A stretch of DNA of 49,325 nucleotides from an uncultured archaeon (GTDB lineage: Archaea > Thermoplasmatota > Penumbrarchaeia > JASLWR01), in NCBI GenBank assembly GCA_964342815.1, contig CAYFHS010000029.1, forward strand, positions 1 through 49,325. The letters run 5' to 3'. Shown piece by piece: positions 1-49,325 of the stretch; the stretch's first letter is position 1, and the number at the start of each line of letters is the position of its first letter. The notes below the pieces were generated by a model. The model was given only the letters and a program-made list of their open reading frames with translations. It did no database searches and was not told where the DNA came from. Both the position numbers and the translations under genes were made by a program.

Positions 1-4
1 CACA

Positions 5-174
5 GATGAATCTTGATTCATCGAGTGTCGTAAGGTGTTGCGGAACGGTAGTGGGCATGAGCCGAGGGCTCAGGGGTATCTTTGATGCATCCGTAGGGTT
101 GCCCCGAGGATGCAGATGCATTTCCAATGCATCGTAGCGAAGCGTGGACCGGAGTGAAACGGGAGCAGGCCCTT
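5..174 (+). repeat. Structured non-coding repeat element (copy 1 of a dispersed ~85-nt repeat plus flanking hairpins)
   Basis: 33-115 aligns with the reverse complement of 6882-6966; the first 39 nt are 35/39 identical. Hairpins: gatgaatc/gattcatc (5-22), gagcc-gag-ggctc, tgcatcc/ggatgca (86-114), gatgcat/atgcatc (115-133). Confidence 0.75.
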
Positions 175-325
175 TTCAGATATTTAGGACTGACTTCAAT
201 AATTTAGATAGATTCAATCATACACACTAACCTAATTGGATACAGTAAATATATAATAAATAATTGTATTACCCTCGTGAATCTTAGCTTGTGGTATTTC
301 GCCACATTGATAAGAGGTAATATAA

Positions 326-718
326 ATGAGCGAATTCAAAGCAGTAATAAACGATCCTCGGGACGGTAAAACATATCAGACCATCGTATCGGGTCATCAC
401 GCGAACTCACTCATCGGAAGAAAGATCGGTGATGAGTTCGATGGGATTTTCGTGGGACTTCCTGGCTACAAGCTCATGATAAGCGGCGGCAGCGACAAGA
501 GCGGCGTACCCATGAGAGTGGAGATCCCCGGGACAGCGAGAAAAAAAATATTGATATCCAAATCCACCGGGTTCCATCCAAAGAAGAAAGGGCAGAGAAG
601 AAAGAAAGTGATAAGGGGAAACACCATATCAGCGGAACTGTCCCAGGTGAACATGAAGATCACGGCATTCGGCTCCAAGGACCTCGCCCTATTAACCAAT
701 AACGAGGAGAAGAAATGA
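326..718 (+). CDS. rps6e: 30S ribosomal protein S6e
   Basis: [53 protein letters not shown] motifs. GAGGT SD upstream. Sits upstream of eIF2gamma as in the conserved archaeal operon. Confidence 0.97.
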
Positions 719-1953
719 AGGTTTCAACTCAGCCGGAAGTGAATATCGGAATGGTCGGCCATGTTGACCACGGTAAGACCACACTCACCGAAAAACTTTC
801 GCACGTATGGACCGACAAGCACAGCGAGGAGATAAAACGAGGTATCTCCATAAGGTTGGGATACGCTGATGCAGCTTTCTATAAATGCCCCAATTGTTCC
901 TTACCAAAATGTTATTCCACCGATAGCACCTGCCCGCATTGCGAAGGTGAGGCCGAACTCTTGAGAGCAGTATCATTCGTGGATGCTCCTGGCCATGAAA
1001 CTCTAATGGCTACCATGCTCTCCGGTGCCGCATTGATGGACGGTGCTCTCCTCCTGATAGCCTCAAATGAGAAATGCCCTCAAACCCAGACAAAGGAGCA
1101 TCTGATGGCTCTCGAAATATCCCAGGTCAACAATATTATTATCGTCCAGAACAAGATCGACCTCATGTCGGAAAGAGAGGTCAGAGAGAACTACCGGCAG
1201 ATAAAGGAATTCATAAAAGGTACAATCGCAGAAAATGCCCCTATTATTCCAATATCGGCTCATCATGACGTTAATATCGACGTTCTCATCCAGATGATCG
1301 AAAAGGTTATCGTTACACCCAGCTTTGACGAGGATAGACCCGCCAGAATGCACGTAGCGCGGTCCTTCGATGTCAACAAACCCGGCAGCTCACCGGATGA
1401 GCTGATAGGGGGCGTTCTTGGTGGTTCCCTCTCCCAGGGAATCCTCGAAGTTGGAGATGAGATTGACATCCGCCCTCCAAGAAATATAAAGATCGATAAC
1501 CAAGATTATTCTTTCAAGACACTTACTACAACGATAACCTCCTTGATCTCCGGCGGTAGTCGGTTCGATAAATTGAAACCCGGCGGATTGATCGGTATCA
1601 GCACCACTCTCGACCCCACCTTTACGAAGTCAGATTCTCTAATAGGTACCGTCATCGGTAAAAAGGGGACACTGCCTCCGACCCTTTCAACGTTTCTCAT
1701 CCAGTGTCAACTTCTGGATCTCGTGGTGGGAATGGACCGGAAGATTAATGTTGAGAACATCAAGATGAACGAACCTCTCATGCTGACAGTCGGTTCGGCA
1801 ACCACGGTTGGTATCGTATCCAGCATCAGGAAGAAGAATACCGTGGAGGTCCGCCTGAAACTTCCCGTGTGCGCCGAGAAAGAGGAGAGGGTTGCCATTT
1901 CCAGGCGTGTGGGGGGTAGATGGAGATTGATAGGGTATGGCATTATCAAATAA
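715..1953 (+). CDS. eif2g: Translation initiation factor 2 subunit gamma (aIF2gamma)
   Basis: [30 protein letters not shown], Zn-ribbon CxxC..CxxC, DAPGHE, QNKID, C-terminal [12 protein letters not shown] overlap with rps6e. Confidence 0.98.
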
Positions 1954-2350
1954 CCAGAGCGATGTGGGACCCAAACAATTGTCCGGATACAAAGCAGTTA
2001 TTCTCGATACCAACGGTTTAATGATGCCTTTTCAATTCAAGATTAACATCGACCTTGAGTTGGACCGTTTATTGGGTTTTTGGGTGGGTATTGTTCCCCA
2101 ATGTGTCATTGACGAGCTTATCGGTCTTTCCAAAGCAGATCCAATCGCCAGGGCCGCACTCAAACTCACGGAAAAATACGATAAATTAAATACAAACGCA
2201 CCAGGGGACGAAGGAGTCCTTGAGGCTCTCGGAAGAACCGAGGGTATTCTTCTCACCAACGATAAGGAATTGAAAAGAAGGGCTATCACCGGGGGATCAA
2301 AGGTAATCTTCCTGCGGAAAAAGAAATATCTAGTCATCAGCGGAGAATGA
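1937..2350 (+). CDS. PIN-domain protein (Fcf1/Utp24-like)
   Basis: [32 protein letters not shown] acidic PIN motifs. Conserved position after aIF2gamma. Confidence 0.85.
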
Positions 2351-3505
2351 TTTTTTTCGGAGTGAACGAGTTTGTTCATTCTTCTTGTTGAATCGGTTCA
2401 ATATGGCAAATATATTACTTAAAAAAGAAATTTTTTGGCCATCGTCATCCACCTCTCCAACCTCCTTTTGAATTGCCTGTTTCCAATCCTGACCTGGAGG
2501 TAATGCCATTAGCGGTTTTTGAGGGATGATCGGTTGTTGAGCGGCCAATGGCTTTTTTAAATTTAATGGATAAAGGCTGTTTCTCATTCTCTCATAAAGC
2601 ATAGCGGCCACAGCAGGCGGGAATCCGTGTCGGTACATGTATTCCAGCTGATTATAGTCCCAGGTGTTCTCGGGGACTCCCGGCGGAATGTATGATACAT
2701 TGTCCAGAAAATAGTGACTCTGGTGTAAAACCTGCGTGGAATCCCCAAAGCGGCTTTGCTCGTACTTTACGGGAACTTCGTTTCGATTGTATTCCACCTT
2801 CGCCTCCGATCGGTCCGGTTCCCATTCCACACTTGGTTTGCTTTGATTTTTGTAGTAATACAGTTTGGTATCGTACGCTTTTCTCATTCCCTCGATGAAC
2901 TTGTCCAGCTTGGGTAAGAGCACTTTATTCTTCAAGTAAGGGGAGAAAGATGAATATTCGGGAAAAGAGGAAAGACGAACGTTATCCACAAGAGGAACTA
3001 TATTGCCCCAGCTCGTTTCGGTATATCTGATAATACCCCTGATCATTCCCTGGTATACTATTGTTACAAGTCCGTTGGAGCGGATCATCAATGCCAAAGC
3101 TTTGAATCGTTTTGTCACATTTATCGCAGTAGTCCTTCTTACACCGCCAAGAGTTCGTGTTAGATCATCGCTCTTTTTAAAATTCAGGGGAAGTGCACAA
3201 TTGTTATCGATAAGTTTACCTTTGCGGTCTATGAGTATGGCACCGTCCTCGATGCCGTGATGGATTATTAACTTTTCCACATCGGGCGCAAATGCATATC
3301 TTCCAGCGCTGTAATCGAGACGATTGTTCAATATCTTGTCGTAATTGGACTTGATCTTTTTTCTTGAGACCATCAGGAGCATTCCACCGTGTTTCCTCTT
3401 CACCGCCCGGAAACCCATTTTGGCTCCCAACCAGATCAGTTTCTCCACGAGCCTATCGTCAAATTCCTTGAAATTATTACTGCTAATATACTGCGAGATC
3501 AGCAT
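2330..3505 (-). CDS. Diadenylate cyclase (DAC/DisA_N)-domain protein with Pro/Gln-rich C-terminal extension
   Basis: EDGAILIDRKGKL (DGA motif) and LGGVRRTTAINVT...ALMIRSNGLVTIVYQG (RHR-equivalent region). GGAGGA SD before the ATG at 3505. Confidence 0.7.
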   Translation of the reverse strand: MLISQYISSNNFKEFDDRLVEKLIWLGAKMGFRAVKRKHGGMLLMVSRKKIKSNYDKILNNRLDYSAGRYAFAPDVEKLIIHHGIEDGAILIDRKGKLIDNNCALPLNFKKSDDLTRTLGGVRRTTAINVTKRFKALALMIRSNGLVTIVYQGMIRGIIRYTETSWGNIVPLVDNVRLSSFPEYSSFSPYLKNKVLLPKLDKFIEGMRKAYDTKLYYYKNQSKPSVEWEPDRSEAKVEYNRNEVPVKYEQSRFGDSTQVLHQSHYFLDNVSYIPPGVPENTWDYNQLEYMYRHGFPPAVAAMLYERMRNSLYPLNLKKPLAAQQPIIPQKPLMALPPGQDWKQAIQKEVGEVDDDGQKISFLSNIFAILNRFNKKNEQTRSLRKKSFSADD

Positions 3506-3910
3506 TCGAATTCCTCCTTCTGGCTTTGGATTCTCAATGCTGTGATCGACCTGAAATTCATCAAATCCTCTTCAGGCTACGCTTTCAACCGAGACTATAT
3601 GACGAACTGCCTGTAAAAGTGTTGAAGGTACATCCGCAGGAATCCTCTTCGATAATCCCATCTTTTGGTGGGGGAGGAGAAGAGGAAGCAGATTTCTGCG
3701 TTTCCGAGGATGAAATACACATTTTTTTAATGTTGATGATTCATCTCTCGAGAGCACATTGGGCCCATCCCTAAGCCCCAATCAGGTTTCACACCCATTG
3801 AGCCTTTTCCACAGGTGGTATAAAAACTTTTCCATCCCGGGATTTGATAATGATACTACCTATATAAACCGCTGGTTTTAATGTTAGAGATATACCATTT
3901 ATTCATTTTT

Positions 3911-4942
3911 TTAGAGGATATTTTTTCGCGCTTTGACCGCCTCAATATGAGCCAATCGCAGTGGCTCGGGTATCTTGAAATTGCATATGCGCCTAACCAA
4001 TGCAAGAGCGCTGAGCTGAGAAATGCGGTGACCCGGAGAAATGTATATCGGCCTAGTGGCCCGATTCGATGACAATAAAGAATAACCAGCCAAGCTACCA
4101 TCCAAATATATCTCCTTCAGTTTTGGATCATTCGTTTCCCTCAAATCTCCACATAATCCACCCTTTGCTACGCCTATTGTGGGTTTATCAAGCATTATCC
4201 CGCAATGGCTCGCAAGTCCCATACCCCTGGGATGTAGAACGCCGTTACCGTCAACCATCAGAATATCGATTCCATCATTGGCAATTAGCAGTCTTTCGAT
4301 GACCGGGAACTCCCTGTACGTAAGATAGGTAGGTATGTAGGGAAAATCGACCTCCGCAACGACCCTATCCACTTTCACCGATAAACCTTTCTCCAGATCC
4401 CATATAACAATTGCACCAATTGCGGTATGCGTATCTTTCTTTTCATCAATTATGTATGTCACATCGACACCGGCGATAAATCGATTCTCATGAAAATCGT
4501 CCTCAAGCACCACCTTAGTTGCGTTAATTCTCTGCTCGTCTCTCAGCTTCTTGAGGGGAAACAACGTGTTGAAATCGGTGAAAATTAAACTGTCGAAATC
4601 CACCACCTTACCGTCCTTTACGACAACGCCTTCTCCGGCCAACAAACGAATCTTGTTTTCCACACCAGTACCAAAACCACCTATTGCTCCGCCGCCCATC
4701 ACCACCCTGTGACACGGTACTTCCGGTGCATATATGTTATGGTGCAGCATTCTTCCCACCGCTCTTGCCGCTTTTTTGTCTCCCAGGGCTTTGGCAATGC
4801 TGCCGTAAGTGGATACACTGCCCAGCGGGATCTGTATCACTGCTGCATAAAAGTGTTTCAGCAGGTTCATGCTTTGCCGAATGTATTGGTTCGATAAATA
4901 AATTTGTTCCAAAGGATATAGAAAACGGCTAAGATCGATCAT
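3911..4942 (-). CDS. Fused O6-alkylguanine-DNA alkyltransferase / endonuclease V (AGTendoV-like)
   Basis: N-terminal STYGSIA..AARAVG..VPCHRVV (Ogt active-site Cys). C-terminal AGVDVTY, PYIPTYLTYRE, MVDGNGVLHPR.GLASH, IPEPLRLAH (EndoV). Start may be the ATG at 4870. Confidence 0.93.
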   Translation of the reverse strand: MIDLSRFLYPLEQIYLSNQYIRQSMNLLKHFYAAVIQIPLGSVSTYGSIAKALGDKKAARAVGRMLHHNIYAPEVPCHRVVMGGGAIGGFGTGVENKIRLLAGEGVVVKDGKVVDFDSLIFTDFNTLFPLKKLRDEQRINATKVVLEDDFHENRFIAGVDVTYIIDEKKDTHTAIGAIVIWDLEKGLSVKVDRVVAEVDFPYIPTYLTYREFPVIERLLIANDGIDILMVDGNGVLHPRGMGLASHCGIMLDKPTIGVAKGGLCGDLRETNDPKLKEIYLDGSLAGYSLLSSNRATRPIYISPGHRISQLSALALVRRICNFKIPEPLRLAHIEAVKARKNIL

Positions 4943-4993
4943 TAAAAAAATCCGCCGAAAGTTTAATCAATCGTGAACTAATACCGTTTTTCG

Positions 4994-6109
4994 ATGTCGG
5001 TCGTGCATTTTTATCCGCTGAATGAAGTACATGTGGAAGAAGATATATTGGCAGGAATTGAGAGGTTATACGAAGCAGCCGGGTTTGGAAAAATATTCAG
5101 TAAAAATGATTTCTGCGCAGTGAAACTTCATTTTGGGGAAAAAGGAAATCTCAATTATCTTTCTCCCGTATACGTGAAAAAAACAGTGTCGCTCCTTCGA
5201 AAAAATGGCGTCAAACCGTTTTTAACGGATGCCAATACCATCTACCAGGGATCACGTGCCAACTCGGTGGATCACCTGACCGTCGCTTACAGGCATGGTT
5301 TTTTGCCTGAAAAAACAGGGGCTCCCGTAATCATCGCTGACGGATTGACAGGGAAGGACTACCGGTTATTGACAATTGATAAAAAACATTTCAGGACGGT
5401 AAAAATCGGATCCGCCGCATTGGATTGCGATTCCATGATGGTGCTGACGCATTTCAAGGGGCACATGCTGGCGGGATACGGCGGTGCTCTCAAGAACGTT
5501 GGGATGGGACTGGCATCCAGAAGCGGAAAACAGGAACAACACAGTGACGTCAAACCAAAGGTGATACCCACTCTATGTACCCTATGCCTCGCCTGCATGG
5601 GCATATGTCCAGCAAATGCCATAAGAGAGGGAAGCGGCTCAGCCCATATTAATCATGACAAGTGCATCGGGTGCGGTGAATGCACGGCGGTGTGCATGAG
5701 CGGGGCCATAAAGGTGAGATGGGCCACGGACAACCGAACATTCCAGGAAAAGATGATCGAATACGCTTACGGGATACTTGACCGCCTTTCAGGAAGGGCG
5801 GCTTTTATCAATTTTCTCATAAACATAACACCGCATTGTGACTGCATGGAAACCGACGATCCCCCAATTGCCCCTGATATCGGTATCCTCGCATCCAGGG
5901 ACCCCGTCAGCCTGGACCGAGCCTGTGCAGATCTCGTGAACTCAAGAGAGGGGCTTCCAAGCTCGAACTTTGGTAAGAGAGTAAATGCAATATCCGCAGG
6001 GCAAGACAAATTCAGGGAAATACACAATATCGACTGGAGCCATCAGTTGAAATATGCGGAAAAACTAGGTTTGGGTGAGCTTGATTACGATCTCGTGGAA
6101 CTTAGATAG
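4994..6109 (+). CDS. DUF362 family iron-sulfur protein with inserted 2x[4Fe-4S] ferredoxin domain
   Basis: AVKLHFGEKGN, LTDANTIY.GSR, LTHFKGH..AGYGGALKNVGMG, CTLCLACMGICP, CIGCGECTAVC, ITPHCDC, ASRDPVSLD. Confidence 0.9.
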   Translation: MSVVHFYPLNEVHVEEDILAGIERLYEAAGFGKIFSKNDFCAVKLHFGEKGNLNYLSPVYVKKTVSLLRKNGVKPFLTDANTIYQGSRANSVDHLTVAYRHGFLPEKTGAPVIIADGLTGKDYRLLTIDKKHFRTVKIGSAALDCDSMMVLTHFKGHMLAGYGGALKNVGMGLASRSGKQEQHSDVKPKVIPTLCTLCLACMGICPANAIREGSGSAHINHDKCIGCGECTAVCMSGAIKVRWATDNRTFQEKMIEYAYGILDRLSGRAAFINFLINITPHCDCMETDDPPIAPDIGILASRDPVSLDRACADLVNSREGLPSSNFGKRVNAISAGQDKFREIHNIDWSHQLKYAEKLGLGELDYDLVELR

Positions 6110-6163
6110 GAATGCTGAAGTATTCGATAATACATATTACGGTAATATACGGAGGGGAGCCGT

Positions 6164-6799
6164 ATGGATGAGAAGGTCAATAAAATCCTGATAATCGACG
6201 ACGAGATCGACGTAGTGGATGCGCTCTATCTAACCCTGATCGAGGCAAAGGAATTCAACTGCGATATCACAACCGCCCTGAATGGAGAGGGTGGATTGCT
6301 CGAGCTGGGTAAAAAAAATTTCGACCTGGTACTCACCGATTACAGGATGCCGGAAATGAACGGTGTGGAGTTCCTTGTAAAGGTAAAGGATATAAGTCCC
6401 GATACCATAAGAATGCTTATCACGGGTTATTCCGACATCAGTGTTGCGAAGGAAGCCATCAACAAGGATGTGTACAGCTACATCGAGAAACCCTGGGACA
6501 ACGAAGAACTTCGCCTTAACATATCCGAGGCCCTGAAACGTAAATTGGAAAGAGAAGCAAAGAATATAACGGAGATCGACAGGGTAGCCGATGCCATACG
6601 AGTGGTGGATGAGTTCCGAAGTAATGTACTGAACGAGCAGAAGCTGATGTTCAGTTTCACAAGCATTCCTGAACTGAATAAATTCTCTTTCAAAATAAAG
6701 AGGATGAAAAACGTTCATATAAAAGATTTTCACGTTTTCGAAAATAGATATATAATTTCGGTTGTGATCCTGCCGGAGATGTTTGACTTTATCCCGTAG
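6164..6799 (+). CDS. Response regulator receiver-domain protein with small C-terminal domain
   Basis: ILIIDDE, DLVLTDYRMP (phospho-acceptor Asp), MLITG, YIEKPW. Confidence 0.9.
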   Translation: MDEKVNKILIIDDEIDVVDALYLTLIEAKEFNCDITTALNGEGGLLELGKKNFDLVLTDYRMPEMNGVEFLVKVKDISPDTIRMLITGYSDISVAKEAINKDVYSYIEKPWDNEELRLNISEALKRKLEREAKNITEIDRVADAIRVVDEFRSNVLNEQKLMFSFTSIPELNKFSFKIKRMKNVHIKDFHVFENRYIISVVILPEMFDFIP

Positions 6800-6881
6800 T
6801 TTTACGGATGCTTTTAACTAAAGAGGATCTACTCCCGTTACATCTCAATGCCCGCTTTTCTCCGCATAATGTAACATTATA

Positions 6882-6966
6882 CTGCACCCTCAGCAAGTGT
6901 GCTTACAGGTGGTCTTGCGTCACACCCGAGCCCTCGGCTAGTGCCCACTGACGTTCCGCAACACCT
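6882..6966 (-). repeat. Dispersed ~85-nt repeat, copy 2
   Basis: Reverse complement aggtgttgcggaacgtcagtgggcactagccgagggctc...gagggtgcag matches 33-115. Confidence 0.75.
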
Positions 6967-7173
6967 CGGTTTTGCTGCATCCGACATATAAGCGTTCAAG
7001 GATTGTATAAGTGACATATGTTGCGCTACTTGCATTTCATCTCCAAAATGTAGAAATGTGAATGACACTATGAAAAATTGGCGACCAATATCCGTTTAAC
7101 GATTTTTGAGAACCAAAGTAGAAACATTTATTAATTCTGACATTCTATTAGTAAGAAATATTTACATTGCATT

Positions 7174-10100
7174 ATGGGTGGTCGGATGAGAAAATCTACA
7201 ACCATAATCTTGATTGTCATTCTATTACTCCAGATGTCTACCGGGTTGCTGATGAACTCCCAAGAATCGGATAATACATTTATTACATCTAGTGGGAACT
7301 ATTATGATCAGGAATGTGGAGGGGGGGCAAGCAATGAGGAGATACGGGATAAGCATACTGATGCTCGGGTACCGGAAAGCTCTTCCACATCCTCAGGCAC
7401 AACTCCCGAGGATACAGTAAAGCCCGACGGGGTTTGTGGAGCAACGCGGGCATACTCCAGGGCTTCGATCTCTCAAGATCAAGACGAGTTCGGTGGCAGT
7501 TGGTTCGATGATTTTGAGGATGATAGTGGAGTGGAGTGGAAAAATAATTTGAGCCTTGAGAATGGCGTTATGAATTTAGCGATTGTTCCAAAATCACCAA
7601 AGGAATGGAATTGGGTTGAAGCGCAACCAGATGATACGCCGCATGTACGTTCTAACCATGCCATGTGTTATGATGGAACTAACAAGCTGTCGGTTATGTT
7701 CGGAGGGTATTATGAAGATGGAGGGGCGGGGTATTATCTGAACGACACATGGATATATAATTCGTTTGCGAATACCTGGACTCAAACGAATCCAAATCCC
7801 CATCCTACGGCTAGAAGTGAATTTGCAATGGTGTATGATAGTAAAAACCATAAAGTAGTCCTTTTTGGAGGTCTGATAGGTACAGCGGGCAGTGGTTCTT
7901 GTAGTTATGAAACTTGGGTATATGATGTCTCTGCCAATATTTGGACAAATAAAACGGCGGCTATTAAACCTCCAAAAAGATTTGATCATGCAATGGCCTA
8001 TGATAGCAGGAACAATAAAGTAGTGATGTTTGGCGGTTCTTATTATAATCCTGGCCGGGAAAAAAGAAACGATACTTGGGTTTATGATATAACAAACAAC
8101 ATTTGGACTGAAAAACATCCGTTATTATCTCCTCCTGCTGGACCCTCCACAATGACTTATGACAGTTTTGTTGATAGAATTGTAATGATAGTATCGAATG
8201 ATGATAAAACATGGTTGTATGATACAATTAATAATACATGGATCGGGAAAACAACCTCTCCGTTTCCCTCAATGGATTTTAATCCTGTGATCTACGATGA
8301 ATTTAGTAATAGAGTTCTATTCCTCGATACAGATAGTCAGTTGATATGGAGCTATGATACCTTAAAAAATATATGGGAAAATGAGGTTCTAAGTTTATCA
8401 TTGCCGCTTCGGAGGTATCCTTCAGCGATATTTGATAGTGAAAACCAAATGATAGTTCTATTTGGAGGGATGTGGAGTTTGAAATGGCTGAACGATACAT
8501 GGAAGTTAAAGACTACACAGTTTGCTTTCAGCACAACTGTTACATCGATCCCAATCACTCTTCCTGACAACATGACATGGGAAACTCTCTCCCTCATCAA
8601 AAAAGAAAACACCAACACTTACATCAATGTTTCAATCATCAATGCTGAAACCAACGACACCATCATTACCTTCACCAATCTCACAAAACGCAACATCAAC
8701 CTTACGTCACTCAAGGATCTCAGCATAACCTCCATCCGTCTAAAAGCATACTTCTCGGGAAACGGCGGGGTTACCCCTTTACTGGACTCGTGGGGGGTGG
8801 AATGGACCGCAGAAAATGCTTGGAGGGATAGTTTCACAGGCGACGAGAGGGTGGCGAACCCAATTTTGGCTGATAATTATACGGTGGGATTGTGGCATCT
8901 CGATGATAAAGAGGCTAAGACCGTTTTCGATTCCAGTGGGAAAGGTAATCACGGCAGTTTTTACGGCGAAGGTGAGTTCTCCGAGGGAAGGTTTGGAGCA
9001 GGATTGTTATTTGGCGGGAACGATGATTATGTCGATTGTGGAAATGATGCGAGTTTGAGTCCATCAACGGAGATTACCGTTGAGGCTTGGGTCAAGGCGG
9101 ATACTGTTTCGGAGAACCACGAAATTGTGAGTAAGTTCGATCATATATTTTATATTCAGAAGCAATACCGTCTCTGGATTTCCCATGGAAAATTGAAATG
9201 GCAAGTTGGTGACAAGTCAATCGAAACGCCAATCGTGGGCGGTACATGGAATCATATAACAGCAACTTTTTGTAATGGAAAGATGAATCTTTATCTTGAT
9301 GGAGAACTGAAATCATTCAATACTTCCAGTGAGGCGACAATAAGAGCCGGAGACCGAAAATTATTAATTGGGACTTATAAATGGAATGATTATTATTATA
9401 CTGGCGAATACTTTGATGGAATAATCGATGAAGTGCGAATCTCCAATATTAGGCGCAGTGCAGAAGAAGTGTATTTTTCCTATCGGATAGGTTTTGATAT
9501 AAGGCATGGCCAGGTACAACTAATGGAGAATGAAGTGCCATTGCGCGGATGTATGAGGTATTGGAAATTTGACGAGGGGAGTGGGGATACGGCGTATGAT
9601 AGTAGCGGGAATGGTTATGACGGTAAGATAAACGTCGGGAATGGTGACAATACCGATTTTAAATGGACGAGCGGTATTATGGGTAAAGCAATGCAATTCG
9701 ATGGGAAGAACGATCATATAAATTGCAGGGAGTTGATTCCCAACCCTCAAGGCACTGTCGCATTCTGGGTAAATGTTGACCGTGTCACGGGGGATAAGGA
9801 TCGGATAATGGGGGGTAATGACGGATTTGAAGTGAAAGCACTGGCATCCGGAGCTGGATATAAGATAACAAATGACCTTTGGATAAGCGGTGTAAATGTC
9901 TTATGGAGCGAGAGTGTTTTAAATTTTAACCAGTGGTATCATATTGGATGTACATATAATTCAACCGGATTCAAAGAAATCTATATCGATGGGAAATTAG
10001 ATATTTCTGCATATAAACCCCACCATGAACCGCAAATCAATAATTTTTACATAGGAGTAAGAACTGGATCAGTGGATTATTTTGACGGAATGATCGACGA

Positions 10101-13100
10101 GGTTGTCATCTATGACCGAGTTCTCTCCTCCTTCGAGATTCGTAGACATTCTTCAGTCCATATCCAAAACGGTACATTCCGCTCTAAGATTATCAACTTA
10201 CCATCTAAGAAAATCTGGAATGCATTCCACTTCAATAGCTCGGTTCCAAAGCACAGCTGTCTCAACATCTCAATCCACGATGCCAACACAAATTATACTC
10301 TTCATGAAATCGATGGCCACGAGAACGAACACTCTCTTGATCTGTCGGAAATCGATCCAGGTGTCCATCCCTCCATTTACTTAAAAGCCTGCTTTCAATC
10401 CAATCAAAATATGACTCCAGCACTCGACCATTGGGGAGTGAACTGGGGACATGAAGTAGACGAGATCATTCAACCAGAGTTAATAACAGACCTACCGAGA
10501 CAATTGAACGTCACAGAAGATAAGCCCCTATCAAATGTTACCGATCTGGCAGATTATTTCTATGACATATATTTTTCAATCACCCCGCCAACCTATGCTT
10601 TGGAATTTGTTACCGATACGGACAATATAACGCTTAACCTGAATGGCTCTAAACTTGATGTGACCTATCTGGCAGATAACTGGACTGGTTATACAAGCGT
10701 TATTGCCAATTGCACCAACATGCACGGCCTTTCTACTCTTACTAACATGTTCAATATTACAATTATTCCAATTGATGATGCACCGGTCTGGAAATCCACT
10801 CCCCCACCGATTTCAATTAAGGAAGGCAATTCATCGACTACAGAATACAGCTTGGATCGTTATGTTTTTGACGCTGAAAATGATATTTTAGAATTTTATA
10901 TTTACTCCGAGGAAAATGAAAAGGTGATCGTAGATTTAGACGCTGAGAACTGCATTAATATTTCCACATCATCGTTCTCGGGACACACCTCAATAACCGC
11001 AACCGTAAGACAAGTCATTAATAAAACCCTTTACAGCGATATTTCGATCCCTGTGAACGTGAGTAAAAACATACCCCCCGAGGTTGTCTTGGAATACCCT
11101 TTGAATGACAGCAAAATAGCCAGCACATCAGTCACTCTGGAGTGGAAGGTCAGAGATCCGGATACCGATTCAAAGGATATTCGACATGATCTTTATTTCG
11201 GGAATACGACCCCACCTCCCCTATTTAAAAGCAATCTTAAGAACAAAAATTATAGAATGACGGGACTGAAGAATGGGACAAGTTATTATTGGTATGTGAT
11301 TCCATGTGATGAAATGGATGAAGGTATGGCAAATAATATCTTTGCTTTTTCCATTGACATAACAACACTGGTACCAGAAGTCTTTTACCCCGATCCCGCA
11401 GATGGCTCTACCGTAAACACTACCTCGATTCAACTAAGTTGGAAGAGAAAGAATTTTTTCGAGGAAAAATTGCATTTCGACATATATTTTGGAATATATC
11501 CGGACAACCTTGCGTTCATTAACCGAAGCGAAAATAAATTTTATATAATTGAAAATCTAAGTGATAACACAAGCTATTACTGGAATGTCATTCCTTGGAC
11601 CGCTGATGTTTCAGGTAAAGAAAAAGCTGTTATCTGGAACTTTTTTGTGGATTTGGAATCAATTCTTTTTCATAATATTTCATGGAAAATGGAGGATGAA
11701 CCTCTTAATGTGAAAGAAGGGAATAATAAAATCACCTTAGATTTTACGATAACTAACACAGGAAATGATGTCAATAATATTGATCTGTATGAGATAGATG
11801 ATCCAGAAGATATCGTCTATATAGATGTAAGACCGTTCTCTCTCCAACAAGGTGAATCAAAGAGTGTGCCCATCACAATCCTTACTTATGGACTTGACAA
11901 AGGAAAATATAAAATTGACCTGGAAATAAAACATCGAGGTGGGCAGGAAACCATCGAAATTCTATTTAACATTACAGGAAAAGAACAAAGTAAAGCTTCA
12001 ATGTCCTCGCCTGACAATAATCTGCCACGTAACCTTGGGATAATTTTCATTGCAGTGATCTTTATTATAATTTTTATCATTATAAAGAAACGACGTGAAA
12101 AAGAAGAAGAAGAGGATTTTGATGGAATACCTCCAGTAAGTAGTGACACTATCGAAGCGGATATCTTACATGTCCCGACACCTGGGGAGAGAAAGGTTTC
12201 GTCCATCCCTTATATTGATGCCGGGACTCCATCGATAGAAAATACCTTTGACTCACGCTATCAATTCAAAGGAAGAAAGGAGGCTTTTACACCTAATAAA
12301 GTGACCGGAAGTACTGTTTCAGGTAAAGCCTACAATGGTGATGAAATTCCGGAGAGTGCCATTGATTTCGATTTTTCCGCCCTTCATATTCCCTCAGAAT
12401 TCGGCTTTACCCCTGATGATGTTAAAAGAGAGTTATTGGCATTACCTCCTGCCAGATACTTAGAAGTAAGAGAAGAAAGGCGATTAATCCCTATAGATGA
12501 AGTTTTCCTCTTAACCCCATCCGGTCTGTTGGTCCAGCATTATTCCATGCAAAGAGAAACCGGATTGAATGAGGATATCCTTGCAGGTATGTTATCAGCG
12601 GTGAAATCTTTCATAGCGGATTCCCTTTCAATGCTGGATAAGGTGAACGGGGAAAAAGGAGAGGTCAACCGGATTGACTTCGGTAAGTATTCCGTTATGA
12701 TGGCAACAGGAAAAACGCTGGCATTGGTAGCCATTTCGGCCCATAAGGACAAGGATGTCATCCTTGACCAGATCAGGAATGGTTTAGAAGTATTGGACGA
12801 GGAATTCGGGGAAATAATGATAGATTGGAGCGGTGACATGTCGAAGGTTGAAGGTGTTAAACCTTATATCGAAAGCATTGTGAAGGGAGAGTTCAACAGA
12901 CGAATAAGTTCATTTGAGATCGAAAGTGCCGGGAAAGAATCAATATCTCCGTCCAGTGGAGAAACTGATGAGAAAAAAATACCCAAAACTGTATCCGATG
13001 AGAAAGAATCACTGTTACTATCGGATATAAAAACCGTTGATGTTGCCCTTCCAGACGGCGTGAATGTCTCCGAAACGGAATCTGCTTTACCGGAAAAAAT

Positions 13101-13353
13101 AGAGGTTAGTTCTCAAAAAATTCTTGAAAAAAGCAGAGGTAAGGATATATTAGCGGCCCTGGATAATATTCTAGAAGAGGTAGATCGTCAGACTGATCCA
13201 GTAGCGGTCTCGCCCGCAGAAGATCCAGAAAAAAATCTCTCAAAGACTTTAGGAATTTATCCAAACTCTTCTTTATCAGGTTCGGATTTAAACGGAGAAG
13301 GACCTACACAACCGGAGGATGAAACGATTGCCAAAGAGAAAGTCCCACCTTGA
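7174..13353 (+). CDS. Giant single-pass surface protein: signal peptide, Kelch propeller, 2x LamG, cadherin/FN3/CARDB-like Ig modules, TM helix, cytoplasmic longin-like domain
   Basis: Six Kelch-like blades (PxxRxxHAMxYDxxNxKVVMFGG). LamG signatures (GLWHLDD..DSSG.GNHG; WNHITAT..LYLDG; FDGIIDEVRI, twice). YYWYVIP/YYWNVIP FN3-like repeats. TM GIIFIAVIFIIIFIII-KKRR. Then IDEVFLLTPSGLLV..DILAGMLSAVKSFI..IDFGKYSVMM..W.GD. Confidence 0.85.
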   Translation: MGGRMRKSTTIILIVILLLQMSTGLLMNSQESDNTFITSSGNYYDQECGGGASNEEIRDKHTDARVPESSSTSSGTTPEDTVKPDGVCGATRAYSRASISQDQDEFGGSWFDDFEDDSGVEWKNNLSLENGVMNLAIVPKSPKEWNWVEAQPDDTPHVRSNHAMCYDGTNKLSVMFGGYYEDGGAGYYLNDTWIYNSFANTWTQTNPNPHPTARSEFAMVYDSKNHKVVLFGGLIGTAGSGSCSYETWVYDVSANIWTNKTAAIKPPKRFDHAMAYDSRNNKVVMFGGSYYNPGREKRNDTWVYDITNNIWTEKHPLLSPPAGPSTMTYDSFVDRIVMIVSNDDKTWLYDTINNTWIGKTTSPFPSMDFNPVIYDEFSNRVLFLDTDSQLIWSYDTLKNIWENEVLSLSLPLRRYPSAIFDSENQMIVLFGGMWSLKWLNDTWKLKTTQFAFSTTVTSIPITLPDNMTWETLSLIKKENTNTYINVSIINAETNDTIITFTNLTKRNINLTSLKDLSITSIRLKAYFSGNGGVTPLLDSWGVEWTAENAWRDSFTGDERVANPILADNYTVGLWHLDDKEAKTVFDSSGKGNHGSFYGEGEFSEGRFGAGLLFGGNDDYVDCGNDASLSPSTEITVEAWVKADTVSENHEIVSKFDHIFYIQKQYRLWISHGKLKWQVGDKSIETPIVGGTWNHITATFCNGKMNLYLDGELKSFNTSSEATIRAGDRKLLIGTYKWNDYYYTGEYFDGIIDEVRISNIRRSAEEVYFSYRIGFDIRHGQVQLMENEVPLRGCMRYWKFDEGSGDTAYDSSGNGYDGKINVGNGDNTDFKWTSGIMGKAMQFDGKNDHINCRELIPNPQGTVAFWVNVDRVTGDKDRIMGGNDGFEVKALASGAGYKITNDLWISGVNVLWSESVLNFNQWYHIGCTYNSTGFKEIYIDGKLDISAYKPHHEPQINNFYIGVRTGSVDYFDGMIDEVVIYDRVLSSFEIRRHSSVHIQNGTFRSKIINLPSKKIWNAFHFNSSVPKHSCLNISIHDANTNYTLHEIDGHENEHSLDLSEIDPGVHPSIYLKACFQSNQNMTPALDHWGVNWGHEVDEIIQPELITDLPRQLNVTEDKPLSNVTDLADYFYDIYFSITPPTYALEFVTDTDNITLNLNGSKLDVTYLADNWTGYTSVIANCTNMHGLSTLTNMFNITIIPIDDAPVWKSTPPPISIKEGNSSTTEYSLDRYVFDAENDILEFYIYSEENEKVIVDLDAENCINISTSSFSGHTSITATVRQVINKTLYSDISIPVNVSKNIPPEVVLEYPLNDSKIASTSVTLEWKVRDPDTDSKDIRHDLYFGNTTPPPLFKSNLKNKNYRMTGLKNGTSYYWYVIPCDEMDEGMANNIFAFSIDITTLVPEVFYPDPADGSTVNTTSIQLSWKRKNFFEEKLHFDIYFGIYPDNLAFINRSENKFYIIENLSDNTSYYWNVIPWTADVSGKEKAVIWNFFVDLESILFHNISWKMEDEPLNVKEGNNKITLDFTITNTGNDVNNIDLYEIDDPEDIVYIDVRPFSLQQGESKSVPITILTYGLDKGKYKIDLEIKHRGGQETIEILFNITGKEQSKASMSSPDNNLPRNLGIIFIAVIFIIIFIIIKKRREKEEEEDFDGIPPVSSDTIEADILHVPTPGERKVSSIPYIDAGTPSIENTFDSRYQFKGRKEAFTPNKVTGSTVSGKAYNGDEIPESAIDFDFSALHIPSEFGFTPDDVKRELLALPPARYLEVREERRLIPIDEVFLLTPSGLLVQHYSMQRETGLNEDILAGMLSAVKSFIADSLSMLDKVNGEKGEVNRIDFGKYSVMMATGKTLALVAISAHKDKDVILDQIRNGLEVLDEEFGEIMIDWSGDMSKVEGVKPYIESIVKGEFNRRISSFEIESAGKESISPSSGETDEKKIPKTVSDEKESLLLSDIKTVDVALPDGVNVSETESALPEKIEVSSQKILEKSRGKDILAALDNILEEVDRQTDPVAVSPAEDPEKNLSKTLGIYPNSSLSGSDLNGEGPTQPEDETIAKEKVPP

Positions 13354-13637
13354 CCCTCGGATTCAATCTAATCGCATATTAAATACCGTCAGTTGACGAA
13401 AACAGTTTTATCATGGATCTCCATGACCTTCACTATCAAGTTGGTGATCATGGAAATCAAATAAAAACATAATAAGAATTACGAAAGGCTCTTTCATAGA
13501 AGGTTAGGAAACCTGAAGATGTCTCGAAAATAATGACAAGCTACAGGTTTTCGGGGGCCCGGGCTGCGTAAGAAATAAATATTCATTGCGGCGGGATCTG
13601 ACCACAAAATCCAATGGATATATGATAAAACAGGGTG

Positions 13638-15995
13638 CTAGATATCCTCTTTGCACTTTTGTGCAGTTTCTTTTTGAGATAGAGCAGCCAGAGCTTTCGC
13701 GGCAGTGGTTTTCTCAGAACTGAAATCGTTCCTTTTCGAAATTTCCAATCCCCTGCGGTAGTATTCCCCCGCCTTTTCGTTATCACCCAGGCATTGGTAG
13801 GTTTCACCGAGATTATTGCATGCAATGGCTGAGATATGGGATTTTCCGAGTCTCGTGGAGATTTCGAGACCCTTTCTGAACGTAGTTACGGCATCCTGAT
13901 AGTCCCCGTTATTGAACGAGATGATTCCGAGGTTGTTATAGGCCCTTGCAACCCCCTCCCTGTCATCCATTTCCCAGCATGCTGCCATAGCTTCCAGATG
14001 CGCATTCCTCGCCTGCTCGGTTTTTCCAATATCAGCGTACAATACACCCAGGTTGCTCAACACTTTTGCCTTGTATTTACGATCATTGCATTTCCCGGCA
14101 ATATCCGCGGCCCGGTTGTAATGATCCAGTGCAGTATTATAATTACTTCTGCGATATGCAATTATTCCAAGACCGTTTCTAGCCTTGGTATATATCAGGT
14201 CCAAATCACCGGCTTCTCTCTTCGCACCCGCCACCTCTTCCAGCAGCCCGCGGGCCTCCTCCAGCCGACCGGTAAAGGTGAGAAGATTCCCCTTCAGACA
14301 TTTTAGTGATAGAGATACACCCGGTAATTGCGTCTTGGTTTCCTTAAGCAAATCCGTGAGCCTGTCTATTGATTCCAGTACTTCGTGGATAAAACCTTCC
14401 CCGTACAGGGAAGATCCGTAATTAATAATAACATTCGCAGCCTCGTGAAAATCCCCCGCTTCCAGGTAATGATCAAAACTCTCCAGGGTAAAATGCAGAT
14501 CACCTATCCGAGTTTCCTCCAGGAGATGAAGTCCGATCATGCGGTGTATCTCCTTTTTCCGGTACGGTGAAATTCGAGTCCGGATCACTTCGCGAAGTAT
14601 ATCGTGTATAAGATAACCTTTCTCAGTTTCCTTGATGAGGGACCTCTCCAGAAGTGAATCCAGCGTTCGGTAATCCCCGTTCTCGAGAAATAGCCCCATA
14701 GACGGTATATCCGTTCGATAAAAAGCAGCCAATTCCAGCATTCTCTGTTGTTCGGGAAGCAGTCCCTTCAACACCTCTTCCCTGAAGAACCGTGAGATGT
14801 CTTTGTGAACGCCCTTGCCGTATCTTCCGCCTTTCATCAGCTCAAGAGCCAAAGGGTGACCCATGGTAACATTATATATTTCTTCCTCGCCGGACTTATT
14901 CGCATCAGGGTCGGAGATGCCCCAACGTGCAAGCAAAGCGGCACAATCATCAAGCTTCAGACCCCGCAGATGCAATTCCTTTATACTTTTACGAACGAGA
15001 ACATCTTTCCGATCATAGAATATCGGTATCTTTCTAGATAATATCAACAGCTTAATGTTATTCATGGTTGAAGCCAATTTGGCGAATATCCGGCAAATAT
15101 CGATGTGTTTTTCATGAAGTTTATGTGTGTCATCCAGAACGAGAAAAATCTTTAAATCCTTGAATCCCTCCTTTATAATACGGTAAGCGTCGTCGAGGTC
15201 CATCTCGTAAGCTCCCTTTATATATGAGGATAATTCCGGTTTTCCGAGTTTGTCAAGGAACACGGCCAAAAAAGTAATGACCGACCTTGGATTCGTCCAG
15301 CTCTCGCAGCTGTACCAGAAGAGGTGTCGGGTTTTTCTTACCTCGGTGGAGAACTCATAACCCAGTGAAGTTTTCCCGATTCCCGCAATCCCGTGGATCA
15401 CACAGATACGGCCTCCCTCGGATGCCAACCAGGAAACTAGTTCTTCTTTCTCCTTCGTTCTACCGGTAAAATCGGGACACGGTACTATGTTTTCCACAAG
15501 GAAAATATTCTGTTTTTCGGTTATTTCTTTATTGCTTGACCCCTGAATCCTGGAGAGATCGACAGTCCCAAATTTCTTGATATGGGCGAGGATTTTTACC
15601 AAGGTTATCTCTCTTTTATTGGATGAAAGGATAGCGGCGATGGTATCCGTAAAACATTCATCCCCCTTTCTTACCCGTATCTCAACATCCATCAGCCCTT
15701 TTCTAAGAGAAACTACATTCGTAAATCCTTCATGAGTAAGAGAATAGGCTTTCATTCTCCTTCTCTTTGTCTCGATATGGCTCAATTTTTCGCAAATAAG
15801 TCCCTTTTCTCCCAGCTGCTTCAGGCAAAATGATACGTGACTCCGCTTCACATCCACGCAGGATGCGATTCCTTCCTGCGTGAGCTGAACTGGTCTTGTG
15901 AATTCTTCCGACAGATGGAAATGATCGAGTAGGTGAAGTAGGACTCTTTCCGGTATGGTTATCCGATCCAATACGGTTGAACTGACGGGGTCCAT
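13638..15995 (-). CDS. wHTH-STAND ATPase-TPR protein (probable signal-transducing transcription regulator)
   Basis: N-terminal wHTH (LTQEGIAS..VKRSHVS..LKQL..KGLI..KAYSLT). Walker A GIAGIGKT, Walker B FLVLDDTHK, GHPLALEL. C-terminal TPRs (AKVLSNLGVLY, ARAYNNLGII, AIACNNLGETY). Confidence 0.88.
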   Translation of the reverse strand: MDPVSSTVLDRITIPERVLLHLLDHFHLSEEFTRPVQLTQEGIASCVDVKRSHVSFCLKQLGEKGLICEKLSHIETKRRRMKAYSLTHEGFTNVVSLRKGLMDVEIRVRKGDECFTDTIAAILSSNKREITLVKILAHIKKFGTVDLSRIQGSSNKEITEKQNIFLVENIVPCPDFTGRTKEKEELVSWLASEGGRICVIHGIAGIGKTSLGYEFSTEVRKTRHLFWYSCESWTNPRSVITFLAVFLDKLGKPELSSYIKGAYEMDLDDAYRIIKEGFKDLKIFLVLDDTHKLHEKHIDICRIFAKLASTMNNIKLLILSRKIPIFYDRKDVLVRKSIKELHLRGLKLDDCAALLARWGISDPDANKSGEEEIYNVTMGHPLALELMKGGRYGKGVHKDISRFFREEVLKGLLPEQQRMLELAAFYRTDIPSMGLFLENGDYRTLDSLLERSLIKETEKGYLIHDILREVIRTRISPYRKKEIHRMIGLHLLEETRIGDLHFTLESFDHYLEAGDFHEAANVIINYGSSLYGEGFIHEVLESIDRLTDLLKETKTQLPGVSLSLKCLKGNLLTFTGRLEEARGLLEEVAGAKREAGDLDLIYTKARNGLGIIAYRRSNYNTALDHYNRAADIAGKCNDRKYKAKVLSNLGVLYADIGKTEQARNAHLEAMAACWEMDDREGVARAYNNLGIISFNNGDYQDAVTTFRKGLEISTRLGKSHISAIACNNLGETYQCLGDNEKAGEYYRRGLEISKRNDFSSEKTTAAKALAALSQKETAQKCKEDI

Positions 15996-16063
15996 GGTAA
16001 CGATAGACTCCCTTGATGACTTAAATGTTTTTACAATATTATTTGCAGTCTATTCTATTTTCG

Positions 16064-16080
16064 ACATGTAGTCTACATGT
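16064..16080. promoter_or_regulatory. Perfect inverted repeat, candidate operator upstream of the STAND regulator
   Basis: acatgtag-t-ctacatgt, ~70 nt upstream of the 15995 start, between two TATA-like motifs. Confidence 0.4.
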
Positions 16081-16211
16081 ACTGTGAAGCGTTATAAAGT
16101 TGATGATTTGGGTCCATTCGAGTTACCAATAGCATCTTTGGATATTGATGACGTAAGAAAAAAATTTGAATTTTTAAAATCAATTAAAATAATTGGAAAA
16201 AAGTAGTAATC

Positions 16212-16245
16212 AAAAGAAGAAAAAAAGGGCAGCTAACTGCCCTTT
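16212..16245 (-). terminator. Hairpin plus U-tract terminator of the upstream minus-strand surface protein gene
   Basis: Minus strand: aaagggcag-ttag-ctgcccttt followed by a T-rich tract, just after the stop at 16258. Confidence 0.7.
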
Positions 16246-16257
16246 GTTATAATTATT

Positions 16258-17175
16258 CTACTTGCGGAACTTTCTCATTGCCACAGCAACTATTACAAGC
16301 GCCATAAGAGCGGCCATGGGTTCAAAGCCAGGTATATAGATACCCTTATCCCTCACAAAGAATTCATAGGGTTGGATCTCGGGAGCGACCCCCGTGGTAG
16401 TACTGGTTTCCGATTTTACAATGACATCCACTTTCGTTACCCGGTTCCGATATAGCGTCCAATCCTGTGGGGAGGTCACTGCTATCTTGACCACATCCTC
16501 CTTATTTTCGTCGATCATAACTGACCGCGTTCCAAGGGTAACCACCCATTCATCTTTAGCCAGGTCGTCGACGTTGGAAACATCTATCTTGATCCTATCC
16601 TTGGTATTGCCGTCGTTCTTTATCTTCATGGAGAACAGAAGAGGGTCACCTGGGGATATCTCTACGTAGGGTTCTTCGCATGAAACTGTAAGCAAGAAAT
16701 AAGGGTTAATGGTGATTATGCCTTTTGTCTCCGGGATCTTGAAGTTCAATGCACCGGGAAGTGTTCTGACCGTACCGGAGATCATGACATTTCCGGATGA
16801 CTGGAATGAAGTGAAATTCGGAACGCGCACTACCACCTCAAAGTTCTTTGGGGTGGACCCCTGAGCCGGAAAGCTCATCGTAGTCGGCGAGATGGATGTG
16901 GGCCAACCTGCATCCGCAGTGAGAGACACCACGATCAGCTGTACATTCGCACCGGGTCCGATCATCTCTACTTCTACCTGACCAGTGAATCTCACTATAC
17001 CGGTCTCTCCTGGGCCGACATCGGCAGTCTGTTCACCTGTATCCAGTTTGATGGTTGCTACAGGCTGGGCGGCTTCCGCCTCATCTGACAGTCCGACCAT
17101 TATTACAATAAAGGCTCCGACCACTACTAAGCTAATCATCAACAATTTCATAGTAAAGTTTTTCATATTGACCAC
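16258..17175 (-). CDS. Secreted Ig-like surface protein with PGF-CTERM-type anchor (choice-of-anchor T-like)
   Basis: N-terminal signal peptide. Beta-rich body with N.GN.KD.I.I CARDB-like motif. C-terminal IPGFEPMAALMALVIVAVAMRKFRK archaeosortase-type signal. Confidence 0.8.
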   Translation of the reverse strand: MVNMKNFTMKLLMISLVVVGAFIVIMVGLSDEAEAAQPVATIKLDTGEQTADVGPGETGIVRFTGQVEVEMIGPGANVQLIVVSLTADAGWPTSISPTTMSFPAQGSTPKNFEVVVRVPNFTSFQSSGNVMISGTVRTLPGALNFKIPETKGIITINPYFLLTVSCEEPYVEISPGDPLLFSMKIKNDGNTKDRIKIDVSNVDDLAKDEWVVTLGTRSVMIDENKEDVVKIAVTSPQDWTLYRNRVTKVDVIVKSETSTTTGVAPEIQPYEFFVRDKGIYIPGFEPMAALMALVIVAVAMRKFRK

Positions 17176-17242
17176 CTGGTTCTCAGTGGATATCCAGTTT
17201 CGTAATCCTTTGCTCTTTATATAAGTTTTTTCTTAAAATTCA

Positions 17243-17374
17243 GCGGAATCGGCCCTTCGGGCACCCGCTTCGCTTCGCAGACCCTACGGCTCTGCTGAGC
17301 CTTTGGCTGGTAAGCCTACAGGCCCGGGATTCCGCCAACATTGTCAAGCTGCAAACCTTTGCACCATTGACAAT
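17243..17374. repeat. Highly structured intergenic palindromic element
   Basis: Nested inverted repeats: gcggaatc/gattccgc (17243-17335), gcaga/tctgc, gccc-ttc-gggc, attgtcaa/ttgacaat (17340-17374), tgcaaa/tttgca. Confidence 0.55.
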
Positions 17375-17704
17375 ATGTAACGTCTTTGTAAGACTCGTCA
17401 TAAACCTTTTAGGCTCATGTTCCCGGGTGTCTCGACGTTGCAGATTCACAAATAGTATATGAATTCGTAGATATTAAAGGATATTTGTACATCCATTGCC
17501 ACAGTATTTAAAACTTTCTGAAAAGGGTATTTTTTAATGATGGAAATATCGCGAACTTAGAAAGAATGGAACAGGGAAAAAAGGTAAAATCCACCGGTAA
17601 GAAAGTACCGAAAAATAAATCGGTGGCTTTTACAGGATAAAAATGACAAAACACTTAAATCCTTTTTTTCCCTTTTAGCTTTCAATCTCTAGGAGGTAAA
17701 AAAA

Positions 17705-17875
17705 ATGCCAGCAGTAGTTGACGAGGATAATTGTGTCGGTTGCGGCGCTTGTGTGGACGTATGCCCGACAGAAGCCATCACGATGAACGATATCGCTCAT
17801 ATCGACCCGGAAACCTGTACCGATTGCGGGACCTGTGTAGAGGAATGTCCCTCGGAAGCAATCTCTCTGAATTAA
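17705..17875 (+). CDS. 2x[4Fe-4S] ferredoxin (56 aa, absent from the ORF track)
   Basis: Manual translation MPAVVDEDNCVGCGACVDVCPTEAITMNDIAHIDPETCTDCGTCVEECPSEAISLN, with two CxxCxxCxxxCP motifs. AGGAGGT SD upstream. Confidence 0.95.
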   Translation: MPAVVDEDNCVGCGACVDVCPTEAITMNDIAHIDPETCTDCGTCVEECPSEAISLN

Positions 17876-17964
17876 CAAAGCGGATTTTAACATTAATAAC
17901 TGCTAGTCTTTTTCGTTTCGTTTTTTTTATTTTACATAATAGCCGAAGGCTTTCTAAAATAACT

Positions 17965-19128
17965 TTAAGCGGGAATATCTTTCCCTTTGAACAATATGAC
18001 CGCCACAACCAGAATGAGTATTGAGCATAACAATAAGCCAATAAAATCGGCAATTTTGAAGACCTCTTCATAGAAGATCAGGGACAGGTCCCAATATGTC
18101 TCCAAACAGATGTATTTCAACCATTCCAAATTTTCTACAATGCTGGCAACCTGCCTCACGGCTGTTGATCCAAATGCCACCAGGAATACAATTCCGATCG
18201 CCCCTTTCCGGTTCATGAAATGGACGGCCGAAAGAACTGCTATGGAGATCAACACAAAAAATAATGGGATGGAGCTGAAGGTTACCATGAACAATGTGGC
18301 GGTGCTTACCTCGGAAGACATTCCAATGGAATCCAAAGTCAGAATAAAAGCCAGAGTTATGATAATGACGAATACTAAAGTGTAAAGAGCCCAAGCAGTG
18401 AACTTTTCCAAGAGATATCCTTGTCTTGTCAAAGGCGTAGAAAGGATCAGATCGATACGTTTCTCTTTAAAATCCGAGGAGAGGCTGGATGCAACCTTAT
18501 ATCCTACAAATATTCCCACTGGCAGAAACCACATACTGAATACCATTATAGAGAAAAAACCCCGTATATCGGACAACGAGGTTACCCTTCCACCTCCGGT
18601 AAAACCCTTGTACACTGAGCTCTTCAGCATCTCGCTGCTGGAATCCTTTATTCCTGTGGATGCCATCCCAACCAGAACCGGATCCAAGGTTCCATTCCCC
18701 ATGGCCTCTATAATGACTTTTTCTTTCACCATACTTTCTAACTGGCCCGTTAAGCTCTCCAGGGTCTCATTCATAACCGCAAGTACTGCATAATACCGGA
18801 CTTCCTGGAAATCTTGGGGAATTATCATACTTGTCTTGTTACCGATAAAAATCGGGATCGGGGTTGTCATGTGCGAACTGTTGTCCTCGGTTACAATATA
18901 TAAAGCAGCATTAGGGATCGACTGCCATGACAAACTCATTTCACGAGTACCGTTCTCAGACATCCGGAGATTCACCATATCCGCTCCTTCCAGCTCCTCG
19001 ACCCATGCCGTTTTCATCTGTGGAAACACCGCCACCGTTACGCAAAAAAGAAACAACATGGATACTAAAAATATCAGCATCCCCTTCCAGCTGGTCCTGA
19101 ATTCCATTAGAAAAGTACGTCCAAACAT
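17965..19128 (-). CDS. ABC-2 type exporter permease
   Basis: Multiple TM helices, DFKEKRIDLILSTPLTRQGYLLEK motif. Directly downstream of an ABC ATPase. Confidence 0.88.
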   Translation of the reverse strand: MFGRTFLMEFRTSWKGMLIFLVSMLFLFCVTVAVFPQMKTAWVEELEGADMVNLRMSENGTREMSLSWQSIPNAALYIVTEDNSSHMTTPIPIFIGNKTSMIIPQDFQEVRYYAVLAVMNETLESLTGQLESMVKEKVIIEAMGNGTLDPVLVGMASTGIKDSSSEMLKSSVYKGFTGGGRVTSLSDIRGFFSIMVFSMWFLPVGIFVGYKVASSLSSDFKEKRIDLILSTPLTRQGYLLEKFTAWALYTLVFVIIITLAFILTLDSIGMSSEVSTATLFMVTFSSIPLFFVLISIAVLSAVHFMNRKGAIGIVFLVAFGSTAVRQVASIVENLEWLKYICLETYWDLSLIFYEEVFKIADFIGLLLCSILILVVAVILFKGKDIPA

Positions 19129-20106
19129 TTATTTTTCACCCCCCTTGCCATCCTCAAAATCCTTACCATCCTCTGTACCTTTTCCACCAACATCCCCACA
19201 ATCACGGTGATCAACAACATCATCGCCATAATATTTCAGGAACAACTCTTCGAGACTGAATGTCATCAGATTCATGTTAACTATGCAATGATCGGAAACT
19301 GCCTTTATTACTCGATCCAGGTTCGCTGAAACCGTTAAGGTGAGGCGGTTATTCTCGTATATTAGATCGCTAACTCCGTCCAGCAAAAAAATATCAGGGT
19401 CTACCTCTTCTCTGAAATCGACTTCCAGAACCTTTCCCATCTTGTCCTGGAGATTGGAAATGTTCTCCACCACAACAAGCTCCCCGTTCTTTATTATTGC
19501 CACCCGGTCACAGACCTCCTCCACCTCTGCCAGTATATGGGAGGACATGAATACCGTCAATCCTTTTTCCCTCATTCCACGAAGGAGGCGATAGAATTCC
19601 TTCTGCATAAGAGGGTCCAACCCGGTTGTGGGTTCGTCCATTATTATCAGGTCGGGGTTCCCCATTAAAGCCTGGACTATACCTACCTTCTGCCTGTTAC
19701 CTCGGGAGAGTTCATGTGTTTTCCGGTCAAGGTCCAGATCCAACCTCTCCGCAAGGGCTTCCATCTTTTTGGGCGACCGGATATCTACCAGGGCCCGAAA
19801 ATGGTTCAGATAACTTCGGACGGTCATACCGGGATACAACCCGAAATCGCTTGGAATGTAGCCGATTCGCCTCCTTATCGCAGAGGAATTCTGATGGGGG
19901 TCCATTCCGAATATCTCAATATTTCCCGCAGTCTTGTGTAGAAGTCCAAGACAAGTTCTGATGGTTGTGCTCTTTCCAGCGCCATTAGGCCCCAGGAGTC
20001 CAAATATCTCTCCCTTTCGAATTTTCAGATCCAGGTCCCTTACGGCGACAAGCTCGCCGTATTTCTTTGTGAAATTCCTGATAACAAGAACTGGTTCGGC
20101 GGACAT
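19129..20106 (-). CDS. ABC exporter ATP-binding subunit
   Basis: GPNGAGKST, LSRGNRQK signature, IIMDEPTTGLD, MSSHIL. Confidence 0.95.
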   Translation of the reverse strand: MSAEPVLVIRNFTKKYGELVAVRDLDLKIRKGEIFGLLGPNGAGKSTTIRTCLGLLHKTAGNIEIFGMDPHQNSSAIRRRIGYIPSDFGLYPGMTVRSYLNHFRALVDIRSPKKMEALAERLDLDLDRKTHELSRGNRQKVGIVQALMGNPDLIIMDEPTTGLDPLMQKEFYRLLRGMREKGLTVFMSSHILAEVEEVCDRVAIIKNGELVVVENISNLQDKMGKVLEVDFREEVDPDIFLLDGVSDLIYENNRLTLTVSANLDRVIKAVSDHCIVNMNLMTFSLEELFLKYYGDDVVDHRDCGDVGGKGTEDGKDFEDGKGGEK

Positions 20107-20254
20107 GATATCACTTCATGGTTGTTATCCCACAACATTATTAGGTTATATTACGGAGAAGTATACAACGATCAAGTATATAGCATTACAGCTTGATATT
20201 TATAATGCCGTTCATGCACGGTAGTTTATATATTCATATCCCCATAAGGAAACC

Positions 20255-20914
20255 ATGCGTAAGATGATAGTTGAGCTGGATATCACAAGGTTGAATCCCA
20301 TAATCGATCGCCTGAAAGGCAACATGCTTGATATAATCGAGAGCTACGAACTGTTGGAGCTTCTAAGAACCGACTTCGAGCGTGGAATAAAGGTACACGT
20401 ATCCTCCATCACAATAAAGGAGGGGCATAGTTACGAGGAAATAAAATGGCCGGGTAACTTTCAGATCCATCAGCTGGCCCGAGACGGCCGGAAGTACATT
20501 CTTCTCTTCTCATCCCGCGCACCCAACAAGGCTTTCAAGATGCTGATGAATAAGTTCAATCTGAACATAATCCCTACCACACCCACGAGGTTCAGGGATG
20601 GTACATTCACTTTTTCGGTAATTGGAGAAGTGGAGGAACTGCGAAAGACACTTAAAAGACTCAAGCTCATCGGGCATGTTACCGACGTATCGTATCACAG
20701 AGCAGTTTACGAAGAGCATAACCTCATTTCGGTGCTCACCGAAAAACAGAAAGGGCTAATAATAGAGGCTAAAAAACTCGGATACTATGATTATCCCAGG
20801 AAGATCGATGCTGGGAAGCTTGCCAAAAAGATAGGACTTTCGAAGACCACTGTACTGGAGCATCTTCGAAAGGCAGAAGGAAGACTGGTGAAGAATTTGT
20901 TTGCCGGATATTGA
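20255..20914 (+). CDS. HTH-10 (Bat-like) transcriptional regulator
   Basis: C-terminal LTEKQ..I.EAKKLGYYDYPRKIDAGKLAKKIGLSKTTVLEHLRKAE. Divergent from the ABC operon. Confidence 0.9.
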   Translation: MRKMIVELDITRLNPIIDRLKGNMLDIIESYELLELLRTDFERGIKVHVSSITIKEGHSYEEIKWPGNFQIHQLARDGRKYILLFSSRAPNKAFKMLMNKFNLNIIPTTPTRFRDGTFTFSVIGEVEELRKTLKRLKLIGHVTDVSYHRAVYEEHNLISVLTEKQKGLIIEAKKLGYYDYPRKIDAGKLAKKIGLSKTTVLEHLRKAEGRLVKNLFAGY

Positions 20915-20929
20915 TAAAATTATAAATAA

Positions 20930-21003
20930 TGGGCCTGGCCGGATTCGAACCGGCGACCGCCCGGTTATGAGCCGGGTGCTCCACCATGCTAAGCTACAGG
21001 CCC
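20930..21003 (-). tRNA. tRNA-Ile(CAT) (Ile2 type, agmatidine-modified; tRNA-Met not fully excluded)
   Basis: Minus strand gggcctgtagcttagcatggtggagcacccggctCATaaccgggcggtcgccggttcgaatccggccaggccca forms a cloverleaf. The GGGCC acceptor and ggctcataacc arm resemble archaeal Ile2 rather than initiator or elongator Met. Confidence 0.9.
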
Positions 21004-21141
21004 TTTTGTGAACGTAGTGAGCAAATGGGACGTAAAGCCGTGAACCGTTGAGGATTACGGCGCTACAGGCCCAGATATGAGTGAAACGAGTATGTGGGAC
21101 TGTCAGATGTGAACCGGAATGGTTTACATCGCGACAGGCCC
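21004..21141. repeat. Tandem array of two 46-nt hairpin repeats with 23-nt spacers (69-nt period)
   Basis: Copies at 21027-21072 and 21096-21141 are 32/46 identical with compensatory stem changes. Both end in acaggccc, as does the adjacent tRNA end at 21003. Confidence 0.8.
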
Positions 21142-21174
21142 TTTGAATTATACAGATATAAAGGAATAAATATG

Positions 21175-21248
21175 CGCCGCCGACCGGATTCGAACCGGTG
21201 ACCTTGCGGTTAACAGCCGCATGCTTCCACCAACTGAGCTACGGCGGC
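21175..21248 (-). tRNA. tRNA-Asn(GTT)
   Basis: Minus strand gccgccgtagctcagttggtggaagcatgcggctGTTaaccgcaaggtcaccggttcgaatccggtcggcggcg. CCA is not encoded. Confidence 0.96.
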
Positions 21249-21418
21249 ATATATGGGCAATAATTTCAAGGCTGAGGTATGAAACCTCATATATAAAAAA
21301 ATTTGTTCATTTTTAATGATTTAACCGGTGATTTCATGAGAACAAATATCCTGATTAGGAGTTCTGTGAACTAAAAATTATGTCAAAAAGAAAAATATAT
21401 TGAAAACAATGCCGATAA

Positions 21419-22252
21419 TTACTTTTTAACCTGCTTTTTCATGGGCCTTTTCATGGGCTTTTTCATGGGTTTTTTCACGGTCTTTTTGGCCGGTTTCAAA
21501 ACTTTCTTGGCGGGTTTCGAGACGGTTTTTTTTGCTTTCGGGATCCCCTTTTTTCCAGAGGCGGCCTTTTTATCGGATTTCTTCGGCTTTGCTTTAACGG
21601 ATTTCTTGATGCCAGGTTCGGCCTTTTTAATGGGTTTGGCAGGTGAGGGTTTTTTTCCCTTTACTGCCTTAGCGGCAGCCTTCTTGGCTTTAACAGTCTT
21701 TGGCTTTGCCACGGGTTTTACAGATGGTTTCTTAGATGTCGAGGGTTCATTTTTCTCTTTAACCTTTGGTTTCCTTACTTTCACCGGTTTCCGTACAGAC
21801 TTTTTGGGAAGTTTTTTTATGGTTACTTTCCTTGGTTTTTTTGCTTCTTCGGATTCTGCCGGTTCTTCATCCACAAAAATAGGTTCAACCTCGAGAGGCT
21901 CGACTTCCATGGGTTCTGTGACAAGCTCCATCTTTATTGGTTTCATTTCGAGTTTTTTCTCGGCGCTCTTCTTTTCCAAGTCGGCCTGCTTTTTCTTTTG
22001 CATGTTTTCCATAAGTTTCTTTTTCATTATTCCCACAGTGGATTCAAATTTATCCAAGTCCATATCAGGCTTGGCAAGCATCTTTATTGTTGATATCTTG
22101 ACCCCCATTTCAGAATAGGTCATCGCTTCCTCTGGATATAATCTAGCCCAGACAGTCCAGAGCATCTTGTTCTCCGGCCTATTCACCGGTTGTCCGGGTA
22201 GTTTATCCAAGAATTCTTCCAGCTTTGTGATGTCATTCGAATCCACAGCCAT
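21419..22252 (-). CDS. Hypothetical protein with small helical N-domain and long Lys/Ala/Pro-rich histone-H1-like tail
   Basis: Likely start MAVDSND at 22252 (GGTGG SD). Acidic EPME/EPLE linker, then PAKK/KKP repeats ending KKPMKKPMKRPMKKQVKK. Confidence 0.75.
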   Translation of the reverse strand: MAVDSNDITKLEEFLDKLPGQPVNRPENKMLWTVWARLYPEEAMTYSEMGVKISTIKMLAKPDMDLDKFESTVGIMKKKLMENMQKKKQADLEKKSAEKKLEMKPIKMELVTEPMEVEPLEVEPIFVDEEPAESEEAKKPRKVTIKKLPKKSVRKPVKVRKPKVKEKNEPSTSKKPSVKPVAKPKTVKAKKAAAKAVKGKKPSPAKPIKKAEPGIKKSVKAKPKKSDKKAASGKKGIPKAKKTVSKPAKKVLKPAKKTVKKPMKKPMKRPMKKQVKK

Positions 22253-22381
22253 TCTACCACCATACGCTATTCGAAAGGTAACTGACTTTTCATATTTTAA
22301 ACCTATCCCCACTAACCTGCCTTAAATGGAAAAAAATCAGGTCTCATTAATTCAATTTATCTGTTGTATAAAATCAAAAAA

Positions 22382-22505
22382 TGGGCCAAGCCGGATCACG
22401 AACTAAAACTTTTTGTGATTTGGCTGCGCTGGCAAGGGCAGGCCAAAAAGTTTCAGAAAATCCAAAAACCCTGCCCTTACATGCTCGCCAAATAAATAAG
22501 AAGAG
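22382..22505. repeat. Duplicate of tRNA-Val 3' end plus ~110-nt palindromic insert
   Basis: tgggccaagccggat at 22382-22396 is identical to 22506-22520. Inverted repeats: agccggatcac/gtgatttggct, aagggcagg/cctgccctt, aaactttttg/caaaaagttt. Confidence 0.7.
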
Positions 22506-22579
22506 TGGGCCAAGCCGGATTCGAACCGGCGATCACCGCCTTGTAAGGGCGGCATCATAACCACCTAGACCATTGGCCC
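22506..22579 (-). tRNA. tRNA-Val(TAC)
   Basis: Minus strand gggccaatggtctaggtggttatgatgccgccctTACaaggcggtgatcgccggttcgaatccggcttggccca forms a cloverleaf. Confidence 0.96.
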
Positions 22580-22732
22580 ATATAGATCATCGAAACAGCC
22601 AATCTGACCTCTGAGCAAATATTGGTGTATTATTAAAAATTTACCCAGTAATTGAGCCGAACGCAAATCATCTTGGTCTCAATTTCATTAACGGGACCAG
22701 ATATAAATACATCTCATAAGATACCGGTAATC

Positions 22733-23521
22733 ATGACGATTCTGGTTACAAACGATGATTCGGTGGAAAGTCCGGGAATCTATAGCCTGATTTCTGCAGC
22801 AGCAAGAGTGGACGATGTCATAACTGTTGCACCCGACAGTCCAAAGAGCGGAATTTCCAAAGCCATGACCTTCCACAAAATGCTAAGAGCAAATGAGCGG
22901 AATGCGGTGATAGATGGAACAGAAAGAAAGCTCACTGCCATAAGCGGTACTCCTGCCGATTGTGTGTTGTTCGCCCTGACCCAGTTCCAACAGAAAAATA
23001 TATCGATGGTGGTAGCAGGAGTCAATGCCGGAGATAATACCTCATATCACTCAATATTCACATCAGGCACCCTGGGAGCCTGCATAGAAGCTGCTCTCAT
23101 GGGTCTTCCCGCCATTTCATTTTCGTACCAGTCCCCACCTGAGAACTGGTTCAACCACAAGGGATTCCATCTGGGGAACGAAGTCATCGATCTGCTAGAA
23201 ATTATTATCAGAAAAGGGGTAGAGAACGAATTTCCATCTAACACCAATATTATTTCAGTGAACATTCCCCGGTCCTATACGTGTGAAACGCCGATTATCG
23301 TCCGACCGCCACAGATCCTTCGATTCGAAAATGAAGTGATATGGGGAAAGGATCCCCTTGGAAACGATTACTTCTGGTTAGGCGGCAAGCTCATTAGCGA
23401 AAAAGTAAAAGGAAAAGACTGCTGGGAATTACTTGAAGAAGGTAATGTTGTAATTACACCTTTGGATATTTCGATGTATGCCGATTCGGACATTGAAACA
23501 ATACGAAAATGGTTTGAATAA
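22733..23521 (+). CDS. surE: 5'/3'-nucleotidase SurE
   Basis: MTILVTNDDS, VAPDSPKSGIS, SGTPADCV, GVNAGDN, SGTLGACIEA, VITPL. Start moved to the ATG at 22733. Confidence 0.92.
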   Translation: MTILVTNDDSVESPGIYSLISAAARVDDVITVAPDSPKSGISKAMTFHKMLRANERNAVIDGTERKLTAISGTPADCVLFALTQFQQKNISMVVAGVNAGDNTSYHSIFTSGTLGACIEAALMGLPAISFSYQSPPENWFNHKGFHLGNEVIDLLEIIIRKGVENEFPSNTNIISVNIPRSYTCETPIIVRPPQILRFENEVIWGKDPLGNDYFWLGGKLISEKVKGKDCWELLEEGNVVITPLDISMYADSDIETIRKWFE

Positions 23522-23524
23522 TAT

Positions 23525-24874
23525 CTACATTCCTGGAAAGTTACCGCCCTTGAACTGCTTCATCAGCTTCTTTCTCATCTTTCTGTCGGAGGTCAGTCCC
23601 TTCATAGCCTTTTTCGACATTTTGTGATATTTCAACAGCGCCTTTACATCCTTCGGTTCAACACCGGCTCCGTGAGATATGCGCCGCAGTCGTGAATGTT
23701 TTACAATTTCCGGTTTTTCCATTTCTTCATCAGTCATTGAATCCATTATCACCCGAAATCTTTTCAGATTTACCTTTGCTTGCGATACAGCCTGATCGGA
23801 CATGCCGCCGGACATTCCGGCAGGGCCGATTGGTAACATATTCATCACTTTTTGAAGAGGACCCATCTTTGTCAACATTTCCATCTGCTGATACATTTCC
23901 TTCAAAGTGAATTTGCCGGTCATGAGTTTCTTGGCGCTTTCTTCGAGGGAATCTTCATCCATTACCTCCTGCGCCTTTTCCAGAAGGGTCTGAATATCTC
24001 CCATTCCAAGCAGCCGCGAGATGAACCTGGGCGGATCGAACATCTCCAGGTCATCCATGTGTTCTCCGATACCGATGAAGACGATGGGTGCTTTTGTTAC
24101 CGATACCGCTGATATCGCCCCGCCGCCCTTGGCAGTACCATCGAGCTTGGTCATAATCACCCCCGTGATATGAACCGTCTCGTGGAACGCTTTTGCTTGT
24201 GGGCCGGCCTGCTGCCCCACCGCCGCATCTATCACCAGAAACCTCTCATCGGCTTTCGAGACCTTGTAGATGTTTTCCATCTCATCGATAAGGTCCTGTT
24301 CAAGAGAATGCCTTCCCGAGGTATCGATTATGACGATATCCTTCTTTTTCATTTTTTTAAGGCCTCTCTTTACTATAGAAACGGCATCCTTGTTACCAGG
24401 CTCACCGTAAACCGGAACCTTGGCCTGCTCCCCTAACTGGGCCAGCTGCTCGTATGCAGCGGGACGATGAACGTCACCGGCAATCACTCCGACCTGAAGC
24501 CCCTTTTTCGAAAAAAATTTCGATAATTTTCCGATGGTGGTGGTCTTCCCCTGCCCGTAGAGACCCACCATCATTATCACATGTTTTTTAAGGGAAACCT
24601 CCCTTGCTCCTCCCAGTACCTTTACAAGTTCATCGTAGATTATCCTTATCACGTGTTCTCTGCCGCTCATCCCTGCAAGTGGTTTTTCCTCCAACGCCCT
24701 CCTCTCAACCTCCTTCGTCAATTGTAAAACGAGTTTTACGTTGACATCCGCCGATAAAAGCGCTCTTTGAATATCCCGAACTATCTCCTTTATGAGATTC
24801 TTGTCCACGTGGGACGCCTTGGCGATCTTCTTGAGCGTATTGCGGAGGGATTCGCTTAAATTTTTCAGTACCAT
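23525..24874 (-). CDS. srp54: Signal recognition particle protein SRP54
   Basis: [55 protein letters not shown]-domain [11 protein letters not shown]. Start MVLKNL at 24874. Confidence 0.98.
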
Positions 24875-25061
24875 TGAAAACACCATCAATTCCGAGAATC
24901 GTAACTTGTGATATTCATAACATGAATCCATTCCTATATAAAAATCCTTATTGACAAAAAGTGTACATACGCCACAATAACACGACGGAACGCCGAAGAA
25001 ATCACTCCGGTTCCCTATTTACGATCAGAATCTGCTTACGGATAAAGATTATTCCATCTGC

Positions 25062-26516
25062 TTACCAATCTTCCTCGCCCAGAAGATATCTGTGCATGGA
25101 TGCTGCGGCCTTCCTACCAGCGCCCATGGCCAGTATCACAGTGGCGGATCCGGTTACAATATCTCCACCTGCCCACACCCCTTTCTTGGATGTCTTGCCA
25201 TCCTCATCTGCCTCGATATACCCCCAACGGTTCAATTCGATATCCGGTTCGGAGGACGTCAAAATGGGATTGGGACCAGCTCCTATTGCAATCACCGCCA
25301 GATCAGTTTCTATGATAAAGTTGGAATCTTCGATAGGGACTGGCCTCCTCCGTCCTGAATCGTCGGGCTCACCAAGTTCCATTCGAATGCATTCCATTGC
25401 CCGAAGCTTACCTTCATCATCCCCTATGAACCTAATGGGTGTTGTGAGAAAATCGAATATTACACCTTCCTCTTCCGCATGGTGAATCTCCTCAATTCTC
25501 GCCGGGAGCTCCTCCCTGCTCCTGCGATATATGATATGTGCTTCCTCAGCACCAAGGCGGAGCCCTGTTCTCACGGAATCCATGGCAACATTTCCACCTC
25601 CCATGACGCAAACATTTTTACCTGGTGCTATAGGAGTATCGTAGTTCGGAAAATCATAGGCTTTCATAAGGTTAGAACGGGTAAGGTATTCATTTGCGGA
25701 AAATATTCCCAGTAGATTCTCTCCCTCGAGACCCATGAATCGGGGAGCTCCCGCACCGATACCGATGTAGATGGCATCGAAACCTTTCTGGGTCATCAGT
25801 TCATCCAACGAATGTATCTTTCCGATAATATGATTGGTGTGTATCTTGACGCCTTGCTCTTCCATGCATTTGATCTCGTAATCCACGATAGCCTTGGGCA
25901 GACGGAACTCCGGTATGCCGTATACCAGCACACCACCTGGTTTGTGAAAAGCTTCGAAGACGTGAACCTCATGTCCCAATCTCATCATATCCGCTGCCAC
26001 TGTGAGCCCTCCCGGCCCCGAGCCAACAACCGCAATCTTCTTCCAGGTAGGCGGTGAACAGTTAACACAGCATTTTTCTTCCGAATATCGCTCCAGATCG
26101 GCAACGTAACGTTCAAGATAGCCGATCCCCACCGGTTCTTTGCTTACCTTATTCTGGGTGCAGGGCCCTTCGCATTGAACCTCCTGAGGACACACACGGC
26201 CTGTGATGGCGGGCAGGGCATTGTCCGCCTTGATTATTTCCAGTGCTTCCATGAATTTACCCTCTGCAATGGTATCGAGGAACTCCGGTACGCGAATGTT
26301 CACCGGACAACCCTTGACACAGGGCGAGGAGGGGCACAGCAGACAGCGCTTGGCTTCCTTAATCGCCGTTTCAACATTATAGCCAAGGTTAACTTCGTCG
26401 AAATTCCTTGCTCTGGCAAGAGGGTCCTGTTCAGTCATTTTGCTCCGATGAGTCTTCATTCGCTCTTTTTTTTCTTGAACCGGAAGACGCCTACCTTCAT
26501 ATCTGTATCCACCCAT
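25062..26516 (-). CDS. sudA: NfnB / sulfide dehydrogenase alpha (GltD-like flavoprotein)
   Basis: RCLLCPSSPCVKGCP, GRVCPQEVQCEGPC, GSGPGG, YGIPEFRLP, GGGNVAMD, AGGDIVTG. Confidence 0.93.
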   Translation of the reverse strand: MGGYRYEGRRLPVQEKKERMKTHRSKMTEQDPLARARNFDEVNLGYNVETAIKEAKRCLLCPSSPCVKGCPVNIRVPEFLDTIAEGKFMEALEIIKADNALPAITGRVCPQEVQCEGPCTQNKVSKEPVGIGYLERYVADLERYSEEKCCVNCSPPTWKKIAVVGSGPGGLTVAADMMRLGHEVHVFEAFHKPGGVLVYGIPEFRLPKAIVDYEIKCMEEQGVKIHTNHIIGKIHSLDELMTQKGFDAIYIGIGAGAPRFMGLEGENLLGIFSANEYLTRSNLMKAYDFPNYDTPIAPGKNVCVMGGGNVAMDSVRTGLRLGAEEAHIIYRRSREELPARIEEIHHAEEEGVIFDFLTTPIRFIGDDEGKLRAMECIRMELGEPDDSGRRRPVPIEDSNFIIETDLAVIAIGAGPNPILTSSEPDIELNRWGYIEADEDGKTSKKGVWAGGDIVTGSATVILAMGAGRKAAASMHRYLLGEEDW

Positions 26517-27359
26517 CTAATCCTCACACTCCTTTTGATAAATGTCGTAAGAGCATTTTTCCTCATTGAGATACGCTCTCTGTCTGGTAGTCAACAAGTT
26601 CCAGTCAACATCGTGTCCGTCGAATTCAGGCCCGTCGATGCATGTGAACTTTGTCTTGCCACGGACGCAAACACGGCAAGCTCCGCACATTCCCGTTCCG
26701 TCTATCATAATAGGATTCAAACTGACGATGGTTTTAACTCCGAAAGGCTTGGTCGTCAATGCACAGAACTTCATCATAATACCGGGACCAATGGAATAAA
26801 CCCGACCAATCTTATTATCAATGTCGGCTTCAAGAAGTTCTTTTAGAGGTTCGGTGACCAGGCCCTTCCTGCCGAAAGATCCGTCATCGGTGGTTATTAT
26901 ATGCTCGTGGCTGACCGATGCAAGTTTATTCTTCCAAAACAATAAATCCTTTGAGCGGGCCCCATGGATGGAGATGACCTTATTACCTTTTTCATACAAG
27001 CTCCTGGCAATGGGATAAATTGGAGCAGTTCCGACTCCACCGGCAACCATTATCACCGTTCCGTAGTCATCGATATCCGATGCATGACCCAGAGGTCCTA
27101 AAATCGCGAATATATCATCGCCTTCTTCCAATTTGGAAAGTCTCAAAGAAGAAGTTCCAACAACCATGAAAACAAGTGTGATGGTTCCTTTTTCCACAGA
27201 CCAGTCTGCGAGAGTCAGGGGGATTCTCTCCCCTTTTTCAGAAACCATTATTACCACGAACTGCCCAGCTCTTGCCTTATTGGCTATACCCTTGGCTTCA
27301 ACTTCCATCTCGAAAATGTTCGATACTAATTTCTTTTTCATGAGTATCTTGTTCATCAT
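26517..27359 (-). CDS. sudB: NfnA / sulfide dehydrogenase beta (FNR-like, 2Fe-2S)
   Basis: GERIPLT, GPLG, AGGVG, TDDGSFG, IGPGIMMK, MIDGTGMCGACR, CIDGPEF. Adjacent to sudA. Confidence 0.93.
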   Translation of the reverse strand: MMNKILMKKKLVSNIFEMEVEAKGIANKARAGQFVVIMVSEKGERIPLTLADWSVEKGTITLVFMVVGTSSLRLSKLEEGDDIFAILGPLGHASDIDDYGTVIMVAGGVGTAPIYPIARSLYEKGNKVISIHGARSKDLLFWKNKLASVSHEHIITTDDGSFGRKGLVTEPLKELLEADIDNKIGRVYSIGPGIMMKFCALTTKPFGVKTIVSLNPIMIDGTGMCGACRVCVRGKTKFTCIDGPEFDGHDVDWNLLTTRQRAYLNEEKCSYDIYQKECED

Positions 27360-27881
27360 TTCACCTCGTCATTTTTGTATTGGTCTTAATCTTGTTAGAC
27401 TGTCCCAAGGTTTGCCAAATCGTCTTCCATTTATAATCGAATCCATTGATGCGTAATCATTCGAACTGGACGGGGGAAAACTAATGCCCCGAGTATAAGA
27501 AAAATCTATATTTAATGTTTGTGCAGGAAATCCCATTTCACCCGAATAAGATAAACAAACGAATTATTTCCTTTCGATAATTGCTACGAAATATTATGCT
27601 ATACCTTTACATTAATGCCGGCTATAAGTGAAAAATGTCATTCTTCGATATCCATATAAATGTAATCAATTTCCGGCGTCCACATACATTTAACAGTACA
27701 AAAACCATAAGGGCTGTAAACACCTTTATCAAAGCACCATCATAGCCACCCAGTTCTTCTTTCCAAGTTTAAGTGGAAAAATATTTAGTAGAGTTGTCGC
27801 ATTAGTATGCCAAATATATCATATTGTCAAACTAAGTTTGAAAATTATGGTTATCGTGTATAAGGTATTCGAGGTAGGATA

Positions 27882-28610
27882 ATGCAACCCAGCAATATGG
27901 CATACGACAGAGCGATTACCGTGTTCTCGCCGGATGGAAGACTTTTCCAGGTGGAATACGCAAGAGAGGCGGTGAAAAGAGGGACAACAACGGTTGGACT
28001 GAAGTACGATCGGGGTGTGATACTGATGATCGACAAGAGGATCAGCTCCAGATTGATCGAACCCAGTTCCATCGAAAAAATATTCAAGATCGATGAGCAC
28101 ATCGGATGTGCCACATCCGGTCTCGTTGCCGATGCCAGGGTTTTGGTGGACAGGGCTCAGATAGAAGCTCAGATCCATAAGATTTCCTATAATGAGATGA
28201 CCTCAGTTGAGAATCTCGTAAAACGTATCTGTGATTACAAACAGAACTATACCCAATTCGGAGGAGTAAGACCCTTTGGAACCGCTCTTTTAATCGCCGG
28301 TGTGGACAACAAAGGTATTCACCTTTATGAGACTGATCCAAGCGGCGCTCTAATAGCCTACAATGCTGCAAGTATAGGTGCCGGGAGAAACACTGTTATG
28401 GAGGTATTCGAGGAGAAGTTCAAGCCTGGAATGAGCAAGGACAAGGCAATAGGACTGGGTCTTGAAGCCCTGGAAATCGCAACTGAAAAGGAACCCGACA
28501 GTGATACAATCGAAATAGGAATCATGGAAAAGGAAAAGGAATTCAGCAAATTATCCGCTAAAGATGTGGCATCGTTCGTGAAAAAATACAAAGGACGTAA
28601 GTCCAAATAG
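27882..28610 (+). CDS. psmA: Proteasome subunit alpha
   Basis: YDRAITVFSPDGRLFQVEYAREAV, GLVADARVL, RPFGTALL, ETDPSG. Confidence 0.98.
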   Translation: MQPSNMAYDRAITVFSPDGRLFQVEYAREAVKRGTTTVGLKYDRGVILMIDKRISSRLIEPSSIEKIFKIDEHIGCATSGLVADARVLVDRAQIEAQIHKISYNEMTSVENLVKRICDYKQNYTQFGGVRPFGTALLIAGVDNKGIHLYETDPSGALIAYNAASIGAGRNTVMEVFEEKFKPGMSKDKAIGLGLEALEIATEKEPDSDTIEIGIMEKEKEFSKLSAKDVASFVKKYKGRKSK

Positions 28611-28655
28611 TAATCATTTATTTCTTTTCGAAAAAAACCCAGAGAGTTGTTAATT

Positions 28656-29351
28656 ATGGTTTCCCTTGAGGAAGCAGTTGTTGCCAGATTGGATCGGCAT
28701 GGAGAGCGGTTCGAGATTCTGATAGAACCATCCGACGCCCAGAAGTTCAAGGAAGGAGCCGACATAGACATCCTTGCATCTCTCGCAGCAGAGGAGATTT
28801 TCAAGAGCTCCTCGAGAGGGGACCGAGCTTCCGAAGAAAGCATTCATAAGGTATTTGGGACTACGGATGTCGCATTGGTTGCCAGTGAAATCCTGACCAA
28901 GGGTAATATTCAGCTGACACAATCGCAGAGAATGAAAATGCGCCAGAAGAAAAAGGACAAGATAGTGGATATAATTGTAAGGAACGCCATAAACCCGCAG
29001 ACGCAAACCCCACATCCGCGTCAGAGAATCGAACTGGCAATTGAAGAGGCGAAGATCAGTATAGATCCTTTCAAATCAGCGGACAGTCAAGTCAACGACG
29101 TTTTGGGTAAATTGAGAATCCTTATGCCTATAAAATTCGATACGCTGGTTATGGCTGTAAGACTATCCGCACCGGATTACGGCCGCTGTTTCAGCGAGAT
29201 AAAGGACATGGGAAAACTAACTCGGGAGGAATGGCAAAAGGATGGCAGCTGGATCGGTATTGTGCAAATCCCGGCTGGTCTGAAATTGGAATTTTTCGAT
29301 AGACTCAATTCGAAGACCCATGGTGAAGCAGCTGTGAAGATACTCGATTGA
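28656..29351 (+). CDS. Ribosome maturation factor SBDS/Sdo1
   Basis: ARL..HGERFEILI, GNIQLT, INPQTQTPHP.QRIE.A, FFDRLNSKTHG. Follows psmA as in the archaeal proteasome/exosome superoperon. Confidence 0.95.
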   Translation: MVSLEEAVVARLDRHGERFEILIEPSDAQKFKEGADIDILASLAAEEIFKSSSRGDRASEESIHKVFGTTDVALVASEILTKGNIQLTQSQRMKMRQKKKDKIVDIIVRNAINPQTQTPHPRQRIELAIEEAKISIDPFKSADSQVNDVLGKLRILMPIKFDTLVMAVRLSAPDYGRCFSEIKDMGKLTREEWQKDGSWIGIVQIPAGLKLEFFDRLNSKTHGEAAVKILD

Positions 29352-29369
29352 GCTTGAGTAGCCGGAAAC

Positions 29370-29564
29370 TCATCCCCCGAAATGCTTCTTTCGTTTCCTG
29401 AGTGGAAGCAAACGTATGAGATTAATCGAAGGATCAAAGGAATTGATACCTAGAGTGTCCCACGTCATAAGGATGATCGAAAGATATGCCCACAGGAGAG
29501 GCCTCACTGAAAGGGTAAAAGCCCATCTTAACGGATTCCATTGAATCCTTAGGGGACCATCCAT
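29370..29564 (-). CDS. Possible small membrane protein
   Basis: ATG directly abuts the DUF3786 stop. One hydrophobic stretch and a basic C-terminus. No family recognised. Confidence 0.3.
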   Translation of the reverse strand: MDGPLRIQWNPLRWAFTLSVRPLLWAYLSIILMTWDTLGINSFDPSINLIRLLPLRKRKKHFGG

Positions 29565-30188
29565 TTAGTTTTTCGGAATATGATCGGCATTCCGTATGAA
29601 TTGCGACGCTAATATTGAGCCAATGGCGGCCAAATCCTCAGTGGGTAGATGGTAACCGGCAGTGGAATCGAAAAGTATGTTCACGCTGGGAGGGATCTCG
29701 TCATCGCCCTCCCATAGAACAATGGTCACAGATAGTCTGGGAAATATTTGGATTCTAATGGCTGTATCACCCATTTTGACAACCGATCCCTTCATGAATT
29801 CTCCTGCCATTAAAAATTCCCGTGAGGATTGTCCGAATCGGTCTAAAATTGGGGTGAGGGTTCTCGCGCGGAACGCACTGTAATAAAAATTCCCACCCTC
29901 GAGATCCCTGAAAGATATCATTTTCCCTGCTGGATCGATATCTTTAGCATTCACCAGATAATGCAGGATAACTGCTTCAAAGAAGGGATTTGTTGGCTTT
30001 CCTTCAATGGTGATAACTCGTTCATCCTGTAATATTATAACATATTCATTATTCATAAAACAAAGCTGCAATCCCGCATATGTCAACATCGCTTTGCTTC
30101 TTTGGGCGATGTCACTCTCATCCCTTTTTTTTAACCTGGACCATGCCAGCTCGATGGACGGTCGCAGGTTTCCCGCATCATCTCTCAT
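29565..30188 (-). CDS. DUF3786-family protein
   Basis: VILHYL, MISFRDLEGGNFY, FPRLSVTIVLWEGDDEIPPSVNILFD, EDLAAIG. Confidence 0.8.
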   Translation of the reverse strand: MRDDAGNLRPSIELAWSRLKKRDESDIAQRSKAMLTYAGLQLCFMNNEYVIILQDERVITIEGKPTNPFFEAVILHYLVNAKDIDPAGKMISFRDLEGGNFYYSAFRARTLTPILDRFGQSSREFLMAGEFMKGSVVKMGDTAIRIQIFPRLSVTIVLWEGDDEIPPSVNILFDSTAGYHLPTEDLAAIGSILASQFIRNADHIPKN

Positions 30189-30350
30189 TTAAGTCATCCA
30201 CTTTTTTTAGTTGTTTCCCCCGAGTGAGAGTAGTGTTAATATTATTTGCCATACCGGTATCATTAAAGACCTCGTTTGACTGCTATTCGCATTCACGGGT
30301 CCAGACAATAAATTATTTAAGCTACCATTCTGTTAAAATAAGTCGATCCC

Positions 30351-31214
30351 ATGTCGAATTATGATGAAAACGAAGAAAAACCTCCTGAAGACGTCGATAT
30401 TAATGAGTTGGGATCAAAGGATCCGGACGATATGGCCGAGAATGTAATTAAAGGGCTCGATTTCTACAATCAGGGTCGATTCCGTGAAGCCTACGAATGT
30501 TTCGAACTGGCACTTGTTGAGAGCCCGGACAATCCGAATATCCTTTTAAACCTTGCCATGTGCATGCTGCAGGGAAACCTGCACAGCACCCATTCCGAAT
30601 TGATGGATATGTTCGACAGGATCATCGCCATCGATGAGAAATGCAAAGAGGCCTGGGCCAATAAAGGTTCATATCTGGCGGCATGCGGCAATCTTATTGA
30701 TGCATTGGTCTGCCTGAACAGAGCCGCTGTGCTCAGCGACGAAGCGCAGGTACTGGAAAACAGAGGAAATGTATATTTAGAGCTCGGTAATTACGAAATG
30801 GCACTTCATGACTTCAATAGAGCGCTTGAGGAGAACTCAACTAAACCGGATCTGATTTATAAGAAGGGAGTTTCGCTGCTGGAGCTTAGACGTTTCGAAG
30901 AAGCACTGGAATGTTTCGATACGGTGCTGGCGTCAGGATACAAGATCAATGAGACACGATTGAGCAAAGCTGAGGTCCTCCTCGACCTTGGAAAAATGTC
31001 CGAGACCATCTCGGTCTGTGATGAAATCCTTGAAGCAGATTCCGAAAATATAAGGGCAATAGGTCTGAGGGGAATCTCACATCATTTTATGGGTGATGAT
31101 GATAAGGCTAGAATTGATTTAAAACGAGTAAAAAAGATCGCCAAGGAGAAGGGTATGGAAAAAACCCAGCTCATAAGAATACTCGAACAGACAATGAGTC
31201 AGATCGATTCATGA
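30351..31214 (+). CDS. TPR-repeat protein
   Basis: Repeated TPR consensus (AWANKGSYL, LENRGNVYLELGNYEMALHDFNRAL, YKKGVSLLELRRFEEALECFD). Confidence 0.9.
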   Translation: MSNYDENEEKPPEDVDINELGSKDPDDMAENVIKGLDFYNQGRFREAYECFELALVESPDNPNILLNLAMCMLQGNLHSTHSELMDMFDRIIAIDEKCKEAWANKGSYLAACGNLIDALVCLNRAAVLSDEAQVLENRGNVYLELGNYEMALHDFNRALEENSTKPDLIYKKGVSLLELRRFEEALECFDTVLASGYKINETRLSKAEVLLDLGKMSETISVCDEILEADSENIRAIGLRGISHHFMGDDDKARIDLKRVKKIAKEKGMEKTQLIRILEQTMSQIDS

Positions 31215-31267
31215 ATTTCAACGTAACAAAATTGACAATAATTAAGAGCTGAAAGGAAAGTGGATAT

Positions 31268-32551
31268 TTGAGAAATTGCAAACGTAGAAAAAAAGTAAAT
31301 GATCGGGCCGTGGATAAATATTTATTAGTTTTCTACATAATCCTTCTGATCATGATGGTGATGACGCTCTATTTCTATTACCGATTCATCGTGGACAATG
31401 ATAAGGATCAAGGACTTTTGGAGGTCCCGGCATCAGCGGAATACAGCATTAGGAGAACCGAGACCATCACGGTCAGCCGCACTCCTGTGAGTTATAAATT
31501 CAAACTCTACGAGCCCCCCCTCATACCTGATGAGAGCTCATCCTCTCCGGGTTCGATCCAGAATATGATTGGGCTTGAGCTTAATCCCATGCCGAAAAGA
31601 AGTTCGGGGGAAAGCACCGAAATTATCTGGGAGAAGGATAATTTTCTCGGAACGGATACAATCAGCATCGTATACACAGTGAAGGCACAGACCGTTAAAT
31701 GGGATCTCGATAGCTCGAAGTGCGGAAATATCGAAGACATCAGCAACGAAAATCTAAAAAAACAATATTTAGGTGACCAGTGGGCCGAAGACGCCAACGG
31801 GGACGGTGAACCTGAGGACGGAGATCACAACGGCATTCCGGATTCATACAAGATAGAACCCAGCAATTCACAAATTGCCAAAAAAGCGCAGGAGATCGCA
31901 GGGGACGGGAAGAATGTTTATGATACTGTCTCCAAAATATACCGTTTCATCACACGGGATGGTGGATTCACCTACTCATTGGGAAGAGAGGGAAGCCCTT
32001 CAAAGGCGCTGAGCACTCTGAACTCGCGTGAAGGGGATTGCGACGACCAGTCGATACTGTTCATATCCATGTTAAGATCACTGGGTATTCCCGCCTGGCT
32101 TGAGATAGGTCTTCTGTACGATCAGCCCAAGGACATGTGGTTCGGCCATGCATGGACGAACATTTACATTCCTCTGTCCGGAGGAGGTTATGAGGTGGTG
32201 GCGGTGGACGTGGTAAATGAACAGTTCCTGTTCAGAACATGCAACCATTTGACTGACTGGACCGATGATGGTACCAGAGGCCATTACGACAATAAGGGAA
32301 ATTGGAATAAGTGCAATCTTGCCGATTACTACTATTTCTTTTCATACCACTACGCCTCTCAACGTAAACCGAAAGTACAGCACATGGAGGAGTTTATTAC
32401 CTTGGGCTACACGTCGGAGGGAAGCGTTCTCTATGATGCGGAGACGGGGGAGAGCCGCTCGGTGGACGAAATACCTTTTCTGGAACTGCCGGCAATAATT
32501 ATTTTGGTTACTTGCGTCATGGCTATTTCCTACGGAAAACAAAAAAAATGA
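31268..32551 (+). CDS. Membrane-anchored transglutaminase-like (cysteine protease fold) protein
   Basis: N-terminal TM. GDCDDQSILFISMLRSLGIPA (Cys), GHAW (His), VDVVN (Asp). C-terminal IPFLELPAIIILVTCVMAISYGKQKK anchor-like tail. Start uncertain. Confidence 0.85.
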   Translation: MRNCKRRKKVNDRAVDKYLLVFYIILLIMMVMTLYFYYRFIVDNDKDQGLLEVPASAEYSIRRTETITVSRTPVSYKFKLYEPPLIPDESSSSPGSIQNMIGLELNPMPKRSSGESTEIIWEKDNFLGTDTISIVYTVKAQTVKWDLDSSKCGNIEDISNENLKKQYLGDQWAEDANGDGEPEDGDHNGIPDSYKIEPSNSQIAKKAQEIAGDGKNVYDTVSKIYRFITRDGGFTYSLGREGSPSKALSTLNSREGDCDDQSILFISMLRSLGIPAWLEIGLLYDQPKDMWFGHAWTNIYIPLSGGGYEVVAVDVVNEQFLFRTCNHLTDWTDDGTRGHYDNKGNWNKCNLADYYYFFSYHYASQRKPKVQHMEEFITLGYTSEGSVLYDAETGESRSVDEIPFLELPAIIILVTCVMAISYGKQKK

Positions 32552-32563
32552 ACGTGGTTTGTC

Positions 32564-32935
32564 ATGTCCGGCATCGAAAAAAATACAAACTGGAGAATGG
32601 TTCCTTTTCTGTTGCTTATAATAATGGTCTTTTCTACCGGTTGCACGGATAAGGATGGCAAGATCGAGATCGATAAGGGAGGGGATTATTCGGTGGTGAT
32701 CCCCGCCGAAAAAGGCGATGTACTATATATCAAGTGGGAGACCGATGGTAATATACAATGGCAGTTGAGTGATGACAACGGCACAATAATCCCAGGAAAT
32801 CCCCAGGATATCGTGGGATTCAACAATATTGGTGAGGAGAATATCAAGATCCAGCAGAACGCCACCTTCACCCTGACCTTCGATAATTTGGATGATAGAG
32901 CTATCGATATCGAACTGGAATGGGAGATCAGATAA
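32564..32935 (+). CDS. Small lipoprotein, beta-sandwich (possibly GOLD/p24-like)
   Basis: Hydrophobic signal ending in lipobox STG-C, followed by all-beta pattern GDVLYIKWE...FTLTFDN. Confidence 0.6.
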   Translation: MSGIEKNTNWRMVPFLLLIIMVFSTGCTDKDGKIEIDKGGDYSVVIPAEKGDVLYIKWETDGNIQWQLSDDNGTIIPGNPQDIVGFNNIGEENIKIQQNATFTLTFDNLDDRAIDIELEWEIR

Positions 32936-32949
32936 GTCGAGGGAATCAG

Positions 32950-34347
32950 GTGAGCGGACAACAACAGGATTCCTCAGTGCGCCTGGGCAGGGAGTCACCC
33001 GGCAAACTTCTTATGAAACTTTCTCTGCCCGCCATGATTGCCATGTTCGTCCAGTCCACCTACAACGTGGTGGATACCATCTTCGTGGGAAGGATCGGCG
33101 GTGGGGGTGTGGAGGGAGTGAAGGCCATTACCGCCCTTGCTGCAGTATTCCCTATACAGCTCATATTGATAGCGGTTAGCGTGGGTACCGGTATAGGCGT
33201 CTCATCGTTGATATCGAGGTTATTGGGAAAGGGAGAAAAGGGAAAGGCCAGCATTGTTGTGAACAACGCCGTGATGATCAGCATCCTTTTCTCTGCTGTG
33301 ACCGCGCTTATGGGTTATTTCCTGGCTTCTCAGATAGTGGGCCTGTTCATCGAGGACGAGAATATTATCCTCATGGGATCTGAATATTTGAGGATAATAA
33401 TGATATTTTCCGGTTCTCTTTTCTTTTTCATACTGGGCGAGAGGATACTCCAGGCCCAGGGAAATACTTTCGTACCTATGCTGGTGCTGGCCTCCACTGC
33501 CGTACTAAATATAATACTTGATCCCATTTTCATTTACGGTTTCTGGTTCATACCGGCCCTGGAAGTGAAGGGGGCCGCCGTAGCCACGGTGATATCGAGA
33601 ACGGTGGGTGCGGTGGTGATGCTGGCCATCCTCCTTTCCGGAAAGAACGAATTATCAATAAAGATACGGGAATTCCGTCCAAACTGGCCCCTGATAGGAA
33701 GGATCTATGCCGTTGGAGGGCCCACAATGATAATACAATTGCTGGGAAGCATCACTCTGGGGGCCGTAAACGTGATACTGGGTGCAATATCCGGTTATGC
33801 AGTTGCGGTTCTGGGTCTCTTCTTCAAGGTTCAATCGTTCGTAATGATGCCCGTATTCGGTCTGGTACAGGGATTCATACCAATGGTGGGTTACAACTAC
33901 GGGGCCGGGAATCGGACGAGGGTGAAAAAAATACTAAAAATATCGCTAGCTTGGAGTTTCGCTCTCTCTTTTATAGGATTTCTCGTCTTCCAGCTGATCC
34001 CTGGCAAACTGATATCTGTGTTCAATTCGGATGAGACCCTTATTAGTGTGGGTACAACTGCATTTCGATGGATCGCTCTTTTGTATTTTCTTACCGGGCC
34101 TGTTGTGATCATGGCCTCGTTCTTCCAGGCTATCGGAAAGGGTGGCCGCAGCCTATTCCTGCTGGTTGTGCAGCGTGTGGTGGTACTGCTGCCCGCGGTA
34201 TATCTGTTCAGTATCATTTCCGAGGATATCATCCTGATCTGGAGAGCTTATCCCATATCCACCGCGTGGGGATTCTTTCTGGGGCTTGTGTTGATAGTGG
34301 CCGAGTTAAGGAAGATGGGGAGCAACAGTCGAGTATCAAACGCATGA
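32950..34347 (+). CDS. MATE family efflux transporter
   Basis: LMKLSLPAMIAMFVQSTYNVVDTIFVGRI, ILQAQGNT..PM, LNIILDPIFI, GAAVATVIS, VGYNYGA. About 12 TMs. GTG start chosen to avoid overlap. Confidence 0.93.
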   Translation: MSGQQQDSSVRLGRESPGKLLMKLSLPAMIAMFVQSTYNVVDTIFVGRIGGGGVEGVKAITALAAVFPIQLILIAVSVGTGIGVSSLISRLLGKGEKGKASIVVNNAVMISILFSAVTALMGYFLASQIVGLFIEDENIILMGSEYLRIIMIFSGSLFFFILGERILQAQGNTFVPMLVLASTAVLNIILDPIFIYGFWFIPALEVKGAAVATVISRTVGAVVMLAILLSGKNELSIKIREFRPNWPLIGRIYAVGGPTMIIQLLGSITLGAVNVILGAISGYAVAVLGLFFKVQSFVMMPVFGLVQGFIPMVGYNYGAGNRTRVKKILKISLAWSFALSFIGFLVFQLIPGKLISVFNSDETLISVGTTAFRWIALLYFLTGPVVIMASFFQAIGKGGRSLFLLVVQRVVVLLPAVYLFSIISEDIILIWRAYPISTAWGFFLGLVLIVAELRKMGSNSRVSNA

Positions 34348-34388
34348 TCGTCTTTTACGATCCCGGTCATGTAATTTAGAGGACACCT

Positions 34389-35555
34389 TCAAACCGGTAT
34401 CTCTTTCTTCCGGAAATAATGCAGGGAAGCTACGTAAGCAATGATACCCACCACCAACGGAATTATAATATTTATCAACGTAAATTTTTCATCCAACAAT
34501 AGCTCAGCCGCGTCCCAGTAAGTGAACATTGAAAACCATTTCAGGAATTCCACCTTCGTTGATATACTTGATACGATCTGGAAAACATATTGCACGAAGA
34601 CGGCTCCCATTATCATGCCCAATCCGCGTTTATACTCGTTGATGAATACCGAGGCAAAACAGCCGATAGCAATGAAAGCAAGCCCGAACGGTATTCCACC
34701 TATAAATGCAAATGTAAAACCGGCCCATGGGATAGATCTTCCAATGACCAGAGTTCCTATCACCAAACCAAGAAAAGCAGCGATAGAAATTATTACGAAC
34801 TTCGCTAGGATCACGTATGTCTTCTCAACCAGGAAACGATCCCTCGTGTATCCCGTGGCCATTAGCACATCTATGGACCGCTCCTCAACATTTTTCGTTA
34901 TGGAAGAAAGACCCATTATGCTGAAATATATCGCCATAACGAGAGGCCATAGTGAAAAGAATTCCATAACGAGAAAACCCCTCAGCTCGTACATGTTTAC
35001 AATATCGCCGCCCATCATTCCCTCAATAAAGGCATTATCCTCCATATAATCGTCGAAAGCGCCGGTTTGGGTTAGATTTTCGGTGGTGACGATCTCGGAT
35101 ATTGTAGCGTTGGTCAGATTCCAATCCTCAGTGAGATAGACTACCAGAAAAGCTCTATAATTTTTGTTAATGTTAACATAATCCCTGGAGCCATTGTAAA
35201 GTATCGAAATCCCATACTCATCCAGTGTGGAATTGATATCAAGCTCACCCATATCTTCTGGAAACTCGCCCGTAATATAGGCCAGGTATAAAGAACCATA
35301 GGAACTATCACTCTCTGCCCCGGTGGCTATATGATTCGGATATTCGTGTTTGATATCCCAGGAGAGATTATATTTATTATCTTCCATTTCCTCCAGTTTG
35401 ATTCCACTTCCCTCAAAAAATGGATTCGAAAGACCACGCTCAAAGGATGGGAAGATGGTTACTATCAACAAACCGTACCCGATCATAATGATGCTGAATA
35501 TCAGAATACCGCGCCTAGACTCCTTCAGCATCGTTACGAATAACTGTTTCTTCAT
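34389..35555 (-). CDS. ABC-2 type exporter permease (paralog of 17965-19128)
   Basis: EERSIDVLMATGYTRDRFLVEK, LKWFSMFTYWD. Multi-TM. Downstream of an ABC ATPase. Confidence 0.88.
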   Translation of the reverse strand: MKKQLFVTMLKESRRGILIFSIIMIGYGLLIVTIFPSFERGLSNPFFEGSGIKLEEMEDNKYNLSWDIKHEYPNHIATGAESDSSYGSLYLAYITGEFPEDMGELDINSTLDEYGISILYNGSRDYVNINKNYRAFLVVYLTEDWNLTNATISEIVTTENLTQTGAFDDYMEDNAFIEGMMGGDIVNMYELRGFLVMEFFSLWPLVMAIYFSIMGLSSITKNVEERSIDVLMATGYTRDRFLVEKTYVILAKFVIISIAAFLGLVIGTLVIGRSIPWAGFTFAFIGGIPFGLAFIAIGCFASVFINEYKRGLGMIMGAVFVQYVFQIVSSISTKVEFLKWFSMFTYWDAAELLLDEKFTLINIIIPLVVGIIAYVASLHYFRKKEIPV

Positions 35556-36496
35556 TCCTTCACCTCCGATTCATTATTATCCCTGTGAACCTCTTCCATC
35601 CCATAATACTTAAGGAAAACATGTTCCAGCGAAGTGTCTTCGAATGTCAGCTCATTAACAGTATGTTTGGCGAGCTCCTTGATGATGCCGTCAACGTTGG
35701 AAAAAACCGTCAGTACCAATCTGTTGCCTGCCAATTTAACGTCGGAAACTCCTTTCTTTCTCCTAAATATCTCCGGGTCGGGGGGATCCCGAAAATCGAT
35801 GATCATGATACGTCCGGTCTTCTTCTTGAACTCGCCCATGGTTTCCACCGCCACCAGCTCGCCCTCTCTTATTACCCCCACCCGGTCGCATATGGCGTCC
35901 ACCTCCGAGAGTATGTGGGATGACAGAAAGATGGTGTTTCCCTTCGTCTTTTCCTCGAGTAACAATTTATAGAATTCCTGCTGCATCAACGGATCGAGCC
36001 CCGTTGACGGTTCGTCCATTATCATCAGTTTTGGAGAATGCATGAATGCGGAGACCAAGCCCACTTTCTGCCGATTCCCCCTGGAAAAATCCTTTATGCG
36101 CTTGCTGAGATCAAGATTGAACCTTGAGGACAATTCCTCTATGCGGTTCTTCCCGGTATGGTCCATCATGCCCAGGAGAAAATATAGATATTCACTGGCA
36201 GTCATTCTCGAACTCATTGTGAAATCCGACGGCAGATATCCAACCTTCCTTCTGACATCGGCCCCCTTAAGCTGGGGATCCATTCCCAGCACTTCGATCT
36301 TCCCGGCTGTGGGTCTTATATAGTCCAAAATCGTACGTATGGTGGTGGTCTTACCAGCCCCGTTTGGCCCAAGAAATCCAAAAATCTCTCCGGATGAAAT
36401 CCTTAATGAGACGTTTTCGACACCGCGTGCTTTGCCGTAATATTTTTTTAGACCTGCAACTTCGATAACGGGTTTTTTGTCGGTCCCCTCACTCAT
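35552..36496 (-). CDS. ABC exporter ATP-binding subunit (paralog of 19129-20106)
   Basis: GPNGAGKTT, FSRGNRQK, IMDEPSTGLD, LSSHIL. Confidence 0.95.
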   Translation of the reverse strand: MSEGTDKKPVIEVAGLKKYYGKARGVENVSLRISSGEIFGFLGPNGAGKTTTIRTILDYIRPTAGKIEVLGMDPQLKGADVRRKVGYLPSDFTMSSRMTASEYLYFLLGMMDHTGKNRIEELSSRFNLDLSKRIKDFSRGNRQKVGLVSAFMHSPKLMIMDEPSTGLDPLMQQEFYKLLLEEKTKGNTIFLSSHILSEVDAICDRVGVIREGELVAVETMGEFKKKTGRIMIIDFRDPPDPEIFRRKKGVSDVKLAGNRLVLTVFSNVDGIIKELAKHTVNELTFEDTSLEHVFLKYYGMEEVHRDNNESEVKE

Positions 36497-36505
36497 ATTC
36501 GCACC

Positions 36506-37159
36506 TCATTTCATTTCCTTTACCTTTGAAAAAATACCGCTAAGTCTTTCCAACTCAAGTATCGCGAGAAACCGGGTGTGTTCTTTGGCCAAAAGGGCAA
36601 TGTTCTCCGCCATGTACTGCTCGCGTGCTTCCTCCATTTTCCTGTAACCCTTGACCTTGTTTATTTGAGCGTCCCATTCCAGCACGAATGAACGGGCATC
36701 GGGACTGTTGAATTTTCTTTTTCTCAGCCGTTTTACCCGGAACGAATGGCGGATGAGATGAAAGGTGGAAACCGTCTTTGTGAATAGATCGGCATACTTT
36801 TCATCGTTCATGTCCAGTGGAGCAAGTATTTTATCGTGTTTTCGGGCCAGCCTGTAGGCAGTCACCAGAGAAGGTGGGGGAATCTGGATCTCGCCGTATT
36901 TTGCAAGATTCACACCGTAGATCTCCTCGTAATGCGAAAGACCCATTTCAGTTATTTCTCCGCCTACCGTAGCTTCGAGACCCGAGATCTCGTCAGGAGA
37001 TATATGCAGGCCGATCACTTCCGGTTTGGCGATCGCGAAGGCTTTTTTCACGTTTTCTTCTTCGCTCTTCAATCCCTTTATAGTACCAAGAAGATACACC
37101 TTAGCGGTTCCCATTGTCAATTTGTGAAAATCCCCCGGGACCTCTCCCTTCTTGCTCAT
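36506..37159 (-). CDS. Conserved hypothetical protein, possibly TraB/PrgY-like fold
   Basis: VYLLGTIKG..E...V, REQYMAENI, FLAILELER pattern loosely resembles TraB. Overlaps the upstream regulator stop. Confidence 0.5.
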   Translation of the reverse strand: MSKKGEVPGDFHKLTMGTAKVYLLGTIKGLKSEEENVKKAFAIAKPEVIGLHISPDEISGLEATVGGEITEMGLSHYEEIYGVNLAKYGEIQIPPPSLVTAYRLARKHDKILAPLDMNDEKYADLFTKTVSTFHLIRHSFRVKRLRKRKFNSPDARSFVLEWDAQINKVKGYRKMEEAREQYMAENIALLAKEHTRFLAILELERLSGIFSKVKEMK

Positions 37160-38112
37160 CTTCTTCCCACCTTAGCTCTTCTTTCCATAACCAGATCGAG
37201 TATGTCCTCGGAGCATGCAATATCCTCCAACTCACATTTCGTAATAATCGGAGTTCCCTCAATGTTCTTCTTGGTGGTATTGTCACTGAGAAAGAAGACC
37301 GACTGCCGCTCTACGATGGATCCGATATGTGCCATAACCCTTGCTTTCTTCCTTATCATCACTCCCGGTTTCTGGAAACCGGTCAGCAGCAGAACGTTAT
37401 TCCGGTGAGTGAATGCATCGAAGGGACAGCGGAAGAGAGGAATCACTTCGTAACCGAGAAGGTGAAGTTTCGATTTTAACGAATGATTAACATTATCGAG
37501 CGTTTCCAGTTTTTCACGTTGTTTCAGCAGTTTCTCGTTGAGAACGAAAGGATTCAAAGAAGCGATCAAGGGTACTCCGAGGGTTTCTTCCATAACCAGG
37601 CCGACCTCAAGGGTTGCGCTCATACCCTGTTCGTACATCTGTACCGCTTTTCTTGAGACGCCCACGGCCTTTGCCATGTCGCCCAGGGACATTCCTCGCT
37701 CTCTTCGGACTTCTTTGAGTATCTCATTATCCAGGTCCACATAGAATCCCCCTGGAGCAGCGAAAACCGATGGAAAAACGCCTTCGATGAATATGTCATA
37801 CAGAGTTTGGGCGGTGATGATGGAAATGAGATGTCGAAGATAGATTATTCCATCCTCCAGTGGACCGCTGGAGGCCCGATAGCCCACCATCACGGGGCTC
37901 GCGCCCAGAAACGATGCAAGCAATTTCAGCTGGCGGGCATTCTCCTTGGTGAACGAATCGATATTGGCCAGCACCTTGAAGATCAAGAGTGTATTGTCCC
38001 TGCGGCAGATGATATCAAAACTTATGGACCTTAAGTTATCGGGGTCGGATATGTAGAAACCGGACCTCCCGAGTATATCGCAGATGTCCGTTATCATTTG
38101 AGCTCTCTTCAT
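37156..38112 (-). CDS. Archaeal XRE-type HTH transcriptional regulator (COG1395-like)
   Basis: SFDIICRRD..LLIFKVL.NID nuclease-like N-domain, APGGFYV.LD, RRERGMSLGDMA..VGVSRKAVQMYEQG HTH. Start moved to MKRAQ at 38112. Confidence 0.85.
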   Translation of the reverse strand: MKRAQMITDICDILGRSGFYISDPDNLRSISFDIICRRDNTLLIFKVLANIDSFTKENARQLKLLASFLGASPVMVGYRASSGPLEDGIIYLRHLISIITAQTLYDIFIEGVFPSVFAAPGGFYVDLDNEILKEVRRERGMSLGDMAKAVGVSRKAVQMYEQGMSATLEVGLVMEETLGVPLIASLNPFVLNEKLLKQREKLETLDNVNHSLKSKLHLLGYEVIPLFRCPFDAFTHRNNVLLLTGFQKPGVMIRKKARVMAHIGSIVERQSVFFLSDNTTKKNIEGTPIITKCELEDIACSEDILDLVMERRAKVGRR

Positions 38113-38289
38113 GGAACCGACACCGTTTGATACCAGAAAAAATCGGGTTTTTAGATTCTTCAACTATTGAATTCAATTAAAAATGTTATCGCCAGTTATT
38201 GATTTTCAGAAGATATATGTTTATTCTTCTATATGTAGTTTATCATTCTGGCAATGGCCGGAAGGTCGAAAAGTACAAACTATTTTGGT

Positions 38290-39246
38290 TCAGTAGTGGA
38301 TCGTCCTGGTACGGTGATACGGCAGATCATCCGGAGATTTGTCCTGGCCCTGAAGCCATAATTGATCGTTGATATATATGGGCTCGATGTGTGTATTTCT
38401 TTCAGCCAGACGTCTTCTGATCAGTTCCACGGCCCATATTGTATTGGCCCTAATCTCCACCTCCTCTTCGCTGTTCTCGGGAATCAGATTCATCCGGTCC
38501 ACTTTCACGGCCAACTCCTCCGAATAGGCGAGTATCCCCATCTTTCTCAAGACCTGTGGTATCTTGTAATCGGCAAAGGCGGTGAGCTTTTCAATATTTG
38601 TCAATTGTCCATAACCCTGGCCTCCAAAGAGATTGTAGATGTCCGAGACCAGCAGCTGAGCGCGTTTGTAAAAAAATATTTCCCTATCCTTATAGAACGA
38701 AATATCAGCGAATGAAGGAAAATTCTCAACTATCAGGTCAAGTAAAATAAGAGCATCGCCCGAAGCTTTATTCATTACGGCGGTGAAGGAACCGTTGTAC
38801 CTGTCAATAAGAGTGGAGCCGATCTCCTTGAGTATTTCCAGACGTTCCTCGAACAACGGTATGGGAACGTTGCCTCGGAAAAGATAGGAAAGCTCGTCAG
38901 CGTCAAGGGAAGCCATATAACCGGCATCCAATAGTAATTTCCCTTCCTCTATGGCTCTTCCGAAGGCGACCACCATTCCCCAGGCACCGTCATATTTTTT
39001 ATTTTTATAATCCAAGGTCCATTTCGGCTCGCCCCAGTAGCAGAAATTTATGGAATTGAATACAAATAAAAAATGCAGTTTCTCCAGGTCGCTGAGAGAA
39101 GAAAGGTCGAAGGGAGCGTCAGAAAGCCAGTGTTTTGAGTCACCGGCCCTGAAATTGTCCGAGAACTCATGAAGCCGGTTCATTTTTATTTTTACTTGAA
39201 CCGAATTTTCCATTACATATTTCGTGGCATCCAGTACGGGGTTCAT
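38290..39246 (-). CDS. Queuosine salvage family protein (Q_salvage / QNG1-like)
   Basis: FVFNSINFCYW, F.DIS.Y.....FYKRAQLLVSDI, LTAFADYKIPQVLR, EEVEIRA.TI.AVE, ND.LW, PYHRTRTIHY terminus. Confidence 0.88.
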   Translation of the reverse strand: MNPVLDATKYVMENSVQVKIKMNRLHEFSDNFRAGDSKHWLSDAPFDLSSLSDLEKLHFLFVFNSINFCYWGEPKWTLDYKNKKYDGAWGMVVAFGRAIEEGKLLLDAGYMASLDADELSYLFRGNVPIPLFEERLEILKEIGSTLIDRYNGSFTAVMNKASGDALILLDLIVENFPSFADISFYKDREIFFYKRAQLLVSDIYNLFGGQGYGQLTNIEKLTAFADYKIPQVLRKMGILAYSEELAVKVDRMNLIPENSEEEVEIRANTIWAVELIRRRLAERNTHIEPIYINDQLWLQGQDKSPDDLPYHRTRTIHY

Positions 39247-39304
39247 GAAATCCGGTAAATGCCGCCATTTTATAAACTTTTTAGGACGGAGGAAAACATG
39301 TTCA

Positions 39305-42300
39305 TTATTTCTTTTTACTCCCCGGTTTTCGAACTTTCATACCCCCCACTGTCTCGTCCGGCAATCCATCATCGGTCTCCTTCCCGCCGCCGTCACCCTT
39401 ATCTTTTTTTGAACCTGTCACCGAGAACATATCCATGTATCCATCAACATCCTTGTCGTACGATTCCGGAACCGTTTCGGTCCTTTTCCCCTGTCCTTTG
39501 AAGAACTCCTCATCCATCCTCTTCTGTTCCATCCGGCTCTGTATCTCTCGGTAAATGAACACGCAAATGAGACAAATTGCAAGAATAAGGACTACAATCC
39601 AGAACCATTGGCCACCACTCTCCACATCCCTGGGAACTGGGTCGACCATAGTGTTATTGACCACCAGGTTCATGGTGTCGGTTCGCCATCGGCCCGAGGT
39701 ATCCGTGACCTTCAGCGTGATGGTGAAATTTCCGGAATTATTGAAGGCATACGTCGGATTTACTCCCGTGAGGGTTTTCTGGCCTACATCGTTGAATGTC
39801 CAGATATAGCTCAGTATTCCTACATTGTCACTGCTTCCGCTGCCGTCAAAAGTTATCGTATCACCACGGTCGACGTAAAGATCGGGTCCGGCCACGGCGA
39901 TGGGGTATATCACGTCCAGAATTTCTCCGTACAGGGTGAGGAACAATCCGCCTGCTGCAGCGTTCGGATCTGTGATATTGATGGATATATAATTGCCTGA
40001 TACGAATACCAGATTGCTGTCATTATACATGGTCCAGTTGCCCGTGGTGGCGTTCATGTAATAGAGCCGTATGGAATCGGGATCAGCATTTTCGGGAACG
40101 GCATTACTTCCCGCCGTCAGATCGAAGCGGATCTCCAACCACTCCATCCAAAGGTAATCGGTACTTAAAGATACCACATTCCATTGGCTGTTGTTTTCCA
40201 CACCCCCAAGGCCGCTTTTCAACTCGACTTCAGCGTCTCCACCGCCGATATTGCCAATCCTTAGTTCAATATCCAGCAACGGAAAGGAAGACGTATCGAT
40301 CTTCCGGCCCAAGACCGAAATCGTTATGATCTTCTCGTCCCTACCACCCCTCAGGTCGTCCACAATTAGTTTTATCTCATGCAAACCTGGACTAAGAAGA
40401 GCCTTGAAAGCCGATAACGGGCCTTCGTAAAGAAGGCCGTCAAGGGTGGAGGTCCATCTGTATCTCAGGCCATCCCTATCAGGATCATTTGAAGAAGCCG
40501 CGCTGAAATCGATCTCGTCGATCTCCTTGAACACCGCCATTGGAGCAGGGCTGTCAATTAATCCAACGGGAGCATTGTTCGGCGCACCCAGCGAGTAAAT
40601 TTCACCAGCAGCACTGGAAACGTAAACCTTTCCCTCCCATACAACCGGGGTGCCGTTGGTTGCCGCACCCAGCGACAGATTCCATAAGACAGGGTTCTCG
40701 GAAGGTGTCGGAAAAGAAATGTTCAATGCGTACAGCGTGCCGGTGGAATCAATAAAATAACACCTGCCGGGACCACCAACCATAGGCGAATTGATGCTTC
40801 CAAAACCTTCTATTACATCGATGGGTGTGAATTTTTCATCGAGTATTCGGATACCTCCCACCGTTCCAAGGGCCAGATGCCCTTCTTCGCCAATCTTTAC
40901 AAGACCAGTTGTTGGAATATCCGCCAGCTCAAGCAGCTGGGTGGAAGTATTGGTCACCGGATCATAACTGACAATATTCCCATCACTGAAAACCGCATAG
41001 ATCATGTCGTTGAAATAAGATGCCGTCATGGGACGGGAGGAACCCAATATCTTCATTCCCAGTATCGTACCGTTATAGAGGTCGAACAAGGTTATTTTAC
41101 CATCATTATCCATCATGGTGAAGGTATCACCAAATATTACTGGTATGGTGTTACTACCAGATTCCATATCGATTTGCCAAAGCACCTTTCCGTCATCGTC
41201 GTCCAATGCAAATACAAGACCGCTTTCAGTGGTTACGAATACGAGCCCGTGTTTTGCCATCACGGGGGATATGGGATCCAGGAGCGCAGGATTATCATAT
41301 GTCCACAATATGCTTCCTCCGCCCATGAGGTCGAAACAACGCAACTTATAGCCCTGGTATGGAACGAATATCTTATCCCCTAGAACGCTGGCCGATGAAA
41401 GTGCGGGTTCCGGGGAATCAACTCTCCACTCATGAGAGCCTGAAAGATCATACTGGTCATATGCCAGCAGTGAGCCGGATCTGCTCGTCACCAACAGGAA
41501 ACCCTTGGAGATGACAGGTTGGAAGAGACTGCCGCCGGGTGATGCATGCCCTTCCTCCCGGTTCGTATCCACAGGAATTGGACTGTAGCACTCATGTTCA
41601 ACTCCACCCATGAAAAAATTCCACTCTTTCGTGGGCGGAGCGCTTACCGTCAACTCCTTTGCATTCAGATGGTAATCCGGATAAGTCGTGTCCTCGGGAG
41701 TTATGTTGAAAATTTTCACATAGATGAACCACGTACCCATTCTTGCCTTCCACGTTATATTGGTGCTGGCAAGTGACTGGGGGCCCACCGTCAGATGGTC
41801 CGAACCTATGAATTCCTTCAAGGGATATCTTACATACGATATCTCCAGTTCCATCTCACACTCGATGGTATCATTATTCTTTACAATAACCTCTATATTC
41901 ACCATCTCCCCCTCGTAGGGGTTTGGATCGTCGTAGGAGATGTCGAATACCTTTACATCGGGCCTTCCAACAGCTATGATCTTACCATTGTTTGGATTGT
42001 TCCCGTTCTCACAGCTCTGGTATAATATACCGTTATGAATAACGGGAGCCGCTCTGCACCTCATGTATATTCCCGTGTACAATTCGAATATCTTCTCCGT
42101 TGAGAGATTACCCCAACCATATAGGTCAAAACAGTACAAGTGATAACTGAGATCACCCACGTATACCCTGCCGTCGGCAACTATGGCTGGTGCGCTTATG
42201 TACCCTGATAATTGGACCTTCCAGATCGGCGTACCGGTGGAAGCGTTCAGGTTGTAGAGGAAACCGTCCCAGGAACCGAATATCACACTGTTGGTCTCTG

Positions 42301-43282
42301 GTACAGGGGTCGGGCAGGACCGTACGGCATCACCGGTTGCCGCATCCCATAAAAGGCTTCCATCGGTCAGAGCAAGGCAGTGAAGCTTTCCATCCTCAGA
42401 CCCAATGAATATGCGGTCTCCCATGATGGAGGCCGAACCTGTGATGCCTTTCTGGGGAGTATACTGCCAGATAATGTCTCCCGCCGTCCCGGACGTGTTG
42501 GTCTCACCAGAGTAACCGTCGTTTCCGTCCTGAAATCCGTTGATATCGAGACAGGTCACATTTCCCTTGCTGCCATCCTCGTTATAAGTTCCGAACACAA
42601 GACGATTTCCCGATATCGCTGGGGCGGATTTTACCATGTAATCTTCACCGCACCAATATTTCCAAACCAGCAAGTGGGTTATGGTATCCACAGCATAGAA
42701 ATAACCATCCAAAGAGCCGAAATATACTGTTTCCCCAACCACCTTTGGTGATGAATCCACATCGCCCCCCGTTGTAAATTTCCATTCCTCCTCCTGCGTT
42801 TCCCGATTAAAAGCATACATGTTCCCGTCTCTGCATCCCACGTAGATCATGTCACCCACCACACACGGTGTTGAAACCACCTGGGAAGGGAAATGATATT
42901 TAAATATCTCCTGACCTGTATTCGCATCGATACAATATAGATTATAATCCGTCCCTCCCACGTAGATAAGTCCGTCGATAACAGCGGGGGTGGCCGAGAA
43001 ATCGGCGGCAAAATTTGTGTTCCAAATAACGTCGTTCGTCCTTGGAGCCGAATTAGGATAATTGAAAGAGTTCGTCCCGTCGTACCCATACATGGGCCAA
43101 GAACCTTTATCGGTGGTTCTCGTTGCCCGGTCATTAAAAAAAGTGGTAGTATCCTTGTTCATGAGTACATCATTGGCGGTATTCGTATTCTCTTTGTTTT
43201 CTGCAGGAAAGCCCTTCATTGCAGTACCAATAAGTATCATTGATATAAATACCATAATTATTGATTTATAAACTCTTTGCAT
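39305..43282 (-). CDS. Large secreted PQQ-like beta-propeller protein with CARDB and PKD modules and C-terminal TM anchor
   Basis: Signal peptide. WPMYGYD..N, many SxPxVxxGxIYVG..DG.LY repeats, two PKD-like modules (FSAASSNDPD; ITFDGSGSSDNVGILSYIWTF). TM WFWIVVLILAICLICVFIYR. Confidence 0.88.
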   Translation of the reverse strand: MQRVYKSIIMVFISMILIGTAMKGFPAENKENTNTANDVLMNKDTTTFFNDRATRTTDKGSWPMYGYDGTNSFNYPNSAPRTNDVIWNTNFAADFSATPAVIDGLIYVGGTDYNLYCIDANTGQEIFKYHFPSQVVSTPCVVGDMIYVGCRDGNMYAFNRETQEEEWKFTTGGDVDSSPKVVGETVYFGSLDGYFYAVDTITHLLVWKYWCGEDYMVKSAPAISGNRLVFGTYNEDGSKGNVTCLDINGFQDGNDGYSGETNTSGTAGDIIWQYTPQKGITGSASIMGDRIFIGSEDGKLHCLALTDGSLLWDAATGDAVRSCPTPVPETNSVIFGSWDGFLYNLNASTGTPIWKVQLSGYISAPAIVADGRVYVGDLSYHLYCFDLYGWGNLSTEKIFELYTGIYMRCRAAPVIHNGILYQSCENGNNPNNGKIIAVGRPDVKVFDISYDDPNPYEGEMVNIEVIVKNNDTIECEMELEISYVRYPLKEFIGSDHLTVGPQSLASTNITWKARMGTWFIYVKIFNITPEDTTYPDYHLNAKELTVSAPPTKEWNFFMGGVEHECYSPIPVDTNREEGHASPGGSLFQPVISKGFLLVTSRSGSLLAYDQYDLSGSHEWRVDSPEPALSSASVLGDKIFVPYQGYKLRCFDLMGGGSILWTYDNPALLDPISPVMAKHGLVFVTTESGLVFALDDDDGKVLWQIDMESGSNTIPVIFGDTFTMMDNDGKITLFDLYNGTILGMKILGSSRPMTASYFNDMIYAVFSDGNIVSYDPVTNTSTQLLELADIPTTGLVKIGEEGHLALGTVGGIRILDEKFTPIDVIEGFGSINSPMVGGPGRCYFIDSTGTLYALNISFPTPSENPVLWNLSLGAATNGTPVVWEGKVYVSSAAGEIYSLGAPNNAPVGLIDSPAPMAVFKEIDEIDFSAASSNDPDRDGLRYRWTSTLDGLLYEGPLSAFKALLSPGLHEIKLIVDDLRGGRDEKIITISVLGRKIDTSSFPLLDIELRIGNIGGGDAEVELKSGLGGVENNSQWNVVSLSTDYLWMEWLEIRFDLTAGSNAVPENADPDSIRLYYMNATTGNWTMYNDSNLVFVSGNYISINITDPNAAAGGLFLTLYGEILDVIYPIAVAGPDLYVDRGDTITFDGSGSSDNVGILSYIWTFNDVGQKTLTGVNPTYAFNNSGNFTITLKVTDTSGRWRTDTMNLVVNNTMVDPVPRDVESGGQWFWIVVLILAICLICVFIYREIQSRMEQKRMDEEFFKGQGKRTETVPESYDKDVDGYMDMFSVTGSKKDKGDGGGKETDDGLPDETVGGMKVRKPGSKKK

Positions 43283-43537
43283 GCCATTACCTCATTCATT
43301 GACCATAGTATGGTTGAAAACCATGAACTATCCAAGTATTCATAATATTCTCATTATATTATTAAATAATATTGCAGTCAACTACCCCGCTTAATAAAAG
43401 TCAGGGAGACTGATAAATGATACTCGGAGCATCATCTCGTTAAAAAAGGTAATGTCTTCTTTATTCAGAAACTTCAATGCATATATATCCAAAAAGACAA
43501 GAAAAAACCGTAGAGAAGATAACGTGGTCGTCCGGAA

Positions 43538-43810
43538 CTATAATTGTGAAAATCCCATGGATTGCTCGGTGGGTGCAAGACGCCATACACAGACCTGATA
43601 GCTTCCGGAACTCCTTCCCGCGCAGGACACCCTGGTTTCCTTTCTCACTTTCATGAACTCGCCGTATTTTCCAAGAATGTTGCCCAGCTCGCTTACCGTA
43701 GTACCGTGTTTGAGAACACCGTTGATATGATCGCGAAGCTGTGTGGTGTCCATTTCTCCGTACATTCCCAATATAGCCTTTGCTTTTCTTCTCAGGATCT
43801 TCTTCGACAT
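43538..43810 (-). CDS. Small DUF3860-like winged-helix protein (90 aa)
   Basis: MSKKILRRKAKAIL..GEMDTTQLRDHIN..LKHGTT..ELGNIL.K...GSYQVCVW resembles the euryarchaeal DUF3860 pattern from memory. The 233-aa ORF-track version is probably over-extended. Confidence 0.65.
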   Translation of the reverse strand: MSKKILRRKAKAILGMYGEMDTTQLRDHINGVLKHGTTVSELGNILGKYGEFMKVRKETRVSCAGRSSGSYQVCVWRLAPTEQSMGFSQL

Positions 43811-44094
43811 CGTAATACCTTTCCTAAATTTCATCAACGAACTTGACTGGGAGACCATTTTAAGGATAGATCCGACCCCATCCAATAATCTCATCCTATC
43901 GGAATGAGAATGAAACACCACGATGACTCGGGGGGATGCTCTCTCAAGGCCACCCCGAGGGGGTCTCATTATAATAACGCTATGTTTAAGGATATTTATA
44001 AAGGTTAGTTTTCTAACAGTTACATTTTTCTGTAACTGTTTTATTGAATAATGAAGGGCATACCTATATATATTGAAATTCCCTTTTAACGAGC

Positions 44095-44853
44095 ATGGAG
44101 CACTACAGGAAAAACATACACATAATACCGGTTGCTTTCGATATAGACGGCATAATTTCGGGGTTGAAGGAAAGACCTGCATACAAAGCTGTACTTCTTC
44201 ATTTATGGATCGAAGAGAGCAGGGAAGAGAAGATAGCACGCCGTAATGTCAATACCATAAAGAAGAGTCTCGAACCCATAACAAAGGTGGAGATATCCGA
44301 GATCGTATCCGCCGATGTCCACGATATCCTATTGTTAGTTACGAAGATCATTACAGGATACCCCGTGGACAAATATGTGAGATATGTGAATGTTTCCTCA
44401 GGAACACCGTTATTGAACTCAATACTATTATTATCTGCCATGGTGAAGAAATGTCAGGCCTACGTAGTTTCACCTGAGAGAGTAATACTTCAACCTTACA
44501 GAACACAACTGACGGCAGGTGCCAGGGCACCATGTTTTCTCCCGCATACTCCCCTTGCACTTCCCAGTGACGAAGAGACTTTCATACTGAGTATTCTTAT
44601 TCACCACGGGGGCAGCGTGGAAAGCCAAATGCATCTTCTGGAGGAGCTTGAAAAATTCGAGTTCTTCAAACCGGAAAAGTATTTCCAGAGACGCCGAAAA
44701 AAGATATTGGCCAATAGAAAAACCATGCTTACGAGACTTCTAGGAGGGATGGAAAGAAAGGATCTTATCGTGAGGGAACATCTGGGGAGGACTTCCAAAA
44801 TACACATTACTCCGACCGGAAAATTCCTCAACGCAGGAAGCAACAATGAATAA
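44095..44853 (+). CDS. CARF-like Rossmann domain plus wHTH transcriptional regulator (HFX_2341/DUF6293/Csa3-like)
   Basis: IHIIPVAFD beta1, YVNVSSGTPL CARF-type motif, AYVVSPE. C-terminal helical HTH with LERKDLI..R.GRT.KI.IT..G wing. Confidence 0.75.
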   Translation: MEHYRKNIHIIPVAFDIDGIISGLKERPAYKAVLLHLWIEESREEKIARRNVNTIKKSLEPITKVEISEIVSADVHDILLLVTKIITGYPVDKYVRYVNVSSGTPLLNSILLLSAMVKKCQAYVVSPERVILQPYRTQLTAGARAPCFLPHTPLALPSDEETFILSILIHHGGSVESQMHLLEELEKFEFFKPEKYFQRRRKKILANRKTMLTRLLGGMERKDLIVREHLGRTSKIHITPTGKFLNAGSNNE

Positions 44854-45805
44854 AAATAGAGAAATATTATTTTGTTATGTTTTATCTCGAAATGTTAACG
44901 AGATAGCATGAAACTTCGAGATAACTGTTTGTCAGTCCATTAATGGTCAATAACCATCATTCTTAGACATATCGTTCTATAAAGGTTGAAATACTGTTCA
45001 TATTGATAATTAATATTCAGTGACAGCCAACATAGAGTATATTAGACGATTTGTTAAAATGTTAGTATTCAAGGATATAAAAATCACATATTATCAGGAT
45101 CAAATTGACAGCACATTTTCTCGCAGATCAATTAGTGAAAACAGGTAGCCAGTAGATAAATATAAGAAATGATTTCCGGGAAAAAACTCCAATTCCGCCA
45201 ATCAGGTCTGAATTTGAAAATTCTTTTCATATTTTACATTATAACAAATAGAACCCATTTTAAGATAAAAAAAAAATATCCTGAGAATGAACCGAATTAT
45301 TATTGATATGCATTTATATGAAATTAATTCAATGTCCGGGGGTAACATTTCAATTTTTTATCGCTTCATTTCATGTTACTTTCGCATAGCCAGTACTCTT
45401 TTTTTTTGGAAAAGTTCCAGTGGAAACGTAGGGGGCTCTTGGATTTAGGGCCATCAAAAAAAAAGTCGGCAGGGTAGAAAGGAAAGTTATATTAAGGGTT
45501 AGCATAATGAGGGTGCATCGGTAGTTTGGAGCAGACTTCTCGGGACCAAATATGGATAAATAAATATCACGTGTGACCGAGATTTCCTGCCATCATAGGG
45601 AATATTGTAAAAATGTTAAAAAAAAACAAATAACGGCCTTCCGATTTAATACACAAGCAACCAGCCAAATATTACTTGTATAACGTGAAAAACGGAACGA
45701 ATTTCTCTTTCATAGAAAACCGATATTAATTCAACCCGGGAGTGGGTAAGGAGATTTCAAGGAGGGAAACACATACCGCCAGATGGAAATATATTCGATT
45801 CACAC
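44854..45805. other. Probable chromosomal replication origin (oriC)
   Basis: ~950-nt AT-rich, gene-free interval directly upstream of cdc6/orc1. Contains a canonical ORB and long A/T tracts. Confidence 0.75.
45414..45435 (+). promoter_or_regulatory. Origin recognition box (ORB)
   Basis: GTTCCAGTGGAAACGTAGGGGG matches the established archaeal ORB consensus including the G-string. Confidence 0.9.
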
Positions 45806-47176
45806 ATGACATCGAGGTCAATCTTCAAAAACAAAGAGGTTCTCAGACTGGGTTATACTCCCAAGATTCTTCTTCACAGGAACGAGGAAACCGGCCGGCT
45901 TGCAATGGCGCTGTCGGACGCTCTGAGTGGGCAGACACCCTCAAATGTTTTCATATGTGGAAAACCAGGCACCGGCAAGACCGCAACTACGAAATTCATT
46001 GGAGAACAGCTGTTAAAAAAGATAAAGGAGATCAATTCCAGTTACAAACGGATGGTATTGAACAATTTCTTCGAAGAGCTTTCTTATGACCTTGCCGAAG
46101 TGAACTTACCAGTATCGGGATTGCGGAACAACATACTCGGAATCAAAGATGTTCTTGGGGAAGAATTAGCAGAGGAGATCGAACGTAACGTTAAATATAT
46201 CTATATCAACTGCAAGCACGTAGATACGAAATACCGCATACTGACCAATATTGCCAACAGCTTCATAACCGATTGGAAGGAACGGTTGCCCTTTACAGGT
46301 CTCACCACAGACATGGTGGTAAAAAAGTTACTGAGATGTATAGAAAATTATCACGGAGTGGTAATTATAGTGCTGGACGAGGTCGACAATCTCCTAAAGA
46401 AGAGCGGGGACGACGTATTGCACATACTCTCCAGACTGAACGAAGACCTTAATAACTCCACAACAGGCCTGATCTGCATATCGAACGATGCAAATGTATT
46501 CAATTTGATCGATGCGAGAGTCAATAGTTCTCTGTCGCTGGATATCATGGTATTCAAACCTTACAATGCAGTCCAGCTCCGCGACATCCTGAAACACAGA
46601 GCGGAAAAAGCCTTCAACGACGGCGTTCACTCCCAGCCGATAATCAATCTCTGCGCGGCATATGCGGCTAGAGATAATGGAGACGCAAGAAGAGCGCTCT
46701 CGCTTCTGATGGTTTCCGGAGAAGTGGCGGAAAGGAGCGGCGCCGATAGGATCGTAGAAGAACACACCAGATTAGCTCTCGAAAAGATCGAAACCGACAG
46801 CGTAAGCGAAGTGGTCAGAACCCTTCCAATTCACCTCAAGATAGCACTTCTTTCAATCCACTTACACCATGAGCAGGGGCGAAGCAAGATCACTACCGGA
46901 AGCGTTTACGAATCATACGTCCAACTTTGCAGAACCAGAGGAATCTCCGCGCTCACCAAGAGAAGAGTAAGCGATTTTATATCGGAACTCTCGACACTGG
47001 GAATAATAGATGCCAATGTGATATCCTATGGCAGAGATGGGCGAACCAGGATAATTCGTCTTGCAGCCTGTGACAGCACTATTAGCGACACCTTATCGAG
47101 AGACGATGAGATAAAGGATCTGGTGTTCCAGGAAACATACCCAAGCGTACCTCGGGTACAGACCCGACTGATATGA
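45806..47176 (+). CDS. cdc6: Orc1/Cdc6 replication initiator
   Basis: LGYTPKILLHR..E, GKPGTGKT, YINC, IVLDEVD, RVNSSL, PYNA.QL.DIL..RA, GDARRAL, C-terminal wHTH GRDGRTR. Confidence 0.96.
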   Translation: MTSRSIFKNKEVLRLGYTPKILLHRNEETGRLAMALSDALSGQTPSNVFICGKPGTGKTATTKFIGEQLLKKIKEINSSYKRMVLNNFFEELSYDLAEVNLPVSGLRNNILGIKDVLGEELAEEIERNVKYIYINCKHVDTKYRILTNIANSFITDWKERLPFTGLTTDMVVKKLLRCIENYHGVVIIVLDEVDNLLKKSGDDVLHILSRLNEDLNNSTTGLICISNDANVFNLIDARVNSSLSLDIMVFKPYNAVQLRDILKHRAEKAFNDGVHSQPIINLCAAYAARDNGDARRALSLLMVSGEVAERSGADRIVEEHTRLALEKIETDSVSEVVRTLPIHLKIALLSIHLHHEQGRSKITTGSVYESYVQLCRTRGISALTKRRVSDFISELSTLGIIDANVISYGRDGRTRIIRLAACDSTISDTLSRDDEIKDLVFQETYPSVPRVQTRLI

Positions 47177-47179
47177 AAA

Positions 47180-48403
47180 TCAACCGAGCCGGTGGTATTC
47201 TGCAATTATCCGGTCCGCCATGATATCCGAGGACAACCTTTTCTCGATTGTCTCATAAGAGCTGTTGGCCATGGCTGGAATTTTCGCTCGCTCGGAATAG
47301 GCCTTAATGAAGGTCTTTTCCATTATTTTTATGATCTTCCTTTCCGGCTGAATTCTTCTGGTAGAAAACACAGAGAAAAAATCCATGAGATAAGCTTCTT
47401 TTCCCTCCCGTACCAGTTCAGGCGTACCGCCCATGTTAGAAGCTATGACGGGAATCCCCTGCTGCATCGCTTCCAAAACAGCCATGGAGCAGTTCTCGGG
47501 CCAGATCGAGGGGAGAATAAGGAAGCTCGCAGTAGAAAGAATTTCCGTCAAGTGCTTGCGAGGAATGAAACCCAGGTAGTCGATCTCCTTATGTCTCCGT
47601 GAATAATCACTTACATCGTTCCCCAATGGTCCCTCACCGGTCAGTGTTAATTTTATTCGGTCCCTCTCTCCGTCGTCTATTCCGTCAAGGAACATCTCAA
47701 AGGCCTTCAGCATGGGTATCACCCCTTTTTCCGGGTACAGTCGTCCTGTGAATACCAGATGAAAAGTGTCCTCGGTGGTTCCGACACTGGCTCTCCTGCG
47801 ATATGGGCTACCGGTAGTAGGGACTCCGTTATGTACGGTGCTTACTTTGTTAAAACCATGCTTACGGATCTCTTTTTCAAGGAACAGGGAAGGAGCGATC
47901 ATGGGAGTGTCCTTGAGGTATCCCAGCCATCTATTCCTTTTTACAAGTTCGTAACGATATTTTATAGGGCCGAGACAGTTCTTCATGTCACATTCATTCA
48001 TGCAGGGAAGAGAGCGGTCCCGAAGGAATTGGATGGTTTTCGGGCAAATGATGTGATAATCGTGAAGTGTCAGTACAGCAGGAATTCCACAGTTTTTGAG
48101 AAAATAGGGAGATATTGTTGAAAAAATATTATGTGCGTGAACGATATCGATTTCATATTTTTTTATTGTCTTCCCGATAGCGCGGGCGGCGGCCCCGTTC
48201 CTTATCCTCGCCCAGGGGTTGATAGGATGGTGGGAGAAAACGATGCGGTCCCGTGGTAGAATGGTCTTGTCAGACCCGCCTCTTGCCGATGCAAATAGGA
48301 AAGATTCGATCCCTCTTTGTTGAAGAGCTTCGAAGAGATGGTAGATATGGCTTTCCGCACCACCGACAGCAGTGCCGATTTCGTTTACGAACAGGATTTT
48401 CAT
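47180..48403 (-). CDS. Glycosyltransferase family 4 (GT-B)
   Basis: GGAE, DIVHAHN, TLHDY, TGRLYPEKG, ENCSMAVLEAMQQGIPVIASNMGGTPELV. Confidence 0.93.
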   Translation of the reverse strand: MKILFVNEIGTAVGGAESHIYHLFEALQQRGIESFLFASARGGSDKTILPRDRIVFSHHPINPWARIRNGAAARAIGKTIKKYEIDIVHAHNIFSTISPYFLKNCGIPAVLTLHDYHIICPKTIQFLRDRSLPCMNECDMKNCLGPIKYRYELVKRNRWLGYLKDTPMIAPSLFLEKEIRKHGFNKVSTVHNGVPTTGSPYRRRASVGTTEDTFHLVFTGRLYPEKGVIPMLKAFEMFLDGIDDGERDRIKLTLTGEGPLGNDVSDYSRRHKEIDYLGFIPRKHLTEILSTASFLILPSIWPENCSMAVLEAMQQGIPVIASNMGGTPELVREGKEAYLMDFFSVFSTRRIQPERKIIKIMEKTFIKAYSERAKIPAMANSSYETIEKRLSSDIMADRIIAEYHRLG

Positions 48404-48513
48404 TCAGTCACTCACATAGGTCCGTATTAACCATTAAAAACCTGGAACAATTATTTATAAATAACCCCAATTAAATAACACTGGACCTATATATACACCT
48501 TCGAGGTGCTCAC

Positions 48514-49179
48514 ATGCCGTACAGGATCAGCAAGTTCGTAGCCGGGCCTTTGTTAAAGGTTTTATTCCAGCTCAAAGCCCGGGGATTGGAAAATATACCG
48601 GCCCATGGTAAGGCGATTCTTGCATCCAATCATTTCTCGTTTCTCGATCATTTCATCCTACCCACCATTGTAGATAGGGAGATAACCTTCATTGCAAAAT
48701 CGGAATTGTTCGAGAATCCAATATGGGGATTCCTCCTCACCCAGTGGGGGCAGATCTCTCTGAACAGAGGGACCGGTGACAACAGCGCCGTAGATCAAGC
48801 CATAGAGGTTCTGAATAAAGGAAAGCTCTTCGGCATCTATCCTGAAGGTACCAGGACCAGGGACGGGAAACTTCACGGCGGCCATACCGGTGTGGCGAGA
48901 ATTTCTCTGATCTCCGGGGCTCCTGTAATACCGGTAGGCATGATTGGTACTTACGAGATTCTGCCTAGGGGAGCGGTAAAACCCAATTTCGGAAAAGCTG
49001 AAGTCAGAATCGGCAGACCCCTGGACTTTACCCGACACAGTGGAAAGGAGAACGACCGCAAGATCACAAGGATGATTACTGATGAGATAATGGCCGAGAT
49101 AGGCAAATTGATCGGCCAGCAAGTAGAGGGCGAGATATACAGGTACGATGAGATTCTGCCAAAGGACCATGAAGAATAA
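48514..49179 (+). CDS. Lysophospholipid acyltransferase (PlsC-like)
   Basis: SNHFSFLD (NHxxxxD), FIAKSELF, IYPEGTRT, VIPVGMIG motifs. Confidence 0.92.
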   Translation: MPYRISKFVAGPLLKVLFQLKARGLENIPAHGKAILASNHFSFLDHFILPTIVDREITFIAKSELFENPIWGFLLTQWGQISLNRGTGDNSAVDQAIEVLNKGKLFGIYPEGTRTRDGKLHGGHTGVARISLISGAPVIPVGMIGTYEILPRGAVKPNFGKAEVRIGRPLDFTRHSGKENDRKITRMITDEIMAEIGKLIGQQVEGEIYRYDEILPKDHEE

Positions 49180-49263
49180 CTTTTTAAAAGTGGATTTACG
49201 AAAATATTCACTCTTCAAGATTATTATCCCCAATTCATAACTACGTATTCTCGTAGGCTTTAT

Positions 49264-49325
49264 GGTTTGCATCGACATATTCCGCAAGCCGTCAGGTTTG
49301 CATCGACATATTCCGCGGGCCGTAG
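49264..49325. repeat. Direct tandem repeat, 31-nt period, truncated at window end
   Basis: ggtttgcatcgacatattccgc occurs at 49264-49285 and 49295-49316, followed by aagccgtca and gggccgtag respectively. Confidence 0.7.

Follow-up and report, generated by a model that had tools for sequence, protein, structure and literature searches.

What are the two short hairpins that separate a tRNA-Asn gene from a tRNA gene with a CAT anticodon in an uncultured archaeon of the Thermoplasmatota? The window analyzed here is a whole contig of 49,325 nucleotides (contig C29), one of 116 in a 4.35-Mb assembly of a genome that is 89% complete. In a preliminary description of this DNA, the hairpins were treated as a feature of a single locus and were proposed to be minihelix RNAs derived from tRNA or, alternatively, single-stranded DNA (ssDNA) recombination sites or a tRNA-anchored mini-array. 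The locus itself is confirmed, and the two hairpins between tRNA-Asn and tRNA-Ile2 are real and not debris. However, they form part of a multi-locus repeat: they are members of an undescribed family of hairpin-plus-linker modules of ~70 bases, which is specific to one lineage, a small group of marine Thermoplasmatota.

The hairpin array between tRNA-Asn and tRNA-Ile2

On the minus strand, the order of features is tRNA-Asn, spacer, hairpin A, linker A, hairpin B, linker B, and tRNA(CAT) (Table 1). ARAGORN and Rfam detected three true tRNAs only in the window and did not call the hairpins, and a scan of the 170 nt between the two tRNA genes (21004-21173) matched nothing in Rfam at E-values up to 10. 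The hairpin units were also considered as a tRNA gene or pseudogene (RF00005), an identity that was rejected because tRNA covariance models found no cloverleaf even in a permissive scan. Nor is a unit a diverged whole tRNA, since both acceptor strands lie within its first 47 nt.

The tRNA that follows the array is labeled 'Met' by ARAGORN. It shares 67 of 74 positions with the tRNA-Ile(GAT) of a congeneric species (Thermoplasmatota archaeon ETNP2_MAG_1, hereafter the congener) and only 45 of 74 with the other CAT tRNA of its own genome, which makes tRNA-Ile2 a better assignment than Met; it is probably a tRNA-Ile2. In addition, the window contains a 15-nt duplicate of tRNA-Val 3' sequence, 1.3 kb away.

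Table 1. Coordinates of the features of the tRNA-Asn/tRNA-Ile2 locus in the window.
Feature	Positions	Strand	Description
TATA-like element TTTTTTATATAT	21289..21300	-	Upstream of tRNA-Asn; identical in the congener's orthologous locus
tRNA-Asn(GTT)	21174..21248	-	ARAGORN; Rfam RF00005, 67.8 bits
32-nt spacer, tRNA-Asn to hairpin A	21142..21173	-	AT-rich, with a local TATA-like tttatat
Hairpin A, 47 nt including terminal A	21095..21141	-	Class I core, inner stem GAUGU/ACAUC
Linker A CATACTCGTTTCACTCATATCT, 22 nt	21073..21094	-	Ends self-complementary with flanking CCCA and GGG
Hairpin B	21026..21072	-	Class I core, inner stem GCCGU/ACGGC
Linker B TTTGCTCACTACGTTCACAAAA, 22 nt	21004..21025	-	Immediate 5' leader of tRNA(CAT)
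tRNA(CAT), starts GGGCCTGTAGC	20930..21003	-	ARAGORN, Rfam; start copied at the start of both hairpins

The 8-mer GGGCCTGT is present six times in the window, as compared with 0.99 expected, and this number was reached in 0 of 100 shuffles. It starts at 21141, 21072, and 21003, with an exact spacing of 69 nt. This period, already noted in the preliminary description, holds in the window but not at the other loci of the family, where units measure 69-83 nt. Both hairpins fold as claimed, with energies of -24.4 kcal/mol for hairpin A (z -5.5) and -18.1 kcal/mol for hairpin B (z -2.8), and covariance model R1 scored them at 61.1 and 48.6 bits, respectively. The reported identity of 32/46 was reproduced (33/47 when the final A is counted), as were the compensatory differences between the two inner stems.

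The element TTTTTTATATAT (21289..21300) is probably the promoter of the whole tRNA-Asn/hairpins/tRNA-Ile2 unit. The tttatat of the spacer is absent from the congener, in which the spacer as a whole is poorly conserved. Linker B nearly matches those of tRNA-Pro(TGG) on contig C24, and 19 of its 22 bases are kept in the congener. Hairpin A is identical to its congener orthologue at 41 of 47 positions and, in the apical stem, shows a compensatory replacement of A-U by G-C; both this hairpin and the linker (19/22) are better conserved than the adjoining spacer.

A family of modules at tRNA starts

The family was searched with BLAST, a profile HMM, and a covariance model (A2, R1) built from 25 distinct hairpins. 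The covariance model detected 19 hairpins in the source genome, none of them away from a tRNA. Modules are found at all 10 tRNAs that start with GGGC-N-Y-GT – three Ala, three Pro, Arg(TCT), Arg(CCT), Lys(CTT), and Ile2 – versus none of the 33 other tRNAs. The 8-mer GGGCCTGT is present 69 times in the genome, and modules sit only at tRNA starts. On contig C24, for example, three 71-nt units precede tRNA-Pro(TGG), with a linker almost the same as that of the window.

Similarly, the congener contains 12 matches to the covariance model, all beside tRNAs, and a second genus of the same family contains at least one. In a third genus, hairpin-plus-linker units that are diverged and partly decayed were recognized, by pattern and by eye, before five of eight GGGCCYGT tRNAs. 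The same cores recur at 11 or more different tRNAs in two species and another genus; that of hairpin B, for instance, is also found at tRNA-Pro, tRNA-Ala, and tRNA-Arg loci. Over 37 genomes of the class, the covariance model matched only the window's own family and nothing in the other 33 genomes; because it missed the diverged copies of the third genus, its sensitivity is limited, and modules may have escaped detection elsewhere. A pattern scan of a genome collection yielded the congener only, plus three chance matches in bacteria. In metagenomes, the core pattern was found only on contigs that give the congener's covariance-model scores, plus two chance matches elsewhere, and viral contigs yielded two chance matches, of which the one inspected falls in an apparent coding sequence. 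The family was not described in the literature searched on arrays of minihelices or hairpins that precede archaeal tRNAs and on tRNA insertions of the casposon or MITE type. The preliminary description had staked its interpretation on homologues in relatives and on covariation, and both were found.

A module consists of an imperfect hairpin of 40-57 nt and a linker of 22-38 nt. The first 8-11 bases of the hairpin repeat the start of the adjoining tRNA, and its 3' strand is complementary to them. The outer stem matches the acceptor stem of the neighboring tRNA on both strands: it is GGGCCUG/CAGGCCC at Ile and Pro, GGGCCCG/CGGGCCC at Ala, Pro, Lys, and Arg(TCT), GGGCACG/CGUGCCC at Arg(TCG) in two genera, and GGGCGCG with C(A/U)(C/U)GCCC at Arg(CCT). 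All hairpins but one end in CCCA, even where the discriminator of the tRNA is G (Arg, Lys). The boundaries are tRNA-like: most units have U at -1, the U/A at -1 is followed by G at +1, and the hairpin ends in ...CCC-A with U-rich sequence after it.

Two classes of core are distinguished: (i) class I (21 copies), CG-NN-GUAAACC...GGUUCAC-N'N'-CUGAC, in which NN and N'N' vary yet remain complementary, and (ii) class II (nine copies), CGUUGCACC...GGCGCAAC, of which a tenth copy with an insertion is located at tRNA-Lys. At least six different complementary dinucleotide combinations are found in the inner stem. In the alignment of 25 sequences, the two variable inner pairs are CG 9, AU 8, UA 6 and UA 10, CG 8, AU 6, counts that overstate the number of independent events because the copies are related. 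The inner helix is paired in 92.8% of the cells of this alignment, and the whole structure in 84.6%, as compared with 73% after shuffling and 27-49% after the partners were slid. This covariation in 25 distinct copies upholds the earlier claim of selection on hairpin structure.

Each hairpin contains ~18-19 stacked pairs, an internal loop, and a conserved A.C opposition, with frequent mismatches at stem positions 4-6 and no T-loop. The motif GGUUCAC, which had been read as T-loop-like, is indeed conserved as a motif of the core, yet the predicted fold places it in base pairs; a T-loop was rejected on the grounds that GGUUC is paired and is absent from class II cores. Two other motifs were rejected by eye: a kink-turn or box C/D, for which the GA partner of the conserved CUGA is missing in most core types, and a bulge-helix-bulge splice motif, for which there are no paired 3-nt bulges. 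Most linkers carry an (A)UUCGCUCAY-like motif, and some belong to a C-rich class. Linker ends pair (CCCAUUNN...NNAAUGGG) and covary (AC/GU, GU/AC, UG/CA, AU/AU), with a mean end complementarity of 4.25/5 within the linker versus 3.4/5 across the hairpin.

Turnover, promoter-like elements, and strand asymmetry

The arrays change in units of whole modules. The window carries a clean 69-nt extra (linker A plus hairpin B) relative to the orthologous locus of the congener. In a relative, the site is empty: on a contig from a marine-sediment run, tRNA-Asn is joined to tRNA-Ile2 and the 139 nt are skipped; this contig is one record from a library labeled metatranscriptomic, and its RNA status is a guess. 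At tRNA-Pro(TGG), the congener has a native ACGTGAT directly at the tRNA, while in the source genome the same ACGTGAT is followed by three units. Comparison with this native junction reveals that the insertion is flanked by a direct repeat of ATGGGCCTGT. More generally, five orthologous tRNAs of the two congeneric species have arrays that differ in unit number and in the order of core types. Some sequences are nevertheless kept: the tRNA-proximal unit of Arg(TCT) retains an identical 20-nt core between species, a class I core shows 92% identity from one genus to another, and an identical 24-nt core is found at non-orthologous tRNA-Ala genes of two species. This turnover, together with cores common to non-orthologous loci, points to modules that move or convert between loci. 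No identical copies were found at different loci within one genome.

In the source genome, most non-arrayed tRNAs have a strong TATA-like 8-mer ~35-50 nt upstream, whereas a TATA-like element is missing within 60 nt of eight of the nine directly arrayed tRNAs, and the ninth, Arg(CCT), has only an AT-rich 8-mer at -19, inside the linker. Upstream of the first unit, the best TATA-like element is at 50 nt or less for five of the 10 arrays and at 73-88 nt for four. The arrays stand downstream of the only promoter-like element and ahead of the tRNA; in the window, this element is the conserved one before tRNA-Asn. Such a position suggests that the arrays would be transcribed within the pre-tRNA 5' leader and would need removal by RNase P. 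It also fits the co-transcription with tRNA put forward in the preliminary description, in that TATA-like elements are found upstream of the array and not beside the arrayed tRNAs.

Two arrays are inverted, one at tRNA-Pro(GGG) in the source genome (contigs C11 and C57, whose overlap falls within the array) and one at tRNA-Pro(TGG) in the congener. Both directly adjoin the final base of tRNA-Pro, at which the opposite strand reads TGGGCCTG, and one has a TATA-like element of its own at -26 to -35. A remnant of an inverted unit also follows tRNA-Pro(TGG) in the source genome. In addition, the two strands of the modules are not equivalent. Of 31 hairpins, 27 are more stable when folded from the complementary strand; in the tRNA control, the sense strand is better in 25 of 33. 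Stem columns contain 33 A.C oppositions versus nine G.U; one conserved column supplies 17 of the 33, and the remainder, 16 versus nine, is indecisive. The conserved A.C reads as G.U on the other strand, and a unit at the tRNA-Arg(TCT) of the congener has undergone two G-to-A changes that keep pairing only on the complementary strand. The genome also contains repeats of other kinds at tRNA ends, with 150-bp and 184-bp units that regenerate the 5' part of tRNA-Leu and, elsewhere, hairpins that end in the 3' end of tRNA-Ala. The inverted arrays, the strand asymmetry, and these other tRNA-end repeats favor a process at the level of DNA.

Searches for Cas1, Y1 transposase, and integrase identified no recombinase or other mobilizing enzyme. 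Neither Cas1 nor a Y1_Tnp match was found in the source genome (89% complete). IS200-like copies are present in the congener and in another genus, but their end hairpins (GCCAG..CCTTTAGG..CTGG) are unlike the module cores. Phage_integrase matches consist of a Xer-like gene, which all four genomes carry, and a few others, and none of these was seen next to an array; there is no integrase beside the examined C24 array and none in the AT-rich island that follows tRNA-Pro(TGG).

Known systems and candidate explanations

Among known systems, t-elements are a natural point of comparison. In Haloferax, RNase P and tRNase Z cut these elements, which lie upstream of the 5S rRNA in Haloferax volcanii (PMC4326828), and in plant mitochondria, acceptor-stem-like stem-loops at mRNA ends have been proposed as processing signals (PMC1920247). 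The hairpins have the structure of a t-element, an acceptor-stem-like helix with both ends at potential RNase P/tRNase Z sites, and their tRNA-like ends make them plausible t-elements. Like t-elements, the modules are short mimics of the acceptor end, predicted to lie inside a longer transcript, with ends where RNase P and tRNase Z would cut. However, t-elements are single and define the end of another RNA, whereas the modules form tandem arrays before true tRNAs; the latter are also a multi-copy family with common cores, in which each member copies the acceptor stem of its own neighbor, and their cleavage is a prediction.

In Escherichia coli, the tyrT repeats contain the 3' end of tRNA-Tyr, lie downstream of it, measure ~178 bp, and are found at few loci. 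Such tRNA-linked repeats resemble the modules in being tandem and attached to a tRNA, with each unit reusing a piece of a tRNA end. Unlike the modules, they are not known to form hairpins that fit an acceptor stem on both strands, nor to be present as a family at all tRNAs with a given 5' sequence.

The modules also share several traits with attC sites and with the hairpins of REP/RAYT and IS200/IS605 elements: imperfect palindromes in which structure prevails over sequence, conserved mismatches, strand asymmetry, tandem arrangement, and turnover of copy number. Unlike them, the modules have no visible RYYYAAC/GTTRRRY boxes at their stem ends and no cassettes, and all are located at tRNA ends. 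An integron attC array was rejected in view of the outer ends (GGGC.YGU/ACR.GCCC) and of the mere 22-38 nt between hairpins, and neither an integron integrase nor a RAYT was found. A REP/RAYT or IS200/IS605 palindrome was rejected on the absence of Y1_Tnp from the genome (89% complete) and on the different IS200-like ends of the relatives. A casposon or target-site duplication was rejected as well: no Cas1 was found, the duplicated tRNA start is 8-11 bp (14-15 bp for casposons), and plain target-site duplication cannot produce modules in which the complementary arm changes with the target.

Synthetic acceptor/T-arm minihelices are minimal substrates of RNase P, of the CCA-adding enzyme, and of some aminoacyl-tRNA synthetases (PMC11392972). 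Like the modules, they are hairpins that run from the 5' strand of a tRNA to its 3' strand and discriminator base. The modules, in contrast, are natural and longer (~18-19 stacked pairs versus 12), contain an internal loop and the conserved A.C and no T-loop, and end in A in every case but one, whatever the discriminator of the tRNA. Overall, the family is closest to t-elements and tRNA-linked repeats, from which it is set apart as a modular, multi-locus family with stems matched to the tRNA and cores common across loci.

The reading that we prefer, tentatively and at slightly less than an even chance, is that of a recombining DNA-level repeat that homes to tRNA starts, rides in pre-tRNA leaders, and is removed in the manner of a t-element. 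Whole modules would be gained, lost, and exchanged between tRNA genes by recombination at a common junction, (A)TGGGC-N-Y-GT, which comprises the last base of the leader and the first eight bases of the tRNA. The outcome would be tandem arrays wedged between the promoter and the first base of the tRNA. The modules would be transcribed inside the pre-tRNA 5' leader, from which RNase P and probably tRNase Z would cut them away as they do t-elements; they would be tolerated because the tRNA-like ends of every module let the processing enzymes remove them. Acceptor-like stems that start with GG and are unstable are tagged with CCACCA by CCA-adding enzymes and then degraded, a possible fate of the modules in view of the frequent mismatch at stem positions 4-6. 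We infer the transcription, the processing, and the mechanism of recombination in this scheme, as well as any benefit to the host. Several observations argue against it: a junction homology of 8-10 bp is short for ordinary homologous recombination, the two inverted loci at tRNA 3' ends cannot be 5' leaders, no mobilizing enzyme was identified, the 27/31 strand bias fits a DNA structure of the bottom strand better than a sense RNA, and the conservation of cores across genera could equally mean a function for the host.

Such a function could reside in minihelix RNAs, in which case the hairpins, or linkers of 22-31 nt, would act after cutting by RNase P and tRNase Z, perhaps with CCA added, and could serve as decoys, as regulators of tRNA-handling enzymes, or as processing helpers for the tRNA that they copy. 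We regard host-useful RNAs of this kind as rather unlikely. They would account for the tRNA-like ends (U at -1 in most, ...CCC-A), for an outer stem that fits each tRNA on both strands, for a core conserved in sequence, beyond structure, at 92% across genera, for the compensatory change between orthologues, and for the location of the arrays downstream of the only promoter-like element, as well as for the TATA-like element (-26 to -35) of one inverted array. They fit poorly, however, with a unit number and type order that vary between two congeneric species, with a close relative that has no array at the window locus, with the decayed look of the third-genus copies, and with a CCCA end that persists in all but one hairpin even where the tRNA discriminator is G (Arg, Lys). 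The frequent mismatches at stem positions 4-6, the lower stability of the sense strand in 27 of 31 hairpins, and the restriction to tRNAs with one type of 5' sequence, whatever the amino acid, also argue against them. The minihelix interpretation of the preliminary description thus keeps its structural constraint and its tRNA-like ends, but a purely RNA reading is strained by the inverted loci, the turnover of whole units, and the strand bias; in view of these same inverted tRNA-Pro loci, turnover, and 27/31 bias, the ssDNA recombination site or tRNA-anchored mini-array stays viable.

The modules may instead be an element that is mobile as a DNA hairpin of the bottom strand: the ssDNA hairpin would be the object of selection, one of its arms would pair with or copy the target, a recombinase would insert it at TGGGC-N-Y-G, and any effects on RNA would be incidental. 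The better folding of the complementary strand (27/31) and the excess of A.C over G.U (33 versus nine), opposite to the trend of tRNAs, are consistent with such an element, as is the pair of G-to-A changes at the congener's Arg(TCT), which keeps pairing on the complementary strand only. So are the 8-10 bp direct repeats of the tRNA start that flank insertions, the presence of all copies at such sites, the inverted arrays placed flush with the 3' end of tRNA-Pro, at which TGGGCCTG is read on the opposite strand, and the other repeats of the genome that duplicate tRNA ends. Yet most of the asymmetry comes from one conserved column (16 versus nine in the rest), only tRNA starts are occupied among the 69 genomic copies of GGGCCTGT, and identical copies within a genome, expected from recent transposition, are missing. 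No candidate enzyme was found (neither Cas1 nor Y1, and no integrase at the examined C24 array), and the IS200-like ends in the relatives are unrelated. We consider this element unlikely. Passive debris – a decayed tandem duplication of a tRNA 5' region, att scars of integrases, or a CRISPR-like array – is very improbable. Each unit does start with a repeat of the tRNA start, duplicated tRNA ends are a known legacy of integrative elements, and a tRNA-Val 3' duplicate is present in the window. Direct repeats of the tRNA start are present; the units are, however, uniform, structured, conserved, and common to several loci, and no integrase adjoins the examined C24 array. The multi-locus conservation (the same cores at 11 or more tRNAs of two species and another genus) and the covariation of the stems contradict debris. 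The hairpin is, moreover, better conserved than the adjacent spacer, and no Rfam family matched at E-values up to 10. As for CRISPR, which the preliminary description had already set aside, the variable parts are palindromic and of recurring types, unlike CRISPR spacers, and no Cas1 was found in the genome (89% complete).

Bolder versions of two of these ideas may also be considered, namely a new miniature mobile element that homes to tRNA ends by means of a target-copying DNA hairpin, or natural free minihelix RNAs with a role of their own; that one or the other is correct is doubtful, if far from negligible. A homing DNA hairpin would explain the match of the stem to each tRNA on both strands, the placement of inverted copies exactly at tRNA-Pro 3' ends, and the better folding of the complementary strand.

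In either case, the family indicates that 'tRNA-linked repeats' can form an organized, conserved, genome-wide system and not isolated scars. If the modules are mobile DNA, they would represent a compact, sequence-programmable system of insertion at tRNA gene boundaries. If they are transcribed and processed, they would be natural minihelix substrates for RNase P, tRNase Z, and the CCA-adding enzyme, and about a quarter of the tRNA genes (10 of the 44 detected) would carry one to three extra mimics of a tRNA end per precursor, a load on these three enzymes that would be undescribed for any archaeon.

3' hairpins and introns at tRNA genes

Two tRNA-Ala genes of the source genome (G000), on contigs C13 and C14, are followed by hairpins that terminate with the final 12-13 nt of their own tRNA, CCCGACGGGTCC; in the C13 hairpin, the copied end also includes the final A, and the native trailer apparently comes next. 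On the 3' side, these structures correspond to the 5' modules (the tandem hairpin-plus-linker units at tRNA starts) and have a core of another kind.

Introns are present in several arrayed tRNAs, i.e., those with adjoining modules: one on C13, others in excerpted stretches L005 and L042 of the congener G001 and in L020 of G003, from another genus. These genes are overlooked or mis-called by ARAGORN; the C13 gene, for example, is called as tRNA-Phe, and its sequence reads as an intron-containing tRNA-Ala(GGC).

Coordinates of the features described in this part
Feature	Location	Strand
Hairpin downstream of tRNA-Ala	G000 C13:55400-55540 (L014)	
Hairpin downstream of tRNA-Ala	G000 C14:78290-78460 (L015)	
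Intron-bearing arrayed tRNA	G000 C13:55535-55660	
AlbA_2 protein (443 aa)	L001 (G000 C24) 2935-4266	minus
tRNA-linked repeat family	G000 C5:73750-74300	minus
tRNA-linked repeat family	G000 C12:12150-12660	plus
IS200-like element	L071 2441-3203 (G001)	
IS200-like element	L072 1938-2700 (G003)	
12-nt tandem repeat (4.6 copies, 86% matches)	window 21433-21487	
ORF	window 21419-22312	minus
ORF	window 21441-22118	plus
tRNA-Val(TAC) 3'-end duplicate region	window 22382-22579	minus

Array assembly and surroundings

The starts of contigs C11 and C57 overlap within a hairpin array, which indicates that the assembly broke on the hairpin repeat; hairpin copy numbers in the draft genomes are lower bounds. 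On C24, the gene for a protein with a Schlafen AlbA_2 domain lies inside a 27-35% GC island immediately after tRNA-Pro(TGG), and a HerA-like ATPase is found on the opposite side of that tRNA's array.

Other repeats and an IS200-like element

G000 also contains other families of tRNA-linked repeats. Those of tRNA-Leu(CAG) comprise three 150-bp units, each opening with the first 24 nt of the tRNA, and those of tRNA-Leu(AAG) two 184-bp units based on the tRNA start; the linker motif ATTCGCTCAT is present in one of these tRNA-Leu-linked repeats. An IS200-like element common to two genera (82% identity) encodes a 169-aa Y1 transposase and has end hairpins of the form GCCAG..CCTTTAGG..CTGG. In the window, the tandem repeat of unit GCTTTTTCATGG lies at the edge of two overlapping ORFs.

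The 3' end of tRNA-Val(TAC)

The final 15 nt of tRNA-Val(TAC), ATCCGGCTTGGCCCA, recur 124 nt downstream, where a T-run comes next. Inverted repeats occur inside the interval separating the two copies, and this interval looks like an insertion that separates the tRNA from its native terminator.
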